From: Octopus vulgaris
Lineage: Eukaryota
Assembly: GCA_951406725.2 (NCBI GenBank)
Contig: OX597816.1
Coordinates: 174,220,001 to 174,284,000 of the forward strand
Length of the DNA: 64,000 nucleotides
Direction of reading: 5' to 3'
Shown here piece by piece: positions 1-64,000 of this stretch. Both the position numbers and the translations under genes were made by a program. Below the pieces are notes generated by a model that made no database searches, was not told where the DNA came from, and saw nothing but the letters and a program-made list of their open reading frames with translations. Within the stretch, counting starts at the first letter, position 1. Each line of letters starts with the position of its first letter.

Positions 1-179
1 AGAGTGATGTCTAAGTGGCACTCTCTCTCTCTCTCTCTCACTCACTCACTCACTCACTCACACACACACACACTCATACATACAAAGATGTATGCATATT
101 TATTTATGTATGTATGAATGCATGACAAGACACCCCTTCTATCTCTCTCTCACATGTCCATTTCATCTGATATTTGATA

Positions 180-210
<31 letters not shown>

Positions 211-371
211 AGTGTGTGTGTGTGCATGTGTGGGGCGTTCCACAATTGCCTTTTATTTCAATTACTCTTGTGAAGATATTCATGTGACTCATTTTTTCAT
301 TTAATCCCATTTAAATTTTTGTAAAAGATGAGTTGGGGTAGATGTAGATGATCAGTATTCTACAGTGAAGC

Positions 372-1425
372 AAAGATGAGTATTGGTAGCCAGAGTCAAT
401 GTTGGACTCTGCAACTCTGTTGACTCTCTCAAGTATGTTTGCAAATATATAAACAAAGGTTTAGATGCTGCAACATACACTCTAATGCAGAATGGCAGTC
501 AGCAGATAAATAAAAAGGACAAAGACGTACAGTATGACAGAGGAAGCCACATCAATGCCAATGAGGCTTTTCAATTTTCCCATTCATGAGAGGTACCCAG
601 TCATCATTCATCTCAGTGTCCATCTAGAGAATGGCCACGAGGTCATCTTTACAAAACAAACAGCCTTGCAACAAGCACTTTCTTCAAAAGAAACTGGCCT
701 TATTACCTTTTTTAAGTTGTGTCAAGTAGATGAAGATGCAAGAAAACTCCTTTACTCACAATTACCCAAGTATTACACCTGGAAAAACAATAAATGATAC
801 AAGACAAAATTTGGGGCTAATGCCCTTGCAAGAGTTTACAGTGTTCCCCACAAGCCAAGCAGAATGCTACTACTTACGCCTCCTTTTGCATGAAGTATGT
901 GGTCCCAAATCATTCCAAGATTTGAGGAGGGTAGATGGTCATGTGTGTGAGGGAAGTATGCTATCAACAAAGTTTTTTTTCAGAAAATGATAAACATTGG
1001 GACCTTGCATTGACTGAAGCATCAGTATCAGATTCTCCAAGGAAATTCCGTAACCTTTTTGCAATTATACTGAACATGTGTCAACTTGGCAGTCCCCTAC
1101 AGCTTTAGATGAAACATCATGAGGACATGGCTGAGAACTTAAAGTATGCAGTTCAACAGGCAAACCCAGATATCAGTATTCAGTTCTCTGAAACAATGTT
1201 TAACCAAGCACTGACTGAAATTGAGGATTGAGTTCTGGCCATGGGAGGCAAAAATTTGCAAGAGTCCTGCTCTGGATTGCTGAAAACAAGCCATCAAATT
1301 AGTGATTTAACTTCAGGAGACATATCAAGAGAGACAAATTATAACATCACAGACTTGGCTACATTTGTGAATGAACATGAACCTAAACTTCTTCCAGAAC
1401 AATGCTGTGCATATGATAAAATTTT
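372..1425 (+). mobile_element. Helitron Rep/helicase fragment (decayed)
   Basis: Frameshifted ORFs give NVGLCNSVDSLKYVCKYINKG, RLFNFPIHERYPVIIHLSVHLENG, LLYSQLPKYYTW and ECYYLRLLLHEVCGPKSFQDLR, typical of the region between Helitron Rep and the PIF1 helicase; truncated by a SINE at ~1450. Confidence 0.9.
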
Positions 1426-1449
1426 TTGCTTTGTATTATTATTATTGTT

Positions 1450-1700
1450 GCCCCCGTGCCGGTGGCACGTAAAAGCACCATCCGTTCGTGGACGTTTGCC
1501 AGCTCTGTCTGGCACCTGTGCGGGTGGCATGTAGAAAGCACCCACTACACTCACGGAGTGGTTGGCGTTAGGAAGGGCATCCAGCCGTAGAAACACTGCC
1601 AGATCAGACTGGAGCCTGATGCGGCCTTCCGGCTTCACAGACCCCAGTTGAACCGTCCAACCCATGCTAGCATGGAAAGCGGATGCTAAATGATGATATG
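1450..1700 (+). mobile_element. SINE-like family C ((GAT)n tail), 3' part
   Basis: GTGCCGGTGGCACGTAAAAGCACC unit, GGAAGGGCATCCAGCCGTAGAAAC and AACCCATGCTAGCATGGAAAGCGGA-(GAT)n end, repeated elsewhere in the window. Confidence 0.8.
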
Positions 1701-1837
1701 AATCCAGAATTGATTTCCTAATTGAAGAATAAATTGAATTTAGAATAACAAATTTCTATACAACATATTTTACTTTTTTCTCCCAATATATAAGGAACAA
1801 TTTCATTCCCAAGCAACACCAGATGCTTCTGCTAGTA

Positions 1838-1855
1838 CACACACACACACACACC

Positions 1856-1919
<64 letters not shown>

Positions 1920-2069
1920 TCATCATCATCATCGTCGTCATCATCATCGTCGTCGTCATCATCATCATCATCATCATCATCGTCGTCGTCGTCATCATCA
2001 TCATCATCGTCGTCATCATCATCATCGTCATCATCATCATCATCATCATCATCATCTTCGTCGTCGTCG

Positions 2070-2101
<32 letters not shown>

Positions 2102-2190
2102 ATCGTCGTCGTCATCATCATCATCGTCATCATCATCGTCATCATCATCACCATCGTCATCACCATCGTCATCACCATCACCATCACCGG

Positions 2191-2232
<42 letters not shown>
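1838..2232. repeat. Compound microsatellite (CA)n-(CAC)n-(CAT/CGT)n
   Basis: Directly visible; source of the spurious poly-M/T and poly-I/V ORFs. Confidence 0.97.
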
Positions 2233-2233
<1 letters not shown>

Positions 2234-2508
2234 TATGCTTTTAGTGGTATGTTATAGCAAAGTTAAGAAATCCATCTGTGGTTATGTCACATTGGCTTTA
2301 GCTAGGGAATAGGGCAGCCATAGTGTTTTGCTGTTCACTGTTTTTGCCACCCCCACTCCCTATAAATCAGCTCCCTTCAGATTCCCTACATCATATTTAC
2401 AATATTTGCCTCACGAAGTGGAAGTCAGATAAGTCAGATAAGCAGCTCATATTTTCTAACCTGACACACATCTAAACCTCATTTTACAGTACTATCATTA
2501 TTCATTAA

Positions 2509-2808
2509 CTAGCAGTATCGCCCGGTGTTGCTCGGGTTTGTAAGGGAAATAACTATATAAGCATTTTTAGAGATGTAAAGTATAATAGCCATCTCAATAT
2601 GGCTAACCACAAAGTGGGGGAGTGTTACTGTAGCTTTTTACGTTCTGAGATTTAATAATAAATTTTTAGAGAGTTACTTCCCTTGTATATGCCAAAATGC
2701 ATTAAAAATGGAAAAAATTGATGGTAAATTGATGGTAAATTTAAAATCGTAGACTCATCGTAGACGCGCGCTAATACCCAGAAGGGCTCGATATGAATCA
2801 CGACTATA
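2509..2808 (-). mobile_element. Non-autonomous Helitron 3' end
   Basis: Minus strand ends CCCGAGCAACACCGGG (hairpin) CGATACTG-CTAG followed by T, the canonical Helitron 3' terminus. Confidence 0.7.
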
Positions 2809-2989
2809 AAAAAAGCTCCCACTACCTTCTTGGAGTGGTTGGTATTAGGAAGGACATCCAGCAATGGAAACCTTACCAGAACAGATTGGAGCCTGTTGCA
2901 GCCTGCTGGCTTGCCAATCCTCAGTCAAACCATTCAACCCATGCCAGCATGGAAAGCAGACGTTAAACGATGATGAGGATGATGATGAT
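2809..2989 (+). mobile_element. SINE-like family C, 3' fragment
   Basis: Same 3' sequence and (GAT)n tail as 1450-1700. Confidence 0.75.
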
Positions 2990-3099
2990 TTAGCAGTATG
3001 TTATAGCAGAGTTAAGAAATCCAATTGTTCAATTCTGTTTACTCTTGCTCTAAATCTTGAAAATTCCATCTCATCCATCTCTCCATTTGTGTTGCATAT

Positions 3100-3535
3100 C
3101 TGGCCTGTTTAAAAGCACCCGACAATCATCAGGTAGTATGCCATGCCTGTGAAGACCTGTTCAACCAAGTGAAATCTTAATCATGGCTGATACCAGTGTT
3201 GCCTGACTGGCACCCATGCTGGTGGTTCATGGAAAGCACCATTCAAGGGTGGTCAGTGCCATATGACTGGCACCTGTGCTGGTGGCATGTAAAAAGCACC
3301 ATTCGAGCATGGCTGATGCCAGTGCCACCTGACTGGTACCTGTGCCAGTGACAAGTAAAAAGTACCCACTACACTCTCAGAGTGGTTGGCATTAGGAAGT
3401 GCATCCAGCTGTAGAAACCATGCCAAATCAGATTAGAACCTGGTGCACCCTCCCAGCTTGCCAGTCCTCAGTCAAACCGTTCAACCCATACCAGTATAGA
3501 AAGTGGATGTTAAACGATGATGATGATGATGATGA
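3100..3535 (+). mobile_element. SINE-like family C with several internal ~60-bp units
   Basis: Repeated TGACTGGCACC..GCTGGTGGCATGTAAAAAGCACC units followed by the family 3' end and (GAT)n. Confidence 0.75.
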
Positions 3536-4248
3536 TATATATATATGTGTGTTGGGGTCGAGTTGCTCGATTAAAGGCGGTGCTCCAGCATGGCCGCAGT
3601 CAAATGACTGAAACAAGTGAAAGAGTAAAAGAGTATGTATAATATATATATATATCAGTGGCATGCAGTGACTTCTGAGGTTGGTCATGCAGTAAATATT
3701 TATTGGCTGAGCTGAATCATTTCGAAATTATTTAGCTAAGAGAACACATTTAGTTATGTAATATGGCCATAGTTTTAGACCATTATGCAGTCAAAGACAA
3801 ATCAGCTGCTTTATCAGGCTACTTACCAATTTCAGGACACTCGCTCAAGCAGCCTCTTCTGATACTTACTGAACTCCACTCATTAAAAGACTATGTCTTG
3901 CACACACATTGAACATATAGGCATACATATAAACACACACATTGAACATATAGGCATACATATAAACACACACAATGAATGACAGCCACAATTCAACATT
4001 GTAAAAGCCCTAAAAACACTAAACAAAACCTCTGTGGTCTCTTTCCATTCATTGGGAGGAGTGAAGACATGAAATATGTGTGTGTGTGTGTTTATATTTA
4101 AGTGTGTATGTTTCAATGTGTGTGTGTGTTTATATTTAAGTGTGTATGTTTCAATGTGTGTGTGTGTTCATGCATCATTGTAGCTTGATAAATCAGCTGA
4201 TTTGCATTTGACAACTTTACAGTTTAAACAAAAGAATGCCCTTTAATA

Positions 4249-4660
4249 CTCTCTTTTACTCTTTTACTTGTTTCAGTCATTTGACTGCAGCCATGCTGGA
4301 GCACTGCCTTTAGTCGAGACAAATCAACCCCAGGACTTATTCTTTGTAAGCCCAGTACTTATTCGATTGCTCTCTTTTGCCAAACCGCTAAGTGATGGGG
4401 ACATAAACACACCAGCATCGGTTGTCAAGCAATGCTAGGGGGACAAACACAGACACACAAACACACACATATACATATATATATATATACATATATACGA
4501 CAGGCTTCTTTCAGTTTCCGTCTACCAAATCCACTCGCAAGGCATTGGTCGGCCTGGGGCTATAGCAGAAGACACTTGCCCAAGATGCCACGCAGTGGGA
4601 CTGAACCCGGAACCATGTGGCTGGTTAGCAAGCTACTTACCACACAGCCACTCCTGCGCC
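4249..4660 (-). mobile_element. tRNA-derived SINE family A, full length
   Basis: Minus strand starts GGCGCAGGAGTGGCTGTGTGGTAAG (A box), then GGTTCAGTCCC (B box), an internal (TA/TG)n tract and a 3' GAAACAAGTAAAAGAGT tail; about ten copies in the window. Confidence 0.9.
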
Positions 4661-4661
4661 T

Positions 4662-6440
4662 TTAATTTAATTTTTTTTTTTAAATATTTGAAAATATTAT
4701 TTACTTACCTCATTTATAAATTAATTCAGTTCTTCAATCTTTCTGGACAAATATATTTATCACATTTTCATAGAAATCTCTCCTTTTTCAGCAATTGTTG
4801 TAATAAATCTTTTTCAATTGACATTAGTGCTAACCCAGACAGTCTTCTTTCTCCTGTCACATTCCTTTGGTACATTTTGATTCTAGTCAATGCAGAAAAG
4901 GATCACTCTACAAAAGCAGTGGTAGACGGAATTGTCAAAATCAACTTGCACAGATTGAAGAGTTCTGGCCTAGCTTCAACAAGATCTCTGCTGTTAATGT
5001 AACTCAGTAAATGACTTACACTTTGCTTTTTAAAATCTTTTATTGAATACATCACATTGAGCTCACTTTGTAATCAAATTACATCAAAAAATCTGCCATA
5101 AGTGGTTTTTAAAGAATCTAAAGAATCCACAAGAAATTGTTTGCAATACTCATCAACTTTGTTGAAATTCAAAAGTTCCATGATTTTAAACTATTCTAAG
5201 GACGAATATTGTGTTTTTATTTGGTCAGCTATTGTACCAATAATTTTGTTATAAAGCATTCTATAATGTCATTGGGAATCAATAGATAGATTCCTGGATC
5301 TCTGAATTCCGATTGCTGCATCGATTACATATTTTCCCCTAACATATAAAATATTGAAAAATTGTCAAGTTTGCTTTCGAACTCAGTTCAAGTTTTATCT
5401 GTTTGCTCTTTATAATACACTATGTCATGACTTTTACTCTGGAGGATGTTAAATAAGACATCAATGAAAGAAAATATGTCAATGAATACTTCTAATAAAA
5501 GTAAGAAATCAGGAGCATTTAAAGTGTGTAAGAATTCAATTGCTGAATTTATGGTGGTACCATCCTGTGCTTCAGGATTTTAAATGATGTCTTCAAAAAG
5601 ACTGATTATGAAATTATACTTTTCTTTTGTGGTAATAATAAGACACGAGGAGTAGTTCCATCCAGTTGCTGCTGCTTTTGGAATTCTTTTTTTAACAATG
5701 TTATCTAATGCTTTAGCACTTTTTGGTGAGTTTGTAAAAAATGTACCCAGTCCATTTATTGTAGAAAAATATCTTGCATTCTTTTATAGCAGAGCATGAT
5801 TGTGAAAGAACTAAATTTAGGATATGGGCACAACAATGAATAAAGATTACACATTCACATTTCTTTACTTTTGACTGTAACCCATTTAATTGTCCTGCTA
5901 TTGTAGCAGCACCATTATAGGTTTGTGCAATAAGTTTGTTTTTACATTTCCACATTTCAATGCATTTAAAAACATGTTCAGATAAAGCATTTGCAAATCA
6001 ATCTGCACTAACATCATTAAAACCGATAAATCGTTCTTTCACAACACAATCTTTCATAACATAACGTAAGACAGTTGACAGTTGTGAATATGCCAATACA
6101 TCAGATGTTTCATCAACAAGAATGGCAACAAATTTAGCCTGATTAAGTTGATTTTGTATTTCATTCAACATAACCTTTTGAATTGCATCAATCAAGTCAT
6201 TTTGAATTCTGTTTGAGAGACTGGAGAAGATCGAACTGTATCTAGAGGGCTTGCCAATTTTTTGTCATATTTACTGATTAAATATAAGAGTTCTTTATAA
6301 TTTCCATGATTATTAGATTCTTCAGATTCAAAATGACCCCAAAATGATAATTCCTGACAAACTAAAAAAAGACTACATTGATCAACCATTGCAGAATGGA
6401 TCTGGTTTGTCTCACTTCCTCATTATGATGTTGTATGCTC
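4662..6440 (-). mobile_element. hAT transposase pseudogene (ZMYM1/DUF4371-type), copy 1
   Basis: Fragments GHFESEESNNHGNYKELL, ILVDETSDV, KERFIGF, AQTYNGAA and FIHCCAHILNLVL, plus a C-terminal hATC region; many stops and frameshifts. Confidence 0.9.
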
Positions 6441-7236
6441 TAATTTTTACATGCATATAATTGTAATTCTATGCAAATATTCTTCGAATGTTTTAAAATC
6501 CATCAAGGATTTTATATGCCACCAAAGCACCATCTTTGGAAGTATTGCAAAGTGACAAGAGTTTTCCCGAAAACAGTTGTATGGGAAATGTGCGTATGTT
6601 TTAGGGTTGGTGTTCTTGTAGAACTGGAATGTGTGCAGTGGTACTATATGTGTAGTGTTTTCAAGGTAGAGCCCAAAGGTGACATAAGCATTTGTGTGTT
6701 TGTTTGTGTGTCTTTTGTTTATGTTTTGGATAAAACTTTGGTTAAATTATTTGGGGCATTAATGTATGCAGGGGTACTATATGTTTCTGGGTATATATTG
6801 GTGGAGTAGAAAAGGGTCTATTGGGTGGATGTTTATTGTGTCTGGGCATGTGTGTCTGTGAGCGCATCTATGTATATTCTGATCAAACTCTTTGCTGGAT
6901 TCCCAGGTATTTGTGGTGGGAGGGTCGAAATTGGGGGACTGACTGTTATAGTCATGATGGGTCACATAGGTGTCACATGTGGGCAAGGATTAAAAATTTC
7001 ACTTCCACTGTTTAAGTTGATACCTGGGTACTGAGAGTTCTTTAATATCATTCTTTCTCAGCTAACATAATCTGGACTTCCTGCTGTTATTGAGGTAAGC
7101 CTTACACTTCTCTAATATCCTCCGCTTTATACGGTGCTCTGTGGTGGTTTTTTTCAATGACCATATGTATTTGGCCAGGGTTGTGGCATTTCATTTCTCT
7201 GGGATGCTGAAAGAGGACTTGTGATTGTTATAACCA
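6440..7236 (-). mobile_element. Penelope-like element 3' fragment (end of GIY-YIG domain plus downstream sequence)
   Basis: Minus strand near 7150-7235 reads YNNHKSSFSIPEK*NATTLAKYIWSLKK, like PLE GIY-YIG C-termini; downstream extent uncertain. Confidence 0.6.
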
Positions 7237-8411
7237 ATTCACTATGAAAATCAATTGCATTGATATTTGGACATTTCTTCTTCTAAGAGAAAATGCACAC
7301 AAAAAGAATTTTTTTTTTAAATTTCAGTCCCCAAAACTTTTAATTGTTGTTGTTGTTAGTGCGTTACAACCCCTTCACCTGTATCTTTGAGTTTGTTCAA
7401 TATATCCAACACCTTTATCTGCACCTTAAAACCAACTAACTTATATTTAACAAGGGATCCCTTTCCACTTTGATCTTTGAAAGTCACACAATAATATTTG
7501 CTTCTAGCATTGAGATCTGCTCTGCTGGACAGCTTCATCTGGGTACACACTCACCAGTTCCATACATGCCATAGCACATACTCGGCTAAGTCTCAGTTCA
7601 CACACACTATAAAAAATATACCATTACCGTCCCGTTTTGTAGTCAAGCATCAGTCACTCACTCCAGCATCCTCCATTTTCAGGCCCAGTTGATTCATTAA
7701 CAATAACATCATCCTGATCCAATAAAGAAACTACTACATAGTTATTTTATCTGCTAGAAATAGTAGCTATAATTCCTTCAAATTACACTTCACTGTCTTC
7801 TTTTGGACAAAGTAATTGTGAGAGAAGGAGGGGATGGTCACAGCTTCAGTGGCTTTAATTTTGGGTCTACTCAGTGATGTGACTAGAAGCTAAAGAGCAG
7901 CACCAATCATCATACATTCAGCAAACACAGCATTTGTTACATTATTTTGTGTCACTGGTCTCTCACTAGTTTTTGTGTCTTGTTTAGCTCCAGTACTGTT
8001 CTCATTTGAATTAAAAACAGTCCAGCCTTGACCACCCTACTGTGTTTTCAAATTCAGTGTATCTAGAACTGCATTATGCAGGGTGTCTTTTTTTAAAAAG
8101 ATGACAGGGTGTGAGTTAGAAAAGATTTTGCTACTATAGCTGGCAGGTCAAGCAGCTACATACAACTCTTGTTCAACTAAAAGAGTGGGAAAATTTGATC
8201 AATGTTTTGATTTGTTTGAACTCTAGCAAATTAAGTGGTAGGGCTATTATTTCAGGCAGAGGTGAATTCTAGTAAACAGAGTAAAATAATTCATGTGTAT
8301 GAGCTGGGAGAGGAATTGGCAATCTCTACCAGAATGAGGCGCAGTTGAAATGAGATGACAATAAAGATGATATGAGCATTGGGTGGGAGTGAGGGCCAAA
8401 TTTAAATACAA

Positions 8412-8459
<48 letters not shown>

Positions 8460-8460
8460 A

Positions 8461-9017
8461 AATGCCCTGATGCAGTACCAGGCAGTGGCTCTCATGGCTT
8501 CTGATCTTAACTGATTGGAAGTGTTATCATGTACATTGTTTTGTCTTGGTATAAAAGATGGGCTACAGCAAATATTCTGCTCAATACCACAGATTTGCTT
8601 GTCAGTTGTTTGACCTTAACCAGTTGAGCATGTCCCTTAGTGGCTGACGATATGTGCATCTCTGATCATGAGCAGAAGTAGTGGGGGAGCATCATAGCCA
8701 TGTGTTGAGAAGGATTCTTTGGAGTTTGAATAATTCACCTCTGGAAACATGGGTGTTTCGTTCAACGTCCTTAAACAACCCTTATTCAGGGACCTTTTGA
8801 GCGGGATGGGTTACTCGATCTGAAGAAAATTCTAACTGGGCTCCACCTGCAAGGTCATGTGCTGTTTATCTTGATATGAGATCACCATGTCGCGCACATA
8901 TGGTTGTGATGCATGTGCCTGGTGTACCCTTATCAGACGGGTAGTCATGATGGGTATACTGGACTTCGTATATTTTACCCCAGTGTCACTTTGATGGCAT
9001 GCTCTGCTCGCTCACTC
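8461..9017. mobile_element. Unclassified ~560-bp insertion flanked by (TAA)n
   Basis: More GC-rich block sharply bounded by (TAA)n on both sides; no convincing ORF. Confidence 0.5.
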
Positions 9018-9101
<84 letters not shown>

Positions 9102-9111
9102 AATAATAATA

Positions 9112-10107
9112 AAAAAAAACTGTTCTCAGTATTTAAGGAAGCTGACAAATACAAACAAGAAGAAGAAGATGAAGAAACAACAAAAGCTATAAAACTAATG
9201 AAATCCAAACTAAAAATAGAACAGCAACGAACCATGATAAAACGATGGCAAGAAAAGCCCCTTCATGGTAAATATTGGACTAAACTAAATGCAAAAGAAA
9301 TAGACAAAGAAAAATCCCAGCAATGGTTGAGAAGCTCAGGACTCAAAGCAGAAACAGAGGGATTTTTAATTGCAGCACAAGACCAAAGCCTCCCCACCAG
9401 AAATTACCAAAAACATGTAATGAAAAGAAATATAACAAGTAACTGCAGAATATGTGGAGATGGACAAGAAACAATAAATCATATTATCTCTAGCTGCCCA
9501 GTCCTGGCTAAGAAGGAATATATTCACAGACATGACAGAGTTGGAACCTACATACATTGGAAGCTATGCCAACATTATGGAATAACAACAGAAAAAAGAT
9601 GGTATAGGCACACACCAGAAAAGGTCACAGAAAACGAGAAAGCAACCATACTCTGGGATATGCCGATACACACAAATAGAGAAATTAAGGCCAACAGGCC
9701 AGATATAGTTGTCAGAGATCATGAAGAAAAAAAATGCTTTCTAATTGATGTATCAATACCGGCAGATGACAACGTGTCTCTAAAAGAAATGGAGAAACTC
9801 TCAAAATACAAAGACCTGGAAATAGAGGTAACCAGAATGTGGAATCTGAAAACAGAAACAATTCCTATCATAGTAGGTGCATTAGGCATGATAAAAAAAT
9901 ATTCAGACAAATACATAACAAAAACACCAGGACTTACAAACACATATAACATACAGAAAATTGCACTACGAGGCACTGCACACATCCTACGCAGAACACT
10001 TTCCATACAATAACCATCAGAGCATCACAACAAATCACAGCACATACCCAAGGCACACAGAGCTGTGCTCAGTAGTGAAGTGAAAGCATGCTATAAAAAT
10101 AAAACTA

Positions 10108-10110
<3 letters not shown>
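9112..10110 (+). mobile_element. Dong/R4-like non-LTR retrotransposon, 5'-truncated (RLE endonuclease)
   Basis: Open frame with WQEKPLHGK, ETEGFLIAAQDQ, CRIC..ETINHIISSC zinc knuckle, RHD and RPDI..IDVSIP PD-(D/E)xK nuclease; stop at 10013; (TAA)n at both ends. Confidence 0.92.
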
Positions 10111-10143
<33 letters not shown>

Positions 10144-10468
10144 TGAACCATTTTCAGTAGAAACTGGCAATATTGATTATTTTGGTAGCTGCTGTTAAGA
10201 CATTAGATGTGATTGGAGTATTCTAGGATTTCTAAAGAAGGGATTCTAAAGAGATCTTAAGGTCTGCTATGACATCTATTTGAAGTCATTTACAAATAGC
10301 ATTGACATTTCATTTAAAGTCAATGGGAGTACTTCAAAACCATCTTTCTTATCAAATGAAACATTCTGATTTAATTTTCTAAACTAGCCTGATAGCATCA
10401 TTGAATATTGATCTTGCTGGTGTCTCCCCTTGATATTATTCCAGCTAGTGAAGAAGCAAGTGTCTGTG

Positions 10469-10469
<1 letters not shown>

Positions 10470-10501
<32 letters not shown>

Positions 10502-10770
10502 TGTATGTATGTATGTATGTATGTATGTATGTATGTATGTATGTATGTACGTATGTATGTACGTATGTATGTATGTATGTATGTATGTACGTATGTATGT
10601 ACGTACGTATGTATGTATGTAAGTTTGTTTGCATATATGTTATGTATGTGTGTGCATATGCATGTACATACATACATATGTATGCATATATGTATGTACA
10701 TATGTATGTATATATGTACATACATATGTACATATATGCATATGTACATATATACATACATATGTATGTA
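10470..10770. repeat. (TATG)n microsatellite with degenerate tail
   Basis: Directly visible. Confidence 0.95.
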
Positions 10771-10944
10771 TTGAGTTTTGTATTTGTTTTGAAAATTCTT
10801 GAAATGAAAATATCATTATTTCTTGGGAGGGTCATTTTACAAATAAAAAGCACACACACTTGTTCTACTTCACTTCCTTTTTTTTTAATTATATCATTAA
10901 TGTTATTTTCATATACACTCAACAGATTAGACTGTTAGAAAAGA

Positions 10945-13148
10945 AAAGAATCCTAACATCAGGCTACAACAAGTAGCCTTAGCTACCAAGAACCCTCTTA
11001 AGTATCCTAGCTGTCCCTAATAACACTGTTTTCTGAAGCTATGCTTAACTGGGTTTTATGCCTATGTCCTCTATCCATCTGTTCAGATCTTTAGGGATAG
11101 TTCTCAATGCACCTATAACTACTGAGATAAATTTTACCAGCACTTTCCATAGTCTCAGTAATTCAATAACTAGGTCCTGGTTCTTTTCTATTTTTTCTAT
11201 ACTTCTCATATTAACTTTTTCACCGTTTGGGACTGTAAAGTCAATTATCTGGCACTTTCTATTCTCTTTATCTACTACTGCTAAATAAGGCCTTCTAGCT
11301 TCTATTACTCAGTCAATCTGAATGTTAAAGTCCCATAACATCTTATATTTCTTACTATCTAGTACTTTACTAGGTTCATGTTCCTACCATTTATCAGTAT
11401 GTTCCAATCCTAGCTTTCTACATAACTCCCGGTGAATTACTCTCCCTAGGTTGTCAAGTCTTTTCTTGTATTCTTTCTCTGCCAGCATACTACTACATCC
11501 ACTTACTATATAAGTAGCACTTTTCTCTTTTGATTTGCATAATCTACATTGGGAATCTACTTGGTTTTTGTCTATCTTGGCTTTTATCTAATTAGTCCTT
11601 AATGCTTGATCCTGTGTAGCTACAAACAAACTTTCTGTCTTCCTCTTCAGCTTTCCTTTCTGCAACCATAACCAAATCTCATTACTACTATTTGCTGCAA
11701 CTATCTTTGGGAATCTACCATGTAACGCCTTCTCCTGCCAGTTGGATAATTTCTATTCTTTTTTCTGGTTTTTAACTTTGTTTGAGTTTTTGGTTTCCCT
11801 ATATCTTGTTGTGACTCTAGCGACTTTTAATAAACTTTCTTCACTATTATCTACATAGGAGTCTATATCTACTCTAGCTAACTCCATGCAGTTTTCTACT
11901 GATATTAACCCACTTCTGCCTTCCTATCAAGGTAAGTATAATCTTGCTACTCCTGCCCTTGGGTGGAGTCCTTTATTCATATTGAATTCCTTCCTAATAT
12001 TTCTGTCAAAGCTTTTCTAATCCAGTTTTTGTCCAATCTACAAAAGCCTCTCAGTATCTAAGTAATAATACTGCCCATGTATTTACAGCCTTCACTAGAT
12101 TCAGACCATCTGGCTTTGACTTCATTAGCTTCTTTACCCTTCTGATGTACTCCTTCTCAATTTTCGTTTTCATTTCTATAGTTAGTACTCTGTCAGATTC
12201 TAATACTCCTAGATACTTATAACTATCTCCTCCTTTCAATGATTTTAATGTCTGGCCAGCTGGTAACTGGATGCTTTCACTGTTGACTGCCTGTCCCCTT
12301 CTCATGACTAATATTGCACACTTATCTATGCCAAATTCCATGCCTTTATCTTTGCTGAAGAGTCTTTCAGTCTGTATTAAGGAATGTCTTTTTCATTCTT
12401 ACTAAAAAGCTTCAGATTATCCATGTAGAGCAAATGGTTAATTTTTATCTTACTATTTCTGAACTGATACCGTGCTTTGCCTTCCTTAATACTAAACTGA
12501 GGGGGATCAAACATAAGTCAAATATCAAAAGAGACAGCAAGTCCCCCTGGAAAATTCCTCTTTCGATATTAACTTTCCCTAAGATCGTGTCACCTGAGTA
12601 GAGATCTACTTTCCATTTCTTCATGCTACAGCTAATTAATTCTCTTATGTTGTTTGCTATATTGAATATATTCAAACATGTCATAAGCTTTCCTATAATC
12701 TATTCATACTATTGTTAGATTTTTCTTTCTCACTTTTACTTCATTTGTCTTGTCTATATGTAATAGATCATGCAACCCTCTAGCCTTCTTCCTGCAACCT
12801 TTCTGTTCTTTTGGTAGTAAATTCTGGCTGTCAAAGTGCTCATAAATGCTTTCTGAAAGCATTTCTGTCAACAGCTTCCACACTAATGGTAAGCAAGGGA
12901 TTGGTCTATAATTGCTAGCTGTATTACCCTTGTTTTTATCTTTCATAAGGAGTATTGTCCTCCCTCCAGTCATCCGATCCAGTATTATTCTCCATTAAGG
13001 CAATCCTGAAGTTGTTCCTTCAGCCTCCCGTGTGAACCACTGAATTTCATTTGCCAGTACCCTTGAACTAAATCTGGTCCTGGGCTCTTCCAATTTGGCA
13101 TTTTCCCTAAAACTTTATTCATTAATGCACTAGCTCTGGTTGCTTTAC
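10945..13148 (-). mobile_element. Dong/R4-like non-LTR retrotransposon (decayed RT plus RLE)
   Basis: WKSPGPD, NYRPIPCLPLVWKLLT, GIFQGDLLS, YMDNLKL, FGIDKCA and YKYLGVLE motifs; 5' end abuts (TCA/TTA)n. Confidence 0.9.
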
Positions 13149-13152
13149 TATT

Positions 13153-13217
<65 letters not shown>

Positions 13218-13220
13218 CAA

Positions 13221-13435
13221 GGCAGCAAGCTGGCAGAATCGTTAGCATGCCAGGCAAAATGCTTCGTGGTATTTCGCCTTTTGCTACATTCTGAGTTCAA
13301 ATTCCACTGAGGTCGACTTTGCTTTTCATCCTTTTGGGGTTGATAAATTAAGTACCAATGAAACACTGGGGTCAATGAAATCGACTTGTCCCCTCCCCCA
13401 AAATTTCAGGCCTTGTGCCTTTAGTAGAAAGGTTT
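13221..13435 (+). mobile_element. tRNA-derived SINE family B
   Basis: GGCAGCAAGCTGGCAGAATCGTTAGC head, GAGTTCAAATTCC B box, GGTCGACTTTGC core; many copies in the window. Confidence 0.85.
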
Positions 13436-13939
13436 ATTATTCATCTATGAAGGTTGATGTAACTTACACAAAGGTGTGATATGGTTTGTGATAATAGAGT
13501 TTGACTTTGCTTATTGAATTGAGCAATGTTTTAACAGTATACCAGTCTTCCTTTAGTTCAGAATTTAAAAAAATATGCAGAAATACAAAAATTCAAAGTT
13601 TGAACAGAATATTCTCTGTTCCTTTTTAGACAAAATGATATCAATATTTTTTTTGTAACTAGTAACAAGAGAAAAGAAAAAAAAATACAGATAAGCAAAC
13701 ACTTAGTCAAAAAGTGTTGTGTAAATGTGATCAAATTCTGTCATTTGTTTATTCCTCCAGAGGGTGACATTAGTAACTCACTAATATATTTATCCTCATA
13801 TGTTTTGAAGAGTGGAATTATAGTGGAATCAGAATATTTCCTGAGAGTGTGTATTTTCAAGTGTTTTTCAAATTAAAAGTCCCTCTCTCTCTCTCTCTCT
13901 CTTTCGGAGAGGCACAAGCTCCTACACGCACATATACAC

Positions 13940-14090
13940 ACACGGCAGTAACTTCCACCTACCGAATTCAATCACAAAGCTCCGGTCGGCTCGGGGCTAT
14001 AGTGAAAGACACCTACCCAAAGTGCCACGCAGCGGGACTGAACCTGAAACCATATAGCTAGGAAGCAAGCTCCCTAACCACACAGCCATG
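13940..14090 (-). mobile_element. SINE family A, diverged 5' part
   Basis: Similarity to the 5' half of 4249-4660. Confidence 0.7.
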
Positions 14091-14199
14091 TCATTTGATG
14101 TAAAATATTCTGCAAGTTCAGTTGAACTACTGTTATTGTGCCTAACATCATACCTATGCTCATTGAATCTCATCTCATCTTATCTTCTTCTTCACCCAC

Positions 14200-14920
14200 T
14201 TATTCCTGGGAGGGTCTTCTCAGAAGCAACCATCTGCAATTGATTGAGCTGGATCTTCAAGTCCAGCCAAGTCAAGATTGAGATATTCATCCTCTCAAAG
14301 AAGCCTGTGCAATGCATTCTACAAGGGAATTTCACCGAAGCAGGTGGAGAAGTTTAGGTATTTTGGGGCTGTTTTCATGAGAGATGGAAGGCAAGGGGCT
14401 ACGAAAATTGCAGTTTCAGCATTCCATCTGAATCTTTACTACCCACAAGGGGCTAAACACAGAGGGGACAAACAAGGACAGACAAACGGATTAAGTTGAT
14501 TACATCGACCCCAGTGCGTAACTGGTACTTAATTTATCGACCCCGAAAGGATGAAAGGCAAAGTCGACCTCGGCGGAATTTGAACTCAGAACGCATTCCA
14601 TCATCAGAAAACTCACTATCTTTAATTCAGTGTTTCATACTTATTCATCATGAATCTTGAGTAATGACCAAAAGAATATGATTGTGGATTCAAATGGCTG
14701 ATATGGAGTTCCAGTAGAGGGGCTTTGAAGTAACATTACACTCAACAGAGTACATTGACCAGAAATCAGAGAGATACTCTAGGTAGAGCCACTACTTCTA
14801 TAAATTGAGAGATCAGAACTCCAATACTACAGATATGCATTAAGAATATTTGGGATAAGAATGGCTAGACAGGTTTTATGGGAAAAACTAAATGGCAGGA
14901 GACCCATGGGTAGATTACAA
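14200..14920 (+). mobile_element. RTE-like LINE 3' fragment interrupted by a SINE
   Basis: KQVEKFRYFGAVF motif with decayed downstream RTE-like sequence. Confidence 0.55.
14429..14592 (-). mobile_element. SINE family B, 5'-truncated, with 10-bp TSD
   Basis: GCATTCCATC at 14419-14428 and 14593-14602. Confidence 0.88.
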
Positions 14921-15519
14921 GCCCATTAGATCATTTATTTAGTTTTCTGTTGTGCAAACAACATCAATTTGTGCTTGGTGCATTCCACTGCATATACTGA
15001 ATTGGAATCCTTAAAGGTCCCACCTTAGTATAAATCATAACATTTCTGTTATAATTTGTGAAGGAATTGACTTGACTTGGGTTGTTGATTTGGTCTATCT
15101 TCTCTCTTTCCAAAAATATATTCCTCCCACTGTTCACTATTTTCCCCTCATTCTGGTCTAATGACCTTCCATATTTGTTTCCATTTGGTTTCCTTGTATA
15201 TCTCCACTGTCATGTTTTTGTTTCCAACTTTGACCCTCCATAAATCCTAAATTTTATTTCAGAATTAATGGAAGCAACTGTCTTTGAAGACTCATATTGC
15301 CGTTGAATGCTTGAAATGAGGAGAAGGTAAACAGCTGATAACTAATGAAGGGTCTTTCTCTGTGTTTACTTGTCCTGTTCTCCATTTTCTCTTCATTGTT
15401 TATGTATTTAACCCGTTTGTTTATGTATTTCATGTTGTTTGAACTGTTGGCGATGTCCAATAACCGTATATGTATGTATATGTATATATATATATATATT
15501 ATTTACTATTTATTGTTTA

Positions 15520-15833
15520 ATTGCACCATCTGAACACCATCTGAGCGTGATCATTGCCAGAGCAGCTGACTGGCTTCCATGCCGGTGGCATGCGATAAAA
15601 TATTTGAGCGAGGTCATTGCCAGTACCGCTGAACTGGCTCCTGTGCAGGTGGCATGTAAAAAAAAGCACCCACTATACTCTCGGAGTGGTTGGCATTAGG
15701 AAGGGCATCCAGCTATAGAAACTTTGCTAGATCAAGATTGGAGCCTGGTGCAGCCATCTAGTTCGCTAGTCCTCAGTCAAATCGTCCAACCCATGCCAGC
15801 ATGGAAATCGGATGTTAAACGATGATGATGATG
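15520..15833 (+). mobile_element. SINE-like family C
   Basis: Internal units, family 3' end and (GAT)n tail. Confidence 0.8.
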
Positions 15834-15915
15834 AACGTCACAGATCCATTTCTAAGTATGTGTGTATATATATACTGTGTTCCCAACACTCGGCATCATA
15901 ATTTAGGGGCCCTTA

Positions 15916-15955
<40 letters not shown>

Positions 15956-15979
15956 CTATATTATTTAATTGAACATAAG

Positions 15980-16030
<51 letters not shown>

Positions 16031-16043
16031 ACATACATATAAG

Positions 16044-16231
16044 AGGGATTACCACTATGTGGACACCCTAATACTAGAAGTAGATCCGCTATGGTCTTAC
16101 CACTAAGAATTGTTCTCTAGAAAATTTAGCAAACACCAGAAATTGCTAAATTTTCTAGAGAACAATTCTTAGTGGTAAGACCATAGCGGATCTACTTCTA
16201 GCATTAGGGTGTCCACATAGTGGTAATCCCT
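16044..16231. repeat. Near-perfect fold-back hairpin (89-bp arms, 10-nt loop) inside a (TA)n-flanked insertion
   Basis: 16044-16132 is the reverse complement of 16143-16231 with one mismatch. Confidence 0.95.
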
Positions 16232-16381
16232 TTTGTAATATGTAATACTATTTACTGAGCCTCAGCTTTTTAATATGCTAGACCACTGGTGTTAAATTGA
16301 TGCTATTAAATTGATATCCAATTTTTCACCCTCATTTTAATTTTAATTATATATATATATATGTACTTTATATAACATGTA

Positions 16382-17673
16382 CGAGGGGCGTTCAATAAGT
16401 AATGCCTCTGACCCACTTGCCGTTGATTGATCTAGCTGAGATTTTGCATGTGTAATTATTTATATCTCTATAGATTAAGTGGCAAATTACAGTTCCGAAC
16501 TAATAGTGGTTTCTGATTTACATGTGTTTGAAATGAGTCAAGTGGGAAATGGAGCCTGTTGAGTGTCGAGAAGTGATCCGGTTTTCGTATTTAAAATGAC
16601 GCACACCACAGGAGACTTTTAATGAAATGAAAATAACTTATGGTGATGATGCCCCATAATATGTCCTTGTAAAACGCTGGCATCGTGAATTCAAACATGG
16701 TCGGAACTCTGTGGAAACAGCTCCCAGATCTGGTCGCACCCCTTCTGCCATTGATGAGGCATCTGTCCGTCAAGTTGAGGCTGCCATTTTGGAAGATCGA
16801 CGCATAACTATTCGCCAAATAGCCCATGAGGTCAAGATTAGTACCGGGTCTGTGGAAACTATCATTCATGACCATTTGCATATGCAAAAGGTGTCTGCCA
16901 GAGGGATTCCCAGGTTGCTCACACTTTTCCTGAAGCAAGAACGCGTCGAGTGCTCGAGGATGAATTTAGGGATGTGCCAAGAAGATGAGTCAAAATTTTT
17001 CAAAAGACAGATTACACAGGATGAGACCTGGGTCCTTCACCTTGATCCAGAGACCAAAGCCCAGTCAATGCAGTGGAAACACCATGACTCACCTCCTCCA
17101 AAGAAGGCAAGGGTGCAGCCCTCCGCTGGCAAGGTCATGCTCACAGTCTTCTGGGACCAGGACGGAGTAGTGATGACAGATTTCCTGGCAAAGGGTACCA
17201 CAATTACAGGAGCCTATTATGCTTCACTTTTGAGGAAATTAAGAAAAGCTATCAAAACCAAGAGGCGGGGCAAGATCAGCAAAGGCATCCTCCTCCTGCA
17301 GGACAACGCTCCGGTCCACAACTCGTGTGTCGCCAGATCAGAAGCACAGGCGTGCTGCTATGAACACTTCCCCCATCCCCCTACTCTCCTGATCTTGCAC
17401 CCTCTGATTTTCACCTCTTCCCAGCCATGAAGTTGTTTTTGAAAGGAAAGCGTTTCCCAGATGATGCAGCCTTGATTTCTGAAGTCACGTCGTGGTTGGA
17501 GGACCAAGCTGGGGTCTTCTATGAAAACGGTCTCCAGAGCTGTATCAAACGATGGGAGAAATGCGTAACTCTGGGTTGTTCCTATGCTGAAAAAGACTAA
17601 TACCTGTGCCAAGTTTCGTTGCTCTACTGCTATGGGAAGTGGGTCAGGGGCATTACTTATTGAACGCCCCTCG
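16382..17673 (+). mobile_element. Mariner (DD34D) transposon, full length, defective transposase
   Basis: 37-bp TIRs CGAGGGGCGTTCAATAAGTAATGCC(T/C)CTGACCCACTT and TA TSD; ORF 16549-17600 with DETW, QDNAPVH and YSPDLAPSDFHLF; two early stops and one frameshift. Confidence 0.97.
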
Positions 17674-17716
17674 TACTTTATTGTACTTTATATAAACTTT
17701 ATATGTACTTTATATC

Positions 17717-17868
17717 AACATGTATTTTATTGAAAAGAATTGAGTAATTCTTCAGTTTAACAGTAAATTGTTTTTATATATAAATTGACATGAAACAAAC
17801 ATCAGTATATATACATATATATATATAAACTGAAGAATTTCTCAATTCTTTTCAATAAAGTACATGTT
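17717..17868. repeat. Inverted repeat, ~43-bp arms around a (TA)n-containing spacer
   Basis: AACATGTATTTTATTGAAAAGAATTGAGTAATTCTTCAGTTTA versus its reverse complement, two mismatches. Confidence 0.85.
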
Positions 17869-19329
17869 TATAAAACTTTGACAAGAAGGCTATCAATAAC
17901 TTCAAAGTTTTAGCTGACTAGACTTTGTCAGATAGTTATAGTGACTTTGAAGTCACTGTTTTCCATACAATTTGAACAATTTGAAAGCATCTTATGAGTT
18001 GGAGGACCATGTTGTGCTCCAATTTCTCAGCAGTGGCATGGTTTCTATGGCAACCACTTTACAAAGTGCTCTGGGTACTTTTTTTTATGGCAGCATCATC
18101 TATGGCAACATCACCTGACAGAGACATTACAAGTGAATGGAAAATAAGAGAGAAGAAAAAAAGAAGAACAGATTTATTCTTTGAGAGAAGAAAGCAACAT
18201 AGTAGACACTGTTGGGAGAGGGTTAGTGAGAGGAAGAGAGGGACAAAGCAAACAAAAGGGAGAGAAGGACAGCGCAAAGATGATGGGTGAGTTCTATAGA
18301 AGGGATCCAGTGCTATTGTTATAAGGACGAATATTGATGAAAGATGTTGTGGAAAGGAAACATGAAATGGGAAAGGTGAGAATCTGGAGAGGTCCATGAA
18401 GAGAGGTGGGATTATGGATAAATAAAGAGAGTAAAAGAGAGAGGGAGGAAGAGAGAGTGTTGAAAAGTAAAAGATGAATGCAGAGAAATAATGGAGAGGA
18501 AGAAAGGCAGTGGGCAGCTGAAGGTAAGTGCAGCAAGAGCATCCCAACTATTAACATTCCTCTTGTTAGTACACTCTCTACCATGCTTGCCTGAGTCAGC
18601 AGGTTTTCTACAGAACAGCATGTACAAGAGTTGTACTTGAATTGGAGTCAAAAAATTTGTGATATTGCACCAATGTATGAAATTATTGTCTACTGTGTCA
18701 GCACTGAAGTCCATCACTATCAGAGAAACTTCAGCAATACGAAAGAATTCATGTTTCAGCCATTTAAGTATCTTATATCTTCATCTGGTTGGCTAGTATT
18801 GCATCAGGACACCCTACTCAGTATCTCCGTCAATGTTTTTCTCCCTTTCTTTTATTCAGGCTGAAGGTTTCCAGTGCTAAGATTTAACGCCTGAATTGGA
18901 CACCCACCACCTGGTCACCATCACTATTATTTCTTCCAATGCAAGAAAACTTATCTATACAGTCTATTTCAATACATAGAATCTTTCAATATGCAGCCTG
19001 CAATTTCAGTAAATATCTTTGTGTCTTTTTTTTTTTTTGTGTGTGTGGTGGGTAGTTGTTGCTGCTATTCCCTATATCAGCCTTGAACAAGCAGACCTAT
19101 TATCATAGACAGTCTATGTCTTCATTCCAGACACAGCATATCTAAAAACACATTATCCAAAATACCATTCATTTTTAAGATGTTAGCTTGGGTCTCCTTG
19201 CTAGTTTGTTTGTGCGTGAGTATTGTTTTCCATATTTTCTTTTCACTTGTTGAGTCTGGAAGAAGGGTCATTGCCCAGGACTTTTGCAAGATGAGCTTCA
19301 TGTAGTTTTAATGTTCCACTTAAATGTTG

Positions 19330-20045
19330 CAGGTCAATACTTGCAGTAAAGACACGATCAGAGAGAAAATTCTAGAGGGCTGATGTTCTGAAGAGAAAGG
19401 ACTGGAAATAATGGTTTATGTGGGGCTAAGAGGTAGACTACCAGAGAGGTTGAAAGAGATGTGGGATGGGGGTACTTGGGCAGTGGAGATACAAGCTGAG
19501 CTAGCTCCAAGGAATAGAGTTTATAGAGGCAGTCACAGAAAATACTAAGAGAGAATACAAAACACATTATGAGTCAGAGGCTGGAGTATATTCATTAGTA
19601 ATTGAACACTGATTAATTGATTGGCTCTTCTCTGGATGCAGTTCTGAATGTTTGTATGCATAATAACAGCATTGACCCAGATGTGGGAGAAGTATTCCAT
19701 TATGAACCTCACTTGAACCTTGTAGAGTTTCAGCGGCTTTTGCAGGGGGGCTGAAGTATTTCCAAACCATGCAGAGAAGAGCAGGCTTCAGGATGCCGTT
19801 CTAGGTATGTTGAGGATATTCTTTTACCAAGGGAAATTTTTGGTGATAGCAAGGCCCAAAATTTGAAGTGATCACGAGAACTCTAGCTTGGTGTTGTTCA
19901 AGTTTAGTGGGGTGTGGTATGATTGTGATTTCTTGATATGAGTAGTGCTTAGTATTTTTACTGTAGAAGCCATACTAGTAATCACTAAGGGGACTGAGAA
20001 AGAGAGAGATTCAAGGTGTTGGAGGACATCATTGTTAATAGGTAT
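19330..20045 (-). mobile_element. CR1/L2/Jockey-group LINE RT C-terminal fragment (decayed)
   Basis: Pieces resembling FKFLGL, KYFSP, LYKVQVRFIMEY.SHIW and LYSLELAQLVSPL. Confidence 0.55.
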
Positions 20046-20544
20046 CTGTGGGTGTGTATGTGTGTATATGTAGATGTCTGAGTGTATGAGTGTGTGTATG
20101 CAAACATGTTTGTGTATTGGTGTCATGATGTGTGTGTGTGTACATGTTTATGTGTGGATGTGTGTGTTGGAAACAGAGATGGAAAACAGAGAGACAGACA
20201 GACAGAATTAGTTCATGAAATATTCAAAAGCCCCCAAAGAAAAATATAACCAAAAACAATGCAACAATAAACTAATCAGTAAATAAGAAAAAAGTTATAA
20301 CAACAAAATAAACAAAAGTAATAGAGAAGTCAGAGAGAATTAAGTAAATGATCTGATGGCATTTTCCTTCTCTTATAAAGGACAAGTAATTTACTTTATA
20401 TACCACCATTACACTACAGATAGAAGTTGCTATATGTGTGCATGTATACTTGTATGTATACATAATTATCTACCTATTTATCTACACCCCCCACACACAT
20501 TTATGCATACATTATACACAGATGTATATGCATATACAGACATT

Positions 20545-20650
20545 CATATATATATATATATATATATACTTGTTCCACGTCCTCGCGTTGTTGTGTTTTC
20601 TCTTTGTGTTTTCATGTTTGGATTAACTATATATATTTATATATATATAT

Positions 20651-20687
<37 letters not shown>

Positions 20688-20707
20688 GATAGATAGATAG
20701 ATAGATT

Positions 20708-20741
<34 letters not shown>

Positions 20742-20775
20742 CAGACAAACAAATATATATAGAGAGAGAGAGAGT
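20545..20775. repeat. Compound microsatellite (TA)/(CA)/(GATA)/(GA) with a ~60-bp unique insert
   Basis: Directly visible. Confidence 0.9.
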
Positions 20776-21461
20776 GAGAGACAAATACCCACACATACAT
20801 ATATCTATACTTAGATATATGTACACATGTATCAGGAGTTATTTGAAACAAATTCTAGAAACATTAAATTTACATGCAGTTAACATTGTGTGTGTGTGTG
20901 TGTGCGTGTGTGTGTACATTTACACACAGAAACATACCGAGAATAAACTCTGTAAATGCTAAACAAAATGTCAAACTACAATACCCTTTCCAAAGATCAA
21001 TACTCTAGTGGAAACAAATACACTTACACACATACAACACACACTTGTGTACATGAACACGCGCACACACATACAATTTTGCATGTAAATACATATATGT
21101 TACATGCATGCATTTATATATATTGCAACAGAAAATGCTGTCCTTTTCTAAGCAACATGACTTTATTCATTGCAATAAATTATTTAAAAACCATTCCTCG
21201 TTAGTTTTATATTACAATTAAAACAGCACCACCAGCAGTAATAAGTTTCTTACATCAGCTGATAGACAGAAATGTGTTGCAGGGGATGGATGTACATGAT
21301 TCAGTCAATTCTGATACATGCCTGGGACTATTTTATCAACTCTAGAATAAAGGAATGCAATGATGACATCTAGGATTAAGGAAGTAGAAAGAAGGACAAT
21401 CAAATATTATTCAAGCAGACTACCATTTCTACCACTCCACTGTTCTCAGCACTATAATTAT

Positions 21462-21691
21462 ATTTCTTTACTACGCACAAGGGGCTAAACACAGAGGAGA
21501 CAAACAAGGACAGACAAACAGATTAAGTCGATTACATCGATCCCAGTGCGTAACTGGTACTTAATTTATCAACCCCGGAAGGATGAAAGGCAAAGTCGAC
21601 CTCGGCGGAATTTGAACTCGGAACGTAACGGCAGACGAAATACGGCAATGCATTTCGCCCGGCGTGCTAACGTTTCTGCCAGCTCGCCGCC
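21462..21691 (-). mobile_element. SINE family B, full length
   Basis: Minus strand starts GGCGGCGAGCTGGCAGAAACGTTAGC; CpG-rich. Confidence 0.9.
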
Positions 21692-21743
21692 TATAATAAT
21701 TATTGTTTCTAATATAGGTACAAGACCGGAAATTTGGTGTGTA

Positions 21744-21790
<47 letters not shown>

Positions 21791-21989
21791 TGAGGTGAGT
21801 TAATCTATTAAATTTACCCCAGTATTTCACTAGCATTTTATCAATCCCAAAAGAACTAAAGGCAAAGTTAACCTCAGCAAGATATGAATTCAGAATGTAA
21901 AAGAACCAGAGCAAATATCATAGATGCACTTTTTCATTTTTAAATGTATCCAAAAACTGCTCTGTGTCTAATGTGGCTGTATTAATGGG

Positions 21990-23642
21990 TAGGAGATTGA
22001 ACAAAATAGACTAAGGAGCAAGATGAGCATAAGTCTAATGGACACAAAATTGATACTAATAGCAAAATATTGTATAAGTATGCCGTGTTAATTATGAAGA
22101 GAGGTTGAAACACAAGCTCTGATGGTATAAAATTACCATATGATAATATCATTAGATTGCCGTGGAATAATAAAGCATATGAATTCCTAGAAATGCTGCA
22201 AGGCAATAGGAAAATGAAAGAAGAAATGAAAGGGAAAATCTCCAAAGAGTAAAAGAGAAGAATTAGGAAGGTGCTCAAAGCAAAATTAAACAGAGGGAGT
22301 ATCATTAAAGCAATAAATGCATGGACTATGCCAGCATTAAGATATTCCTCTCTCTTTCTAAAAACAGACAAAGATCAAGCTACAGAACTTAAATAGAAGA
22401 ATTAGGAATCTGTTCACAATACACAATGCACATCACCCTATAAGTAATACCTATTTCTTTACTACCCACAAGGGGCTAAACACAGAGAAGACAAACAAGG
22501 ACAGACAATCGGATTAAGTAGATTATATCAATGCCCAGTGCGTAACTGGTACTTATTTAATTGACCCCGAAAGGATGAAAGGCAAAGTCGACCTCGGCAG
22601 AATTTGAACTCAGAACGTAGCGGCAGACGAAATACTGCTAAGCATTTCGCCCAGCGTGCTAATGATTCTGCCAGCTCGCCGCCCTATAAGTAATACCATC
22701 AGATTCAACCTACCAACAAAGAAAGGAGGTAGAGGATTACTAAACACAGAAGATACTATTAATGCTGTGATATTGGTGTTGTAAAATTATGTCGAACAGT
22801 GTGAAGGAAAAATACTATTGACAGCTATAGATCTCCAAAAAATAATTGAAACAGGAGAATTCAAGAACAGAGGGAAGAACAACAGAACAAGCAAATGGAA
22901 AGAAATGGAATTATATGATGAATACATGCAACAAAGCGAAAATGCCGGAAGTAGTGAATGCTGATTATGGCTGATGGATAGAAACCTGAAACAAGAGAAC
23001 AAATTACCAATTATAGCCATTACAGGAACAAGCCATTAAGATCAACAAAACTCAGAGTGCATTTATAAAATCTGCTGGTAAGGAGATGAAAGTATTAATC
23101 ATATCTTGAGTGAATACAGGAAGCTAGCACAAAAAGAGTATAAATACAAGTATGACTGTATAGGTAAAGGAATGCATTGGGAGGTTAGTCAAATGTGTGG
23201 TTCCAAAATAACAAGAACCAGAGGGTGTGATGGAGAATAAGAATTACAAGATTAAAGGTTGACCATACTATTGAAGCAAGAAGACTAAATATGATTATAG
23301 AAGATAAAATAAACAATGTAAGATCAAAGACTCTGCAATACCATATGATAAGAGAAATTGAAAAGATTGAGAAATATCAAGACTTAGCCAGAGGGTTGAA
23401 GAGATTGTGGAAGTCTAAGACAACAGTTTTTTCTGTGTAATCGGTGCACTTGGCACAACGCCCAAACTGGAACCTAAGAGACTCAAAGGTATTTGAATAG
23501 AGACTTGCATTGTTGACCTGTAGAAAGTGACATCATGTATTCTGCAAGAATCCTAAGAAAGATTCTTGAAATTTGAAGACACTTTTGCCAGCAAACCTCA
23601 ACATAACATTCTTGCTAATTAAATTAGCATGTAATAGCTTCG

Positions 23643-23643
<1 letters not shown>
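21990..23643 (+). mobile_element. Dong/R4-like LINE, heavily decayed 3' half
   Basis: Pieces resembling FGLDKC, IIKAINAWTMP, KGGRGL, IEKYQDLA and IGALG; ends at (TAA)n. Confidence 0.75.
22452..22681 (-). mobile_element. SINE family B inserted in a LINE, with ~16-bp TSD
   Basis: CCCTATAAGTAATACC at 22436-22451 and 22682-22697. Confidence 0.92.
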
Positions 23644-23692
<49 letters not shown>

Positions 23693-23693
<1 letters not shown>

Positions 23694-26320
23694 GAGCGTC
23701 TGCAACAACAAATTAAAATATTTAGATCTGACATTGAATATTTGAAAAACCTTAAGGCTCACAAGACTACCAAACCTACAAAAACCCAAAAATTACTGAA
23801 AAAATATAATATGAAAACTATACTTGATATTGATGCCACCATAGAAACCATCAAACAAAAGGTATCTGCCAAAGCTGCCCGCATAGCGAGGTATGAAAAG
23901 CGTGTTAGATTTTTCAAGGACAACAACATGTTCAAAAATAACACCAAGAATTTTTACAGGAAGATAGGAAAAACAGTGTTTACTGCAAGGTCTGTACCAT
24001 CAAAAGAAGAAGTGCAGGGATTTTGGAATAAAATCTGGGCAGAAGAAAAAACACACAACGAAAAGGCCCTCTGGATTGACAGAATATCTACAGAACTGGA
24101 CCCCTTAGAAGAGCAAAAGTGGGAGGGTGTCAAGGTAGAAGATATCAGATCTGCTCTCAAGAGGTCAAGCAAATGGAAGTCTCCAGGAAAGGATAAAATT
24201 CCTAACTTCTGGCTGAATGCCTTCCCAGAGAGCCACGAACTGCTAACAGAACTGTACAATGATGTTTTGCAACACCCTAGTAGGATGCCTCCTTTCCTGC
24301 TTCCAAAAAGTGAAGAAACAAATGAACCAAAAAACTATAGACCCATAACCTGCTTAACAACTATGTACAAAACACTAACATCTGTCCTGACGGAATATAC
24401 CTATAGTTTTTTAATAGACAGCAGCATATTCCCTAATGAACAGAAAGGATGTAAACGTGGATTCTACGGCTGTAAAGACCAACTACTCATCAATAAGATG
24501 ATCTTAGAAGATTGTCACAAACAACACAAAAACTTATCAATAGCATGGATAGACTATAAAAAGGCTTTTGATAGCCTACCACATAGCTGGATTAGGAAAT
24601 GCCTGGAAATGTATAAGATAGCACCTACTCTGTGAAACTTCTTGACTGTAAGTATGAGATCATGGAGAACCACACTAACTCTGAACAGTGACAATGAATC
24701 CCTAAATGCTGGTGATGTAAAAATTTCGTGTGGCATTTTCCAGGGTGACTCACTGTCACCACTCCTCTTTTGTTTATCCTTAATACCTCTCTCAAAGCTG
24801 CTCAATGACGCACAGTACGGGTATAAAATGTTTGATAAAAATATAAATCATCTCATTTACATGGATGATTTAAAGCTTTTTGCAAAAAATGACCAACAAC
24901 TCAAGGGCTTACTAGCGATAGTCAAACAATTCAGTGACGACATCAGAATGCAATTCGGCCTCGATAAATGTGCAAAGGCTACTTTTATCAAAGGAAAAAT
25001 GACAGAAACATCTAACGTTAACCTTGACCAGCAGAATGTCAGAAAAGAACTAGACCCAGCGGAGAGCTACAAGTACCTAGGGGTAATTGAAGGGGACGGA
25101 ATAAGGGATTCAGTGATGAAGGAAAGGACCAGGAGGACTGGATGTTAAAACTTGTCTCAAAGACTCATGAAAACAAGAAAGCATCATACTCAGTCACAAA
25201 AGAGGCAAAGGAATATCTAAGTGAATTCCGAATACAACCAATTTCGGAACTAGAGATAGACATACAAGAAACAAGCACAGAAAAAGCTAGGTGCATGAAA
25301 ACCCGTGCCAAAACTGCGGCCTTAGATATTCTGAATAATAAATGGCAAGAAAAGCCTCTCTATGGCAAATACCCAAAGAGAGCGAATAATGCAGATATCG
25401 ACAAAGCCCTGACCCATCAATGGCTAATGGCCTCTGGCTTAAAATCTGAAACAGAGGGGTTTATCATAGCAGCTCAAGATCAATGCCAACCAACAAGAAA
25501 CTACCAGGCCAACATATTAAAGAACGGCAGTAGCCCAACATGTTGTGTATGCCGACAACAAAATGAAACCATTGACCATGTTGTCTCCAAATGCAGTCTT
25601 CTAGCGCCTACAGAGTACCTCAACAGGCATGATAGAGCTGCACAATATATTCACTGGGTATTTTGCAAAAACCTGGATTTGCCCCATGAAAAAAACTGGT
25701 GGGAACACAATCCACCTCCTGTACTTGAAAATGACCACATCTCACTCCTCTGGAACTTCACCATTCAAACTGACAGGAAGATAGATGCAAATAGGCCAGA
25801 CATCATATTGAAAGACTTCAGACAAAGAACATGCCCCCTCATTGATATGACTGTCCCAATCGATATAAACGTATCTGTCAAGACTTACCAAAAACTGAGC
25901 AAATATAAAGATCTTGAAATAGAAATCAGCAAAATGTGGAAGCTGAAGACTAAAACAATACCTGTTGTCATAGGTGCCCTGGGAATGATAGCGAAAGGGA
26001 CTGATTGCTACCTAACTCAGATACCAGGAAACCCCAAAATGGCAGAAATTCAAAAGATAGTGCTCATGGGAACTGCTCATATCCTACGCAAAATACTCTC
26101 TATGTAATCCCAAGGTTTAAAAGAAACTTTTTTTTTTCTTTTTTCTTTTTTCTTTTTTTTTTCTTTTTTTTTTATGTATTAGACATTCACTAGTACAACA
26201 CCAAAAAAACACCCCCCCCCCAAATATACGGCACAGAACTTCCAACCTGTTGTCTCTTGAGGTCTCTGGGTGAGACTTGGAGCCAACTTGTACAGACATA
26301 AAGCAAAAGTCAAACATAGA
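23693..26320 (+). mobile_element. Dong/R4-like non-LTR retrotransposon (RT, CCHC, RLE); 5'-truncated with an internal deletion
   Basis: ORFs 23742-24635, 24642-25148 and 25142-26107 with NYRPITCL, WIDYKKAFDS, GIFQGDSLSP, YMDD, zinc knuckle and RPDI nuclease; flanked by (TAA)n on both sides. Confidence 0.95.
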
Positions 26321-26357
26321 ATAATAATAATAATAATAGTAATAATAATAATTTTTT

Positions 26358-26559
26358 TTTCTACTATAAGCACAAGGCTGGAAATTTTGGGAGAAGGACT
26401 AGTCAAAATCCTAGTGTTTCACTGGTACTTAATTTATCAACCCCAAAAGGATGAAAGGCAAAGCCGATCTTGACAGAATTTGAACTCAGAATGTAGTGGC
26501 AGGCAAAATACCATGAAGTATTTTTCCCAGCATGCTGACACCTCTCTCGGTTCACCGCC

Positions 26560-26560
<1 letters not shown>
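26358..26560 (-). mobile_element. SINE family B
   Basis: Similarity to 21462-21691; a further diverged copy lies at ~26760-26955. Confidence 0.8.
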
Positions 26561-26592
<32 letters not shown>

Positions 26593-26987
26593 TAAAGGAT
26601 TGAGGTAACTCCTCCTGAAGATATAGAGTCAAAATTAAAAGAAGGGTGCCATTGTTATCCAGTGAACGATATTTTGACATCTTGTTCAAATGGTTCAAAA
26701 ACTAAATTTGTCAATCTACTTCATTTTGGTTAATATATAAAGCATTGTTTCAAATTGTTGGCACAAGGCTGGCAATTTTGAGGGGAGGGATGAAGTCACT
26801 TGAATCAGTCTCAGTACTCAACTGGTGCATAATATATCAACTCTGAAATGATGAAAGGTTAGGGTTAGAATTAGGTGAAATTTGAACTCAGAACATAAAA
26901 ACCCACAAGAAATGCTACTAAGCACTTTGTCTGACATGCTAACAATTCTGTCATTAATAATAATAACAATAATAATAATAATAATAA

Positions 26988-27455
26988 TATGAGAAACCAA
27001 CCATACTCTGGGATATGTCAATACATAAAGATAGAGAAATCAAAGCCAATAGACCAGATATAGTGGTCAGAGATCACCAAGAAAAAAATGCCTTCTAACT
27101 GATGTATCAATACCAACAGGTGACAATGTGTCTCTAAAAGAAACAGAGAAACTCTCAAAATACAAAGATCCAAAAATAGAGTTAACCCAAATGTGGTGTC
27201 TAAAAACAGAAACAATCCTTATAATAATAGGCGCATTAGGTATAATTAAAAAACATTCAAACCAAAACATCAGGACTTAGAAATGTATATAACATACAGA
27301 AAATAGCACCACTAGGCACTGCACACATCCTGCGTAAAGCACTTTCAATACAGTGAAAATAAGAGCACCACAATAAACTACAGCATGTGTTCAAGGTACA
27401 CAGAGCTGCACTTGGAAGTGCAGTGAAAGCATGTGATAAAAATAAAACTACTAAA
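26988..27455 (+). mobile_element. Dong/R4-like LINE 3' end (same family as 9112-10110)
   Basis: Aligns with ~9640-10110 (ILWDM, ANRPDIVVRDH, shared 3' UTR); flanked by (TAA)n. Confidence 0.9.
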
Positions 27456-27469
27456 TAATAATAATAATG

Positions 27470-28049
27470 ACTTCTTTAGCATTAGTAGGGCTTCTCCCCA
27501 GTACAAAGCCCATATTTCATCTAATCTGATTCTGCTCCTAATTGACTGGGCTATAACTTTTCCATAACTTTTATGAACTTGTCCAGTGACTTGATGCCTC
27601 TGATATTACTTCTATCTAAGGCATCTTCCTTGCCCTTGTAGCAGCTGACTATAATGCTGTCACCCATGTAGTTAATAACCTGCTTAACTATATGGGTGAC
27701 CGAACTGTATCCTACTCTGCCAGATATTTTAAGTATTTCAGTGGTAACTTCTGAGAGACCAATGGTTTTCCCTTTCTTCATATCCTTAATTGCCTTACTG
27801 TCAACTTGAATAGCTGGCCTCTCTGTTGGGTTCACATAGGGAAGACTCTCTTTCTCCCATTCATTCTCCACATTTAATAGATTTTCACAGTAACGCTTCC
27901 ACATCTCTTTCTTTCCAGAGTTACTAAGTGCAAGCATACCATTATCCATCTGTGCACACTTCTCAGCCACAACATCTAATTCTCTTTGATACACTGTCAA
28001 GCAATCCGGAACACCTCAAGTCTTTCATCTTCAAACTGTAAGACATTGG
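27470..28049 (-). mobile_element. RTE-clade LINE fragment, continuing at ~31978-32050 beyond the Gypsy insertion
   Basis: LLNVENEWE, KAIKDMKKGK and IIVSCYKGKEDALDRSNIRGIKSL motifs. Confidence 0.85.
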
Positions 28050-31000
28050 TGTGGGAAGATGTCAGCGGCTGGAGAGCTGACTGGAAGAGAAAGGGCGCAC
28101 AGGTGACATGCGTACAGGCGGGGGAAGATTGCGCCCTTATTTGATTGGGGAAGCCGTGAGTGCAGGACATGTCTGCTTTGTTGAGGTGAGGGAAAGCAGC
28201 TGCTATTTTTAGCGTTTTGGGATGGGCCACATGGAAGAATTTGCGTCAACAAAGAGAAGGTAGGTGTCTTACATGTAATCTCCCGCATTCACTACAAGCT
28301 ATTTCAGGGCTCCACATAAGACGTCACCACAATGACAGCTAAAATTAGGATCGCCAGTGACGTTATCAGGCCCTTTAATGGTGAGGGCGATGTAGTGGCC
28401 TAGATGCATAAAATCAGGCTTGTGGCGAGATTCCAAGGCATTAGCGACAAGGCAAGCCTTATGGCACTATATTTGAAAAGGAGCACATTGACTAGAGTAC
28501 ATCTCTAGATGGACGAAGAAGGACTGAGTGAGGAGAAGATTGAGCAACGTCTGAGAGAGGCTTACACTGAGTGTGAATATACAGCCTTTGTTAAGCTGGG
28601 AATGATTAGATGGACGGGAGAGCAGGAAGATGAATACAGGTCAGAGGTGCATAGGCTGGCCACAGTGGCTGGATTTACAGGAGAAGGCCTGGACAGAGCA
28701 GCACAACTGGCATTCGTGAGTGGGTTCCCTGACGATGTAAGGATTCAATTGCAGCAATTGCCTGGGGTCAAAAAGATAGCACTGAGCGAACTTGTAGCTC
28801 AAGCTTGTGTGTTGACGTGAAACACTGGATGGAAGGAGATAGTGATGGTGGTAACGGAAGCACATAATGATGGACGATGGCCAGAGAAAGATGTGAAGAA
28901 GCCTACCGTGCAATGACAGTGGCTGTTCTGAGGCCGGTGTTTTAAATGTCAGGGCCGCACATGGTGAGGTAGTGTACACAACCAGGGCCCATCTGCTATC
29001 AATGCAGGCAGTCAGGGCACATCGCCCGTGATTGTGACCAGAGAAATGATTATGGGGAAGTTGCTGCCTCTTGAACTTTCCCCCACAAACGAGTAGAGGT
29101 GCTTGTGGAGACACTGCTCGTAATTGATGTCAAAGCCGAGGGTAAGATGTTCAAGGCCCTTGTGGATACGGGTTGCACAACCACCCTCATGGTGCGACAC
29201 TAAGGCTGCAGGTAATCATGATCAAACATGTGATAGATGGGGTTGATGTGGTGGTATCAGGATTGCAGGAGATGAGGTCATGTTTGGAAGTGTGGGGGCG
29301 TTGTGCACTGTGAGTCAGGATCACCAGAGAGAGCAGAGTTCCATGAGGGACTGCACCACTTAAACCATTGAGGACAAGGATTTTCAGGTGGCGTTCGATG
29401 GTTGGTGGTGAACGATAGAGTGGTGATGGAAAGACAAGCCCCCGATGCTGAAGAACAGGGTGAGCTGCTACCAGCATACCCTGAAAAGTCACACCAGGGT
29501 TGAGTTCAAAGATGAGGTAGAGAGATGGATCAAGGAAGAAATCCTTATCCTATGGAAGGAGGAGGTGGTGCAGAAAATGAAGGGAAAAGTCAGACCGGTG
29601 CTGGACTTTAGAGAACTGAACGACCATATATTGTGCCACACAGGAGGTAAGGTGACGGACGTTTGCAGTGAGACATTACATGTGTGGAGACAGTCGATCA
29701 AAGCAGCAATGATTGTTGACTTGAAGTTGGCATATTTAACAAACTGTGACGATATTAGCTGGTGCAGTACAAGGGCCAGACATACTGCTTAACCAGGCTG
29801 GGTTTCGGACTGAATTCCACTCCAAAGATCATGGCGATGGTGCTCAAGTTCATCCTAGGGAAAGAGGACAAGATAAGAAAGGCCACCAGTTCCTACACAA
29901 ATGACATTTTGGTGGATGAGACTGTAGTGCCAGCCACTGAGGTAGTGAGACATCTGGAGAAGTTCGGACTGATTGCGAAGCCACAGGAGTTGATGGCGGG
30001 GGGAGCTGTGCTGGGACTGAAGCTACGAAGAGATAGATCGGGTGAGTTGGTGTTCCAGAGAGAAAATGAAATCCCAAAGCTGAGTTCCAGCATCAGCAGG
30101 AGAGAGCTGTTCTTGGTGTGTGGGTAGCTGGTTGGTCACTACCCAATTGCTGGATGGCTGTGCACAGCATGCAGTTACACCAAGAGACGAGCAGAGGGGG
30201 AAGAGTTGGGGTGACAAGGTGGGAGGGGATGGTGGTGATGATGTGGGAAATCCTAGAGAGGATGGGAAATGGAAATGCCCAAGATGGAATGCTGGACCAT
30301 TTGGTGTGATGCTAGCAGTATAATGATAGGGGTTGTGCTGGAGATCGAAGGCGCTGAGGTGGAGGACGTGGCCTGGCTTTGGAAAGCAGATGACTTTAAC
30401 TACATCAATGTCGCCAAATTTGATGCAGTGCTGAAGGGGCTGAATGGCCCAGAAATGGGGGTGGTGCTCAATTGAAATCAGGATGAATTCAGCCACTATG
30501 CTTGGCTGGGTAGGATCAGTGATCACCAGTGAGAGGAGAGTTCAGACGAAAGGTTCCGCGGAGATGTTGGTGAAGCACCACTTATGAATTCTAGGAGAGC
30601 TGATTGCTGAGTTTGGACTGAAGCTGTACATGGTTACCATGCCTTCAGAGAGAAACAGAGCAGACACACTGACCAGGGTGAAGAAGGCATGGTTGGAGGA
30701 GCCGGAGGAGGCAAAGAAAGGGATAGCTGTGGCGTGTCGGTTGAGTGACTCCGAACTGAAGAGACTACATGCTATGCATCACTTCGGGTTGGATAGGACC
30801 TTGTATCTCACGAAGATGATTGATGCTGACGTCGTTAGTAGAAGCATCCAGAAAGTGGTCGGGAGCTGTGACAGGTGCCAGTCCATTGACCCTGCTTTGT
30901 GTAGGCATGAGCAAGGAAACCTTTCAGTAGAGCACAACTGGAAAAGGTTAGCTGTGGATGTGATGCACTGCTGTCAGGGAATGTATCTCTCCATGGTCGA

Positions 31001-31972
31001 CTGCAGGCTGGATAGCCATTTGGAGGGAGTTGAGGACGTGCATTGCTGATGAGATTGCACAGATTTTGAATGGGATATTTTTAGAGAGGGGGCCCATGGA
31101 AGAACTGCTAATGGACAACGGGGTGGTGTTTCATTTGGAAGTGTTGAGAGATATGCTTGACCGGTGGAAAGTGCGTCACTTATTCAAAGCAGCGTATAGG
31201 CCGAGTGGTAACGGAATCGTAGAGAGGCACCATCGGACAATCAAGGCCATGGTGGAAAGAGGATACATTTTGCCACTGGAAGCCGTTTTCTGGTATAACA
31301 TGTCTCTCTGATCTGGACAAACTGAAGAATCTGTGCCACACAGAGCAGTATTTAAATACGAATGGAGACATCCCAGTAAAGCACCGGAGTGACACGAGGA
31401 AGAGAAGGAACCTGCTTGCATGAAAATAGGGGAGGAAGTTAGGGTTAAGCCAACAAAGGCATGCTGTACGTCTCATTAAAACAAAGGAACAGTGACGGCG
31501 GTCAATTCCAGAAACAACATCTCCGTGGATGGAATGCCACATCATGTTTTGGACCTCCACAGGATTGTCGTTTCATTGGATGATGATTGTGGAGAGGAGG
31601 AGAACGAAGTGCCAAGCTTGAGGAGATCTCGACACATAAGGCGCCCACTCGTTTGGATGGTGGATTCGACGTAGAGTAGGAGGGGGGTGATCTTTAAGAT
31701 CAGGGTGGCATGTGGAATGATGTCAGCAGCTGGGGAGCTAACCAGAAGAGGAAGGGCACGCAGGTGACGCATGCACAGGTGAGGGAAGATTGCACCATTT
31801 TTCAATTAGGGGAGCCACGAGTGCAGGACGTGTCATTGCTTCATCGAGGTGAGGGAAAGCAGCTGCTATTTTTAGCGTTTTGGGACAGGCCACATGGAAG
31901 GATACGTTACCACCCAACAGGTTTGTGTCAACAAAGAGAAGGTAGGTGTCTTACATTCCCACATTCACTACA
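28050..31972 (+). mobile_element. Gypsy/Ty3 LTR retrotransposon 1, full length (3923 bp), decayed
   Basis: LTRs 28050-28296 and 31711-31972 (TG..CA) with 5-bp TSD ATTGG; gag, protease ALVDTGC, RT RLGFGL, RNase H WCDAS and integrase HHCC plus LLMDNG/NGIVERHHRTIK in Gypsy order; purine tract before the 3' LTR. Confidence 0.96.
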
Positions 31973-33231
31973 ATTGGTAAACCTCTTTCTGCCCTTGCTA
32001 GATAAACCTGTCACCTAGCTTCCCTCTTGACTACTTGATAAAACTCTTTGCTGCCTCCGTTTTTTCTGTCTTTTCAACCCTATCTCTTATTTCACATTCT
32101 CTTGATTTGTCAGTTTATTGCAACAAATACTGTATCTCTCACTCTCTGCCATATATTTATATTAAGGAGTAAAAATTCTATATTATTTGGGTATACTATT
32201 TGGAGATTAGCATTTATATCATTTATCTGTCCTTTCCAGTTTATACTTGTCAAAATATTCAGTGGACTATCCATGCAACATTATCACAATGCTTCGTATC
32301 TGTGTTGAGGTAAGTGGCAGCATTCTCTGTTTTGGAAAGATTCAGTCATTTTGTCTTTATGGAATTCAATAAAGTTTTTTTGTAAAATTATTTTTTATGA
32401 ACCTGTTCTTGCTCTCTAAATTTTTAGTAACAACCCAATTTATCCATGCTTATATGTTCATTCATCTCTCTGAAGAAAATGGCCATAGGTCAAAACAGCC
32501 TGGTAGCCTCTATGGGGTAACTTGACCTTCTAGAAATAGTAGCAGAATTCTTCTCAAATCATGCTTTACTAAGCAAGGAAAGAACATGTAGCGAATAAAA
32601 AGATTGTGTAGGGATAACAACAAAGAGGAATTACATTAAATTTTTCCCTTTATTTCTTATATACAAACATAGAAAACTCTTCCTCTCTTGGTAAAACAAA
32701 TCAATGGTGATAACACTGTACACAATTTGAGAATATATGTAAAATTGGACAGAGTTCAAACATGATAAATGTAACGGATCTTAATTCACAAACAACAATC
32801 AAAGCAAATTTACATAAATGTTTTTGTGAGACTCAGTGTAGTTATTCTCGTGTTTTACAGTCAACTGGATAATGCATGTAGAAAGAGATGTTCAAACAGA
32901 CATTTTTGTTTCTTTGTAAAGCCAATTAAATAATATACTGTATAAATATACGTGTGTGTGTGTGTATGTGTGTGCATGTGCGTGTGTGCGTGCGTGCGTG
33001 CGTGTGTGTGTGCGCGTGTGTGCATGTGTGTGCATGTGTGTGTGTTTAAGTGTCTTGCAAATTGTACTGTTTCCTTTTTATTGTTCCTCATGTGGTGCCT
33101 GCAGATCATGGCACTGAAGCAGAAGAGAGAAAAGTTAACCTTACATATTTATCAAAGTGGTCCCTATAGATATCACCAAAAATTTCACTTGAGACAGTTG
33201 AAAGAAAATTTATTCTGTTCCGTGTTCTCAA

Positions 33232-33459
33232 ATGTGGCCTGTTCCAAAATGCTAAAAATAGCAGCTGCTTTCCCTCACCTCGATGAAGCACTGACACGTC
33301 CTGCACTCATGGCTCCCCCAATTGAAAAATGGTGCAATCTTCCCTCACCTGTGCATGCGTCACCTGCGTGCTCTTCCTCTTCTGGTTAGCTCCCCAGCTG
33401 CTGACATCATTCCACATGCCACCCTGATCTTAAAGATCACCCCCCCTCCTACTCTACGT
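33232..33459 (-). repeat. Inverted ~228-bp copy of the Gypsy-1 PPT/3' LTR junction
   Basis: Reverse complement of 31669-31895 with 6 substitutions and 1 indel. Confidence 0.95.
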
Positions 33460-33912
33460 GTTCCATGTTCTTTATTGTTTCTGTTGGGAAGAAAAAAAAG
33501 AGCTGGGAACTTCAGCCGCTAACTTGTCTAATGCTCAGTGAATGAAACAAAAGAAGGCAGTCCGCAGCAAACAGTTTGATTTTTAGAGGGTTTTTAGCCC
33601 ACTAATTTAATATAATGTTCAGTCATTCTTCGATAGCTATTAGAATCAATCCAGTGAGGAACAGCAACTTGTGTGAGATTGTGAAGACTTCATGTACCTA
33701 AGAAATTTATTCTGATATAGGATGAGAGCATTTATACAGCATGTACATTATCATTCAATAAAACAGAAGGGAATTTGAATAAGGGAATGTTTTCGTCTTG
33801 CCATATTCCATGATTAGTGAAGTGGAGTGAAGAAGATTCAATCACCAAAAGGTTGACTCATAGCTGGAATAGAGATGGAGAACACCATAGCTAGTTGCAG
33901 GCAGTGTGCACA

Positions 33913-34128
33913 CAGTCCCATGACTTTCGGAAACATTTTTTCACGCTCAGAGTTGCTGAAGCATGGAATAAACTGCCTGCGTCAGTTGTTGACTGCCATG
34001 ACACTGCATCCTTTAAGGCCCTCATGCTTTCCGAAATCCGCCGAAACTACACCTGATTATACATACACTTTAGATGAGTTGTAGTGCACCTGAGCACTGT
34101 ACACAATGTTTTTATTATTATTATTATA
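33913..34128 (+). mobile_element. CR1-group LINE 3' end
   Basis: HDFRKHFFTLRVAEAWNKLPASVV followed by a short 3' UTR and (TTA)n tail. Confidence 0.8.
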
Positions 34129-35044
34129 TAGAAAGAGAAAGAGAGTGTGACCTGTCCAAGCAGGCCTTTTTATAGCTAGGCAACAAGTGCCATTTAGTTG
34201 CTAGCAATGCGACAGGGGAGATAATTATAGCTGATTGCCATTGAAACCTGATGTCACTGATTCAAATAGATTGCCTACAGATTTCTCTTTAAACAATTAA
34301 AAGGTTGCTCACAGTTTACTTGTTTCTGATTAGTAGAAAAATAACATGTAGCAAAATAGTGAATCTGTCCATAGCCAAATGGATTTATTACAGACACAAT
34401 CTGTAATGTTGTTCTACATAGCTTTAGAAAGACTGATCACAGCTGGAATGTCTTTCCTCAATCAAGGTTGACATAGAGTTAAAGAGCATTAGCTGTCCAT
34501 ATATTTTTCTTTTCTAAATCTCTGTATTTGTTTTCAAGATATCTTTTCTTAAATTTTGCTGCCATATTCTTCAACCTTAAATCTATTCTAGCTTAACTAA
34601 CATTTTCCTACAGCACTTTTACATTATTCTTTACGTAACATACTTCAATATTTTCCTTAAGATTCCTTACATTCTTCACAATAAAGTAATCCCTTCACAT
34701 TTTATTATTTAAAAAAAAATTTTTTACGGAATGTAAACTAACACTCTCTTCTTTATTCCATTTTAGCAATCCTCAAGTTTATTTCAAAAGATGTGTAGCC
34801 CATGCAATGATGAAAAGAGACTGTTTGTCATTTAGAATTAAGCACCAAAAGTAAAAGAGTCATGCTTTTATCCTGGAAGATTTTTATACTCCATAATAAG
34901 ATAATTTTGTTTTCCATTTATTTATACTCTTTGCAATAACTTTCTTTACTCTCTTTTATTTCTATTATCTCCGAACATTTCATTATCCTAAAATGAGGGT
35001 TTATGTCACAAGATGTCATTATGATTCATGCCATTGTGAGGTAT

Positions 35045-35422
35045 ACTCTTTTACTTGTTTCAGTCATTTGACTGCAGCCATGCTGGAGCACCGCCTTTAA
35101 TCGAGCAACTCGACCCCGGGACTTATTCTTTGTAAGCCCAGTACTTATTCTATCGGTCTCTTTTGCCGAACCGCTAAGTGACGGGGACATAAACACACCA
35201 GCATCGGTTGTCAAGCAATGCTAGGGGGACAAACACGCATATATGTATATACATATATACGACGGGCTTCTTTCAGTTTCCGTCTACCAAATCCACTCAC
35301 AAGGCTTTGGTCGGCCCGAGGCTATAGTAGAAGACACTTGCCCAAGGTTCCACGCAGTGGGACTGAACCCGGAACCATGTGGTTGGTTAGCAAGCTACTT
35401 ACCACACAGCCACTCCTGCACC
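35045..35422 (-). mobile_element. SINE family A, full length
   Basis: High similarity to 4249-4660. Confidence 0.9.
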
Positions 35423-35538
35423 TATGTATGCATATTTCTTGGATTTATGGAACACAAATTTATCAGAAATTGGTCGTTTGCATCTTTACTCTTACTTAAG
35501 AATGTTTTCTATTCTACTGGTAACATAACATAACTATC

Positions 35539-35622
35539 AACTATCATTTGTTTAGTATCTGTCAATTGTCTACTACACTGAACTATCATTTGTTTAGTAT
35601 CTGTCAATTGTCTACTACACTG
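35539..35622. repeat. Perfect 42-bp tandem duplication
   Basis: AACTATCATTTGTTTAGTATCTGTCAATTGTCTACTACACTG twice. Confidence 0.95.
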
Positions 35623-35649
35623 CCTTTCCTTCTTTGCTCACTAAAACTC

Positions 35650-36112
35650 TGCTTGTGAAGACCTGTTGAGGCAAATGAAATCAAATCAATCAAAAGCAAA
35701 ATCAAAATCAAATTCGATGACTGACGTCCATGGGCAGGGTGCAAAGAGCACCATACGAGTGTGATCATTGCCAGAGCAGCCAACTGGCTTCTGTGCCAGT
35801 GGCACGAAAAAGGGTCACCATTCGAGTGTGATCATTACCAAAGTCGCCTTACTGGCACCTGTGCTGTGTAAAAGGATTCGAGCGAGGTCATTGCCAGTAC
35901 CGCCTGACTGGCCCCCGTGCCGGTGGCACATAAAAAGCACCCACTACACTCTCGGAGTGGTCGGCATTAGGAAGGGCATCAAGCTGTAGAAACTCTGCCA
36001 AATCAAGATTGGAGCCTGGTGCAACCATCTGGTTCATCAGCCCTCAGTCAAAATCGTCCAACCCATGCTAGCATGGAAAGCGGACGTTAAACGATGATGA
36101 TGATGATGATGA
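35650..36112 (+). mobile_element. SINE-like family C, long copy
   Basis: GTGAAGACCTGTT segment shared with 3150, about four internal units and a (GAT)n tail. Confidence 0.8.
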
Positions 36113-36286
36113 CTGCCTTTGGATTGTTCAAGCATACACAGTCTATTCTACTAAATGTTCTCTACCATATTGATAGCATTCAATTATTTGTGGCAGCCAG
36201 TCAGTTTTTAAGACCAATACACTTGTAATCTTCAGTACTATTTACAGTGAGGGATTTTACTTCAACATATTTTCATCTGCTCTTCT

Positions 36287-39200
36287 TGTGGTACTGAGCT
36301 GAAGCTGTGGTGAAGGCAGAAGTGGAAGAGTGGGTAGGCCCTGTCGGGAGTCCCTGAGGATGGAAGTGCTGAAGAAAGCACACACAGCAGAGACAGGAAG
36401 ACGGGAGAGTGCAGCCGGACAGCATAAAGTCAAGATGTCCGTGTACAACAAAGAGAAGGCAACGACCACATGAGTGGTGAGAGAACACTCCCTCCAAATC
36501 GACAGGTAAGAAAGCCTCAATTCACCTTTTTCCTAATTTCACCTTCATACCACAAGCTATTTCGGCTCATTGTGTAATGTCAAAAAAAAAATCTGTCCAT
36601 GGTAAAATATGGCATCAAAAATTAGAGTCAACAATGACTTGTTGGGAACATTCTCTGGCCAAGGTAATGTGGTGGCCTGGATAAAGAAGGTGAAGCTGGT
36701 AGCAAAATTACAGGGGATACAGGACGTAGCCAGCCTCCTGCCATTGTATTTAGAAAGTAGAGTGCTGAGCCTTTATCTAGAGATGACAGAAGACAATCAG
36801 CAAAAGATCAAAAAGATCAAGGAATGGCTGAAAGTTGCTTACACAGGGGGGAGCCTTTAAGGTGTATAGTAAGCTCGGAAGTGTTAGGTGAACTGGAGAA
36901 CAGGTCGGTGACTACACAAGTGAGATTAGGAGATTGGTGGCTTTAGCAGGGATTTCCAGCGAGTCAATGGAGAGTGTTGTGAGGTTGGCCTTTGTGACTG
37001 GATTTCCCAGTCACATCTCAATAAGTTTGCAGCAGCTACTGAGTATCCACACCATGCTGGTGAGTGAGTTGATAGAGCTAGCTCATGGCTTGACTCAGAA
37101 CAACACACGCGATGAAGTTTGTACAATGACAGAGATGAAAACAATGAAGAGGCGAACGGAAACTGGAAGAAGAATGAGGTGAGGAAAGCTGGACGAATGA
37201 TGAAGGGACCATGTTTCAGGTGTCGGGGTCCTCATACAGGCAGACACTGCACAGCACTGAAACTGAAAGTGATGCGCTACCGGTGTGACCAGCCAGGGTA
37301 CATTGCTAACCAATGTAAACAGGGAAATGGATGGAGGGGAGCTACTGCACTGGTAACTAGAGATGCACTTTCAGTCACTGTCAACAAAAAATGTTCAGGT
37401 GGGGTCGAGAGGGGCACGAGCCCTTGTGGATACTGGTTGCACTACAACCTTGGTGACTAGCTGGGGGCAGTAACACACATCTGAGTGCATTGGATGACAG
37501 GAAAGTGGGGTGCAGAGGTGAGAGCAGAATACAATAGATAGTGCAAGGGTCAGCAGTGAAGGTTCAAGCAGTTGTTGTTGATGAAGTGGTGGATGGCCTT
37601 AACGTGGTGGTGGAATGGACATGATTGTCCGGTTGGGTGATGTAACGGTAGGCGAGCAGTTAGTGGAATTCAGCAACTGATGTGCTGTGTGCTATGAATA
37701 TGGAGAGGTTGAGGAAGGCTATGAGAGTGATGGAACACACGTAGAAAGAGGAGATGATGCATGCAACATTGAAAATGAGGACTTCCAGGCCAAGTTCGAT
37801 GGCACACGATGAATGGTGGAGTACTTCTGGAAGGGTGAGCCCCCGGTGTTGCAAAATAGGGTGAGCTATTATGAACACACCCTCAAAGGAGGAGCCAGAA
37901 ATGAATTCAAGAGGGAGGTGGATCGATGGATAGAGGAGGGTATTTTGAGGCCATGGGAAGGAGAAGAGAAAAATGGTGCATTGCCCTTAATGGTTGTGGT
38001 CCAGCCCACAAAGAACAAGGTTCGACCAGTACTCGGTTTCCATGAACTGAATGAGCATGTGTTATGCCATATGGGTGGTGAGGCAGCAGATGTCTGTGGG
38101 GAAACTTTGCGGGTTTGGAGGCACATGACAGGAGCATCTACAATCATCAACCTGAAGTCAGCCTATCTGCAACTTCATGTGTCCAAGAAACTGTGGAAAT
38201 ACAAGTTGGTGAGGTGCAAGGGTAGAACTTACTGCTTTACTCAGTTGGGGTTTGGTTTGAGTTTGACACCATAAGTTATGGTAAAGGTCCTAAGGTGGCC
38301 AAGCTGGAGCAAGCAACTAATTCATACATTGATGACATCCTTGTAGATGAGAGTGTAGCAATGGCAGAGGAAGTCGTAGCTCATTTGAAGAAGTTTGGGC
38401 TGACTGCTAAACCACCAGAGGCCATAGAAGGAGGTACTGTGCTGGGGCTCAAAACTGAAAGAGATAAGATGGGCAGGCTTGTATTTCACCAAGGAAATGA
38501 GATACTGGACCTCAGCAAAGATATGAGTAGGTGAGAACTCTTTTGGTGTGCAAACATCATGCAGCTTCAAGAGACATGCCGAAGGAGTAAAGTGGAGCAA
38601 CAAAGCAGACAACTGTCACGATGCAAGACATTTTGGAGAGGGTGAGAGCAGAAGATCCAGTGAGGGGCAGCTGGAATGTGCCCAAAGCAAAAAAAAGGGA
38701 GTTGTTTGGTCTGATGCAAGTTGCATCACTATAGGAGTCTTCCTGGAAGGGGGTGGGTTGTAGAGGTGGAAGATGCAGTGTGGCTCAGAAAAAATTATGG
38801 TTGCAGCCACATCAATGTGGCTGAATTGGATGCTGTACTAAAGGGTGTGAACTTGGCACTGAGATGGGGGCTCCATGAATTGGCAATTCGAAAATTTGAA
38901 CTGACTCAGACACAGAAAGAGGGTGGGTGGCATCAGTGATCAGCAATCAAAGGAGAGTCTGCACAAAGGGAGACGAGGAAATGTTAGTGAAGCAGTGGTT
39001 AGGAATCCTCAGAGAGCTGGCCACTGAGTTTGACTTGAAACTACAGGTAGTGTTTGTGCCTTCAGAAAAGAATAAGGCAGATGTGCTAACCAGGGTGAAA
39101 AAGCCCTGGTTGGTGGTGGCAGAGGATGTACAGAGGATGTGCAGAGGGTGTGCAGCATGTGCAGCATGTTGCCTATCAGGCTCAGAGCTGAGGAGGTTGC

Positions 39201-40377
39201 ACAGCATGCACCATATGGCTGCAGACAGGACTCTGTTCCTGGCCAGGGAAGTAGACCCTAATGTTACCAGGAAAGTGTTTGGAAAGTGGTGCTGAACTGT
39301 GACAGATGCCAGTCCATAGACCCTGCACCGAGTGTGCAAGAGGCAGGAAGGATTCAGGTTGGAGAAGATTGGAAGAGGTTAGGGATAGATATGACTCATT
39401 ATCAGGGAAGACAGTACCGCTCAATAGTTGACTGTGGGCCAGGACGGATGTCAGTATAGAAGGAAATTAGGACGGAAGCTGTGACTGAAACTGTAGAGGT
39501 CCTCAATGTAGTATTCCTGGAGAGAGGGCCAGTTGATGAGCTGCTGATGGACAACAACACAGTGTTTCACTTGGTGCAGCTGAAAGAAATGCTCAACCAA
39601 TGGAATACCAGATGCTTCTTCAGAGCAGCATATAGGCCTGGTGGGATTGTGGAACATCACCATCAAAGCCATGGCTGAGAGTGGTCAGATTTCTCCCATC
39701 GAAGCAGTGTTCTGGTGCAATATGTCGCCAAGGTCAGGACAGGCTGGGGAGACAGTCCCACAAAAGGCTGTGTTTAAATACGAATGGAGACACCTGAGTA
39801 CGGAACTGCGACCTTCTGGGGAAGAAGGACAGTCAGCAAGTGTCCAAATTGGGGAAGAAGTGTGGGTGAAACCCCTCGATGTGCGATGTACAACTCAGTG
39901 AAGGAAAGGTGTCAGTGAAAGGAATGCTGCATCAGATTTTTGACATCAGGAGGGTCGTGAGCTCCTCCAGTGACGAAAAACAAAATGAGGGAGAGGATGG
40001 TATTGCATCCTTGTGATGATCTCAAAGAGAACGTCATCCACCTAAGTGGCTGGAAGACTATGAAAAGGATGTGGGGGATAGAGATTGTTAGATCAGGGGG
40101 GGGGGGGCATATGGTATTGAGCTATAGCTGTGGTGAAGGAGGAAGTGGGAGAGTGGGTAGGCCCTGTTGGGAGTCCCTGAGGACAGAAGTGCTGAAGAGG
40201 GCACGCGCAGCAGAGACAGGAAGACAGGAGAGTGCAGCCAAACAGCATGAAGTCAAGACGTGCATGTGCGACCAAGAGAAGGAAGTGACCACGTGGGTAG
40301 TGAGAGAACATTCCCTCCAAATCGCCAAGTAAGAAAGCCTCAATTCTCCTTTTTCCTAATTTTGCCTTCATACCACA
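36287..40377 (+). mobile_element. Gypsy/Ty3 LTR retrotransposon 2, full length (4091 bp), decayed
   Basis: LTRs 36287-36554 and 40110-40377; TSD CTTCT/CTTTT; gag MASKIRV.. with two CCHC knuckles, ALVDTGC, YIDD, WSDAS and integrase; G-rich PPT. Confidence 0.95.
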
Positions 40378-40987
40378 CTTTTGTTTCACAAAGTTTGGTT
40401 GATTACCATTGCTTACAGAAAGCTATATTTGTCCTGTCCTACATCTTGTACCACTTACGTTTATACACTTCACCATTATGTATGACCTTTCCATTCTTTT
40501 ACTCCTTGTTATTTTATGGGAAACCAGTTTTTATTTTTCCTGTATGGAACATGCATTTCCATCTATAAGAATATGTGTCCTTAAATCTCATCAGAATTGA
40601 CTTTGCCTTTCATCCTTCTGAGAAAATATATACCATTCAAGTCTTGGGTGGGTTGGGGGTGCTCAGTATAACTGACAGTATCCTCCATAATATGTGGACT
40701 TAAACCTATGTTAGAATTCATTATCATTTTTTTTTTCTAGTTGTAATGTTTTTTCTGGATTAACTATAAATGCCACAGCTCCTTTTCATAGAATAGGCAT
40801 AACACTTTCCTCAACATATATGCCACTCCGAATATCTAGTAATTCCGACTTTTTAAGCTAGGTTTTTGTGCTCTTTAAGATGATTCCAAATGTGCCAGAT
40901 AGCTGTGCTTATGTAAAATAGCAGTGATAAATGTATAGGGATTGGGAAGTGTACATCTGTTTATATTTTTTGGTTACTATATATATA

Positions 40988-41385
40988 GGCACAGGCATGA
41001 TTGTTCGGTAAGAATTGTGCTTCCCAACCACATGGTTCCAGGTTCAGTCTCACTGTGTGGCACCTTGGACAAATGTCTTCTACTATAGCCTCGGGCTGGC
41101 TGAAGCCTTGTGAATGTATTTAGTAGATGGAAACTAAAACAAGCCCGTCGTATGTGTGTGTGTTTATATCTATGTGTGTGCTTTTATGTATGTGTTTATC
41201 CACCACTTGACAATGGTGTCGGTGTGTTAACACCCTAATAACTTAGCGGTTCAGCAAAAGATACCAATAGAATAAGCACTAGACTTAAACAAAATAAATC
41301 CTAAGGTTGATTTGTTCAAGTAAAACCTTCAAGGAACTGTCCCATCATGGCCACAGTCATATGACTGATACAAGTAAAAGAATAC
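40988..41385 (+). mobile_element. SINE family A, diverged
   Basis: Similarity along the full length to other family A copies. Confidence 0.8.
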
Positions 41386-41733
41386 AGATTGTTAAGTCAA
41401 GAATCATGACACCCACTGTGAGAATGGACTGGCCAAACTCGTTAAGTAACAGTGTGTTTGACTGAGAGTGAGAAGTCAAAAGAAGTCAAATGCAAGAAGT
41501 CAAAAGGTGTCATTCATGAGTTCATGGAATCACAGGAAATTGTTGAGAAGTTGTTATAATTCATTGAGGGTTGTTTTGGATTGGTAACAGTTGTTGGCAG
41601 AGCATTTGGGAACACATCAATTGGAGACATTTAGTGTCTACCTTGTTCCTTAGTATTTTATATCATACTGTTATTAGTGCATGACACAAAGTGACATATA
41701 CAGAAACCATGTTACAAAAAAAGATATATATAT

Positions 41734-42135
41734 GGCGCAGGAGTGGCTGTGTGGTAAGTAGCTTGCTTACCAACCACATGGTTCCGGGTTCAGTCCCACT
41801 GCGTGGCACCTTGGGCAAGTGTCTTATACTATAGCTTCGGGCCGACCAATGCCTTGTGAGTGGATTTGGTAGACAGAAACTGAAAGAAGCCCGTCGTATA
41901 TATGTATATATATGTGTGTATGTTTGTGTGTCTGTGTTTGTCCCTCTAGCATTGTTTGACAACCGATGCTGGTGTGTTTATGTTCCCGTTACATAGTGGT
42001 TCGGCAAAAGAGACCGATAGAATAAGTACTGGGCTTACAAAAGAATAAGTCCTGGGGTCGAGTTGCTCGATTAAAGGCGGTGCTCCAGCATGGCCACAGT
42101 CAAAATGACTGAAACAAGGAAAAAGAAAAAGAAAG
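41734..42135 (+). mobile_element. SINE family A, full length
   Basis: Starts GGCGCAGGAGTGGCTGTGTGG directly after (TA)n. Confidence 0.9.
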
Positions 42136-42637
42136 AATGCATAGGGGTAACAAGTGAGACTGTGACTGAAATGTGTTGGTGTGTATAGATAATAGGTGTA
42201 TATGTGACGGAAATGTGTATGTGTACGCTGTTTAAATATGTTGGTGAATATGGTGTGAGTTTTTTTTTTGTTAATAGGTGATGTTGGTGTGAGGTGGTTT
42301 TGAATGTGGGGACTAGGAATGTATAAGGTGGGTTGTATGTGTAAGTGTGTGTGGAATGGGAAAAAGGGTGTTAAAATGAAAAGAGGTTGGTAATTAAGAA
42401 TGTTGAAAATTGAAGTCCAGCTCCAGATGAAGACAGGAATCCGGAGGATCTCTGTGCAAGGTCAGTCTGAACACAGAGAGATGTTGAAGAGCACTCAACA
42501 CATTTACTGAAGGCTGTCCAAGTTTCCAATTTAGTTAATGGAATTTCTTCTATAAGAACAATCATGATTTTATTTCTTTAAGAAATATTGTTTAATTCTA
42601 TTTGATTATTTATTTAACTATTATTGTTATTATCGTT

Positions 42638-42739
42638 GACCTGAGGAGGGACTATAATTTTAAATTGAATTGTTTTCCAATTAAATTTAAGTTTAATTGT
42701 AATTCAAATTTAAATTATAGCCATGAAACGTACGTAGTC
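42638..42739 (+). ncRNA. Putative type I hammerhead ribozyme (PLE-type) with extended helix II
   Basis: GAC-CTGAGGA-[long AT-rich hairpin]-GAAA-C-GTAC-G-TA-GTC: intact core, palindromic loop III, 3-bp helix I. Confidence 0.6.
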
Positions 42740-42877
42740 TTTTTACTTATTATATATTGTTTATTCATTTTTGTACTTTTTGTGATCTAGTTATATGTTT
42801 TAAAATGTAATTTATTTTTTATTTATGATTGGGTTTATGTCTATCATTGTTTGAATTGCATAATAGTGGTTTTTCTC

Positions 42878-42919
<42 letters not shown>

Positions 42920-42989
42920 TTAGGGAATAAATCCAAACTTACAGGGAAAAATCAGATTTAGGATTGAATCCAATTTTATAGTAAAATAT

Positions 42990-43246
42990 TATATTATATT
43001 AAATTAGAGACAAAACCACTATTAGGCAAATCAAACAATGAAAAACTTAAGCCAATACATATGATTAATTTATATTATTTAAATATATAACAAAATTATT
43101 AAATTATTAAAAAAATATAATTAATATATTTTTTTAATAATTTTGTTATATATTTAAATAATATAAATTAATCATATGTATTGGCTTAAGTTTTTCATTG
43201 TTTGATTTGCCTAATAGTGGTTTTGTCTCTAATTTAATATAATATA
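42990..43246. repeat. Perfect fold-back hairpin (~114-bp arms) in a (TA)n-flanked insertion
   Basis: 42990-43103 is the reverse complement of 43133-43246 with no mismatch seen. Confidence 0.95.
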
Positions 43247-43263
43247 TATATATATATATATAT

Positions 43264-43695
43264 AGTTTCAGCTCATGAGCTGTGGCCATGCTTGGGCACT
43301 GCCATTTGGTGTTGCTACATTTGAGAATTAACATTTGGTGCATGAGGGAGTTTGACACTGCTGCCCTCATCTGCACCTCCTGTTGCGAAGTTGGCTCATC
43401 TGAGATACTTGACAGTAAGAGCTCCAGCTTTATTTTGAAGACACCTACATCCACCCCATGCAGGTCTCTCAGGACCTTCGGGGGGATATTGAAGAGCTGT
43501 GGGCCTCTGAAGCCCAGGGTATTGCAGTATCTTGTCCTACATCTGGATGACAAATTTGGAGTCCTTGGCACTATTCAGTGGTGCCCAGTTCTAATAGTCC
43601 CAAGGACTATTTAGTGGTGCCTAGTTCTCGATGCCAAAGTTAGGGACAAGTCCTTCCAGGATCTTCCAGATGTATATTATGATATATCTTTCTTG
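43264..43695 (-). mobile_element. CR1-group LINE 3' end
   Basis: ERYIIIYIWKILEGLVPNFG, LGFRGPQLFNIPPK.LRDL and FKIKLELLLSSISDEP; 3' tail abuts (TA)n. Confidence 0.85.
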
Positions 43696-45146
43696 CAAAT
43701 TTTCAGCTGAAACCCAATTGAAACAATCTTTTTCTATTGTGTAATTTGCATTTGTGATGAGTGTGTTTAAAAACTGGATCTTTGATATAAACTTAAAAGG
43801 AAGTTTTCTCAGAAATCCTCTTCTTTTTAGCATGTCCGAGGTGACATTTATGTCTCCCACCCTTATTTTTTTCCTTAATTTCTTCCATTTCCTATGTTAG
43901 CGATACAGGACATTAGGATTTCACCCACAAAACATGGTCTCAATATTTTAATTTTCTCCCTCTCCACACCAAATTCTTTTCAAAATTTTATTCTTGGTAA
44001 TCCATGGAGGAAAAACAGTACGAATCTTTAAGAATTTTACCCATCACTTCACCACTCTTAAAAAAGCTACACACTCCCAATGTTTCACTTTTAGCTTTTT
44101 GGAAAGCAAGGAAGTTTCTTCAGAAATAATGTCATTTACCTGTTGCTTCTAGCGTGTCAGGTTTTCTGGTGGTGGTCTGGTATTTTTTAAGTCTACTATT
44201 TCAGTAGAATTCTACGCATGCAGGGAAACATCAGACAAAAGTGAAAGATTTGGAGATTTTAGCTTTTTGAAAGGTGGGTGAAGTGGGTAAAGCATTGAGT
44301 GCTTCTTTAAGAAAAATTAAACTATAAAAAATATATATACATATATAAATATATATACATATATAAATATATATGAACGGCAGTGCATCAGCATGGCCGC
44401 AGCTCTGAGCTGAAACCAGAGAAAAAAAAAAACATTTCCCAGATTTGTAATCTCTGTATTTTTCTACATAGATAACAAAAGAAAATAATATTCAAATGGT
44501 TACAAATTAAGAAATTGTGGTAGGGATAGAGGGAAATTAAAATTTTTAAAACGTGATTTCTGGGCAAAATCGTATTAACCCCCTTTTATACGATGAAACA
44601 ATACATGGTTTCTGATCCTTCTTAAGAACAGAAAGCACTTTCATGCAAACCCATGCACACGCACACACACACAATATCTCTCACAAGACTATGATAAAAA
44701 GAAATCCAGACAATTTTTTGAAAGTGACATTTTGCCCCCCTTGGAGTGACCAGCTGGGTTTGCCATTTCTAAAAGCAAAGAGTCATTTACTATTGAAAGA
44801 CTGACCAGCTGCAAAGATGTCAACACACTTTTTCTTCTTTCTCTCCTCCTTCTCTTTTTCTCTTTTCCATTGACACTTCTTTCAGATACAAAAGCACACA
44901 CACACACATGCACTCTCTCTCACTTTCTCCCCATTCCTCACCCTCTTGTACTATCTTATATCTCTCTCCACCCCTAAACACTCAATAATACTATAAAAAG
45001 AGACAAAATTCCTGAGAAAGTTCAACCTGACGACTCCACTAGAGTGGATGCAAGCGCTAATATATGATTTATAAAAATATGACATATTAATAAATATCGA
45101 CAAATATAAAACCATCCAGATTTCTTAGTACCTCATTTCTTCTAAT

Positions 45147-45177
<31 letters not shown>

Positions 45178-45343
45178 GTAATTAAGGGTTCAGCAACGAA
45201 TTTAGAAATAGCAGTAAAACCAAAGCACTTAAAAACCAAACGTGGGATCTCCCTTTTAAGTAGAAAGAATAGCCAAAATTTGTTGACTGCTATTTCTAAA
45301 TTTGGTGTGTGGTGAGGCAAATCATTGCTGAACCCTTAATTAC
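45178..45343. repeat. Nested inverted repeats in a (TA)n-flanked insertion
   Basis: GTAATTAAGGGTTCAGCAA/TTGCTGAACCCTTAATTAC and AATTTAGAAATAGCAGT/ACTGCTATTTCTAAATT. Confidence 0.85.
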
Positions 45344-45741
45344 TTAGACCTTCCTTGAATGGGTTTTTTACATGCCAAACTCTACTTGGTGAAATTAATG
45401 ATTATTTCTAAATTAATTAATTTCACCCTTTATTATTATTATATATATATATATATATAATGTATTATGTATTATATATATGTGTGTGTGTGTTATACTG
45501 ACTCTGATGTGAAAATCATGTGATTTGTGGAAACGTGTGTAGCGATGTATTAAATATTTATAATTCCATCCTACAATTACTGTTATTATTATCCTACATT
45601 ATTATATTGGTATAACCATGATGAAACCCTAAAAAACTGACTGACTAGTCAGCATCATTAGACGGTAGCCAGTATAATGAAATAGCAGCTTTATTTACAT
45701 ACCTCTAACATTACCATAACTGAATCTAAAAGATATATATA

Positions 45742-46135
45742 GGCGTAGGAGTGGCTGTGTGGTAAGTAGTTTGTTTACCAACCACATGGTTCTGGGTTCA
45801 GTCCCACTGCATGGCACCTTGGGCTAGTGACTTCTACTATAGCCTCAGGCCGAGCAAAGCCTTGTGAGTGGATTTGGTAGACGGAAACTGAAAGAAGCCC
45901 GTCATATATATGTATATATATGCGTGTGTGTGTTTGTCCCCCTAGCATTGCTTGACAACCGATGCTGGTGTGTTTATGTCCCCATTATTTAGCGGTTCGG
46001 CAAAAAGAGACCGATAGAATAAGTACTGGGCTTACAAAAGAATAAGTCCCGGGGTCGAGTTGCTCGATTAAAAGGTGGTGCTCCAGCATGGCCGCAGTCA
46101 AATGACTGAAACAAGTAAAAGAAAAAAAGAAAAGA
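45742..46135 (+). mobile_element. SINE family A, full length
   Basis: High similarity to other copies; preceded by (TA)n. Confidence 0.9.
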
Positions 46136-46608
46136 AATATATATCCATTTCTCTGGTGCTTACGGATTGGAAACAAGAAAATCTGAGTAATGAGTAATGC
46201 AGTCTCAACTTTGAAGTAATGGGTATGTCATTCAATTTCACAGTGTTGTATTATGTTTTGCTGTATTGCAATTCACACCAGTTTAAAGCCATTATCCTCT
46301 ATCTAGCTTTATGCACACACATACACACACATTGGTGCCTAAATACATTGCCAAATTGGAGTGGAACTAACAACCACTCTAATTACAGCTATGGCAACAT
46401 ACATACAATGGTTGCAAAGTCTTGGAGTTTGCAAAGAAGCCATATGAAGCATTTGGATGTATTCCTCCCACTGTTGTTGAAGCATGTCTGAATACTACAT
46501 TAATCTTGTTCTAATCAACCTTTTGATCTCTGAAAGTCTGCAAATATATAGAAAGATCAATGTCTGCAAATGTTATGATTTAAATATTTATGTATATGCC
46601 TATAAATG

Positions 46609-46642
<34 letters not shown>

Positions 46643-47225
46643 CACTAGGAGGATACCTGGCGTTGCTAGCTAATTAGTTACATTTAACTCATTGCAATTC
46701 TGCATAAAATTATTTCAAACAGATTGTTTATCTAACTTGTAATAGAGATCTTTTTTTTCTTTACCTCTTAAAATTTTACTTTCATTTCAATAGTTCACCA
46801 TGAAAGGAAAGGCAATATATCCACAATATATGGCTGAATTTTGCAATAAGCTTCCTATCCACTGCCTTTTTAATATCTAATTATTTAGAAAAGTTTTTCC
46901 AATTTCTGTTTTAAAAAGAAATTCATAGGTTCAATTTTTTAAAATTATTTCTCTTCTCTATACCTTAATCCTAAAACTTAATAGTAAATTCAGACTTTAA
47001 ACTCTAACCCTGAATTATAGCAATTTAGCAAAAATTTCAAACACATTGTTCATATTAAGCGTAACAGATTTTTTCTTAAAATTTAATTTGTTTCAATAAC
47101 TCGCTACAAAATAAAATAACATGAAGGCATTCCAGCTGTATCAATCCTGTCAACATATCATCATCCTTTAATATCCACTTTTCACGCTGGCAAGCAGAGA
47201 GCTGCACCTGTACATGTGTGTGTGT

Positions 47226-47270
<45 letters not shown>

Positions 47271-47399
47271 TCTCTCTCTCTCTCTCTCTTCTGTTTTTAA
47301 TCCTTTAAATTCTTCCTCTGAAAAAGGAGCTGGTTTCTAGCAAAGACACAAAGCTCTATCTTTGGAATGAGGATAATGAAAACAATGTCACATTTTAAA

Positions 47400-48125
47400 C
47401 TGAAAAAAGTCTTATATAATTTTATTGTTCCACTTAAAGATTGTATTTGTAATGTGTGAATCACATTGGTTGATTTCTTTTTCTGAAAATCCAAGCTTAT
47501 CCAGACTGACAGTTAGCCATCTAACTTACGAAACCAATTGCTCCAAATATTACTGGAATAAATGCAAATTTGTAATCCAGATATAAAAGCTGAAGGTTTT
47601 GAAACAGTTGTCCATAGTTGTCTTCTTTCTCTTTGATTTTCAAAGAGATATTCACATCAGCAGGTCAGATAACCTCTATGACGGTACATACGTTTTCTTG
47701 CACATCCCAAACAATATCTAGCCTGTTATGCTTACACTCGACAGATGTTTTGAGAATGTTTCACCAGTATTCCTTGTGCTGGTATTTGTGTACGTATTCA
47801 ATAACAGGAGGATTCACTATATATATATTCCAGGACAGTCTTTTTCTGAATGGCATCGTATATTGTTTTTTTGCAACAACATCATGTTGCATAGGGAAGC
47901 AGTACTTTGATGACACTTTGGGGCAGCTGCTAATCACAGATATATGACATAATCTACATTTACGGGTGCATCTTGAAACTCCAAGGGCTTCACTGTCACT
48001 TTTGTTGATTAGTGGCAATCTGTTCTTGGATTGCAAATGCATAGCCTTTGAAGTCTGATATGATGTAGCAGTCATGAGTTCAAGAGAAGCTTCACTTTAT
48101 GTCAATGTTACTATCTTCTCCAGGT
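47400..48125 (-). mobile_element. RLE-type non-LTR retrotransposon C-terminal fragment (distinct family)
   Basis: CRLC..ISSCPK..PMQHDVVAK, CKHNRLDI and CTVIEVICPADVNISLKIKEK motifs. Confidence 0.75.
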
Positions 48126-48149
48126 CTTCAAGAAACACACTCATGCGCA

Positions 48150-48303
48150 GTGGTAAGTAGCTTGCTAACCAACCACATGGTTCCGGGTTCAGTCCCACTG
48201 CGTGGCATCTTGGGCAAGTGTCTTCTGCTATAGCCTCGGGCCGACCAATGCCTTGTGAGTGGATTTGGTAGACGGAAACTGAAAGAAGCCTGTCGTATAT
48301 ATG

Positions 48304-48338
<35 letters not shown>

Positions 48339-48545
48339 TTGTGTGTCTGTGTTTGTTCCCCTAGCATTGCTTGACAACCGATGCTGGTGTGTTTACGTCC
48401 CCGTCACCTAGCGGTTCGGCAAAAAGAGACCGATAAAATAAGTACTGGGCTTACAAAAAGAATAAATCCCGGGGTCGATTTGCTCGACTAAAGGCGGTGC
48501 TCCAGCATGGCCGCAGTCAAATGACTGAAACAAGTAAAAGAGTAA
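48150..48545 (+). mobile_element. SINE family A, slightly 5'-truncated
   Basis: High similarity to other copies. Confidence 0.9.
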
Positions 48546-48546
48546 G

Positions 48547-49345
48547 TGTAGTAGGTGTAAAAAAATGTGTATTAAACAAATATGGAAACAAAAATTTGTG
48601 CAAACAAACCAGAGGATGGGGAGAGGACTTTTGGAAAATTCACAAGATCCACTTTTTTCCCTCATAACTTTTAGGAAAATGGATATCTTATAATGAAATA
48701 TTATATAAATACCTTTCAAATGGCATAGATTATGATTATAAAGAGAAAATCTTTTCCAATGGGGTGGGGAGAGAACTTTTGAAGAGAAAGAAATCCATAT
48801 TTTTTTTTGCTTGAAGAAATCTTTAGATTCATTTATTTTTTTTTTAATAATAGAAAAAGGTTTTTAAAAAGATCCCATGTATCATGGTGAGAGAAGCAAA
48901 TTCATAAATGTGGTGTTGAATATGGTTTCACTATGGAAAAAAGTTAAGGGCGATTTAGCTGTTGTTTTTAGCACATTTCCACCATTGGGATCCTTTTCGA
49001 AACCTTTTTCTATCACTCAAATGAAAAGTAGATGAATTAAGAAAATTTTTTTCAAACTTATTTCCATTACACTGAAGCAAAAAAATAATTTATGAATTTC
49101 TTTCTCTTCGAAAGTTTTCTCCCCATTCCCTTGGATAAAATTTTTCCCACAAATTTCTTTATAATTGTAATCTATGCCATTTGTAAGATATTTATATAAA
49201 ATTTCGCTAAAAGATATCCATTTTCCTAAAAGTCATGAGGGAAAAAGCTGGATCTTGTGAATTTTCCGAAAGTACCCCCTCAGTTCATTTGCACAAATTT
49301 TTATTTCCATATTTGTTTAATACACATGTTTTTACACCTACTACA
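48547..49345. mobile_element. Foldback/MITE-like element with ~330-bp imperfect TIRs
   Basis: Termini TGTAGTAGGTGTAAAA...TTTTACACCTACTACA; arms ~48547-48878 and ~48987-49345 align in inverted orientation. Confidence 0.8.
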
Positions 49346-49604
49346 TTTTTTTTTGGTAACCAGGAGTTAAAGTAAACATTAACCAGTATTTTTAATATAC
49401 CAGTATAATTTTTAAGTGACTTTGTGTTGAATGAATGCATACTATTAGACAAAATAGCTTATAACTTTTATATGAGGCACAATTTGAAGAATATTATCAG
49501 TTTCCAGAGTCTGTTTTGATAAAATGAAAATTTTTTATTATACCGGTATCATTTTGTTATTAAATTAAGAAGTGATTTTGTTGTTATGGCTGTTTGGAAC
49601 ACTA

Positions 49605-50120
49605 TACATAATATCTGGACTGATTTTGGTAATTTTTGTTTTTAAATTAAAAACTATGGGAGGAGCATTTTCGGTAAAAAAAACAAAAATTGTGAATATT
49701 TTCAGAGGAAAAGATGAACAATTCAAGGGAGGTTTGGCTTTTGTTTCTAGAACAAACCAAACCACCCTCCATTTATATTCTCACATGTATTGATGTCTTT
49801 TCAATATTTTTCTCCCATTAAACACATTAGTGGACTATAAGCAACAAAAAAAAAAAAAATTGTAATCTAAATTTTTACCACCACCTCAATCAAATAAAGC
49901 CATGTATTACTCTTTTACTTGTTTCAGTCATTTGACTGCGGCCATGCTGGAGCACCGCCTTTAGTCGAGCAACTCGACCCCGGAACTTATTCTTTGTAAG
50001 CCCAGTACTTATTCTATCGGTCTCTTTTTGCCGAAGCGCTAAGTGACGGGGACATAAACACTCCAGCATCGGTTGTCAAGCAATGCTAGGGGGACAGACA
50101 CAGACACACAAACATACACG

Positions 50121-50170
<50 letters not shown>

Positions 50171-50790
50171 TACGACGGGCTTCTTTCAGTTTCCGTCTAC
50201 CAAATCCACTCACAAGGCTTTGGTCGGCCCGATGCTATAGTAGAAGACGCTTGCCTAAGATGCCACGCAGTGGGACTGAATCCGGAACCATGTGGTTGGT
50301 AGGCAAGCTACTTACCACACAGCCATGCCTGCGCCTGTATGTGTGTAAGAAAAAACATTTCCTAACAGGAAAGTATGCTATTAAAATGAATTATTGTTTA
50401 TGAAACTCTTCCTTTAAATCACTATGGATAAATGCCAGCAATGATCTTCTCTGGCTCTTCAATATTTTAATTTATAAACAGAAAGAATCAGGGGCAGGGA
50501 GTGGGGGTTGCAAAAAATTCATAATTTCTCAAATCTTCTTTTCTTTAGCATATAAATGTATTTATGGGGAGAAAAATATTGAAAACCATTGATACATGCA
50601 GGAATGATAAAGAAACATGGAGGGTTGTCTCAGGATGTGCTAGAAACAACAGCCAAATCTCACTTAAATCACTCACTTTTCCCTCTGAAAATATTAATAA
50701 TTTTTTTCTTTCTTTTTTTTTTTTAACCGAAAAGGCTCCTCCCATGGTTTTGAAGTACAACAAAAATTGTCCAAAATAGATCCGGATTGG
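49605..50790. repeat. Diverged inverted repeat pair (~49605-49830 and ~50555-50790)
   Basis: Inverted similarity, also reflected in the shared pseudo-peptide KTMGGAFSVKK on opposite strands. Confidence 0.7.
49908..50335 (-). mobile_element. SINE family A, full length
   Basis: High similarity to other copies. Confidence 0.9.
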
Positions 50791-52569
50791 GATGATAAGG
50801 GTTGTAAAAAAAAATTTCAAAACTTTTTTCATACAAAGAGGCCCCCCCACCCCCATCCCATCATTTCAAAGGCTGTGGTTTTTAAAAAATGAGGGAAATC
50901 TCCATCAAAACATAGTTCTAACTTATTTAGTCTTCCTCATCCAAAACTTCTCTCCCCATGCACTCAAAAAAAATATTCCACACTAATTTCTTTATAATTG
51001 TAATCTATGCCATTTGAAAGATATTTGTATAAACTTTCATTAAAAGATACCCATTTCCTGGAAGTTATGAGGGAAAGAAGTCGGATCATATGAATTTTTC
51101 CAAACTCCTCTCTTCACCTTCTTGGAAAAATTCTTTCTCATAAATTCCTATATATTCTGAAGTCACAACATCTAAGCAGTATTTGTAGAAAATTTCTTTA
51201 AAAAGTATCCATTTTTCTGGATGTTATGAGGCAACAAAGTCATGGGCATATACACCTGTAGTTATGCCCTTTTATTTATACAATTTTTTCATATCATGTT
51301 TATTCCATTCATTGTTTGCAATGTTCTCTCTCCCCTCTCTCATCTCACACACATACACACTGCAAAGCTTACAGATGGGCTGCTAAATTGAAATCTCTTT
51401 CTCCTCGATTGTTGGACTACCTTGATGTTTGCTTTAAAATGAGAAATTATGACTGATAAAATAATAAACAAGTGAGCACTATTATACAAAGAAATAATTA
51501 GATGTAAAATATCATAAAAATTACTAGAATTGGGAATCAAGTGTGAAAATTTTATCAAGTGATTAGCAAAAAACTACCCATGGGGTGGGGGACAATCTTT
51601 CTGCTAGTTTATATAATGTCTTTAACGTAAAATAAAATTATTATTAGATTCTCCAGCTGTTGTATCAATATGAATAGCTTACAATAAAATTTCACCAGAG
51701 ATAGATTATCAAAATTTAATAAGGGGGGGGGGGGTAAAAGCAGAGTGGGTTGAAAAAATCTGAAAAACTAATAAGTAGGGGAGGGATGATTATTCAAGAC
51801 CCCAGAGTAGCCTACTCTTCTCCCTTTTAATATGAGAGCCTTTGTTTCACTGAGATTTTTTGGTAACTCTTATCTTTCTGAGAAGCTTGTCACACTGGCA
51901 AACAAGCAGTCACTTAGAGACAGCTTCTGTTGATGTTATTATGGCTATCAACTGCTATAGTCAAAGAGATGATGGTAATGTTGCAAAACTCAGCGGACTC
52001 ATAACTGAGCTGGTGGTGGTGTTGCACATGGGGTTGGTAATCTTATTATTGTTTCTACTTTCACTTTCCCAGTCACAAGAGGAATGGCAGTGACAACACT
52101 TGTGACCAGGAGAGCAAGGTAGTCAGTTGAAATCATAAAAGGTAGAACTGGTGTTGCTCTTATTATTTCTGGGTTTGGCATGTTGTTGTTTATAGCAGTG
52201 ATTCTCTTCCCAACAGCTGTTGTCACAGTCAATACATGCACATGCATTTGCTGTTACACAGAAATTTTTTTGGAAATAAAACACTTTTAAGGGTACACAG
52301 TTTTAAAGCCTTCAGTTTTTTAGGAATGTCTTAAGCAATATTAAAGATAAACCTTCCAAACATGGTCAAAGTTACAGAGTGTCAATATTTACAATCAGAG
52401 CAGCTTGGATAGGAAAATAATAACTTAGGCACAAAGTGCCAAATTTTGGGGACAGGTGTACTCAATAACAGGAACGTCAATACATAACTGGTACTTATTT
52501 TACTAATCCAGATGAAGGAAAGGTAGAATTAATCTCATAGAATTTGAACCCAAAACATAATGGGACAAT

Positions 52570-52611
<42 letters not shown>

Positions 52612-53578
52612 ACAACAACAACATAGACATATATGACATATTTGAAAGAGGAGTACAGTCAATTAAGCTGACTCCCAATACACAACTAATACTTATATCA
52701 ACTCTCCAGAAGTATGAAAGACAAATTCAACACCAACAAGACTTAAACTTATATATATATATGCAACAAAATCCTACCAAAAAATAATAGTAATAATAAT
52801 TTAAACAACTATTATTAAGATAAAAGGAAATAATTTTTAATACCAAATCTTTTTTTATAATTTTTTGGTTCAATAAATTTTATCAAATTTCAGTTTAAAT
52901 GGAAGATAAATAGTTCAATAAAAATTACATTATAGAAAAATAAATAACATTGGAAAATAAATAAATCCATGCATTAGAAAGGAATTGCATAAATTATTGT
53001 GACTGTATGCAAGGTAAGTATGTGACTGTATGCATGGAACAGCTTGGTTTGCAAACATTTTTATGATAACAGAACAAATGTCAATATGAAACACAGTAGC
53101 ATGAAGGAGAGGAGAGATGACCACTACCATCACAGATATGGTGCTCGTCTGTTATAGCTAATAAATCTGGTTGCTAATGACCAAAATTTGCTGAATCGTA
53201 ATATATATAACAATTTTGATTTTCAATTTACTTAAAAGAATGAAAATGCTCATTTCCTTTCTTGGTCCTCATTGATAAGGTATAAATGGCTTTATTTAAT
53301 ACAATCAGTGTTTAGTTCAAATTTTCTAAAGTCAGTGGTTGGAGAGAAAACATAGGTATGAGTATGAGTGGCCGAGATCTGGCAAGGATTGGGAAATGCA
53401 TAGTACAAGGCCTGGGAGTAAGACACAGTAAGAGAAATGAGAGGAGGTGAAGTAGGTGATATACAACTAACAAATTCAGGAGAAAACCCTTTATAATTTT
53501 CAAATAAAGAGGCAGGAAGAGAATACAGCCCGCCCATGCTTATTTGGATAATTTTGTTTTTGCAATTAAGAATATGTG

Positions 53579-53904
53579 TATGCTTATATAAGAATCACCC
53601 CTGAGGTCTGAGCAGCATTCTATTGTAGGTTAAATCTATGCCTTTCAAAACCGTCTTACCAAGAGAGAGAACATCTATAATGGCTATGAATTGATGACCT
53701 TCTACCCTCTGTTTTAAACATTGTTAATCTACTTCTAACTATGAGTATACTTATATAAGCAACATTCCTGAAGTCTGAGCAGTACTCTACTGTAGGGTAA
53801 ATCTAAACTTTTCAAAGCCGTCTTACCTAGAGAGAGAATGTCTCTAATGGCTGTGAACTGATGAGCTTCTACCCTCAGTTTTAAACATTGTTAATCTACT
53901 TCTA
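53579..53904 (+). repeat. Diverged tandem duplication, period ~167 bp
   Basis: Units 53579-53737 and 53746-53904 align end to end. Confidence 0.9.
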
Positions 53905-53939
53905 TTTCATAAAACTCTAAGTGTTAGCAATGACTGAAT

Positions 53940-55680
53940 CAACTTAGTATCAGACACCCAGCCAAAAGACTAGTAGTTCATATCTTGTTACCAGCACTAC
54001 ACCATGTCTATGACCAAGATCTTAAACTCTAAATAACCAAATCTACAAGCTCCCACAAAGTCAATCAAGTAGTATCATTATAAAACAAGAGCCATTCAAA
54101 AACTAATGCAAGTTTGGGTGATGTTAGAAGTACTAATAATATACAAAACAACTCACTGATTCACATGGATTGGAGCACCAAAACTACTCTTCTGATTGAT
54201 GATAATCAACAGCATTCCTTAGTATGATAGACTAATGAAATCTGACCAGAAAAGGCAAATAAGGTAGAATTAAAAGCCTCCAGCCAACAGGATAACCTTC
54301 ACCAATGGATTGCCCACTTTCAGCATCTTGGGAAACCATCAATCATTACTGACAAGCTTGTAGAAACTAGTATAAACTACAAACTGAATATTAAAGTGAG
54401 TAACTACACAGCAGATGAACTAACAGTGCTCTGACTAAAAAGATATTTGAAACCAGGTCATTTAATGATATACTTTAACTGATTAACTCTGTCTACAGTC
54501 AAAATCCACACAATAAATAGACTGAAGGCTGTATCCTCCCTTTGTCTGAAAAAGGTGACTTGACTTAGCAGAGAGTTACTGGAGTATTAACAGCTGGAAT
54601 TCGAGAAAATTTTTCATTAAGTGTCTAATAGATGGTGCTTGAGCAAAGAAGCTTCCAGCCTTTCTGTTATTTGTACATTTCTCCATTCACAAACATAAGA
54701 TACTATAAATTCTACCAGTCTATGGAATCCTTCAAGAAATAGTAGATACTCTACAGAAACATTTCAGCATAGAATTTTTTGAGATTTTTTTATGGTGTTT
54801 TACAAGGAGACACTAGCATCTTCCTTATTCATACTCTGTCTTGACTAAGTTCCCTGCACTTCAATACAATACAACATGGAACATGGCATTATCTTCACAA
54901 AATTAAGAAGTTCTAGATACCTAGCTTCTACAATAACAGATGCAGATTTATCTGAAGACTTAGCCTTAATATTGTTTACAATAGGAGCCACTATCCTCTT
55001 TCACATTCTGAAAGATACCACAGGAGGCATTAATCCTTATGTAACACTAGAAAAATTAAATTCTTCAGTTACAACTTGGAGGGGATGATCACTTCACTGT
55101 CTAAGATTGATAAAACCAGTAAACTTTTTTACACACCTCATGGACAACATACAGTGATGTATCAACAAAGCTTGGACAACATACAGCTATGTATCAACAA
55201 AGCTTGGACAATACTTTAGTGTCAACATTATACAGATATCTCACCTTTTAAAGTATCTAAACAGGAACTTTTTTCATGAAGTGTTTGAATCTGCATTACT
55301 TTATGACTCTTCTGCATGGATACTAACAAGAAGGCTTGAGAGTACACTTGATGGTACCTACATGTGCATGCGTCCATGCTATTTTGAAAATGTCCAGGAA
55401 AGAACATCCTATACAAGAAAGACTGTACAAAAAGCTTCCAAAATCCAACAGCATCCGAGAAAGAAAAGTTCACTTTGCTTTCTGTTGAAGTAAGGAGGAG
55501 CTGATTACTGACACTCTCTTCTGGACAGCTTGACATAGCCATAATTGTATTGGTTGCCCCATAGAAACAAATATTATTGAATCTCATTGGGTGGAATTAT
55601 CACATGTCATGGCAAATAGAAATGAGTATAAGATCTGGGTCAAGTGAGTTCAATCAAGCTTGATCTGAAGATGATGATAA
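53940..55680 (+). mobile_element. RTE-like LINE, heavily decayed
   Basis: GVLQGDTLA..LFILCLD, ITDAD and ESALLYDSSAWILTRRLESTLDGTY; ends in (GAT)n. Confidence 0.75.
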
Positions 55681-56148
55681 TGGCTATCATTACCACTTCT
55701 AAGTGAACTAAAAAAAAAAAAAGGTAACTAACTTCAATACAAAAAAGTAAACCCTACTACCTCTGACTAAATATTTGCTAACTTTTCTTAAAATTAAAAT
55801 ACTCATTACTATTGAAAAATGAAACACGAGTTCATCTAGGCATTCCAATTACATTTGTAAAAATATCTATCCTGGTTACATTAGCATGAAAAATATGGAT
55901 GTGCAACAGTTGCTTGATTAGCAATGAAAACAAGAGGTATCAGCTCTTAAAAAATAATTATAAGAAAACAAATGAATGTCACATAATTCCTTACATTATT
56001 AATGATATCAAAAAATATTTGGTCTTTATATAATGAGTCTACTGCAATAAGATATCTTATAATTCATTGAGTTCCCACAGAAAACATGGTGAAAAATAAT
56101 ATAGATATAAAAGAACTGAAAGAAAAAATAATATTTATCTGAAAGAAT

Positions 56149-56645
56149 TTATGAAGGGAAAATTTTGTAATCAGGATTCCATTCTGTTAGGATGCCAATG
56201 TAGGAGGAAATCATTCCCAGAAGGCCCAATACTCCAGGGGAAAGGTTAACATGATGTAACATGGCCATAGGTAAAGGTAAGTCTGTGGTATTACGTATTA
56301 GATCAAACAATAATGGCTTGTTTTTCAGCAAACTAAAAACATACAGCTGTAACTGAGAGCAATTCTTCATAGCAGTGTTGTTAGTTATACACCCCAGTTG
56401 GTAAAAGTCTCTTCCAATGCTGCATAAAATACTTGCCAGCCAGAACTGGGCAGATAATTCAGAAATCTTAGAACGATTGACCTTTAACATACCAACACGG
56501 TCCAACCAAATTAAATTATCAAACAGCAGATACAAGGCATTATTGATCTTCGCTAAAGAGATCAAGGTCCTCAAGACTATATCATCAACATGTAAAGTCT
56601 TTAATGTACTGTTCAGCAGTTCAAAACTTTTCCCAAAACGAAACA
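56149..56645 (-). CDS. PEX11: Peroxisomal membrane protein PEX11 (A/B-like), terminal coding exon
   Basis: FRFGKS..LRTLISLAKINNALYLLFDNLIWL..FWLASILCSIGRDFY..LLFDLIRNTTDL..PGVLGLLGMISS matches the PEX11 family; preceded by a polypyrimidine tract and TTTTCAG acceptor (phase 1); upstream exons not found in the window. Confidence 0.9.
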
Positions 56646-57010
56646 CTGAAAAGAAAATAAATAGATAAATAAATAAATTGATGTAATTTCAAAACGAAAT
56701 TTCCGTTGTATTTTTTAAAATTAAAACATCAATTAAACTGAATTAAATTTTGAAAAGAATTTAAAACACTTCAATATGATTTAAAAACACTTAAAACATA
56801 TGATTCATTAGAAATAAGTAAAAGTTTCAAGAGGTAATTCACACAGAAAAATCTAAAAATGAACAAAATACCAGTTCATATTAACAGCTCACTTATGCTG
56901 TGCTGTGTCCCTTGCAAAATACATTTTGTTGGTTCATCAGTGGTTCCCAGACTTTTTCTGACTGCTATCCCCTTGACACTCAGGCTACATTCTCGGTGCC
57001 CACACTCCAT

Positions 57011-57384
57011 GGATGGAAGCACTCCATTGGTTACGACGACGAGGGTTCCGGTTGATCCGATCAACGGAACAGTCTGCTCCTGAAATTGACGTGTAAGTGG
57101 CTGAGCACTCCACAGACACGTGCACCCTTAACGTAGTTTTCGGGGATATTCAGCGTGACACAAGGCCGGTCCTTTGAAATACAGGTACAACAGAAACAGG
57201 AAGAAAGAGTGAGAGAAAGTTGTGGTGAAAGAGTACAGCAGGGATCACCACCATCCCCTGCCGGAGCCTCGTGGAGCTTTAGGTGTTTTCGCTCAATAAA
57301 CACTCACAACGCCCAGTCTGGGAATCGAAACCGCGATCCTACGACCATGAGTCCGCTGCCCTAACCACTGGGCCATTGCGCCTC
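57011..57384 (-). mobile_element. tRNA-derived SINE family D with 12-bp TSD
   Basis: Head GAGGCGCAATGGCCCAGTGGTTAGGG..GGTTTCGATTCCC; CCCACACTCCAT at 56999-57010 and 57385-57396. Confidence 0.9.
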
Positions 57385-57544
57385 CCCACACTCCATACCA
57401 TCACAAACATAGACCTCTTTCTACTACAAATTCTGACAAATGTATTTCACAAATAAAACAACCCATTATTTTGTTGTTTTTACAGTATGAAAGAGTAAAT
57501 TTACATCTCACCTGTAACTATGTTGTTTTCATATTTTTAATGTG

Positions 57545-57717
57545 ATGAATGCATATTGTGCAGGACTATCAGCTTCTCGATGTTTGGCTGAAAGGTACTA
57601 AGGTACTAAGAAGTAGTCTTAGATCTCTGAGTTCAATAATTTTCAGTCTGTTTCCTTGCTTAGAAAGAATCAGAGCAACTGCATTGAAACCCCACTCCAC
57701 AAAATATGATATTAGAA
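57545..57717 (-). mobile_element. Buster-type hAT transposase C-terminal relic
   Basis: SYFVEWGFNAVALILSKQGNRLKIIELRDLRLLLS resembles the Buster/ZBED C-terminus (SYL.E.GFS.V...L.K.RNRL...DLRL.L). Confidence 0.65.
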
Positions 57718-59213
57718 CAGTGGCGTGCGGTGACTTCCGGCGTTGGGCATGCAATTAATTTCATTCCCCCCCCCCCCCCGCCCCCGGGCAATTTTTCAGT
57801 GAAACATTTTCGTATTCCTACGATTTACATATAAGAGATTCTGAATATGCAGAATAAACAGGGAATAAAAAATGGCTGTGCGGAGATGATCCTGAAATAA
57901 GTGTATTGTTTGTATTATTCTTTGCTCTTCGAAACGTCAGTACTTTCCCATCCTCATTCTCCCTTAGAAAAGTCTAAAAATCATAAGTGAAATGTAATAA
58001 AGATGAAATTGGATTCTGTCAATATTTTTGCATATTCAGAATCTCTGTTAAAGGTAGGAATCCGAAAAAAAATTTTCACATAAATTCGTTTTTCAAAGGG
58101 GTGCGATTCTGCATTAGCCCCTATACCTGAATGAAATGATTTTTTTTGAGCTGAATGAAATGATTTAATTAAAAGAACACATTTAGTTACATTATATGCC
58201 CATGGTTTTAGATCGTTACGCTCTCAAAGACAAGTCAGGTTCTTTATCATGCTACTTGTCAATTCCGGGAAAATTATTGACTGTTCTGAGACTTACTGAA
58301 CTCCGTACATTAAAGGACTACGTCTCACGCACAAACATTGAAAATACACGCATATACATGAATACGCACACAATGAAAGACAGCGAAAATTCAACATTGT
58401 AAAAAGCCTCCCAAAACTGTTGTGGCAGAAGTCAACATCTCTGAGATTGAAACAAGACACTTATTGAAAGTGAAACAAAACACTTATTTACGGCCGTAAA
58501 TAGACTACACCCAGCAGCACAGAAAGGGAAATCTATGTAGGTAGGTTTCACGAAGAAATCAAAACATTTCTCCTGCGAAACAATACTGATGTAAGAAGGT
58601 CGAACCTTACGTTATAACAAACACTAAGCAAAACCTGTAATATATGCTCTTTAATATATATTTTTTTTAATGTTTTAAAATGTTACTTAGCTCATTTATA
58701 AATTAATTCAATTCTTCGATCTTTCTGGGCAAATATATCTATCACATTTTCATAGAAATCTTCTCTTTTCATCAATTCTTGTAATAAATCTTTTTCAATT
58801 GACATTAGTGCTAACCCAGACAGTCTTCTTTCTCCTGTCGCATTTCTTTGGTATGTTTTAATTCTACTTAATGCAGAAAAGGATCGCTCTACAGAAGCAG
58901 TGGTAGACGGAATTGTCAAAATCAACTTGCACAGATTGAAGAGTTCTGGCATAGCTTCAACAAGATCAGTGCTGTTAATGTAACTCATTAAATGACTTAC
59001 ACTTGGTTTTTTAAAATCTTTCATTGAATACATCACATTGAGCTCACTTTGTAATCGTATTACATCAAAAAATCTGCCATAAGTTGTTCTTAAAGAATCT
59101 AAAGAGTCCACAGGAAATTGTTTGCAATACTCATCAACTTTGTTGAAATTCAAAAGTTCCATGAATTTAAACTCTTCTAAGGATGAATATCGTGCTTTTA
59201 TTTGGTCAACTAT
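57718..59213 (-). mobile_element. hAT transposon copy 2: 3' end with terminal repeat
   Basis: Intact hATC dimerisation frame 58692-59162 (LILTIPSTTASVERSFSALSRIKTYQRN..RLSGLALMSIE); ends in hAT-like CAGTGGCGTGCGG at 57718; same family as 4662-6440. Confidence 0.88.
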
Positions 59214-59513
59214 TCATCATCATCATCATCATCGTTTAATGTCCGCTTTCCATGCTAGCATGGGTTGGACAAATGACTGAGGGCTGGCGAACCAGATGGC
59301 TGCACCAGGCTCCAGTCTGATCTGGCAGTGTTTCTACAGCTGGATGCCCTTCCTAACGCCAACCACTCCGAGAGTGTAGTGGGTGCTTTTACGTGCCACC
59401 GGCATGAAGGCCAGTCAGGCGGTACTGGCAACGACCTCGCTCGAATCTTTTACACATGTCACCGGCACAGGTGCCAGTAGGGCGATGCTGGTAACAAACA
59501 CGCTCGAATGGTG
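59214..59513 (-). mobile_element. SINE-like family C
   Basis: (CAT)n followed by the reverse complement of the family C 3' end and internal units. Confidence 0.85.
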
Positions 59514-60281
59514 TCAAGGCTAATTGACCAAATATTGTTGTCAAAGACTACTAAGAAAGAAAGTGCCTCCTAACTGAAGTATCAGTTCCAATCTACCAGA
59601 TAATCTATTTCTAAAAGAAGTTATCCAAATACAAAGATCTGGAAATAGAGAAATATAATCTTTATAATAATAAGAGCCTTGAGAATTATTGAAAAGTATG
59701 AAAAGAAAGACAGACCCAACACTGCAGAGCTTACAAATATACCCAACATATGATGTCATTTGTTTTCAAACTTCCACAAAAGTATAATGACCTTCTTGAC
59801 ACACTTTGACATACTGCATGACTTTTGTAAATGAAAGTCTGATTCAAACAGTGAAGTTCATTTCTAGCTCTCTGCATAACATGTGTCCATGTTGTTTGTT
59901 GTTTGCTAGACTGGGAAATTATTACCTCACTTGGAAACAAGTGGTGTCTTGCAACAAGGACTTACAGCCATAGAAAACTCTGCCTTAATGTATATTCATC
60001 TGACCCATGCAAACATGGAAAAAGTAGATGTTAAAACAATGTTGATGATAGGAGATGACAGTCCAGGGCACTGCACTTATATCATTACATAGATTACTTT
60101 CAATACAGTAGAAAATACAACAGTGAAACAAAATACTGAACTCACCACCCAGGTCACACATGAGTACACCTGGGTGTACAGTGAAGGCAAGCAATAAAAA
60201 TAAGACTTCTCAATAGTAATTTTTGCTTTTTAACAGTCTAATTTATTGTGTATATATGAAATAATAATTCTTTCTACCATA

Positions 60282-60672
60282 GTTGCAGGAGTGGCTGTGT
60301 GGTAAGTAGCTTGTTTACCAACCACATGGTTCCAGGTTCAGTCCCACTGCGTGGCACCTTCGGCAAGTGTCTTCTATAGCCTCGGGCTGACCAAAGCCTT
60401 GTGAGTGGATTTGGTAGACGGAAACTGAGAGAAGCCCGTCGTATATATGTATATATATATATGCGTGTGTGTGTTTGTCCCCCTAGCATTGCTTGACAAC
60501 CGATGCTGGTGTGTTTATGTCCCCGTTACTTAGCAGTTCGGCAAAAGAGACTGATAGAATAAGTACTGGGCTTACAAAAGAATAAGTCACGGGGTTGAGT
60601 TGCACGATTAAAGGCGGTGCTCCAGCATGGCCGCAGTCAAATGACTGAAACAATTAAAAGAGTAAATGAGTA
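60282..60672 (+). mobile_element. SINE family A
   Basis: High similarity to other copies. Confidence 0.9.
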
Positions 60673-60984
60673 TAGGCACAAGGGCTGTCATTTCGGGGAA
60701 GGAGATGAGTTAATTACTTTTGAAAAATCTAAGAGAACCACATGATAATGTAAAAGTAAAGGTAAAGACCCCTTTGATCACTAATGACCATGGCATTGCA
60801 CCTAGAACGTTCCCCTCCAAACCAGCCCCACCTCCTTCCACATCAGGAAAGAAGGTAAAGGCCAATATAGCTTCGCACCAGCGATATTGCAACTCATTCC
60901 TACAGCTGTGTGAACCGGATCAATATGAAATAAGATAAAGTACTCAATAATACATGGTAGACACTAAACATTTGAATGGACACG

Positions 60985-61240
60985 CCTGTCTATCTCTCTA
61001 TCTATCAATCAAATCTTTCTGTTTTTTTCATCCATCTGTCTGTCTGTCTAATCCATCTTCATATACTATCTATCCATCCCTCATTTACCTATCTGTCTGT
61101 CTGTCTAATCTATCTTTCTATCTGTCTGACCTATCTTTTTGTTCTATCCTTCTATTTGTCTGTCCGTCTAATCCAACTTTCTAATCCATCTTCATATACT
61201 ATCTGTCCATCCCTCATTTACCTATCTGTCTGTCTGTCTG
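60985..61240. repeat. Degenerate (TCTA/TCTG)n tract with an internal ~60-bp duplication
   Basis: TCTAATCCATCTTCATATACTATCT.TCCATCCCTCATTTACCTATCTGTCTG occurs twice. Confidence 0.85.
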
Positions 61241-61689
61241 ATGATATAGAAAATTCAGGTAAGCATTGAATAAATAAATGAACTGTAGGCAACAGCAGCT
61301 TCAATTAATAAATACCCTATTTTTGATGTTGAATTGATTGTTCTAGATGGATCAATAACAAAGAAGTTGTTAGAAAGTTGAAGCTCCATTCAGTGTGTCC
61401 AATGCCATTGACTGAAAACTCTGATTTAACATAAAATATTTAGAGCATAAATAATCTGGGAAGGAAAATAAGTAGCAAGATACGACATGACACAAATATA
61501 GGATAAACTGTCAGTGTGGTTATGTATATTATCATAAGAAAAGGTTGAGAATCAATATGTCATACACTGGTGCACACAATAAAGTCAGCCAGCTGCAACA
61601 TGTACTCAGGTTAAGAAAGAGAAATAATACACTTAGCTACAATACAACGATATAGCTGAAGGCAATAGGATAGGACCAAAAACAAAACT

Positions 61690-63245
61690 TTGCTTCTTCT
61701 CACCCCAAGAGCCAACTGATCCACTTGGCCAAATTGGAGATTGGTTTGGCAAGCAAACACAAACCAAGTAAAATCAACAACAACATAAGGCAGTGGTGGG
61801 GGACTTTCAATCTTACCTTAGGGCAGAGTACTAACAAAGTGATTTCATGGTTTAAATGCAACCAGAGAAGAGGTTGGACAAGGTTCACCTAAACTCAATT
61901 TAATCGCTTTTTACCCATCTATTTTCAAAGGGCTACTGGTCAAGGCACTTGCTTTCATTGATGTAATTGGCATTGATGTAATTATGCATGCCAGGAAAAT
62001 ATTGCTGTATAATAAATGTTTGACCTGGGTCAAACAAACTGACCCAGTAGGCTCCTCTCATTTGGTGATGGGAGCTGGAGATAGCACGGATATCTGCAAT
62101 TTTATAGGACTGTATATACAAGAACACCTAAAAGAAGAGGTTCCCATCAGTCATCTCTGACCTGTACAGAGATAACACAATGGCTATCTCTAGAGGAACT
62201 AACAGGTATACCTTTGACAGGCTTAGGAAAGACCTAATTAGCACCCTTAGTTCCATAGGGCTCAAGATAACAATCAATACCCACCTCATCACTGTAAACT
62301 TTTTAGATTATGTTAGACCTAGACAGGTCCTACTACAAACCAAACAAGAGATTGTCCTATATCAACACAGTCTCTTGCCACCTGCCTAACATGTTCAGGA
62401 ACCTAGTGAAGGGAGTCAGTAGAAAGATCTTGAACCTATCCACAAATCAGGATATTTTTGATGTCACAGCTTCCAATTACAGTGAGGCTCTGGCATCCAG
62501 TGAGTTTAAGGACTGCATCTCCTATATGCCGAGCCCTGGCACACATGGAAGGAAACACCACTGTCATTTGGTTCACCCTGCCCTTTTCTCCCAACATTAA
62601 GATTTGCATGGGAAGAATTTTTCTTAGATTGGTGGACAAACACTTCACACTTCAGATGTTTGTTTAATAGACATAACTTTTAGTTGTGCACCCAAATTTT
62701 AGAGAGCAAAGGACCACGTTTCGGACTTCTCCCATCTTGTGAGCTCTGGGACGAAGACCGTTTGCTCAACAGCAGAAACGACACCAACATTGCAGCCAGA
62801 AATGGTGACAACGCCAGCAACAATGAAACCACCAGGATCATGTCCAGGAACAACAGTATTGGCAACAACAACAGTGACACCAGACCTGGAGTTAATGAAA
62901 GAAACATTAGTAGTGGTATCACATTCAGTGCACAGACACAGAAATATATTAGTTCAACCAGGGGCCGTTTTAAGCAACATCTGAACTACTGCAGATTCTC
63001 GTTTAAGATACTGGAATGGTACAACATCACATCTATGATCAGCCACATATTGTACTTAAAAGAGAAAGAAACCCATACATAATTAAATGAAAGCTCCTTT
63101 AGCAACTGGGGACTTATATAAATAGGAGCAAACAATGTAAGTGTTGCTTGGCAGAGATAACCAGGATCCTAAAATACTTACTTGATCCAGGGACCCTTTT
63201 AAACTCCAGGAAAGAGGTATTTAGCTCTCATGTAAGGTAATACAC
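61690..63245 (+). mobile_element. Penelope-like element (RT plus GIY-YIG), decayed
   Basis: AFYPSIFKGLLVKALAF, LYRDN (YRDD-like), GLKITINTHLITVNFLD, YKPNKRLSYIN, WFTLPFSPNIK..GRIFLRLVDKHF and KYISSTRGRFKQ motifs. Confidence 0.85.
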
Positions 63246-63304
63246 ATGACCCAACAAACCATCCTCAGAGCCGATACATTCATACATACATACATATATT
63301 CATT

Positions 63305-63515
63305 TATTCTTTTACTTGTTTCAGTCATTTGACTGGCATACCACCTTAAACGATTTTAACCTAAGAAATCGACCCCCACCAGGACTTATTCTTTGTAAGC
63401 CCAGTACTTATTGTATTAGCCACCCTTGATGAACCACTAAGTTATGTGGATGTAAACACACCAACATAGGTTGTCAAGCAATGGTGGGGTGACAAACACG
63501 GGCACAAAGACACAT
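63305..63515 (-). mobile_element. SINE family A, 3' half
   Basis: TTTTACTTGTTTCAGTCATTTGACTG..GGTTGTCAAGCAATG. Confidence 0.8.
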
Positions 63516-63820
63516 ACATATATATATATATGAAAGAAAGTTTGAAACTGCAATTTTAAACATGTTTATTCGCTTGACCGGTTTCACTTTTTTTAGTAAA
63601 AGATTGTCAAAAGTAAAATGTAAAAGCTTTGTATGAGCTTTGTTGTGTTAAGTACAGATTATCACAAAAGTATTAAAATAAAGTTATACAGTCTTTGATA
63701 ATAATAAAAAAAATTTAAAAACAGTTTACAAGAAAGTATTTAAGACAGTAAGCAGAATGGAACTCCAAAAAGTATTTTGAGTTCAATAAAAATCATGTTT
63801 GTTTGGTAGTATATATAGAC

Positions 63821-63972
63821 ACAGAAGGAGATGTATTCAAGAATTTACAAAAAACTGCAGAGGAATAACTGACCTGTCTTTCTGACATTTTCTGACAAGA
63901 GAAAATGTCAGAAAGACAGGTCAGCCACTCCTCTGCAGTCCCTTGTAAATTCTTAAATATATCTCCCTCCGT
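63821..63972. repeat. Fold-back hairpin, 73-bp arms and 6-nt loop, between (TA)n tracts
   Basis: 63821-63893 versus the reverse complement of 63900-63972: 10 mismatches, all transitions, no indels. Confidence 0.95.
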
Positions 63973-64000
63973 ATATATATATATATATATATATATATAT

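What the first reader, a model, noticed from the sequence alone, without database searches (positions are those of the whole stretch)
63821..63972. Hairpin with a fixed A-to-G hyper-editing-like signature
Seen: the 73-bp arms differ at 10 sites, all transitions. Eight are A in the left arm versus G in the reverse-complemented right arm, clustered as AAA/GGG and ATAA/GTGG. In a minus-strand RNA, 9 of the 10 become G:U pairs, and none of those 9 putative edited As has a 5' G. Known: ADAR edits clustered As in long dsRNA, disfavours a 5' G and is very active in coleoid cephalopods. Inference: an edited RNA was reverse-transcribed back into the genome, plausibly by PLE machinery, since the neighbouring hammerhead-bearing tail is also minus-strand. 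Alternatives are G>A deaminase hypermutation of the left arm or arms copied from two subfamilies.
Basis: partly seen in the sequence, partly recalled or inferred. Interest (0 to 1): 0.75.

Follow-up and report, generated by a model that had tools for sequence, protein, structure and literature searches.

The report
RNA edits frozen in a retrocopy
A DNA hairpin carries nine one-strand A-to-G changes that its related repeats lack and its source locus lacks wherever the two align, most likely because an RNA-editing enzyme altered a long transcript that a jumping gene's enzyme then copied into a new chromosome, which would make temporary RNA edits heritable.

Summary
The hairpin and its 10 mismatches are as described. 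Family copies have A at all eight sites, so the G's are derived; the right arm is the only outlier among 77 family segments and the most skewed of 107 short-spacer hairpins in 1.12 Mb. The hairpin lies in a 5.4-kb block copied from contig C18 into a young hAT transposon inside the PEX11 intron. The block ends exactly at a LINE's (ATG)n 3' tail, with no target loss, which points to a minus-strand RNA, the strand on which the changes read A-to-G. The C18 donor is unedited at six clearly alignable sites and probably at the other three. Best reading: ADAR edited the transcript and a LINE reverse transcriptase, not the Penelope machinery, wrote it back (0.72). The hammerhead core is dead in 41 of 41 motif matches. 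Read-level confirmation at this locus is missing, so an assembly artefact remains possible (0.10). The scan noted similar cases earlier on other DNA, including this genome (not tested here); a human cell-culture precedent is published as a preprint.

The parts
63821..63893 (-). Left arm; 3' arm of the predicted minus-strand RNA hairpin; sense part of a Penelope-like element. One derived T>C (A>G on minus) at 63838; 63855 and 63858 are possible further ones; G at 63833 is shared with the donor and is not an edit.
63894..63899 (.). 6-nt loop / fold-back junction
63900..63972 (-). Right arm; 5' arm of the RNA hairpin; inverted 5'-side copy of the element with eight derived T>C (A>G on minus) at 63925, 63926, 63928, 63940, 63941, 63942, 63967, 63970 (8 of 28 As)
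63973..64000 (.). Internal (TA)n of the inverted copy; the arm resumes for 12 bp beyond it, outside the window
   Evidence: L001
63530..63820 (-). Unpaired 3' part of the Penelope-like element (at least 2403 candidates in the genome) with degenerate minimal-hammerhead remnant near 63575-63600, AATAAA and (TA)n end; no T>C change here
   Evidence: one copy (L022) joins a frame resembling HTH_animal proteins
59214..64000 (-). 5.4-kb copied block (continues to position 64587 counted on from the window), 99% identical to G000:C18:6207661-6213150; contains a LINE tail, SINE-like repeats, a decayed reverse-transcriptase-like remnant and the hairpin
59214..59518 (-). 3' end of a LINE/SINE family with (ATG)n tail; forms the exact end of the block; tail about two units longer than in the donor
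58692..59213 (-). C-terminal half of a young hAT transposase split by the block (N-terminal 552 aa frame lies beyond the window); siblings give the intact empty site
56149..56688 (-). Last coding exon of PEX11; the first matching exon lies about 7 kb beyond the window end, so the hAT and the block sit in its intron, hairpin in sense orientation

Best explanation
The hairpin is an old Penelope-like fold-back that was copied from contig C18 into a hAT transposon on C3 within a 5.4-kb block, likely as a minus-strand transcript that ADAR had edited at nine adenosines and that a LINE reverse transcriptase then wrote into DNA. Shown: derived one-strand A>G changes confined to the stem, an unedited donor, an intact empty target site, and a block end at a LINE 3' tail pointing to the same strand. 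Inferred: the transcript itself, ADAR as the enzyme, LINE target-primed reverse transcription (a 5' transduction primed at the (ATG)n tail, 5'-truncated at a 3-nt microhomology), and passage through the germline.
For: Polarity: family has A at the eight sites in 60-66 of 63-68 segments; best other match to the right arm 88%. Outlier: 8 A>G against at most 3 in the 73 segments from other loci; most skewed of 107 short-spacer hairpins in 1.12 Mb. Donor: only two copies of the block found; older relatives run through the right boundary like C18, not like the window; donor has T at 63838, 63925, 63926, 63928, 63967, 63970 and a T run matching 63940-42. Confinement: outside the hairpin 43 differences in 5119 bases, only 4 T>C. 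RNA route: block splits an open hAT frame with no base lost and 0-2 bp duplicated; ends at an (ATG)n tail that follows LINE reverse-transcriptase frames in 3 loci; rough chance of a breakpoint at such an end 0.001. Both arms changed in the same direction on the same strand. ADAR-domain genes are present. Precedent: 3 of 235 L1-made pseudogene insertions with clustered T>C in inverted Alus (PMC11702581, passages); 5' G disfavoured across metazoans (PMC9989829, passages).
Against: No read-level confirmation of this locus (inconclusive). Only nine sites; 5' G avoidance p 0.085; changes lopsided (8 of 28 As vs 1 of 22, p 0.06); none in the inner 25 bp of the stem, in the (TA)n run, or clustered in the block's long-range inverted SINE pair (78% complementary). 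The assembled donor is not a clean pre-image: it differs by 0.84% while the host hAT is 99.2-99.8% identical to most siblings, so the true source was probably another allele, and the donor hairpin has lost its tip and is rearranged. 8 of 9 changes follow A or T (p 0.04), which also fits an error-prone DNA polymerase. No RNA spanning the block was seen.
Confidence: 0.72

Rival explanations
1. Assembly or base-calling artefact: long-read errors in the second arm of a hairpin beside a (TA)n run survived polishing.
For: Nanopore reads lose accuracy after inverted-duplicate junctions (PMC7229812, passages); eight of nine changes are in one arm next to a microsatellite; contigs of four runs did not settle the locus. 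The sequencing platform is not known to me.
Against: Long near-perfect hairpins in the same assembly are clean (L194, 250-bp arms, 1 mismatch; L002, 171 bp, 3 transversions). Errors would be expected on both arms in mirror form (inference), but the left-arm change 63838 has the same plus-strand polarity as the right-arm ones. No indels in the arms. The direction matches the RNA strand inferred independently from the LINE tail.
Confidence: 0.1
2. DNA-level clustered mutation: an error-prone polymerase (Pol eta-like, A>G after A/T; recalled) or the reverse transcriptase itself misread the hairpin during insertion or repair.
For: 8 of 9 changes follow A or T; they fall in three tight clusters, mostly in one arm; the donor hairpin shows signs of break repair.
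Against: All nine are one substitution type with no indel or transversion; 29% of As in one arm is far above polymerase error rates as I recall them; 12 other fold-backs of the family and 106 other hairpins lack the pattern.
Confidence: 0.09
3. Editing written back in place: after insertion the hairpin is transcribed in PEX11 pre-mRNA, edited, and used as a repair template at C3 (or the same happened earlier at a C18 allele).
For: The block lies in the PEX11 intron in the sense that makes the changes A>G; the source allele is not in the assembly.
Against: Needs a second, rarer event; a retrocopy step that explains the changes is already documented by the junctions.
Confidence: 0.06
4. One reading: the Penelope-like element's own reverse transcriptase copied an edited element RNA.
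For: The hairpin is a Penelope-type inverted 5' copy (PMC8557442, passages) and the element's sense strand is the minus strand.
Against: The same element insertion in the donor is unedited; the copied unit extends 4.3 kb past the element's 3' end to a LINE tail and 0.5 kb past its 5' side; hammerhead core dead in 41 of 41.
Confidence: 0.03

Closest known systems
ADAR-edited pseudogene insertions made by human L1 in cultured cells (PMC11702581, preprint; passages read)
   Same: LINE-made copy of a non-LINE transcript with clustered T>C restricted to an inverted repeat; 5' microhomology junctions.
   Different: There somatic, induced, 3 of 235 insertions, inverted Alus, L1 with 12-18 bp duplications; here in a genome assembly of an invertebrate-type animal, a Penelope-like fold-back, an (ATG)n-tailed LINE family and 0-2 bp duplication.
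[quoted passage not shown]
   Same: ADAR-type changes in an inverted repeat preserved by reverse transcription.
   Different: Viral RNA, nearly 50% of As; here a host genomic transcript, 18% of stem As (9 of 50).
APOBEC DNA-edited LTR retrotransposons (PMC4866542, passages read)
   Same: Clustered strand-specific changes relative to an unedited ancestral copy, fixed in genomes.
   Different: G>A on cDNA, vertebrates, absent from 19 invertebrate genomes in that screen; here A>G and confined to a dsRNA stem.
5' transduction by non-autonomous retroelements such as SVA (PMC12593883, PMC3287187; search listing only; mechanism recalled)
   Same: Upstream sequence carried along in a transcript that ends at the element's 3' tail.
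   Different: Different LINE partner; carries editing marks; promoter not identified here.
Penelope-like elements with inverted 5'-truncated copies and minimal hammerheads (PMC8557442, PMC4209133; passages read)
   Same: Sense copy with adjacent inverted copy, (TA)n association, short palindromic helix III remnant.
   Different: Catalytic core lost; the element here is cargo, not the vehicle.

Membership tests
ADAR-hyper-edited RNA fixed by reverse transcription | Changes are derived A>G on one strand relative to an unedited source | tested here: met
   (six sites unambiguous in donor, three probable)
ADAR-hyper-edited RNA fixed by reverse transcription | Changes confined to double-stranded region | tested here: met
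   9 of 50 stem As; 4 T>C in 1440 Ts elsewhere in the block
ADAR-hyper-edited RNA fixed by reverse transcription | 5' G depletion, 3' G enrichment | tested here: inconclusive
   5' G 0 of 11 vs 9 of 39, p 0.085; 3' G 2 of 12, no enrichment
ADAR-hyper-edited RNA fixed by reverse transcription | Both arms edited on the same strand | tested here: inconclusive
   8 of 28 and 1 of 22 (3 of 24 if 63855 and 63858 count)
ADAR-hyper-edited RNA fixed by reverse transcription | Changes present in raw genomic reads and inherited | tested here: inconclusive
   contigs only, swamped by the repeat family
ADAR-hyper-edited RNA fixed by reverse transcription | Same stem edited in RNA | not testable with these tools
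   no run on record as RNA and none kept as raw reads
LINE-mediated retrocopy (5' transduction) | Copy ends at a retroelement 3' tail, tail lengthened | tested here: met
LINE-mediated retrocopy (5' transduction) | Donor and intact empty target identified; 5' truncation with microhomology | tested here: met
LINE-mediated retrocopy (5' transduction) | Target-site duplication | tested here: inconclusive
   0-2 bp only; no consistent duplication found for 28 other copies of this tail family either
RTE clade LINE | Reverse-transcriptase phylogeny places the partner LINE in RTE | not tested
   RVT_1 match for a related frame; RTE label is recalled from the C-terminal motif and tail
Penelope-like element | Inverted 5'-truncated copy next to sense copy | tested here: met
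   12 other loci with a reversed second arm segment
Penelope-like element | Telomerase-like RT plus GIY-YIG endonuclease | tested here: inconclusive
   133-aa frame in L022: no Pfam hit; Atlas neighbours HTH_animal at 0.98 with low recognition; no full ORF retrieved
Minimal hammerhead ribozyme | CUGANGA core upstream of GAAA | tested here: not met
   0 of 41 motif matches; no Rfam hit
APOBEC-type DNA editing | Derived G>A on the sense strand | tested here: not met
   ancestral base is A

The most novel reading that the evidence does not exclude
Ordinary genomic transcripts in this animal's germline are ADAR-edited and then retrocopied by an active LINE into new sites, so RNA editing is an ongoing, still-polymorphic source of heritable clustered mutations in host sequence; this locus gives donor, empty target, strand and a very recent date for one such event, now sitting in a PEX11 intron.
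Probability: 0.55. Interest if true: 0.75.

Novelty: new variant of a known kind. Interest (0 to 1): 0.6.

Why it matters
A-to-I edits are treated as non-heritable. A retrocopy with an identified unedited donor, an intact empty target and a young age would be a direct record of edited RNA entering the inherited genome, and shows that ADAR and an active LINE meet in germline cells. It makes the question testable by PCR across individuals. It also warns that such copies could mimic or mask editing calls in RNA-seq, and that A>G clusters in genomes need not be polymerase or APOBEC scars. The single case is small (nine sites in non-coding repeat DNA) and probably has no function.

Tried and rejected
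Contigs of 4 of 24 listed runs laid on 63400-63972: about 39,000 records, dominated by other family copies; bins 63900-63939 had depth in two runs and none in two, with no other letters listed, but the pieces could not be tied to this locus, so inconclusive. No RNA holder listed; not evidence on expression. Rfam at gathering threshold: 0 hits. G>A editing of the left arm and two-subfamily origin: rejected. A>G bias intrinsic to fold-back synthesis: rejected (12 other fold-backs). Idea that the block is itself a hAT element: rejected, it interrupts one. Idea that the donor's extra 80 bases are garbled sequence: rejected, they match an abundant repeat at 94-99%. Editing of the long-range inverted SINE pair: not seen. 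The automatic alignment across the hairpin was wrong because of the donor's rearrangement; those columns (63838-63971) were dropped from the background count and read by local anchors instead. Paper searches for a published germline case listed none by title or abstract start; subscription journals and bioRxiv supplements (including Fig. S8 of PMC11702581) were not seen.

Full report
Observation. The hairpin is real: arms 63821-63893 and 63900-63972 with a 6-nt loop and 10 mismatches, all transitions, eight of them A in the left arm against G in the reverse-complemented right arm. Read as minus-strand RNA, nine mismatches become G:U pairs and the stem is almost unbroken (-118.3 kcal/mol, z -21.0; plus strand -94.3). 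The window is G000:C3:174220001-174284000 of a 2.8-Gb animal genome; I did not test the species.

Direction of the changes. The arm belongs to a dispersed family (192 candidates for the arm, 2403 for its neighbouring tail; 40 scored per search). In 67 non-redundant loci, picked as best matches and so not a random sample, the eight sites are A in 60-66 of 63-68 segments and G in at most 4; site 63838 is T in 66 of 68. No other copy matches the right arm above 88%. So the right arm has eight derived T>C on the plus strand and the left arm one, all A>G on the minus strand. Of 77 arm segments (2 window, 2 donor, 73 others) only the window's right arm stands out: 8 A>G against at most 3 elsewhere, background 2.1% per A, P about 9e-8. 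Twelve other loci are fold-backs too and show nothing similar. In 1.12 Mb of fetched DNA (600 kb of it evenly spaced samples), 387 inverted pairs had balanced transition classes overall (2349 vs 2372), and this hairpin was the most skewed of 107 with short spacers.

What the hairpin is. It is a sense copy of a repeat's 3' end on the minus strand (63530-63893) joined to an inverted copy that runs through the (TA)n and 12 bp further. That layout is typical of Penelope-like elements (PMC8557442, passages). The tail keeps the GAAAC-CGGTC half of a minimal hammerhead of the type in PMC4209133 (passages), but the CTGANGA core is intact in 0 of 41 motif matches (two or so of these matches are not family tails). 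One copy joins a 133-aa frame with HTH_animal-like neighbours (no Pfam hit). Penelope membership is likely but not fully shown.

The donor. A second copy of the whole neighbourhood lies on C18. The shared block spans window 59214/59219 to 64587 and C18:6207661-6213150; three searches with different parts found no third copy. C18 is the source: older relatives continue through the right boundary as C18 does, and on C3 the block splits an open hAT transposase frame. Eleven sibling hATs give the empty site: no base lost, 0-2 bp duplicated, 3-nt microhomology with the donor at the right end. The left end is exactly the (CAT)n end of an abundant repeat, two units longer than in the donor; the same tail follows LINE reverse-transcriptase frames in 3 of the loci hit by tblastn. 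With 36 such ends in 600 kb, a breakpoint there by chance is about 0.001. This is the anatomy of a LINE-primed copy of a minus-strand RNA (inference from established target-primed reverse transcription). An active RTE LINE has been described in octopus (PMC9115989, passages); whether this family is RTE, or this genome octopus, I did not test.

The donor is unedited. It has T at 63838, 63925, 63926, 63928, 63967 and 63970, and a T run where the window has CCC at 63940-42, although that part is rearranged. It shares the G at 63833, so the one discordant mismatch is an older mutation. Outside the hairpin the two copies differ at 43 of 5119 bases, with 4 T>C and 6 A>G: no strand excess. The changes are therefore confined to the stem: 9 of 50 As.

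Caveats. The donor is 0.84% away while the host hAT's long half is 99.2-99.8% identical to 8 of 11 siblings, so the copy is young and its source was probably a different C18 allele; the assembled donor has lost 38 bases at the hairpin tip, has a scrambled stretch in the right arm and an 80-base repeat insertion. ADAR context is only suggestive: 0 of 11 As with 5' G changed against 9 of 39 (p 0.085), no 3' G enrichment; the metazoan preference is from PMC9989829 (passages). Changes are lopsided between arms (p 0.06) and absent from the inner 25 bp, the (TA)n and the distant inverted SINE pair. Contigs of four public runs could not confirm the locus, so an artefact is not excluded, though 250-bp and 171-bp near-perfect hairpins in the same assembly are clean.

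Host context. The insertion lies in the intron of PEX11, on the minus strand, so the hairpin is predicted to be transcribed again in the editable sense. This allows an in-place write-back rival but also an easy RNA test. Adenosine-deaminase-domain genes occur at four loci.

Comparison. It works like the ADAR-marked pseudogene insertions made by human L1 in cultured cells (3 of 235; PMC11702581, passages) and like A-to-G hypermutated avian retroviruses (review PMC12925331, passage). It is not APOBEC DNA editing (PMC4866542, passages). Four searches listed no paper on an inherited ADAR-edited retrocopy in an invertebrate, within the limits of the library. Earlier notes of this scan report similar cases on other DNA, 40 fitting the look-up in this genome; none covers this sequence and I tested none, but one gave the lead to PMC11702581.

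Verdict. Real in the assembly, far beyond chance, most likely ADAR edits frozen by LINE-mediated retrocopying (0.72), with the Penelope-like element as cargo. New variant of a known kind; interest 0.6, raised by the rare full set of donor, empty site and strand, lowered by nine sites, no read confirmation and a cell-culture precedent.

Noticed in passing
window 58692-59213 and L120:1571-3226 (minus): A very young hAT family: 14 copies 100% identical over 264 bases and at least 158 candidates, with open transposase frames; probably recently or still active.
   Followed up: partly
L042:1897-1976 (C18 donor) and G000:C1 arrays such as 121000913-121004731: An 80-base insert in the donor's (TA)n belongs to a very homogeneous repeat that forms about 535-bp tandem arrays and inverted pairs across C1 (98% identity, 724 candidates); nature not determined, possibly a young retrozyme- or Penelope-derived unit.
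   Followed up: no
L042:1790-1890: The donor hairpin has lost its tip between two AGAG repeats and carries a short scrambled mini-hairpin at the mirror position, as expected from repair of a cut palindrome; the nine changes weaken the window copy's DNA fold from about -80 to -55/-60 kcal/mol, which may have protected it.
   Followed up: partly
60 evenly spaced 10-kb samples L159-L218: Fold-back hairpins are very common in this genome: 56 short-spacer inverted repeats of 40 bp or more in 600 kb.
   Followed up: partly
window 28050-28232 / 33232-33416: Inverted repeat pair 5 kb apart with skewed mismatches (19 vs 6 transitions, 14 of them G/A), the most skewed long-range pair; flanks LTR-retroelement-like frames at 29427-31311. 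Observed only.
   Followed up: no
window 61240-63260: Decayed reverse-transcriptase/endonuclease-like remnant on the plus strand inside the copied block, resembling a Penelope ORF by recalled motifs; no Pfam hit for the fragments tested.
   Followed up: partly
L125:596-1759 (minus) and L124:2490-5089 (minus); L122:5037-5534 (plus): Near the donor: a 388-aa frame and a decayed LINE lie upstream on the minus strand and are candidate sources of the read-through transcript; an LPMO_10 gene lies on the other side.
   Followed up: no
window 4439-5002: A second, older fragment similar to the hAT transposase C-terminus.
   Followed up: no
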